Assembly (NCBI GenBank): GCA_965649765.1
Contig: OZ287759.1
Span: forward strand, 27,652,001-27,716,000
Length of the DNA: 64,000 nucleotides
Reading direction: 5' to 3'
DNA from: Bispira polyomma
Lineage: Eukaryota
Positions 1 through 64,000 of this stretch are shown piece by piece. Position numbers and translations under genes: made by a program. Position 1 is the first letter of the stretch. Every line of letters starts with the position of its first letter. The notes under the pieces were generated by a model that was given only the letters and a program-made list of their open reading frames with translations, was not told where the DNA came from and did not search any database.

Positions 1-12680: not shown

Positions 12681-13884
12681 AGACGACTGAAAATAGTTTA
12701 GAAAAGTAATTATTTAAAATGATTGACCAAGCTAAAAACAATTAAGAAACTACTGAATCAATAGAAATGTTACAAAATGCAAAAAAAGAGTGTTGACCTA
12801 CGACAGTTTATAAATAAAACAGTAAAAAAAGAGATATCTGGAAAATGAGGAGGTGAACATAAACTTTAAAAAATCTTGACAGGTTAAAGAATATTATGTA
12901 CATCTATTTTCAAATTGGTGTTGAATAGTCTTAGAGTAACTAAGACAGTTTAGGAGAGAAAAGGATTTTCCTGACCGAAGAAATCTTCTGTCTGGTTATG
13001 TCACCATATATTTTGTTTTGTTTCACTCTCTTTTGTTTGGAGGAAGCAATTCACATATTAAAAGACTCCAGACCATTCGAAACTACCTATGCTGGTCGCT
13101 CAGACGTCACTCCTTACCTCAAGGCTCCCAGTTGACCTCAGATCAGTGGACACACTTATTAGTTTTAAGAAAAAGTTAAAAATGCATAATACTAATAATA
13201 AATAAAAAATATATGAAGTATTTAACATTATTTTACTGTAGAAAATATGCAGCAATATGACGTGAGTTGTACATAAAAAAGACATGCAATATAAAGTGCT
13301 GTTAATCCTTGTTATATGTTAAGATATAATTAACAACACACTTATAATGCAACAATGTTAGTTTATTTATGTTTGTCATACTGTAAAACGTTGTTATTTA
13401 GGCACAGTCGTAGGTCTAATATGTTCACATATAATACTGTCATATATGGAGACATTATTGTTTAATACACAACAAAATACAATATGACTTAGATTCCAAA
13501 ATAAAAAGTTTCTGTGGCAATATTGTGCAGCATACAACAACTTACGATTCATTTTCAAGCTGCTGATGTGGACCTTTGTCACTACCAGGAATATGCCATA
13601 TTCTCTTCGGCTGTCCAAAACCTCTTTTAATAACACTTCTCCTTTTTTCTGTGGATCTGAAAACAAAAGCAAATGTAAAAGGCCAAATAGAATGCCAATT
13701 CCAACTGTAATGTGAAATGCATCAAAATGTTACTTAAGATTCAGTAAAAAGATGTATTGAAAATTACAAAATATTTTTGCACCTATTTTTACTTTGAGAG
13801 CAAATGATTAAAATTTAAAATTAATTTTCAACTAACAAAGTTCTTGCTACATTCACTGATTTATTCTGTATATTGGAAGGTTGT

Positions 13885-14300
13885 TAACACGATTTTTGGT
13901 ATGCTAGAGTAGAACTCTTTTTTTCGTAATCCTTCCTCAGCCAGTTGATACCTCTACATCATAATTATTAGTTTCCTCACCAGATAACATTGATTAGAAT
14001 ACACCGCTAAAGCTTTACCTTTCTACAAGGCTACTAAATAAGTTGCCCAGTTTTTTTCCAGTCTTCATAACTGTATGGTACTTTTCAAACCTAATGACAT
14101 AGGTATCATTACCATCATTAGTTTCGTCAAAATGTAGAGGTTTGGCTGCCTTTATTTCTACATACCTTTGATCTGTACTAGCTTCTGCCCGACTCACATT
14201 TAATGACTCATCAAGCTTTACTTGTGCCAGTTCTTTTTTTATGCTTCCATTTACTTTCTCTGTATCTTTCCTTTCTTGCATTCCTAGCTGAAATTGTAAA
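13885..14300 (-). mobile_element. Ty3/Gypsy LTR-retrotransposon gag remnant
   Basis: KPLHFDETNDGNDTYVIRFEKY, then across frameshifts GKALAVYS...NYD...RYQLAEEGLRKK, typical of SCAN-like Gypsy capsid N-terminal regions. Confidence 0.7.
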
Positions 14301-14789
14301 TATGTCTTTTTCGTGGTCTTCTCTGTCTTATGGGTTTTAATTCTATGTATGCTGCTTTTGGATCTCTCATCAGAAAGACCAGAAGTGCTCAGTGCTCAGT
14401 GCCGTCAGTGCGAAATTAGTAACCATACTTTATCTGGGACAACAGATCATGGATAAATAGTTCACAGACAGTTGGAAAATATCTCAATATTTGTTTTGAA
14501 ATATACTGTTGTCGGTCTTTCTAATAGAAATAAAGTACATGGGCTCTTAATTTGTTAGCGAATCAAGGACAGCCTTCCGACATAATGGAATTGGGCCATA
14601 CTTGTCAATCGTATTTATCTGCCTGAATCAATAACTTTTCAAATAATTTGAACATCCATTTTACCAGAGACTTATCAGGCCTTAGCAATGATATTCCAAG
14701 AACACAACTACAACTTTATCTTAGAGCCGCTATCATTTATCTTAAAATAAATGTGCTAGTGGTAGGAGACCAGTTCACGCCTGAAATTA

Positions 14790-14945
14790 CATTTGAACTA
14801 CCAAAAGTCTGTTAGAAATTGATGTTCCTACAAAGAGATATCCACTTTCAATCCGTCGATTGGTACCTGGGCGTCAACTGGTCTCCCACCACTATAGGAA
14901 AGTGCTGCCCAAAAGGACACTGCAATGATAGAAGAGCCAACCATT
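14790..14945 (-). mobile_element. CORE-type SINE remnant
   Basis: Minus strand gcagtgtccttttgggcagcacttt resembles the CORE domain (gtgtccttgggcaaggcactt). Confidence 0.45.
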
Positions 14946-16830
14946 TTAACCATTAACCAATTTTTTTTTTAGTTTTAAGAAAACAATTTTACGTCTACCT
15001 GACACAGAAAACTATTTTGCACTCAGATGTATATACCTTTTTATAGATCGGGTATGTTCGTCGATAGTCGATGTGAGTCATATCCAGTGCCCAAAGAGTT
15101 AAACAATATGACAATGTGTCTATCCAATATCCATTAAAATCTCTAAGATAAATAAATACCAAAACAGAGGGAATCTTTAAGAATTATCAACATCACAACA
15201 AGATAACATTAAGTCAAATGTGTTCACTCAGAACATCTCATCCAGTTGGACAGAAACCAGCTAAAAATATACATGCAAAGGTTTCAATTTCACTTTAAAA
15301 TCTATGAAACATTGGATTGAGTATATTTTATGTGTGTGTATGTAATTTGTACATATATGCATTCATAAAATGGTGAAGCATGACAAACCATATCTGAAGA
15401 CCTCACAGCTGGATTTCTTTGAACATATTTCTTCCAAAGAGGTACACACTAATAGGTGTGTCAGACCAAGACACAGACACTGAATGATCCAAAACAGAAA
15501 CACAGCTGTCAACCAACAAAGGCATGTTCGCTGAATCATGCAATGTTCACCATATTAAGCCATATTTACCTAGAATGCCCTCATTCAAAATGGTAGTTAA
15601 AACCTTTTAAAGCAAATCCTAACGTTCTAATATAGATAATGAATAAACAATATATGAATGAATAATAACAAAATAACTTTATATACAGACAAGACCTCAG
15701 TGGCCGATGAGTCAGTCACATATGTTCAATGTGATGTAACAAATCAACAGACTGAAATGAAAACACAATCGCCTGGCAGAATACAAGCATTCCGTGACCG
15801 ATGAATCAGTCACATATCTCATAATGCTAAGACACCTGAAAATCAAAACTCTAATAAGGTTTAACTTTGTTACAATACATCAGTTTAAATTCAATTTTAT
15901 GAATATTTATTTTCACAAGTATATCAGGTATACATGTTATTTTTAAAAGTTATCCATTGCAAATATTAATTTGATTTTACTATCATTGGACGAAGCGAGT
16001 TCGAGCTATAATACGAAACTCAAGATTAACAAAAATTAGGGATACAAATATGGGAAAGTATTTCTCTTTTCAAGACACATATTTTAAAAGTAGGCAACAT
16101 ATTATAATAAAAATATATATTTCTATCTATCTATACAGTAATAAGGAGGCTTTTTGTCTTAATTTTGAGCAAAAATCGCAAACAAAGATGGCTGAGCTGT
16201 CGTCCTGTAAATAAGGGATCATAGTAATCCCCTGGTCAATGTTAAAGTTTTTACTTCTCCAGCGCCACAAATGATGACCTGGCATCCTTTGTGGCACACA
16301 TTCTAGTCAATATGCAAAATAATAGTCTGATAGGAGAAAACGTTTGTGATCAGAGTTCAGTCGTGACCAGCAGATAAGGCAGAACAGGGAGTTGATACAG
16401 ATGTGTTTGAGTTTGTAATCCCTGTCTCAGTGCGAAGAACATTAGTAGGGACTGCAAGGAGTGTGTCACTCAGCAGGTGCTGCAACTTTGATTAACCAGC
16501 CAGTTTTTTTGGTAAGAAGCCAGAGATTTTCTCTGGTATGATTACTGAGAGACAGCATAGATGATGCCGGTCTAAGTAGATATTAAGCTACCCTTAAACT
16601 GGTGCCTAGACAACCAAATATTTTCTACCTCAGGTATCAACCTTAAATTGGTCCTTAAAATATCACCATTTTTATATATATATTTTACATATAGTAGGTG
16701 TAAAAAACAAGGGAAAACAAGACAACTACAGTGTCAAAACACTTTATCAATCCAAGGACCGGATTAATTAAAGGTCTTAACCTAAATACCAGGATTTTGT
16801 TCTCACAACTTAAGCAATTCAAACTTTAAC

Positions 16831-16984
16831 ATATACTGCTACAATGAAACTGTGTCAAACCCTGGCTAAAACCCAGTTAGCAAAAGATGAAATCAATTAC
16901 ATAACATATTTACACTAAAAATAGTGTTTAATCTTTTGCAAACTATCAGCCAGGGTTTGACACAGTTTTATTGTAACAGTATAT
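16831..16984. mobile_element. MITE / fold-back element with ~38-bp inverted arms
   Basis: atatactgctacaatgaaactgtgtcaaaccctggct ... agccagggtttgacacagttttattgtaacagtatat. Confidence 0.7.
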
Positions 16985-16996
16985 CTTAAACATATA

Positions 16997-17253
16997 GGGG
17001 CCGCGGTGGCCTAATGGTTAGCAAGCATTGCGCTTCACAATCACTGGTCTCTCACCTCTGGGTGGCGTGAGTTCGAATCCCGCCAATGCCTATGTGGGAA
17101 AGGTGGTAGTTCCTTACTGTGGGCCGCTGGTTTCAGTGCAAAACCTTGACCGACTGTATGCAGTGTTTCCTCCAGCGTTTCCAACTACCCGTCCCAATAT
17201 AACCTACTAAAAGGTACTAGAGTGGACGTTAAATATCCAAATTCAAATTCAAA
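16997..17253 (+). mobile_element. tRNA-derived SINE, young family, copy 1
   Basis: A-box TGGCCTAATGG, B-box GTTCGAATCCC, (caaatt)n tail, TSD cttaaacatata/cttaaacacata; near-identical to the copies at 23591, 31459 and 39045. Confidence 0.92.
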
Positions 17254-17542
17254 CTTAAACACATATGTACAGAGCACTCATGCCAAAGACGTACCATAAT
17301 GGCCTCATATCATACACCACATGAAATCCATTATTTGATATCATTAAAGCTCAGGGAAGTGGGGTTTGAGAAATAACATTTCTGGAAACCAATTACCTAA
17401 TCGTATTAAACAACAATGAAACAGATAACGTGAGGCACGCATGAGTTACAAGGAAATACCTCACCCAATATAAGTAAGAGGAAGTAAAGGGAATTTATAC
17501 AACATTAGTAAACATGGCTAATCCTGGGAAATTTAAAAAAAA

Positions 17543-17718
17543 ACAACAACAATTCTTCCAACCATGTGTAGCTCACCTCAGCTCACCTCAAAACACTAAT
17601 GATGAGACGTGAAAGGGTAACACAACAACAATTCTTCCAACCATGTGCAGCTCACCCTAACGTTAAAACACGAATGATGAGACACGAAAGGGTGACAACC
17701 CTGTGTCAAAACGGTAAT
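17543..17718. repeat. Short tandem duplication (~80 bp) with a third copy at 18241-18316
   Basis: acaacaacaattcttccaaccatgtg.agctcacc...aaaacac.aatgatgagac..gaaagggt.ac repeated. Confidence 0.7.
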
Positions 17719-17781
17719 TACTTTATTAATGATAGAGAGAAAGTAGAATGATAGTTACAAATTGAAACTACTGGAATAGCA

Positions 17782-17783
<2 letters not shown>

Positions 17784-17817
<34 letters not shown>

Positions 17818-17830
17818 GGGGGGGGGGGGG
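17784..17830. repeat. (GT)n microsatellite fused to a poly-G run
   Basis: Direct inspection; the same (GT)n+poly-G arrangement occurs at 30557-30597. Confidence 0.9.
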
Positions 17831-18094
17831 TGAGAGTGTATTTTCATCATGGCATAAACCACTTTTTATACTGAGAGTTTAAGGGAGTTTTACGAAGAAT
17901 CAGGATGAGTTATACACGCTACAGTCCCCAGCTACAGTCCCACCAGCCAATGATAACTAGCTTGAGAATATATAATTTTATTTTTATATGTAAAAATATA
18001 TGTAAAGAAAAAATACACTCTAATCTACTATGTATGTACATGTCTTGTTTATAAGATATACAAAATACAATTACAAAATTAACTTTTATGTTAA

Positions 18095-18229
18095 GGTCAC
18101 CTTAAATCTTGATTTAAGATTGGGGTTTAGTTTAAATGCTGCTTAAACTCCTTTTGAGTTAAAGACTGGTTTCGATTTCCAATTAAGGTGATTGTTCACC
18201 TGTAGATAAAGTTTGAGTTTAAGGTGACC
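18095..18229. mobile_element. MITE with GGTCACCTTAAA terminal inverted repeats
   Basis: ggtcaccttaaatc ... gagtttaaggtgacc; related ggt(c/t)accttaa motifs recur at ~7135, ~42900-43100, ~45690-45730 and ~48690. Confidence 0.55.
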
Positions 18230-18599
18230 ATGCACCTACTATGTGCAGCTCACCCCAGTGTTAAAACACTAATGATAAGACATGAAAGGGTGACAACCCT
18301 GTGTCAAAACGGTAATATACTAAGGAAGAAACGAATAATATACAGTTCTCAGAGATCATTTTGGGATATTTTATAGCCAAGTTTGTTAAGTTATGTGGAA
18401 AAAAGATTTTTATTTTTATTGTGCAAAATATTTATGCATTGGCTAGACAAGATTGGTTGGTTGATTCGTTTTAAAGGAACAAGTGTCATCTGAGTGCATG
18501 CTATCATCACTACACTGGATGGAACTAGATGACAGGCTAATATTTTCAACACAAAGGGCACACAGTGAAAGTTCACCGAGATTGAATTTTGGCGTCACC

Positions 18600-18900
18600 C
18601 ATGGTAACCTTAACAGAAGACAAAAAGCACTAGGATCAATTATAAGATACAGATGTAAAATCTTATAAAAAACGAAAGACCATCAAAATACTTTGTAAAC
18701 TTGGACAAGACAAACCACAAAATCAAGAATACTTGTTCAATAAAAATAGGTGACACGCATATGGATGACCCCATGCTAATTCTAGAGAAACAGAAGGATT
18801 ATTACTGCTAGCTATACTCATAAGCTGAAAACAGCCCGATTATTGAAACCTACTTGGGTCATATTAACATCTTATACAGCCAAAGTTAAAATGGTCTGTG
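18600..18900 (+). mobile_element. L1/Tx1 LINE ORF2 remnant
   Basis: ALGSIIRYRCK...NERPSKYFVNL resembles the L1/Tx1 G..IRSR...GEK.TKYF.NL motif. Confidence 0.5.
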
Positions 18901-19129
18901 ACTCAGAAATTACAAAAAAAAAAAAAAAATGTATAAGGTGGTTAACAGTTTGCGGAATAGCATTAAGGTGCTATCAAGCCTATTTCTGCTTGCCACCAGT
19001 GGGTTAGTCTATTAGAAAGCCATGTCATTGGTCTCCTAATTACCGCCTTTTCCCCTAAATACCATAGAAAAGGCATTAGTAATTAAGACTCTGAAGTGAT
19101 AGCACCTATGTGTGCAGTGTTTTAAAACC

Positions 19130-20830
19130 CACAGAGTCAGCCATTTTAGATTTTTAGTGTTTTTATATTTGGAAGTTTGTTTTAAACTGGATTATTACTT
19201 ATATATTCTGTGTTAAAGTGTGTTATCATGCCTAAAGGGAAGCAAACAACAGTTAGTTCTTACTCATTGAGGCGTCCACGTACAGAGGCTACCAAGAACC
19301 CTTCAGAAGATGAGGCTGCCGTTGAGGACTTAGAGGACGCATTCACAGATGCTGAGGTCTCCAATATACACAACACATCAGAAGATTAGTACACTAGCGG
19401 TAGTGATATAGACCTTGGTCAATTATGTGGTACCTCTGTGAGTTTTATCAGCCTGCAGTATTTTATTGCACTGCTAGACGATGCTCAAGATTTTTCTTGG
19501 TAAGCGGCAAAAGCCAGCCATGCCGTCCTACTCTGCAGGATGGAACAAAAGCACACACCAGTCGGTCAAAGTATGGCCTCGTTTCAGAGCAAAAACAAAC
19601 ACAATATTATGGTAAAAAAATCAAGTCTATAGCCTGTGCGTATTACAATGACAGTCGCATGAAAAAAGCCATGAGACAGCAGGTACATTTCAGAAGCATA
19701 TTTGTTTAGTTTGTTTTGCCCTGGATGGGAAAGCCAATTCTCACCTGGAATCTCAGTGTAGAAATAAAAACAAAATAACAAAAAAGAATTAAGTCGGGTG
19801 TGGATAAAAAGGCCAGTCATGACCACCCCCGTAGTATGACTAGGCATTTCTATAGTAACAAATGTTCTAGAACAGAGTTTTCTGAAAAATACAGTGTAAA
19901 TAAATGTACATGGAAAAAATGTTTTCTGAAGGGCTATGGCTTTACGTATTTGGTCAAAAACAAATCTTATTTACAAATGGTGACAAATGATACTGTTGTG
20001 GGTAGTTTAAATACTCAGGTCAAGGACATTCAGAAACCAATTCAAGCACAACCCAGGGGTGATTTTCCTGTCATAAGTAGTGGTGGAAATAACCACAATA
20101 GTGGTGTTTTTCTGTAAACAGTGCTTAACAGATTGTAGAACAATAATATATACTGTGTAAACTCGGTGTTTGATTAATAATCATATGTTAAAGGTATGTG
20201 CACTTGCTTGGGCCAATACAGGCGGTTAATGGTGAAAGTCAATTGCTTTAGCCGGTACAGTCTCTTAATTAATTGCATCATGTGTTTGGCATGAGCACCT
20301 TATGATCAGGTGCTTTAAAATGTAACGGTAACTTTATCTTGGATGCACAGTTTCAAATATTCTTTCTAAATAGGTGAACTTGTGCAAAGTCAGAAACAAG
20401 TTATAATCAATCTTATTCCCGAAAAGAAAATGATCTCACCTAATTAAAATCTTGGAGACCTTTTCCAATTTGAATTCAGATTATTAATTTTAGTCAGAGA
20501 AACTGACAATATTTTTGAGGAATTTGACCATTACGTAGGCAAAAAAAACTGAAGCAATTGAAATGAAAATGTAATAAATCTTTCCAATCAAACGTTCAGA
20601 ATTACATGGTCAGTCAAGCCTTTTAAGACACTTGGGGCATGGTTTTCTATTAACCCTGAAGAAATTCTACCGTTAAATGTTGCACATAAATGCACAAAGT
20701 ACAAACCTTATTCATGGCAGTCTAGATGTATAACAATAAAAGGTATTTATTTTTCATGACTTCTTAGTAATGCCAGTACACATTAGTTCTACTTTTGGAT
20801 ACATTTCAAAAGTTGCTACGATTATTTAAA
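19130..20830 (+). mobile_element. Heavily deleted L1/Tx1 LINE (possible ORF1 start plus RT N-terminal remnant)
   Basis: 20340-20500 reads IGELVQSQKQVIINLIP...SWRP...LNSDY across frameshifts. The acidic short ORF MPKGKQTT... at 19228 is only tentatively ORF1. Confidence 0.5.
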
Positions 20831-21615
20831 ACTGTTCCAAATAATCATAGCAGAACACTTCATTTCTGTATTAATCTGTATTTGCCACCAAAAAATGTTT
20901 AACTTATGTAGCAGTAATTAGGCATCATTAAGTAGCAGTAACTTGCCAGTAAGTAGCTCTACATTGTAGGTACTGACAAAGTGGCCATTTTTATTATATT
21001 TAAATTATAAATTCATCTTAAACGTCACAAAAAGGTCACAAATCGTTACATCATGAAACGTCACAAAACGTACAATTAACCATAGAATATTCCTATTATT
21101 AGGTGGCAGTACGTTTGAAATTTGTTGTGAAACATAACTATCTTCCGTTACTAAACCGCCCTTAAGGGGGGGTTCCACATTCAAGTTCGATCGGCAAAAA
21201 GTCTCCGACTTTAAAGTCGGGGTGGTCGGGACCAAAAAATCAATAAAATCCCATTTTTGGGCGGGAAAATGAAAATGTGCTCCGACCTTCCCGATCGAAC
21301 TGATTGCACCCGGTTTTGATGGTCCCGCAACCCCGTTTATACGTAAAGGCCATATGACTTTGAACTCCATTGACCCCCGATTTTCTGACCTTGATAGGAT
21401 CAAACTTATTGGTGATAGGATCTGACGTATTGGTCATCCCGACCAATAGGATAAAACTTTCTGAAAAACGAAGTCGGGAGTGCTTTCAGACCCTGTAAGT
21501 ACCCCTTTTTAAGCCCTAAAAATTTTTGAGTAATCAGGGTATTAATAATTGAGTAATTGAGTAGAATGCCAGGAAGAAGTGATAAAGATTTTTAGTGTTT
21601 TTTTTAGATTGAAAT

Positions 21616-22818
21616 ATGCTTATGCTTATATTACAACATGAGAAAGACAAGGCTCAGGCTCAGGAAGATTTGAACCCAACACCATCACGTGCCCCTTGGG
21701 CTCTCCCGGAGAAGATTAAACTTCCACGTATGTCACCCATCTGCTGGGTGAAGCCTAGGATCAGTCAGAGAGAGGCCCAGGAAGGGGATGTAGCCTCATA
21801 CAGGAATTTTTCAGGCTACCACATGATATATTTGAAGAAATCAAGGATAGGATAACACCCCATGTGAAAAAAACAACAACTTGGTACAGAAAGCCCTTGG
21901 ATGTTGGACTGAAACTGGCTGTAACTTTGAGGCACCTGGCCACTGGGGAGAGCTACAGGTCCCTATCATACCAGTTCAGGGTGGGGAAATCATCTATCAC
22001 CAAATTTATATACCAGAAGTATGCAAGGCCATCATTAAGGAATATGAGACAGAAAATCTAGCCTGCCCAACCACCCCCGCAGACTGGCTGAAAATGGAAG
22101 AAGTCTACAGGAACAGGTGGAATATCCCTCATGCTGTTGGATCTATTGATGGGAAGCACGTGGCCTTCAAGAAGGCTGGGAGTGAATTTTACAACTACAA
22201 AGGCTTCCACTCCATTGTCCTATTTGCCCTGGTTGATGTGGACTACAAATTTATTTGGGTGGACATTGGCTATAGTGGTTCCTGTTTCGACGCCCAAATT
22301 ATTAACCACTCAGAGCTCAAGCAGAAGATAGAAGATAGGTCCATTGGGCTGCCCAGACCTGCACCACTGTTTGAGGGGTCTCAACGTGACATGGAATACT
22401 TCCTGCTGGCCTGAAAACGTGGATGATGAAACCCTACTCAAGGAAGGAACTCACCTATGCACAAAGAATTTGTAACCACAGAATATCCAGGAGAAAGTGA
22501 GTGGTGTAGAACGCTTTTGGGATATTGGCCAGCCGCTTCCGGCCATTACTGACGACGATGCAACAGCACCCCCTAGTGGCCTCAAATCTGACATTGACAT
22601 GTGTGATATTACATAACATACTGAGAAGCCGGTGTGGAAACCCAGCCCTAGAGCACCCCAACCCACAAGATGATCCACCTGAACCCGAGGTGCAGTTGGT
22701 AGGAGATCAACCGACCACCCACAGAAACCTATCCAGGGCGGCCAAAGAACAGAGGGACGTGTTAATGGACTTTTTTATGAATGAGGGGGAAGTCCCGTGG
22801 CAAGAGGAAAGAGCCTGA
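21616..22818 (+). pseudogene. Harbinger (HARBI1-like) DDE transposase, frameshifted
   Basis: Motifs KLAVTLRHLATGESYRSLSYQFRVGKSSI, WNIPHAVGSIDGKHV, FYNYKGFHSIVLFALVDVDYKFIWVDIG..GS..DAQI and CVILHNILR. There are several frameshifts, and the conserved Asp segment between YFLLA and KTWMMKPYS is deleted. Confidence 0.93.
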
Positions 22819-22882
22819 GCCTAACCACCTGAGCGAAATGAGAAGCCAACCCAGAGGTCTTGCAGTAGCAGAAAATTTAAAA

Positions 22883-22930
22883 GGTCCTTTTTAGGACCAC
22901 CCAAATATTTCAAGAACAATATTTGAGCTG
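22883..22930 (+). terminator. Histone-type 3' stem-loop plus downstream element after the transposase stop
   Basis: aaaaGGTCCT-TTTT-AGGACC-ACCCA: perfect 6-bp stem, 4-nt pyrimidine loop, A-rich 5' flank and ACCCA 3' flank, starting 64 nt after TGA. CAAGAACAATATTTGAGCTG starts 12 nt after the stem. Confidence 0.8.
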
Positions 22931-23590
22931 TTTTTTACACCCCCACCCCCAACCCATTACCAATAACAATCACTAAATGTAATACCCAGGACCCCTACAT
23001 ACATACAACTAAACCAGTCCCCCCACAAAACATTGAAAATGTTAAAAGCCCTACACACACAGACATAATGAAAACCCTTTGGTACCAGTTGTTTTGGTCA
23101 AAAAAGGGTTAAAATCCAAAAAAAGTTGTGTGACCACTCATTTGGAAGATTTTTCTCTCAGGATGTTATTTATTTTGTCTACAAAAATATTGCATCAACA
23201 CAAAAATTAAAGTTTAAGAAAAGTTGCTCAATTCCTTTTCCTCAAAATTGTTTGTGAATTTTTCCCCGCCAAAAACACACACAGTGCATTACAGCATGGG
23301 GAGTACGTATCTCAATTTGGCACTTATTGGGTTATTTGGGACAGACTTTGTACTGTCTTTCCTTCTAAAACAATTTATTGCCATTATTGTCTGTCATTAT
23401 TAAAACATTTACTATAGGGATGGGGAGTTTATATCTCAATTGGGTACTTATTGGGACAGATTTGACAGACTTTCTATTTCTTTTTTCTAATAATATCTTA
23501 TATTTGGTATCCCTTATCATTTAACAAAAACATTTCCAATGGGGATAGGGTTTTTCATTCTCAATTAGATTCTTACTTGGGCAATTTTTG

Positions 23591-23843
23591 GGGGGGCCGC
23601 GGTGGCCTAATGGTCAGCAAGCATTGCACTTCACAATCACTGGTCTCTCACCTCTAGGCGGCGTGAGTTCGAATCCCGTCGATGCCTATGTGGGAAAGGT
23701 GGTAGCTCCTTACTGTGGGCCGCTGGTTTCAGTGCAGAACCTTAACCGACTGTATGCAGTGTTTCCTCCAGCGTTTCCAACTACCAGTCCCAATATAACC
23801 TACTAAAAGGTGCTAGAGTGGACGTTAAATATCCAAATTCAAA
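23591..23843 (+). mobile_element. tRNA-derived SINE copy 2, nested in the Harbinger
   Basis: Same family as 16997; TSD tgggcaatttt on both sides. Confidence 0.92.
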
Positions 23844-24137
23844 TGGGCAATTTTGGGAGGTTTTGTTTTTTTCCCCTATTCTCAAACAAAATTATCTAAA
23901 CAGGGACATCTTTTACTTTACAAGTTGGACATTCACAAACAATTATAGGGGGGTGATAAGTAAGTTTTGTCTATATGAGAGCTATTTGTTTTGTGTGGCT
24001 AAATAATCTGTTTGTTTGGGCTAATGTTTGGGGTTTGTTTCTTGGGACAATGATAATCATATTTCTGTCTGTATGTGTGTATTTATTTTGAGGGAACAGT
24101 GTAATCTGTATGTTTGGGGTTTATTTTTTTCAACAAA

Positions 24138-24185
24138 AGCTCAAGATATTGTTCTTGGAGGAATCGGGTGGTCCTAAAAAGGGCT
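24138..24185 (-). terminator. Degenerate histone-type 3' stem-loop plus downstream element after the MADF gene
   Basis: Minus strand AGCCCT-TTTT-AGGACC-ACCCG (4 of 6 stem pairs), then CAAGAACAATATCTTGAGCT 12 nt after the stem, the same spacing as on the plus strand. AATAAA follows at 24125-24120. Confidence 0.7.
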
Positions 24186-24259
24186 GGAGGTGACGCTGGG
24201 TTGGCTCGAAACACACCACCCCTTTGGAGACTGCTGACTGGCTACTGCGGCGGTGTTGG

Positions 24260-25861
24260 TCATGGAGTGGTAGAGGTAGACGGTGCTGGTAAAGCGGGCT
24301 TGAGGTGTAGCTGATGCTGTGACATTGGCTCGGACTCTGGCTGAGGTATGGGGGGAGCTGTGAGACGACCAGCTGCTAAGTGTTGTCGATCAGGACCACT
24401 TGTGACTGCTGATTGACCACTGGTAAAGGCGTTACCAATATTCCTGGGGCGCTGGAACTAACTGTCTCATATCCAAAGTCCTGGGGTAGTTTGCTGTTGT
24501 ACTTCCTCAGAAAGCTCGAAAAGGTTGACGTTGTGCGCCGACTCCTCAAACAAAGACGCATTAGAAGGTGAGTTTGAATACTGCTTACTAGGAGAAAAGC
24601 TCTGCATTTTCAACTTAGTAGCAACCCCTGAATGTTCTTCCATGCTGGAGTAAGTTGGTGACTTCACACTGTGAGACGCCCTTGTGAGACCACTGTGAGA
24701 AGACTCTGTAGCTGTACCCACCACAACGTATTGTGGTGGGTGCTGAGACTGCTGGGACGGAAAGTTCTGTTGGTAGCAGGCTTCTGCCGAGACGACCCAG
24801 CAGCCGAAGACTCTGTAGCTGTTTCCACCATGACGTACTGTGGTGGAAGCTGAGACTGCTGGGACGGAAAGTTGATTACGTAGCTTGGGACGTAGCTTGA
24901 TTAAGGCGCTCGCGACAGGGTAGACGTCGGAGCTGGTCTGGAGAAAGCACTTTTGACGGGTTGACTTCTGCCTTGCTAGATCTGGCAGAGGCAGAAGGTG
25001 CTGTCTCGGAACTTCTGAAACTCGCCCTCATCCAACTTATCTGCCTCGGATGCTAGGTAGGTGAAAAAGGCGCTACGGTTGGTCACAGGCTTCTGAGGAC
25101 TTCTCTGCTCTCCAACCAAGCGTTGGATCTGCGTCCTGATCTGCGTGACGTGCTCTCCTAGCATCTGGTTGGCGTCTGTGCAGGGAACTTCTCGGAAGGC
25201 TCCTCATGCTGGTCTCGGTGACGCTGTCGCCCTCTACTCTGATGCTGGAGCATCTGGACACATCATGGCTTTCCTGACTGGGTGGTGACAATCCCTGAGT
25301 GGACGTTGCGCTGGGCTTGAAGCCTGAAGACTTGACATGCCTGACGATGTGTGATCCCAGAAACGAGAAGCGCGCGATCAGCCAGTTCTCTCACTGTGTA
25401 AAATCAGGTGGGGCTTGTCCAGACTTCTTAACCATCAACTTTCCGAAGTGTGTCCTCTGTGACTCAAACCAAGTCCTAACCTCATTGGTTTTCAAACCAT
25501 TAGTAGCTGCAAAATTGGACCACAACTTCTCCTTCAGTGTCCTGTCCTTGAACTGTTTGTGGTACTTGTTAAAAAGCACTTCGTTGTCTCCGACAAAATC
25601 CACCACTGCTTGTTCGTCCTCCTCTGCAAGTATAACGTGGACCATTTTCCCTGCCTTCTTCACGCGTCCCCTGTACTGTGAGTTATACTTCACTCCTTGT
25701 GAAGCATCCTCTCTCTCACTCTCTGCTCTCTCACTCATTGTCGGACTCCCTCTGTCATCTCTCCTCTTCCTCTCTATCTCATCAGATGAAACTCCCACTT
25801 CAAATTCCTTCTCTCTCTCCTTCTCCACAATCTTCCCCTTAACTCTCCTCAATCTAGGCAT
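24260..25861 (-). pseudogene. Harbinger second gene: MADF/Myb-SANT-like DNA-binding protein with BESS-like motif, decayed
   Basis: ATG at 25861. MADF-like segment EQAVVDFVGDNEVLFNKYHKQFKDRTLKEKLWSNFA...EVRTWFESQRTHFGKL. An in-frame TGA is followed by ENWLIARFSFLGSHIVRH, and later RSAFFTYLASEADKLDEGEFQKFR. The S/P/Q-rich C-terminus has an internal ~108-bp duplication (24700-24873); the exact 3' end is uncertain. Confidence 0.85.
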
Positions 25862-26739
25862 CTTTAATACTGTGTAATAATAAAAAAACCTGAGGTGTAA
25901 ATTCTTTCCTATCTCAGTACATATAATTAAAAACAATAAAAACCCCTGCAGAAAAAACACAACTTCAAGTACCAGTCAGCAAGTACCATCTGCAAATACA
26001 ATGAGTCCAGTACTGACGGGATGTTTTTATACCCAAATACCCTGTACTGCATAAGTTCAATCCTATTGGTCGGTACTGACTACATCAGATCCTTCTGCTG
26101 ATAAGTTCTGTCCTATCCTCCCCCGGTTGATCTTTTGCCTCTCCCGGCAGATCTGATAGCCAATACGTTCTGTCCTGCTGTGTTAAGTTTGATCGGGGTA
26201 AAACAACTTATTCACACCAAGTTCTGCCAGGGTGACAAAAAGTACGATCCGGGAGTAATACGTCAAGTCGGGAGACAAATAAGTTCGATCGGATTGCCGG
26301 CCCAGCCTGTTGTATTGAAAAAGGGACAGGCCCGGCCGGCAATAGGGCAGTGCGCCCCAACCTATCCGACAGAGCGAATTGGCAATAGGATCGAACATAT
26401 TGATGGTTCTGATTTTGAGGTCCGGGACCAAAAATCGGACACTTTTCAAAATATCTAGCTTTTTTGATATTCTTCCCAACCTTCCCGACCACCCCATTTT
26501 TGGTCCCCGCTCTCCCCATATGTGTCCCGGACCTCAAAGTTGGGAAAGTCGGGACCAAATCCTGAATGTGGAATCCCCACTTTAACAAGGTCAATGACCT
26601 CATAATAACCATATCACACACGTTTTCACTATGATATTGGGTCATACATTCAACGGGAACAATAAACTTTACAGTGAGATGCACGTGTAGATGTGACCGT
26701 CCCATAAATGGGACAATAAAAGGCAAATATATAGAATCT

Positions 26740-27530
26740 ATTAATAACATAAAGACATCTTTGTGAATTTCCGTGAAGTGTGTATTTCAACATGTTTAAA
26801 TGGAGCAATAAATAGCCAATATATAAAATATACTAATAAAATAAGACGTCTTTGTCAGTTTCTGTGGAACTACTAGGGGTTGGGCTTCTCTAAATTGGTA
26901 AAACTTTTAATTATTGTAAATGTTATGGGTACATCGTGTTGGTTTTTATGTCAAAATAAAATTATATGGTTATTAAAAAATATATATGTCCCAACAATTG
27001 GTCCTCATTCATATTGTTTACCTCCTTTAGTATTCCTTCATCCTACTACCTCTTTTCCCCTCCACTTATCCTTGCCTAAAAATTATCACAACTTTATCAA
27101 CCTTTATCTGAACTTGTGGGTGTGTGACTGTGCATTTCAGTATTGGTTAATGGAGCCATGGATGGTCAGTATATAAAATGTACTAATAACATAAATGCAT
27201 ATTTGTAAGTTTACGTGGAGAGGACATTTTAATATTGTTAAATGAAGCCATGAATGGTCAGTGTATAAAATCTAGTAATAACATAAAGACATCTTTGTCA
27301 GTTACCGTGAAGGGGCATTTTAATATTGATAAATGGGGCTATAAATGACGAGTATATATAAAATACTCATAACATAAATGTGTCTTTGTCAGTTTACGTG
27401 GAGGGTGCATTGTTATATTGTTAAATGGAGCCATGAATGGCGAGTGTATATAATCTACTAATGACAAAAAGGTATCTTTGTCAGTTACCGTGGAGGGGCA
27501 TTTTAATATTGATAAATGGGGCTATGAATG
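26740..27530. repeat. ~91-bp minisatellite array, interrupted at ~26870-27120
   Basis: Unit tactaataacataaagacatctttgtcagttaccgtg...aaatggagc.atgaatgg.cagt.tataaaa starts at ~26740, 26831, 27181, 27273, 27364 and 27456. Confidence 0.85.
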
Positions 27531-27929
27531 GATGGAGTGTACAGCTAGCTAATGGCCAGTCGTATAAACTCTACTTAATGTAAACAGTCTTGTTCTTGTC
27601 GACTTGTACAGTTGTATACATTGGGAATATATATAAAATAGGAATAAATCTAGCATTGGGTGGCGAGTGTGCGTGTATATCATCCAAAGCTTTATTTGCA
27701 ATCATTTTATTACAAGGCCACGTCCATTGATACACATGCATTCTCTCCATACACCCCTTCCCCCACAAACTCCCCTTAAACCATTGTACTTACACCACTT
27801 CTTGTACCAAAAACATAAATTATTAAGTATTATTAAATTAAAGTGGTCTGCCACTACTATAGCCTCTGTGACGATGTTATTGTGGATGTTTTGTTATCAG
27901 CAGTATACTGTTTAGACTTATAACTGTAC

Positions 27930-28300
27930 ATTTCAACCCAAAAAATATATGTAAGTAGCAATAGAACTGGGTTCCAAAGGTTACGTTTAACTCAGCCTAG
28001 AATGGGTATATTACCATTACCATGGAGAAACTGGGTGGCATTACAGAAAACCCTTAGAGAGGAAATGATGTGCTTACTCTGTGGTAAGAATTTAATAGAA
28101 GAAAAATACCATTGTTTATGTTGCTGCACTGCATATGAAACTTAACACAAACAATTTATTACATGTATAATGTTGTACCTAACCTTGACGTCTTTGGCTT
28201 CTAATGAACAGTTCATTTAATCAATAACGTCTGGATTGAAACAACGTGCTAAGTATGTTGAAAATATCTGAAATAACAAAAAGTTGAAATTGAATTTACA
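27930..28300 (+). mobile_element. LINE ORF2 C-terminal zinc-knuckle remnant
   Basis: ETG...KPLE...CLLCG...IEEKYH.L.CCTAY across frameshifts matches the LINE C-terminal ETGR..ER.C..C..IEDE.H...C motif. Confidence 0.55.
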
Positions 28301-30519
28301 TACTTACATGTGAAGCAACCATATATTTTTTTAATTTTTAATGTGCTATAAGTTTTAAATGTACTTTGTTATGCTTTAACCTTTCACACATATATTATGC
28401 CTAATATTTTCTTGCCCTGGGTTTTTATTGTATGTTAATTTGTTCTGTACGTATGATATTGTAATTTATACCTTATGATATTGTAAGGTCTATACACTTT
28501 TGTATATTAACTTTTTAGACTATAATTAAGGCAACTTTAAATTTGCTAAGCTGTGGTAACCCCAAATCTGACTCTGATAAAGGTGTCACTTAAATTTACT
28601 TATGGGTAAGCCCTCGTTATCATTTACCTTAAACCCCTTCATGTTAGCCTTTTGTTCTAGTCAGTCTATAAATAAATGTATACAATGAATATAGAAATCA
28701 ATTCTCACTTGCTAATCCATCTTAAAGGTCATACCAAGGGCTATATCTCTGAAGGCTAACATCATTGTTTGCATATTAATAGCAAACTGTGAACACAGGT
28801 TCATTGAATTTCACACAAAAGAGTACTTAGTTGCCAATATCAGTTTATGGTTGGTTAAACTGTGAATGAGCCAGGCTAATAAAGGAACTATCTAATTACA
28901 GAGTATTTGTATTAGTTGTGGAATCATAAAGAATCAATAGTGTGTCTCTTAATGGAGTTACTTATCCATTGCCAGAGCCAAACGATGCCACTAGCAACGA
29001 TAAGAACAGTCCAATAAGTCGTACACTGGATAAAGACTATGTTTATTAAATTTCTTACCCAAGTTACACCGACACATATAATTTAAGTTTTATGAATTGC
29101 AACAACAATATAATATGGCTAACATAATGTCTTCTTTCCGATTAAAAAACCCCAGAAATGTTGGATATATAATCAGCTAGGTTATCTGACAGATCCAAAT
29201 TTAGAAGGAATTATTTTCATTTAAGAAAAAGTAGACTTAAAAACCCCCAAAGTTGGACAGTGAAAACCTGTGAATCTCTACGTGTCTATGAATAATATGG
29301 TTATGTGTATCTATATATTTAAATTTATACAAAATCGTAGACAACCATATATGACCTTGAAATCATTATGCTAAATATGGTTCAACAGAGCTTCAAGGTT
29401 GTGTAATCCAATTCCAAATAGTTTCTATTATCTTTGTGCAGTAGTGTGTACACAATCTAGCAAATATGTATGAAAAATAGACTGGCCACTCCTGTTCAAA
29501 AGCAAAGATTTTCTTTAGCCCACTTTTGCACAGTAGAAGGAAGGAGTTAAACTATGGCACATATCGGATGAATTCCTGCTTTATCTGGCAAATCAAAGGC
29601 ACCTTTTTAGGGAAATATATTTCCCTCTAGATGGGTAACTGAGGAATTTGTGGCGATAACAAACAAAGGCTGGACAAGCTCTTTTTTATCAAAACTTATA
29701 TACTGGAGTATTAATGTTATGTGAAAAGTATATGTACTATTAAAATAAGCCATGTTCATATATATAATCTACAATTGTATTTAATAGCATATTCACAAAG
29801 CACATGCATTTATCTTAACTTTGCTATTAACTATTATTCTGTTTATTTATTATATATTTTACATGAAATTTAATCTTCAAGGTCTCTGAAAAATCACTTG
29901 ACAGTTCGTGCATCTGTTCTTTTTAAAAATAATTATAGCTTCCACGTGGTCGGTATGGTGTGTATATTAATGTTCTGTATTATTTTACTGAATAGATGAA
30001 TAAAGAAAAAATATATGAAAAAAGGAGAGAAAAAAGAAAAAGGTTTAGCCTTTCCAAGGTTATCAAACCTTGAAACAGCCAATATCTGATAAAAACAGGA
30101 ACAATGATTTTTTTGGACAACATTATGATGACAAGGTACAGGTTTCATTGACATCTCATGTTTAGTTTGTCGGGGTAGGGGTAGGGGTGGGGTGAGACGT
30201 GGTAGGGGGGACGAACACACACACAATCATAATTGGAAGTTGCTTGTTGTCACCTGGAACACATTGTATTGTATTCTATCATGTATATTTTAACTTGCTT
30301 TATTGATGCTTGTTATCTTCTTAAAAGCCGCAACTGAATCAATAATAAACCAATAATGTCTCTCCCTTCAACATACATCATAATCAATTGTCGATGGTGT
30401 TGGGAGGTAGATAAGGAATGGTGGTGGTGAGAATTGTTGTTTTCAATGTTTACTCCCCTGAATATTTTTTTTTTTTTTTTGGTCAGAGACCTTTAACTTC
30501 AGGGTGAGCTGGTCCATTA

Positions 30520-30558
30520 CCGGCCATGTTGTACGACGAGTCTAAGATAAAACAAGGT

Positions 30559-30589
<31 letters not shown>

Positions 30590-30700
30590 GGGGGGGGTAG
30601 ATTTATTGATATAATATTCATAAAAGATATATCTTGTTTTATTGTGGTTAATGTTATATTTGCCTTATATATGTGGTTGACATATTTCTCCTATATAGGT
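30520..30700. repeat. Dispersed repeat, inverted copy of ~43925-44070
   Basis: gccatgttgtacgacgagtctaaga...tagatttattgat...gttaatgttatat...ttatat.tgtggtt matches the reverse complement of the 43.9-44.1 kb segment. Confidence 0.7.
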
Positions 30701-31458
30701 GGACTGACTATATTATCAAAAAAAAAAAAAAAATCAAGAATTAATTATGTAGAATTATACTGTTCTATGTTGAAAAAGCTAACACTCCTGGTCTTATTTC
30801 TGTGATTCCTATGTGATTGGTATTTCCCCACAACCATAATGTTCACAAGCAAGTGGTAAAATGGCACAGGATTTTTGGGGTCCGCTCTAAGGTCAAAGAA
30901 ATTGTGGGAAATACTGATGGAGTAAGACTTCCAAAGCTTAATAAAGTTTATATTCATCAATGATCTTGTGTTATTTTTGTTTTCAACAAAATATTCCATA
31001 CTTGTAGAGGTTTTATTATATATGGAGAGATTTATGTTATTTATATTCGTTGTTTCCAACAACCTCCCTCTGACCTGCCTTTTTAAAAAACTATTCTTGT
31101 TTTCAATGTGGTGCCTGGTTGAGGGTATGTGCGTGTGCGTGTGTGGGGGGCAGGAGAGGTGGGGGTAATTATTGACTAGTCAATAAATAAGGTCAGGATG
31201 GACAGAGTGAGAAACAGGAATTGATTGAATCAATTTAGCTGGGATGGGGGGAATAGACACAAGCGGACACCCTGAAGTCGTCATCCTCCTTATATGCAAA
31301 TTGTCAATAATTTCCAAGGACTATTTCCATCAGAGTTAGTTATTTTAATAACTGTGACGTAAACAAAAAAATAAACTCCTTTAAACAATATGCGAACCCG
31401 TATATAATAGTTATAATGGTTTCATGATTTCCACAAAATATTGACCTATTTTTTTTTT

Positions 31459-31710
31459 AATTGGGATATTTAACGTCCACTCTAGTACTTGTTTAGATCA
31501 TATTGGGACAGGTAGTTGGAAACACTGGAGGACACATTGCATACAGTTGATCAGGATTCTGCACTGAAACTAGTGGCCCACAGTAAGGAACTACCACCCT
31601 TCACACATAGGCATCGACGGGAGTCAAACCCACGCCAGCCAAACTAAGAGGTAAGAGACCAGTGATTGTGAAGCGCAATGCTTGCTAACCACTAGGCCAC
31701 CGCAGCCCCC
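31459..31710 (-). mobile_element. tRNA-derived SINE copy 3 (more diverged)
   Basis: Reverse complement ggggctgcggtggcctagtggttagcaagcattgcgcttcacaatcactgg...gtggacgttaaatatccc. Confidence 0.9.
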
Positions 31711-31739
31711 TTTTTATAGTACAGTTTACTATTCATTAT

Positions 31740-32390
31740 TACAGCCTTAAATGTAGTGAAACAAAATATGTAGGGAATGGGAAGCCAGTGTAGTTTATTT
31801 AGGTATGGAGTGCCAAGGCAAAAAGTTACCCTACATAGATAGTTTTTAATGGACTGCATCTTTTTGATCTGTTACTTACTCCAAACAAAGGGGGAGTGGC
31901 AATAGTCAAGGCTAACAAAGGCATTTGCCACAGGTGATAGTAAGTGGTTTCTGATTCTTCTAATGTCACAAATATGGCAATGGCAGGAGCGGCAGAGTGT
32001 CAAACGAGAAGGTGGAGTTCAAAGTGACACCGAGTTGTTTTTTTTCATTTATGCAAGGTAATGTATCTTTACCCAGAAGGGAGATGGGGAATAATGATTT
32101 TAATAGCTCACTGTCTTTCTTATTTCCAATGAGAATCAATTCAGCTTTGTCAAGAGGTAATTTCAATTTGTAGTAGTTCTTCCATGCATTAACAGAGGAG
32201 ACAGTCAGCAAGTAGATCACAATATTTTTAGGTGCGTTTTGAGGGGTTAAGAGAGAAAGATAGACTTGGGTATTATCAGCATACATGTGGGTGTTTGATA
32301 TTATGGTTATAGATGACAGTGCTGAGGAGATGTGTATATAATATAAAAAGTAAAGGCCCAAGGACAGACCTCTTGGTACTCCGTATCAAA
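31740..32390 (-). mobile_element. L2 LINE RT fragment related to 11710-12680
   Basis: HMYADNTQVYLSL...KLKL.LDKAELILIGNKK.SELLKSLFPISLLGKD...LGVTLNSTFSFD. Confidence 0.85.
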
Positions 32391-33750
32391 GTGGGTGTGT
32401 TAACCACTAGGCCACAGGGATAGATATTTTAAAATTACTAGTACATGTTCTATTCTTTTTTACCCGACATTAATTGAAACTCTGCTAGAATTACACTAAA
32501 ACATTACTAAATAATAGAATTGTTAAAGATAAATGTATTATTATTTAATGAATTATGAATTTCTGCGTTTTTCATATCAATAGATAATTTCAACGGATTC
32601 AGATAAACAACTTTACCTTTCTCGGAATACTTTGAACACAAAAGTGGTGCTGCTGGCCTAAATATGTATAATGGGTAATACTCTGGTCTGACCTTATTTA
32701 CTTTAATGACAAACAGTTTACTGATCCTTGGTTTTGCAGGTGTTTGTCCAGAGGGTATTTTTTCCAATGTGTGTGATAAACTCTGTGTTATCGGGATTAT
32801 ATTTAATGAGGTGCACTTAATCAGTACCCCCGTAAAAAGAAATAACATAAGCCACAAATAATATTTTTTTTACTCTAGATTCACGATAGACTAACTTTAT
32901 CTTATTTTCCATATGATAAGATACTTTTTGAACTACATTCTAAAATAGAAAATATATTAATTGACCATTTACTTTGATAGACGAATTATAAAAATTCTTG
33001 CGACGATCTGACCCTTACTTAAGCCTACAAATTTTCAATAGTTTTATCATTGAGTAAGAATTTGTGCATCGTCACATTTGACCACAGAGCCAACTGATTT
33101 TTTCATAATTTTTGTTTTGTCATGTAATATCAAAATATTTTAACCTGTTTGTCTTAAGTTGCAGATAACAGATTCTTAATAGACTATTCCAATGTCTTCG
33201 ATACCATTAAATTTTAAAAACTCATATGTTATATGTATGTTTACAGTTCTACACATACTAGGCACAGTTTGATTCATGACCAGAACTTTACGCCATTTTT
33301 TTTCGACAATCCTTGTTTAAACATTTTACAATTCCAAAAACCTTCCGATTCTTATTTGACTCTGAAAAAAAATCTATTGACATATTTGATTCCCTGCCAG
33401 ATAAATATTTAACACAAGTCCTCTCTAGACAAAGAAGTATTGATATAGATTATTGAAGAGTGCCTGAGCTTACCCTTTCCTATATAATCCTAGCAACACT
33501 GTCATAAATATTGACGCTAGGACAATAACATTATTTCACGAATGTGCGATTACCATATAACCTTGTATTGATTCCCTCAGTTAATTTTTTTTCTGGAAAA
33601 TACGGACTCAAATATTTTTCAAAGCTACATAAAAGCCATACACTATTTTAGTCATGTCCATTTCTGTAGTTTAAATTACACAGATATTTAAAAAAAATGT
33701 AGATAAACATATAATATTTCTACTATAAAGCTATGTATTCCAACTTATAA

Positions 33751-33800
33751 AGGGGCCATGGTGGCTTATTGATGAGTCACGCTTTGACATTTTAATCTAA
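33751..33800 (+). mobile_element. Truncated tRNA-SINE head
   Basis: ggggccatggtggcttattg resembles an A-box-containing SINE 5' end; no B-box follows. Confidence 0.35.
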
Positions 33801-33802
33801 CC

Positions 33803-33854
33803 AGCCCTTTTCAGGGCCTCATTAATTAATTAGTCCTTTTTCAGGTCCACCAAA
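33803..33854 (+). terminator. Two tandem histone-type stem-loops at the edge of the second Harbinger remnant
   Basis: aaccAGCCCT-TTTC-AGGGCC (33803-33818) is one mismatch from canonical GGCCCTTTTCAGGGCC; degenerate AGTCCT-TTTTC-AGGTCC-ACCAAA at 33832-33854. Confidence 0.65.
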
Positions 33855-34121
33855 CCATTCCATGCCACTTTAAAAAATTTACTTCAGCTGCTGGTACTTA
33901 ACTCTTTATACCTTTTCATTTAACATAATCTTTTTGTTGTTTTTTTTTTTTTTAAATTATTTTTCTATTTTCTTTTTCCATTAATTTTTTTTAATTTTGT
34001 TTCTACATTTTTCCCCCTATTTTTTGGTTCCTGTGAATGGTGAGATTCCAAGAGATTCCTACAGAAAACAAATCCAAGATAATAGATTGAGATGTCTGAA
34101 ACCCAAGTTTAGCCTTAAAGA

Positions 34122-35850
34122 TCATGAGTTTATCAATCCAAGTGTCACTGCTGCAATAATAACAAGTGTCACTGCTGTCCCTCCTCCTGTGTTTGTGGGC
34201 AAGGATGGAGGTATAACAATATCTGACATATCATGATAAAACTCCCCCAGCACAGACAGTATGCCTCTGCTCACAGAAGAAGAAGACAGAAAGCTTGTCC
34301 TGTTAACAGATCCAACACCAGCAGTTACAGAGAGGCTGCTGGTTGTCGGTCTTGAAATAGAATGTTTGGTACTAGAAAGGCTCTTTGTAGTGTAGCTGCT
34401 GCTGCTGTGAGATATCTTTATGTGATGAAGACCCACGTTGTTGTGAGAACACCTGATATTGTTGAGACAGCACCTGATGTTGTGCCGGAAACTGGTGTTG
34501 TTATTACGACAACTGGTGTGGCTGTGAGGGCATCTGTTGGTGTTGGTGTGGCGGTATCTTTTGGTGTTGGGTGGCGACATTTGTTGGTAAGCAGTTTGTG
34601 CTGGGGTGGGGCAAATGTTGAAATGACTTGCTGCATGAGAGCTGCTGCTGCCTGGTGCTTGCTTTCATACTTGTCCTGGCTGTACTTCACCAATTTATAA
34701 TAGGTCCTTGACACCGCATGCTCAAAATTGATCCACATGTCTACCTAGAATGATGTGTTTGCAGGCACACAATGCGAAATAGCGTCCTTTTTCCTCTTCT
34801 CTTACTTCATGATGTGGCCCCCATGTAATTCCTTATTGTTATATAATTTCCGGTGGCAGCAACAACATCATCCTTCATTGTCAGACGCAGCATATCCTTC
34901 ACAGTGGAGCAGTCTTCTGCCGAGGACTTGCTTGACCTGTTGTTTGGGGGACCCGGGGTTGAAGATTTGGACGCAAGGACTGTGGGTATCCTCTCCCTCC
35001 AGATTGAGGATGGGCGACATCACTAGGCCTGTCTCGGGTATAGCACTCTAGGCATTTGTTGTCAGTCACTTTCTGAGCTGTAACAATAAAGATTGAACAA
35101 CAACATTAGTAAACAAATAACAAGTAATTTCATTTGGCACTGGTCTGAAAAAAGTATTTCCAAATGTATCAATTGTTTTCCCAAATTACATTGATTTTTA
35201 TTATTTTAATTAACCAGAAATTACTCAATATTTTCAATTACTTTCAATCAATTAACATTTTCAATTACTTTCAATCAATTAACAATTTCTTATTACACAG
35301 AAACATACTAGAATAAAAATATCAATAAGGATACCAACAGTGCAGCTGACAAGGATGGTATGACGGGTGATGTTTCCATTCAGGAAAAAGTGGCCTCTAG
35401 GAGACCGGCTCTGGAGGGCTGCTTGGTTAGTTTGTCATATTTGATCTTCATGGGCTGTCACCAGATGTTGAAGTTGGTCGGCCTCTGTCCGAGTGCAGCT
35501 TGGATAACCCACAGATGTTTGTCTTCTTTTGGATGTTGTATTCCTTACTTTAAAGCACTTCCTGTAGAATAATGGGTTGGTCTTGAGGAATTGAGCCATG
35601 GAGGCCTCCGCCGCATTACCCAAGCTGATGTGTATCTTCAGCTTCCTCTAGACTCTGGTGGTAAAACCACCATCCACAGCCACAACTCTCCAGGTCAGAC
35701 TAGCCAGTCTCTACTAGGGAGTCCCTCATCTCAGGTTGCTCAGGATACTCAGGATCATTAGTCTCTTCCACCTCTTATTCATGAAAGGCAGCCCCTTATC
35801 TTTGGGTTTGGGTGAGGGAACCCACAACCACAGACATGACAAATATTCTA
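34122..35850 (-). pseudogene. Second, diverged Harbinger-type MADF gene remnant with one intron (35334-35078); transposase partner missing
   Basis: EASMAQFLKTNPLFYRK...DKHLWVIQAALG...FNIW*QPMKIKYDKLTKQPSRAG...FLNGNITRH parallels the MADF region at 25.3-25.6 kb. An AT-rich GT-AG intron and a Q/T/S/P-rich C-terminus follow. Confidence 0.7.
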
Positions 35851-38800
35851 AAAGCCCACTCTGTAGGATAATGCTACAACAAACTACCTTTTCTCAATTT
35901 TTCTAAACACAAGTAAAGGCGATAATACAACCAGGTTAAAGATAAAACATTAATGTAAGACAGTGTTCAAGTAAATAAAAAATATGTTGGAGTCTAACTT
36001 TTGTTGTGTTTTTATTAAGACACAGGCACATAGTGTAAAATACATTAATGCTGATATGGCCGCCATATACTCTGACACCCCTCGGTTTTGACGAGTTGGA
36101 TTGCTTTGAACTAATCCACGAAAGCCTTACATATTTTATCTCTCACCCTTTTCAGAATAAAAACAATGTTGGGGTATGCATGATAAAAACTACTGGTTGG
36201 AAGCAATCGACTTGTCCAAACTCAGAAATGTCTGATTTATATTTTATTGTATTTCTCACAACACAATGTGGCAAAATCATATATAATCTTTGTATATTTT
36301 TTTGTATATTCTTTGTATATATTTTTTAAAGCACTCCCGTGTTAACAATAATTTTTCATACTGTATCTATGTGTCTTTTTTTAAAACTATTCTTCCAATT
36401 TCTTACATGTAAGTTATCAAATAATTTAGCTTTCCTTAAAGAGATGTCTTTAGGGTAAGGTATCGTTATATTGATAAATTTACAATGTACCGTCACCCAA
36501 AGATTAAAAGTTTGATGTATGACACCGTAACTGAAGAATAAATTCTTCGTTTATGTCCGAATTTTTAAATATCTGTGTCATATTTTTAAGTGACATTACA
36601 TTTATATTTTTGTCTGAACTCAATAGATGAAATTTCATTTTCTATTTCTATCATCAAGCGTACAATCAATTGTAATTTAAAACAAGAGTTGTCTCTTTAA
36701 AAAGGTGTTGCCTAATAATTTTAAGCTGATACCCCTCAGTTTGGCCGGTTCAATTGCTTCTAACTAATCCATAAAGGCCTTACATATTATTTCCAGCATG
36801 GCAACACGTTCTAACATGGCCACGCCCTTTTCCGTTAAAAATGCTGTTTGTCTTCTTTTTATAAACTTTAAATTACACATATAACGCAGCCTACTTGACA
36901 AATGTAATAGTGTACAGACATTTGGTTATCACTCAAGGCCACTCACTGAAATCTGTTATTTGCTCACTTGTCAGGTGAATTGTAAGCAGATCTGGGAGGG
37001 AGACTGAAATTGTGTAATCAAACTAGATCAAATAAGTTAAGCGTCATACCTTGTAAATTAACTGTGTAGAATATAGTGTGTACAGAAGATGTAATTCACT
37101 TCTTCTGTGAAGAGAGAGAGAGAGATTTTTCAAAGAGCCCCCCCCCCCCCTCCCCCCCCCTGTTATATCAATATTTACATATGCACATGTTATACTAGAG
37201 CAGCTAGCCCTTACCATCAGGGCTTATGAGGCATTACATTCATTATACATATTGTCACAACACAGAGAATACTATTGTAACTAGGTTTATGAATTACAGT
37301 TATGATCAGTAGGAGGCCATTTACTAAAATATGAAGAATTATTAATAGTTGAGATAGAAATTACCAAATAGTTGCTGAAATAAGTATCATCCTGTGTTTT
37401 CATTAAATGCTCAGTGCTAGAAAAAAAACGTTCTAAATATTTTAATGAACTCAATTTAGATTCACCACCACCATCATTAATTTATCAGTGGTTTGAGATA
37501 AATTTTTAATTTGTTCATCTGATTGCATTTTGGTTTGCAGGCTAAAACATGTTTTAAATGTCAGTTAAGCCCCATGTAAAATTTGGTCCTTGTATGTGTA
37601 ACCTGTTGTTTTGTCCTTGAGTCTAGTATTGATTGTACACATCACTACGTTCATCAGCAAGTAACCCCCAACTATCCCACTTACAACCCCGGCCAAGATT
37701 TGAACCAGGAGGAGAGTGTGTTCCAATCCGTGAAAGCCAGTCCATTTTGTTCAGAATTGGAATGATTATATTACAAGGATTCTTGTGATGATGAGGCAAA
37801 TTGCAATACAAACTGCAAACAGTCTGTAACATGGTAGTAAAACCACAACAAAGAAGTTAAGCTGTTAGAATCACTAATCCATCGGTATTTTAGTAAGGAC
37901 AGAAAGAAAGGGGATAAAAATGAAATATTCGGTCATACATTCTACCAATTATAATAATTGAAGCATTTATAGAGCGCACAATTGATAAGAACATCTGAGA
38001 CATCCAAAAAGGAAGGTTCAAAGCCAAGCAAAAGGTTGTTACCAAAAAGCATACACCAGGGAAGAGACTAAGTGTGGTGGGGCAGATCGTGGGCCAGTCT
38101 AAAAATGTAAGTTTTGAGATGGCTTCTAAAACCAGTGATTGTATCTTGTATTCTGACTGTCTGTAGGACCTTAATCCATTCAACAGGAGCTGCGACAACA
38201 AAGCAGCATTTGCCGAATTTCCCATTTAGTCGTGTTCAAGAAGCAGAGAGGCTACTAATTAATGCAGTTGCAATTTAAATTTAAACTATCAGGTCAGAAA
38301 TTATATTGCCTTGTATTGTCAATTTACCAATCGAGAAGTATAAAAACCCATAGTCAAGGTAGTGAGGAAGGATATACAGGTAAACAGCCAAATGTGTTTG
38401 TACCTCATGTGTGGCTTTTTGCGGAAATACCATCCATTGAAGGAAGGTGTTCAGCTGTATACAGGTAGTGCAGGGGCGCTATTCACAAACAAGGATCCAG
38501 ATCAGATCAAATTTGACAAAAAAGTTTTAATTGATCCCTGGATCAAATCAGTATTTACCAAGCAAGGAATCAATTGATATGAAAATATAAAATATTTGAA
38601 TTTTTTTTTTATATTCTTCTTCTTCCCTCAAACATGTACTGTCAGCCTTATTTGATCCTTGTAGATCCAGATTTAATCCACCAAGTTGACATCCAGATCT
38701 AGTGTAATCAATACAAAATGTAACAATTTTTATAATTTTGCTACATCCTACATATGGGATAACCTAACGACACAACGATTCCCCAAAGTTCACTTGTTGT

Positions 38801-39044
38801 GTATTGCAGTTTCGTGTTGGGAGCCGTTTATATAATAGTTAGATATTATCTTTTTTATATTTTGAGGAGTGTAATGTTGTGTCATGCAGTTAGAAATATG
38901 TAAAAAGCCTTTAGAAGTCTGACTGACTGCAAAGTGGACTAATAATAGGAGAACATTTGAAAGAAGGAAAAAATCAAATCACAGTGGCAGTATCTCTTAA
39001 AGGGCTTTACAAACAGCTCACTATACCACACTACACTACATAGT

Positions 39045-39302
39045 AGGGGGGCCACGGTGGCCTAGTGATTAGCAAGCATTGCACTTCACAATCACTGGTC
39101 TCTCACCTCTGGGCGGCGTGAGTTCGAATCCCGTCAATGTCTATGTGGGAAAGGTGGTAGTTCCTTACTGTGGGCCGCTGGTTTCAGTGCAGAACCTTGA
39201 TCAACTGTATGCAGCGTTTTCTCCAGCGTTTCCAATTACCCATCCCAATATAACCTAAACAGGTACTAGATTGGACGTTAAATATCCAAATTCAATTCAA
39301 TT
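39045..39302 (+). mobile_element. tRNA-derived SINE copy 4
   Basis: Same family; TSD cactacatagt (39034-39044 / 39303-39313). Confidence 0.92.
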
Positions 39303-39927
39303 CACTACATAGTGATATTTTCATGAAAATAATAGTTTATCAGTTTAAAATTGGAATAAAATACTTGAACTTCTGTTTTGCGCGCATTTTAAATGATTTC
39401 TTAAAACCCACCCCATCTATTGTTTAAAATGCGCATAAGACACTTGTTTGTATTTTTTGTTCCTATATTATATTCGGTCCCTGTTCAGTGACCCTTCTTA
39501 TAAATCAGCCATAATAATTTTAGTCATTGACCTCTACATGAGGAGGAATTGAAATGTCCTATCACCGTCCCTTTGTGTTTTTTTTTCACAACAATTAGCT
39601 ATAGTGAACAACTCTGTTCTTCACCATGCGTACCTTCAGTAAATCAAAGCCTTGTGTTGAAGACAAAAAAACTATATTTGGGCCAGCCCTGTTTACACTG
39701 ACATTGCATGTGCGAGTAGTCATGGGTAGTTTTAAAAATGTTTTAAAAAAACTTACTATTTTTAACTGATAGAGAAGAAGGAATGTGGAATAATTGTGAA
39801 GAATGGGCTACAAATTAGAAAGAAATTTTCGATTCGCCCTCATTGGCACTCCAAATTGTTCACAGTTGGTCTAGGCATTAGTTCTAACAGAGTTAGATTT
39901 AATGGTGTAAAAAATCTCGAGACAAAA

Positions 39928-40177
39928 GGGGCGAATATACCTAAACGATTTTTCTTACAAATTTGTCATCCGACGTCCGCTTCAGTCATCTGAAAAAAAT
40001 TGAAATATAATGAAATAGAAAAGTAGAATACACATAATCAATTGCACCACCGACTCGGGAGCTGAATTTGAAAAAAAATCAAAACATGAATACTAAAATA
40101 ATCGTTCAGCAGTATATTTTCAAATTCGGACGTCGGATGATGGATTCTGAAGCAAAATCAGCTAGGTATATTCGCCC
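39928..40177. mobile_element. MITE with ~50-bp imperfect TIRs
   Basis: gggcgaatatacctaaacgattttt...tcatccgacgtccg / cggacgtcggatga...aaaatcagctaggtatattcgccc. Confidence 0.75.
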
Positions 40178-40253
40178 GTTGATATGCCGTGGCAGAAAAG
40201 AACACTGCCACTGTGTATTCATAATACTATTTCATAGATAATTGACTATACTC

Positions 40254-40681
40254 TACGGTAGAGTAGAAGGGCCCCCTCAATTTTTTTTATTATTTGTCGA
40301 CTTGATAAATTAACTATAAAATAAAGCTATCTTGACTCATTGACTTAGTAAGTTCACAAATTGAAAAGAAATACTTACTATCTTGGTAAACTGACTTAAC
40401 TATCTCAATTTAGTGACTATTTAGTACCTTGATAAATCGACTCGATAAATCAAATTGAAAACAAATATTTAAGCTATCTTGATTTATCGAGTTACTATCT
40501 CTATAATCGAGCCACAGAGTTTGTTCTTTTTCAGTTAATTGAGTAAGTATTGTTTATTAATTTGTTATCTTACTATGTTGATAAATCAAGATACAATATG
40601 AATCCATTTATCGAGATCGGAGGTCAACAATTTTTTTTTTTATTTTAAACGAATTGGGAGTGACCCTTCTAGTCTTCTGTA
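40254..40681. mobile_element. Non-autonomous DNA transposon with TACGG-type TIRs, 6-bp TSD and internal ~22-bp repeat arrays
   Basis: TIR tacggtagagtagaagggcc / gacccttctagtcttctgta; TSD ATACTC (40248-40253 / 40682-40687); internal gacttagctatcttgataaa-like units. Confidence 0.8.
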
Positions 40682-41154
40682 ATACTCCCTGCATAAATAA
40701 AACTCTTTTTTTAACTTACGATCACATGCAGGGGAATACTATTCTGGTTTGTACAACAAAATAACTAAAAGGACTGTTTTGGAGTCGTTACTATTTACTT
40801 TTCACAATATTTGGCCATCATGTGCAGATACAATTCACGCCCTTGTTTACTCTGTGGCTAGAGCAAATACCTCTTCAAAGTATTCCCTTACTTTGACTTG
40901 AAATCACCCTGAAGGTCATCTATTATACTGTACAATTGAAAACTTATACCGGGGGAAATAATTTGAGCTACATTCCCTATTAAGGATGTTATTATTAATA
41001 CTTTGTATATATATATATATATGTATATACATATTCAAAAATAGGTCACAGATCTGTACATATTTAAGTACTTTTGTACACCCCTGTCTACATATGATAC
41101 ATTAAAAGGATAAATAGTGGAAATAAATTACAAAAAATTTCTAAAAAAAAATGA

Positions 41155-41370
41155 CTCAGCCCATCTTAAGATTGGCCAGAAAAACTGGCCAAACTTGAGA
41201 TTGGATTAAAATTGACAATTAGAGATCTTTAATCCTTAAATAATAATTTTTATTCACAAGATGATGATTTGGTGTTATTTTGTTAATTCTATAACAGATT
41301 TGAAGGTCATTATTCAATGTCCCAGTTATTGCTTATATTACTGATAAACTGATATTACTGAGTTATCCTT
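41155..41370. repeat. Dispersed repeat, direct copy at ~44236-44420
   Basis: agcccatct.aagattggcc...aaact.gccaaacttgagattgg.ttaaaatt...agagatct shared between the two copies. Confidence 0.7.
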
Positions 41371-41615
41371 GGGTACAAAGAATAGATCAAGGTGTAGCTA
41401 CAACTTATTATTGGGGTCGTTACCAGATGGAAGGACTTATCTTGGTCAGTTGGGGAGGTCAGGGTCATAGATATTTGGTTCTGGCGACTAATTGATCGAT
41501 TTATCACAATGTAAAAAATCAGCCGGGCCTAACTAATATGAGTATACTCGCCCTTTTTGAAACACACATCAGGGCAAAATGTCCACAATTGACCACGATC
41601 ACATTATGCATCATG

Positions 41616-41915
41616 GCTCCCCCGTGGTCCAGTAGTTAGGTTGTTGATCTGATGATCAGGAGGTCCCCGGTTCTATTCCCAGTATTCCTGCTAGTTTCAT
41701 TTGGTGGGATAACATCCTTGGGCAAGATGTAGAGACCAGTTTGCCTAGTGGCTCAGATGACCACTTGAAATGGTGGTCCTCTGTCACTAAGTACTATCTC
41801 TAGCGGCAGATTAAAGATCCTTGGGGACGTTGATAAATGGTCATCCTCAAGCCAGCCTTGGCTCTCACAGTGGCAACCCATGGGAAGGCCCATTTGAAAG
41901 CCCCCAATCAGGTGT
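41616..41915 (+). mobile_element. tRNA-derived CORE-like SINE
   Basis: A-box-like gtggtccagtagttagg, B-box-like ggttctattccc, CORE motif tccttgggcaag. Confidence 0.7.
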
Positions 41916-43366
41916 GAATAATATCAATATAATTATGATTAATATATTTAGATAGTTGTATATTTTTTTTTTTTTTTTGGTTAAATTGCCATACAGAGCC
42001 CCAATAAGTATGACAGAGGGCGGTGATGAATGCAACACTGAAGACAGTAGAGGTGAGGTATTTCATACTCAAATATACAAGTAGATGTAGACTTATGTGG
42101 ATGGGGCTCCAGTCGGGTGTGTATATAGATAGGTATACTAATATTCCCAGTTGTGTTTTTTTATTTTACATGTTTACTATCACAAGGTCACTCAAGGGCA
42201 CTGTGTAAGGTAACCCCACAAAGGGCTAGTAGGGTATTATTCATATGACCCCCAGTGTGATTGGCTACAGACTAACCTAATTAATCCTCCTTTCCCGCCA
42301 AATACAATTGGGGCCTCACTTTTAATGTAAATATCTCAGTGGCAGGACGCCATTTTAAACTGTTTGTGTGTTCTTCAAACCCACCCACATCCCCAACTTC
42401 TCCCTTTTTCAGATATGGCACCAAAGGTGTTGAATGTATTGTACAATAATAATCACGTACAAGTGTATAACGTATGGTGACTGTAGATAAAACGTAGCAA
42501 TGTTAACACAGAGTACTGTAGTTTTAGATCGGCGAAAAAATGCACATGACTCCTTCACAAGCAAAACAAAAGTGACCGAGCATTACAGGCACAGATTGGC
42601 TGGCCGCTGATTGCATTAATGTATCATTGTGACTCGATTTACCTTGATCTCACTGGCCAACTCATGGAAATTGCCAACGAGGGACAGCATTGGGCTGTCA
42701 ACTTAGGCACAGCGGAGAAGTGGTGCACCATAAGGAATTTCAATGGGACAATAACGTGAAAGTGCATCTTTATGTAAGAATAGTTATCAGCTAGCGGTCG
42801 GGTACTTTTACTTTTTTTATCATTTTACATTGCTGCTCTGTGTCAAAGCTATATATATATACATATATAAACTATTTTACATATATTTTACATAAGCTAA
42901 GGCCACCCTTATATACAACTATTTTACATAAATGTATATTAAATCTATGGTTACCTTAACCTTACTCGGGCATTTTAAAATAAGATGACCTCAACTTAAA
43001 GGTAATAAAGTGAGTTACTTGAGACTAACCTTAAAGTAAACTGACTTGAAGTAAAGAAAGTCACCTTGAAGTTAATGTCACCTCAATTAGGGAGACCTTA
43101 AACACTAGGGTGTCTTTAGCTTTTTCTAGCTTTTTTCTAGTTGTAAATAATGTAGCTATTAACTAAAGGTAGGTTAAACTAATATTCCCAGCTGTATGTT
43201 TTTTCTTACATACTCACTATCACTCAAGGGCACTGTATATACACGTACGTTTAAATATTTAATACAACATTATAAAAACTGAACTATCCCAAAAGAGCCC
43301 CTAAATATGTGTCAAATATATAACCCATTCAAAACACTAAATATTCTTCTAAGTTTTTAGAAGATA

Positions 43367-43725
43367 AATCTTGAAAATAGGTGCTAATAAAAAAAATACA
43401 TACAGACAAATGGCTGTGGGAAAATATACTTGAAATAATTCAATGTTTAAAATTATAAAATTTAATAATTTCACCGCTGGCTAATTAATCTTGATGTGTC
43501 ACAGAATCACTTGTCCTGATCAATTTTTAAAGCCTTAGGAAAAGAAACCCCAAATAATCTGGAAATATCTCTTGAAAAACAAAATCTTAAAAATGGGTGA
43601 CATTCAAAATACAGATAGACAAATGGCTGTCTACAAATATACATAAGGTTATTCAATGTTTAAACTTATAACATTTATTAATTTCACCTCTGGCTAATCT
43701 TTATGCTTCACAGAATCACTCGTTG
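43367..43725. repeat. Diverged ~215-bp tandem duplication
   Basis: gacaaatggctgt...attcaatgtttaaa.ttataa.attt..taatttcacc.ctggctaat...cacagaatcact occurs twice. Confidence 0.75.
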
Positions 43726-44653
43726 TAAACAATTTTGTAAAAAGAGGAAAAACCTTCTTGAAACAAGAAAAGCCTTTCAAAAAGGCAGGTCGGTAATTAG
43801 GTCAGCTATAACGCGATACCAGACAGGGGAATCCCAGAAGTATGTTAGCTCTATCAGCGTAAAACATCTTAGTTGTAAGTTAATTATTTCTTTTATGAAA
43901 TAAACTTCTATCTCTGTACCTTTATTGTAGCAGACAAATATATTAACCACAAATATAAGACAGATATAACATTAACAATGATAAAATAAGTTATATCTTT
44001 CATAAACATTATCAATAAATCTACGCTCCATACATGGTTCGTCTTAGACCCGTCATACAACATGGCGGCACCTAGTTTCCGACCAAAACACTGGCGACAT
44101 TGAGGCCTGCAGAAGTAGGGCCATAAAGACACTATAACAATCATGGTGTTGCCCAACTGTCGATTTGGCCAATGTTAAGATGGGCTATAGCCCAACTTAG
44201 GATCCTATGTTTACTAGCCAATCTTAAGATGGATAAGCCCATCTCAAGATTGGCCTGGGAAACTAGCCAAACTTGAGATTGGTTAAAATTTAAAACTAGA
44301 GATCTGAAATGTATGAATTGTATAATAATTACTTCACATGATGATAATTTAATGTTTTTTTGTTTTTGTTTTTTCTCATTATCAAATGTTTCAGTTATTG
44401 CTTGTTTACTGATAAACTTGCATTTTTAATGTGTATTTTCTATGAGTGTAATTATCTTAAAATTGCCCTACATTGGTGTAAGGTCACAATAAACCTAGCC
44501 TGGTTTACTATGCTAGAACAATTTAGGTTTAAAATTCATTATTGAATGTTCATAACTCCTTAAAAGATATTGCTTACACATTGTTATCAATTTTAAGAAG
44601 TGATCTCTATTTCAATATTTATTAAGTTCACACAACTGAAATACCTCCTACTA

Positions 44654-44851
44654 CAAATAATTTATATTGGCCTTCTCCACAGGATTATTAACACCAAATA
44701 TGGACATGTTATAGGCTTTTACTAACTCAAAGAATACAGACACTCCACTCTCCAAATAATTTGTATAGACCTTCTCCACAGTTATATTAATACCAAATAT
44801 AGACAGGTTATAGGCTTTTACTAACCCAAAGAATACAGATACTCAACTCTT
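44654..44851. repeat. ~99-bp tandem duplication
   Basis: caaataatt..tat...ccttctccaca...gttataggcttttactaac.caaagaatacaga occurs twice. Confidence 0.85.
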
Positions 44852-46103
44852 CACAAGCCTTTTGTGATACAGATGTACTTCACAAAAGTTGTGCACACTA
44901 CAAAGCCATGTATGAATCATTTGAATGAAAAAAATCATAAACATTTTGTGAATTGTTATGCAGACTTTTTAACTGTGTATACTGCCACAATACTAGTTAG
45001 TCCATAACGACACATTTGTTATGAGCAGTCTGATATTCCTAACATTATATTGTAAAATGCTGAATAGTTAAATTCACAATGAACGAGTTGAAGATGAATA
45101 TGTTACCTGCCGTTTAACCCCATTCCACCATTTAAAGTGGCGTACGTCGATTAAACCAGCCCGCTAATTAGATTTGTGGCGTAACCACCTGCTACAAAGG
45201 GTCTCAGATGCACGTCTAAATGAGACCAGGCCTTAACACAGACATGCAAAGACATTGGGGAAAACGGCATGGAACTCACATACTGGCCATAATGAAACAG
45301 ATTATATCCACTCATGGAAATTGTTTCGAAAGTGGCTCCTCTGCACAAGCCCATGTCATTATTTATGTAATTACAGATGGCTTTTGGTATTTTATTTACA
45401 CTCAAACTATCTATTATATATGGTTAAAAATGTATATTTACATGGAAGAATCAGTATGTTAATCTTTAAGTCATATAATTATGAGAACAATAGGTCATTC
45501 TGAACTAATAGTTTATCTGTAGTTATTTTATTTCACTTCAATTATGTAGGTCATCTTTAATTATATTCTTTTACTGCATGTATATGCTTTATGTAAACTT
45601 AATTTTTGTGAAGTATAGTAGTATGGTATCCTCAAGTTATGCTGTTTAATTAGCATGTCAATTTCACAAACTTTAATACACCTTAGTTTAAGGTCAACTT
45701 AGCCAAGAACTGCTAGTAAGGTGGCCTTAACTCGATATGTAAGTGTAAGTTTTAATTGGTCTCCTGTACAAACTGTACATAAAAGTAATAACTCAAACAC
45801 TTAGTTAATGTTATGCTTGTACCAACATGTAAATAAAAAACGATTCCTAAAATTGTCTTATATCTTGAGTGACCTTGATCTGATCTATGTGGATTTCTCT
45901 GTGAGCTGGTTACTCTGCTTAGTACTATAGCACTCAGTATAGTTCTTTATCACAAACTTTTAACTATACTCGTAGAAAAGTTGTGTAAATCTTACTATAA
46001 TCTTAGCAAGGTTGTGAATAATTCTTTATTCTGTGGAGATAAAGCTTGGTGGTTTCGTCATGATACATTGGTGAAAACAGATAATTTGTATGATAGTGTT
46101 GAA

Positions 46104-46474
46104 TACGGAAGAGTGGAATTGCCACCTAAACAAAAAATTCTAATTGCCGACTTAGTATCTTCATAAATGAACTTAGCTATCTTGATTTATCGACTTAGCT
46201 ATCTCGTCCTAATGAGATACTATCTTGATTCATTGACTTCATATCTCGATAAATTGACATAGCTGTCTTCACGTATTGACTTATTATCTCGAAAAATGGA
46301 CTGTAAATAGCCATTTATTTTCTATTTGTCAACATACTAAGTCGATGAGTAGAGAAAGCTATGTTATTTTATTAAGACGCCAAATTGATAAATCTAGATA
46401 ACTAAGTCGATTTATCGAGATACTAAGTAAACAAATAGGAAAAAATATTAAGGTGGCCCTTGTACTCTACCGTA
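46104..46474. mobile_element. Second copy of the TACGG-TIR non-autonomous transposon family
   Basis: tacggaagagtggaattgccacc ... ggtggcccttgtactctaccgta; internal cgacttagctatctcg arrays in inverted halves; flanks gttgaa/atggaa (eroded 6-bp TSD). Confidence 0.75.
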
Positions 46475-46589
46475 ATGGAACCATCAAAAACACATTACAG
46501 CGTAATCACAGTGTAATTTTAAGTGAACACAAATCCAGTTTAATCATTCCAAGAAGACAAATGAAAGGCTTAAACATGTGTTTGACGTG

Positions 46590-46890
46590 CATATTGATGT
46601 GAGTGATCTGAGAGCCTCAGTTTGATCCTCGCTGCAAGCCTGGAGATTGTACCCTCAGACAAGGTGCTTTACACAAAATTGTCCCTCTCTACCCAGTTGT
46701 ATAAATGGGGAATTGGCTGCTAATGAGTGTTAGTCTTTGTGTGCCGCATGTGGCAGCAAGGCTAGCATGTTTCCTAAGGTAGCTGAGGCTGAACAATTGG
46801 TTGACAAATAGAAAAACCAAGGTTGGGGGTCTAAACTCTAACGTCAGCTGAGACTTCAATAAAGGCAATATCAGACTATAAACCTACACG
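46590..46890 (+). mobile_element. CORE-SINE
   Basis: ttgtaccctcagacaaggtgctttacacaaaattgtccctctctacccagttgtataaatggg matches the CORE-domain pattern. Confidence 0.7.
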
Positions 46891-47214
46891 TATTTACATG
46901 TACATATTTATGCACTAAGCACTCTGGGCTTCCTGCCATTAATTTCACCCGAGCCCTCCTTGGATAATAACTGTTTGCATTCTTATTCACTTCCTAATGA
47001 TTGTGCTAATAGGCTAATGGATCTGTCATTGATGCCACTATATGAGAACAGTTTATAGTCCAATGATTTACATAACAGTTTTTATTTTTATACTTTTACA
47101 AAAAGTTAATTTTTGCAACCATCATATTGTTTGGATAACATACGAGGAAGCTGGAGTGACTGAATCATAAATCATTATATTTTCTGAAAACTGTATATAC
47201 TTAATTTTTGTAAT

Positions 47215-47920
47215 TGTACTTAGACTTTTATTGCGCTTAATCTCCCCTTAACAAAGGGGACTCTAAGGCACACCAGCACAAAAGACAGTTATCCAATTTC
47301 CAAAATCAAGGGACAGAAAAAGGGTCAGCAACATAGTGCGCGCCGGGGGATGATTGAGACTAAGGTGGATATGCTTTAGTGTACAAGTGGGTTTTAAGCT
47401 TCTTTCTAAAACAGGCTAGTGAGGGGGAAGCACGAATCACATCAGGAAGACCATTCCAAACAATGGGAGCATCAAAAGCAAAGCTGTGACCAAACTGTTT
47501 AACCGACTTTTGAGTAGATGGGTGGAACTTCGGAACAACAAGAAAATTACTACCACTCTGATTACGTCTGGTATTGTAGGAACTACTGTAAGTGGAAAGA
47601 TATGGGGCAAAATACTTTGGAAACCCAGTCTGGAGAAACTTATAAACAAGTGTAGCTGTCTTAAACACTGAACGCTGTTCAACAGGGAGCCAATGCAATT
47701 TCTTAAGAACAGGAGTTATGCTAGTGTATCGACTGGTGTTTGACACAATTCTAGCTGCACTATTTTGAATGCATTGTAATTTGTGTAAATTAAACTTTGA
47801 GAGACTCCTGAAAAGTGAATTGCAGTAATCCAGTGTACTACTGACAAAAGCATTGGCCACAAGTATAGAAGCATCATAAGTGAGAAACCGTCTGACACGT
47901 CTAAAGTCACGGAGTTGCTT
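47215..47920 (-). mobile_element. L2 LINE 3' end, relatively intact
   Basis: ANAFVSSTLDYCNSLF...LQCIQNSAARIV...ITPVLKKLHWLPVEQR...FGHSFAFDAPIVWNGLP...FRKKLKTHLYTKAYPP* followed by a 3' UTR. Confidence 0.92.
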
Positions 47921-60105: not shown

Positions 60106-63100
60106 GTAAGTACATTTTACTACATGTTAAATGAAAATCCATTATTATTAAAGATAATCTGTAGGTATATTATGGGAGTTCATGTGTCGGTAAGTACATT
60201 TTCTGCATGTGTATTATAGACATATCTGTTACTGTGTATATATGTAATTAGCGATTATGCCTATTCACTAGAATTTCTGAATCACTGATTTGGTGAGTAA
60301 ATATGTGTAATCACTGAAATTGAAAGTACATTTTACTACACGTTAAATGCAAATCCATTATAATTAAAAATAATCTGTATGTATATGTATAAAATACTAA
60401 TACGAATGTAAAAGTATTTAATAGATTGTCTACGTTCAGAACTTTAGTTGTATGTTGTTTGATTGTGTTTAGTTTATGACAGGTTTAACAAACACAGTGT
60501 TTTGTGTTTACCAAACCAGTCAAATGTAATGTTTTGATCAAAAGAGGTAAAATACCATAAAGTTATGAACTAAAGTAATATATAGAAAACAATTTTAATG
60601 GAGATTAAGTGGAGTTGATATTTATATATGCACTTCAAGAGTAATGTATCATTCAAAATGTACATATTTTGAAGTATTGTAAATGTTATTCCTAAAACTG
60701 CAATTACTTGGGCAGTTTTTCTTGTGTGCAATAGTCTTGCAGACAATTTTACAGTGGCCAGTACTGTGCAAAGCACCAATGCTAACTCTGTCCACTGTTT
60801 TGTATCATGCAGTTGTATCGAAAAGACCAAAAATGTTTCAGCTTTGTTTAGTATTGTCAAATCAGACTCAAAATGTCATGCACGATGTCATGCTAAATGA
60901 TGTCACGTCAGACAAAAACTAGGCAACCTGACTAGATTACATATTTCAATTATCATTTGAAAAGTTGAAACCAAACAATTAATATATGGTTTTTAACAAA
61001 AATACTACAATAATTAGAAGTATATTGTTTTCGTACAATAACATGATAAAAATAACCTGAGAATTATCTTTTTAAAAGAATATTAAGTTAGTACCAACTT
61101 AGGAACCCTTATTCACAGATATAGATGATAACAGAACGTGTATGTATGACACAATAATATATTATAAAACCCTGTCTATTAGTGTCAGTCAGAATACTCT
61201 AATCATTGCCATTGACACTTTAAGCATAAAGTCTACCAGCAATATCACACTCCTATGCCACAAAATACTTTTTTTAATGTTTTTATTCATACAAACATAT
61301 ATTAAAGACATGTTACAAAACACATTGACAATTACAAACAATACAATTTCACCATAATTATAATACATAAGAACAATAATTTTAGTGTACTTTAACTTGT
61401 ATGTATTTAATCAGACTTTTAACCACTACTTCAGTTATTTTTGCTTTAAACTCTAATCACAGAGACCAAATGTTTATGTTACTAAGTTTAATACACCATT
61501 TAAAGAAAGATTAATAACCACATCACCCAGCTGCTTATTAGCAACAAATGAACACAATTTTTGGCTAAGCTATACTACTCAGTAACGAAGATATCTTCTT
61601 GTCGACCCCTTCAACTGCCATATACTAATTTATGAACCTGGAGCTTACTTTTAGTCATATTTAGGAATTCTGCGAAAATTATGTTTTTCCTGTACCAGTT
61701 TATATAACGCTTTCCGAATGTAACAAATATGTTCAGTAATTTATGCCCCAAAACACCCTTAGTGATGCAACTTTCCAGCTTTTGGAGACTGCTGCAAGAT
61801 TCCAGAATAACAATAACAACGGAAATTATTATAACATTTATTTGAGTCATTGTAGTAAACGTGGAAACAATACATAGGGGAAAGTGGGAGAGTCATTAAA
61901 AACAGACTCTGTGAACACAAAAATAGTATAAAAAAAAAAACAAGCAAAATAACCAGACCCCTGGTGTCTTTCACCACAAGCAATCATTCGTGCCACAAAA
62001 TGAGATTTAATGTGATTCAATGGTTAGAAAATAAGGATGAAAGAGATTGTACTTCTATACTTATATGTCATGAATTACGTAATTTGGAACATACGCCCCC
62101 CCCCCCCCCCCCATTGCACGAATTGGGGTAAAACACGTTAACAACCATTCAGATGGCTACATAAAAGTATTTGCCTCTTTTTGTCAGGCTAAATAGCTTT
62201 TTCGTAAATGAGATATATATTTTAGCAAGTGATATTTTATTTACACAGCATTTATTAAATAATACATATACCCAGTAGTGTCATTCAAAAAGACATGGTG
62301 AAAGAAGACAAGCAATACATGCTTGGTACACTTAACCCCTTAAATGCTAGCTTCTTAATTATCCACACGCAGGTGAAAAATATAAACAAGAGGAGAATGG
62401 CCTGGCGGCCATATCATGATAATGCCACTACAAAGCAAAATTCAAAGTAAAATCTGAAACATATGTATAAACAACCGAATCGCCTTAAAAAATGTTTTGA
62501 TAATTTATTTTTCTCATAAGTTTGCTTTAAAAGCTGATAAAAACAATTTTTTACATATTTTGGTAGCTCACAAAAGTTGGTTTGTATAATATTTTTTAAT
62601 ATTTTCATTTTTAGCTGTTATAGCTTGCAAAACATCCGAAATTAGTCCGAAGATAGTGAACTACTAGTTACTATCCCTATAGATAAAAGAAAGTACGAGT
62701 CATCAGTACAGAAGCCACTATAGCACCCCAAACAAATCTATCACTTAACTTAATTCCTTGCTAATCAAAGCCGATGTTTAATCTAATTACAGGTGTTTTT
62801 TTACTAAACTGTCACTGTTCTATGCACAAACATTTTACAAATCACAAAAGGTATACATAGATTAATTATTTTAGTCACACTTACTCGAATCCTTTAATAA
62901 TCTAAATCACAAAAGGTAAATAAAATAGCACTCAGCTAAAATGGCTCATAAGTTTTAAGCTTATAAATATAATACACACATATAAATAGTCAGAGAATAA
63001 ATTTCCTTGTTTCCAGGGGATACATTATTTTGCAAGGGGATACAAAAATTTGGCAAGCCACCTTGCCATATTTTGTTTCCCCATACACCTTTTTTTATGC

Positions 63101-64000
63101 ATTACACTGGTACACTTAGTTCCATTATAATTGTTACCAAACAAAAAAAAATATTTCCTGCCATCAAAAAGCCCTTCATTTCTCACCCCATATGGTTTAT
63201 TCCTATTGTGACACATATAGCTTCTGTAGTTTTTATCCTTTAAAATATTCCAGTTAATCTGTATGCAATATATTGGTTTCACCATATACTTTTTTGTCAG
63301 ATTCATACAGTAAGGAATCTAAAATTTGCTCCTGTATCTAAAATTTTCCACCCCTAATATTTAAGCCAAATAAATAAAAACTGGCAAAAAATAACTGGTA
63401 AGGAAAGCAAATTATTCATAAAAATATTAATTTAAGCAAATATTTACCACAATTCTACCCAAAACACAACATTTTCTTGGTTGCAAATTTCAGATGGTGG
63501 CAAATTTTATATGTATATATATCTTCCCAAACCTAATGTTTGTCATGTATATTATATATTCCTTTTGAAACCATTTGAAATGGGCTGTAATGGAACCTTC
63601 AATCAAATCTGAAGATCCCAATATTTAAAACTTGAATAACTATTACTATACTGCATATAATCACACCAAATTAATTTTGGACCAACTAGAGACAAAAAAG
63701 TGTATATACACCAAATTTAAGAGCACAACTCTCTACAGATTCAGAGATTTTCCCTGTTGACACGTTGTAACCATGCGTAACCAAGGTTCGTTCACTATTT
63801 CCTTTCATCAGGAAAGCGTAATTATGCCAATAAGTATTGGAATAATCATGCAAAAATAATAGGGGAAAGATGATTTATTTGTTACCTAACCACACTAACC
63901 CCACCTAGTGAATACATAATGAAAGGAAAAACATTCCCGATTATGATTTTCATTTACTACACGCTTACAAATACCATTGATATGTCTATAAGGAAACATA

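Follow-up and report, generated by a model that had tools for sequence, protein, structure and literature searches.

A Harbinger transposon with histone-type stem-loops and the host's form of histone downstream element after both of its genes

Each gene of a PIF/Harbinger transposon in the Bispira polyomma genome is followed by a stem-loop of the type that ends replication-dependent histone mRNAs and, shortly after it, by the downstream element found in the host's own histone clusters. Because the transposon retains both parts, as the host has them, behind each of its genes, we infer that the mRNAs of the two transposon genes are probably clients of SLBP/U7 processing. In that pathway the hairpin is the site of SLBP binding, base-pairing with U7 takes place at the downstream element, and the cut by CPSF73 falls in the stretch separating the two. 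The window analysed here is the whole stretch of 64,000 nt, which is without N; the element and its parts lie in it as follows.

21162..21164, no strand: left target-site duplication TTA, from copy comparison
21165..21185, plus: left terminal inverted repeat, about 21 bp, imperfect
21566..22818, plus: Harbinger transposase gene, frameshifted in the window copy (Pfam DDE_Tnp_4, E 1.5e-9)
22883..22903, plus: histone-type stem-loop A, GGTCCT-TTTT-AGGACC, with ACCCA (Rfam Histone3, 37.6 bits)
22911..22929, plus: downstream element A, CAAGAACA-N5-TGAGCT, 12 nt past the stem
23593..23844, plus: high-copy SINE-like insertion in the spacer, target duplication about 14 bp, unrelated to Harbinger
24120..24125, minus: AATAAA on the MADF strand, 13 nt past element B, present in the consensus too
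24138..24157, minus: downstream element B, CAAGAACA-N6-TGAGCT, 12 nt past the stem
24165..24185, minus: histone-type stem-loop B, with ACCCG, 4 of 6 pairs in the window copy
24242..25861, minus: MADF (Myb/SANT-like) gene, broken in the window copy (Pfam MADF_DNA_bdg, E 1.6e-5)
26561..26581, minus: right terminal inverted repeat
26582..26584, no strand: right target-site duplication TTA

The element occupies 21165-26581 of the window, with the transposase gene on the plus strand (stop codon 22816-22818) and the MADF gene convergent with it on the minus strand. By its sequence features it is a PIF/Harbinger transposon, as an initial annotation of this DNA had called it: a DDE_Tnp_4 transposase, a MADF second gene, short terminal inverted repeats, a 3-bp target duplication and dispersed copies were all found. 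Identical TTA or TAA flanks both sides in eight of the 13 two-ended copies. The plan of two genes, transposase plus MADF, is that described for PIF/Harbinger (PMC9710019).

The 1.04-Gb genome yielded at least about 34 scored copies, spread over many chromosomes. The family consensus, built from 25 copies that are 92-97% identical to it, is 5.6 kb long and has two ORFs, each single and uninterrupted, for a transposase of 446 aa (with the motifs DGKH, GDDAF and RRVVE) and a MADF protein of 573 aa. The window copy is dead, its two genes being frameshifted and its spacer interrupted by a 252-nt repeat; no intact copy was found among those fetched, which are a subset of all copies. TCGGGA-type short repeats, likely binding sites for the MADF protein, crowd both element ends (window 21200-21480 and 26190-26555).

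Other repeats lie in and around the element. The 252-nt repeat has further copies at 16997-17248 and 31455-31710 of the window, a tRNA-like start, an AAATTC-type tail and a contig depth about 100x that of its flanks; ARAGORN made no tRNA call in it, and it is probably a SINE. A degenerate tandem repeat with a unit of about 91 nt (26704-27540) lies just to the right of the Harbinger element. A fragment at 57827-58795, with a zf-RVT match below cut-off, probably comes from a LINE.

The letters and coordinates of both hairpins and both downstream elements are as the initial annotation gave them, and the common element does lie exactly 12 nt past both stems, starting at 22911 (+) and 24157 (-). 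Hairpin A begins 64 nt past the transposase stop in the window and hairpin B 56 nt past the MADF stop. The Rfam Histone3 model bears out the histone assignment for hairpin A, whose 37.6 bits exceed the cut-off of 34 and make it the only above-cut-off Rfam match in the window; for hairpin B of the window copy there is no match at E<=10. The latter is a decayed form, differing from the consensus by two substitutions, one of them at a CpG, and it folds poorly (z -0.19, vs -3.2 in the copy L038). In the consensus both hairpins are perfect, A being GGTCCT-TTTC-AGGACC at 75 nt past the transposase stop and B being GGCCCT-TTTT-AGGGCC at about 56 nt past the MADF stop, and the two differ at pair 3 by a both-sided swap of T-A vs C-G. 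Model R1, built partly from the window's own family, gives hairpin B 34.5 bits.

Hairpin A retains six of six pairs in 15 of 17 copies. Among family copies the signal was not found to be better conserved than its flanks; this counts against its processing by SLBP/U7 and is also what is expected, because the copies are dead. The window has two occurrences of the joint pattern of hairpin plus element, and 100 shuffles have none. Next to the window hairpins no histone coding sequence was seen, in agreement with the initial annotation.

The host's own histone genes supply the comparison for the downstream element. The pattern hairpin-ACC-N6-10-CAAGAA has 2241 matches in the genome, vs none for the reversed pattern, and many of them sit in tandem units of 4.8 kb with H3 genes inside; at the H3 gene C1:30826411-30826788, for instance, the hairpin follows about 43 nt later and CAAGAA lies 12 nt past the stem. 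Three other hairpins of the 4.8-kb unit, which presumably belong to the remaining core histones, read CAAGAACA-N5-6-TGAG, a pattern with 1286 matches genome-wide and none in the control. Since the element after the transposon hairpins matches the host histone clusters in both sequence and distance, the transposon carries the host's own downstream form. The initial annotation cited the sea urchin and vertebrate forms of the histone element; the form here is the host's CAAGAACA..TGAG and neither of those. One point speaks against processing by SLBP/U7 here, namely that the H3 hairpin itself has no TGAG match at that spacing. A further tandem array (C4:54707086-54812449, 1727-bp period), with a Histone3 match of 40.6 bits in each unit and absent from the listed H3 matches, is possibly a separate linker-histone array.

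SLBP is encoded by the host, at C5:32.895-32.898 Mb. A search for U7 gave three 55-nt Rfam candidates, at C1:73052658-712 (+), C9:22468440-494 (-) and C2:92328237-291 (-), all below cut-off. Two patterns of complement plus Sm site had no match on the U7 candidates, the second being judged among the matches listed, which cover two of the three, and the U7 complement patterns were only about 1.4 to 2.6 times as frequent as the reversed-pattern control.

The transposon-type stem occurs at 568 dispersed genome sites, often as facing pairs 0.8-1.3 kb apart, and at least one further subfamily is among them. Of the best DDE_Tnp_4 matches on C1 and C2, few are near such sites; the trait therefore belongs to some families and not to all.

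We compared 96 loci around related transposases, plus two later. By a strict rule that asks for a histone hairpin no further than 150 nt past the stop, the signal follows the transposase in 18 of the 75 loci whose flank is long enough. There are 22 strict hairpins in the 11.6 kb just past the stop on the sense strand, and none in about 495 kb of other zones or in shuffles; six more strict matches, and no others, were found, and they lie on the other strand at a greater distance downstream, in L052, L056, L058 and L063. The one in L052 lies 32 nt past a 443-codon MADF frame, while in the other three loci the tie to a MADF stop is less clear. After the transposase the hairpins stand 17-107 nt past the stop, on the sense strand. 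With a model made from the relatives' hairpins, cases that are weaker or decayed are picked up in L084, L091 and L145 and on the MADF side of L055, which brings the carriers to 23 foreign loci, about 21 distinct families, with the signal after the transposase. In L055 itself (7170-7214, minus) a decayed hairpin and an element ending TTTGAGCT are seen on the MADF side only, and AATAAA follows the transposase.

Pairwise identity among carrier transposases is 31-70%. Both-sided changes were seen in four of the six stem pairs; since a pairing rule served to select the hairpins, neither the share of paired positions nor the invariance of some of them is free of circularity as evidence. Independent support comes from the position of the hairpins and from the Rfam score, eight relatives' hairpins reaching the Histone3 cut-off. 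The downstream element differs between families (CAAAAACAATTA..CAGCT, CCCAAAAGAGCA, CAAGAAAGT and others), is common to both ends of one element, and has a purine-rich start at +13/+14 in nearly all. Coding regions are intron-free insofar as the consensus ORFs are single, and extra DNA inside the transposase was found in 0 of 20 carriers vs 9 of 46 non-carriers (p 0.048, kinship ignored).

All carriers come from marine or metagenome assemblies. The signal is absent from five relatives with named hosts (Mercenaria, Lytechinus variegatus, Lingula, Strongylocentrotus and Portunus), which have AATAAA instead, and tracking of the host by the downstream element is therefore shown only for the window's genome. 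The exact host-type pattern had no match in JGI metagenomes, as follows from downstream elements differing by host. Four loci (L139, L140, L142 and L143) place Harbinger-like transposases on contigs of bacterial metagenome-assembled genomes, Sedimenticola among them; this is probably contamination from animal hosts.

If the transposon mRNAs are processed in this way, then in active family members SLBP would bind the hairpin of both pre-mRNAs, the host U7 snRNP would pair with the downstream element, and CPSF73 would cut about 5 nt past the stem, the cleavage on the hairpin A transcript being predicted to fall after 22903. The products would be transposase and MADF mRNAs without poly(A), under SLBP control. 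[quoted passage not shown] As to benefit, our guess, looser than the rest, is that both required proteins would be made together in replicating cells, where cut-and-paste jumps could raise copy number; this seems the most natural reading. For the co-option of SLBP/U7 that the initial annotation proposed there is sequence support as regards the Harbinger identity, the signal after both genes in the consensus, the match to the host and the retention in distant relatives; cleavage after ACCCA, SLBP binding, U7 pairing and S-phase or maternal expression are predictions. Its argument that ending two convergent transcripts early would avoid their overlap, and so dsRNA, is weak, because non-carriers share the layout: the hairpin-less L053, L146 and L148 are also convergent, with AATAAA after the transposase.

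The main rival, which we regard as unlikely, is that the hairpin serves SLBP alone or in part (for stability, translation or oocyte storage), with many or most transcripts polyadenylated at the downstream AATAAA or at the hairpin. The AATAAA that follows element B in the window and in the consensus fits such dual use, and from its position it is a possible back-up poly(A) signal. Depletion of AATAAA near carriers was not found (8 of 20 carriers vs 23 of 46 non-carriers), and this, with the AATAAA so close behind element B, counts against processing by SLBP/U7. Four relatives have tandem arrays of two to four hairpins at 23-26 nt spacing (L052:6329-6370, L057:1321-1383, L063:2571-2649 and L078:1532-1630) in which only the last hairpin is followed by a downstream element, the others resembling extra SLBP sites, and SLBP-dependent polyadenylation that is independent of U7 has a precedent (PMC11997800). 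Against dual use, an element that would serve U7 is kept at a fixed distance past the last hairpin and matches that of the host histones. A search for RNA runs containing the sequence yielded only three unlabelled contig runs, which are not on record as RNA. A search for retrocopies with hairpin plus poly(A) tail found none, which is uninformative on the type of 3′ end.

A quite improbable alternative is that the signal is a functionless passenger, namely a histone 3′ end that was picked up in one or more captures and copied across by inverted duplication or gene conversion. The ends of the elements are indeed mutually inverted repeats, over 56 nt at 80% in the consensus and over 70 nt at 91% in L063, where the repeat stands at both ends of 1804-2581 with palindromic repeats mid-way; in L058 (1996-2879) an imperfect palindrome of about 900 nt lies between two hairpins. 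One end was therefore probably copied to the other end of the element.

The distribution of carriers over the transposase tree likewise suits a passenger. They are not one clade: the tree requires 10 changes, at least seven of them forced by strong branches, and a single origin without loss was rejected by the tree test (p-AU 3e-63). The tree leaves out long branches, duplicates and one untestable locus, and it is rooted at the midpoint, because of which gains and losses are indistinguishable among these changes. The decayed versions in L055, L084 and L145 may be added on the same side. At the finest scale, L078 has a hairpin array (1510-1650), and L133 and L065, with 90-92% DNA identity across the transposase, have none, the sequences diverging about 10 nt past the stop; this is a recent switch of 3′ end type, and such close relatives without the signal weigh against SLBP/U7 processing.

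What speaks against a passenger is a well supported group of eight carriers that includes the window's family, in which the proteins are only about 50-58% identical and the 3′ regions have little in common beyond the signal. The confinement of the hairpins to the sense strand within a short distance of the stop points the same way, as does the lack of any histone coding sequence seen beside the window hairpins. Moreover, the stems of the host core histone clusters are of the GGCTCT/AGAGCC type, and the stems at issue here are mostly of another type.

A role at the DNA level or otherwise outside the histone pathway, for example as a general terminator or in binding the MADF protein, is very improbable: the two hairpin units do form an internal inverted repeat, but it is the short repeats near the element ends that are the likely MADF sites, and the units are recognised by the independent Histone3 model and stand on the sense strand after stops. 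Chance resemblance, to which a hairpin of only 16 nt might seem prone, is refuted by the shuffles and the reversed-pattern controls (0 matches in both, vs 2241 in the genome).

Returning to processing by SLBP/U7, we lean slightly towards a wider proposal, by which a widespread set of Harbinger elements in marine animals would be the first non-histone SLBP/U7 clients, would have switched repeatedly between poly(A) and histone-type ends with the downstream element matched to each host's U7, and would thereby tie both of their proteins to DNA replication. Replication-dependent histone mRNAs are described as the only cellular mRNAs known to end in this stem-loop (PMC4604434, PMC5054213), and CLIP of human SLBP found no non-histone client (PMC4604434). 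No report linking Harbinger or other transposons to the histone 3′ signal was found in the literature searched, outside which lay Repbase and most subscription journals, where an earlier note is possible; transposons go unmentioned in a 2026 survey of the histone mRNA pathway. Each part was known before, and the combination appears to be new; should processing be confirmed, the transposon mRNAs would form a new class of SLBP/U7 clients.

If the proposal is true, a transposon breaks the rule that reserves stem-loop ends for histone mRNAs, a cut-and-paste element has a concrete way to time itself to S phase, and such elements are invisible to RNA-seq with poly(A) selection. The need for the downstream element to suit the host's U7 could limit horizontal transfer between hosts. 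L078, which has the signal, and the near-identical L133 and L065, which lack it, amount to a natural experiment.

Among known systems, the element shares with other PIF/Harbinger transposons, such as zebrafish Harbinger3_DR, its two genes, short terminal inverted repeats and 3-bp TTA/TAA target duplication, and differs from them by the histone stem-loop and downstream element after both genes. Drosophila maternal histone mRNAs (PMC11997800), stem-loop mRNAs possibly with a poly(A) tail, are the model for the main rival; those, however, come from histone genes and are independent of U7, whereas the transposon keeps a U7-facing element. With the histone 3′ end (RF00032) the transposon has in common the 6-bp stem, the 4-nt loop, G-C at pair 2, U at loop position 3 and ACCCA, as well as a purine-rich element at the host's distance, closeness to the stop and an uninterrupted ORF. 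Its distance of 56-75 nt from stop to hairpin is longer than the median of 30 nt in metazoan histone mRNAs (10.64898/2026.10.14.759114), and it differs most in that the signal, with the processing predicted from it, is on non-histone genes of a mobile element.
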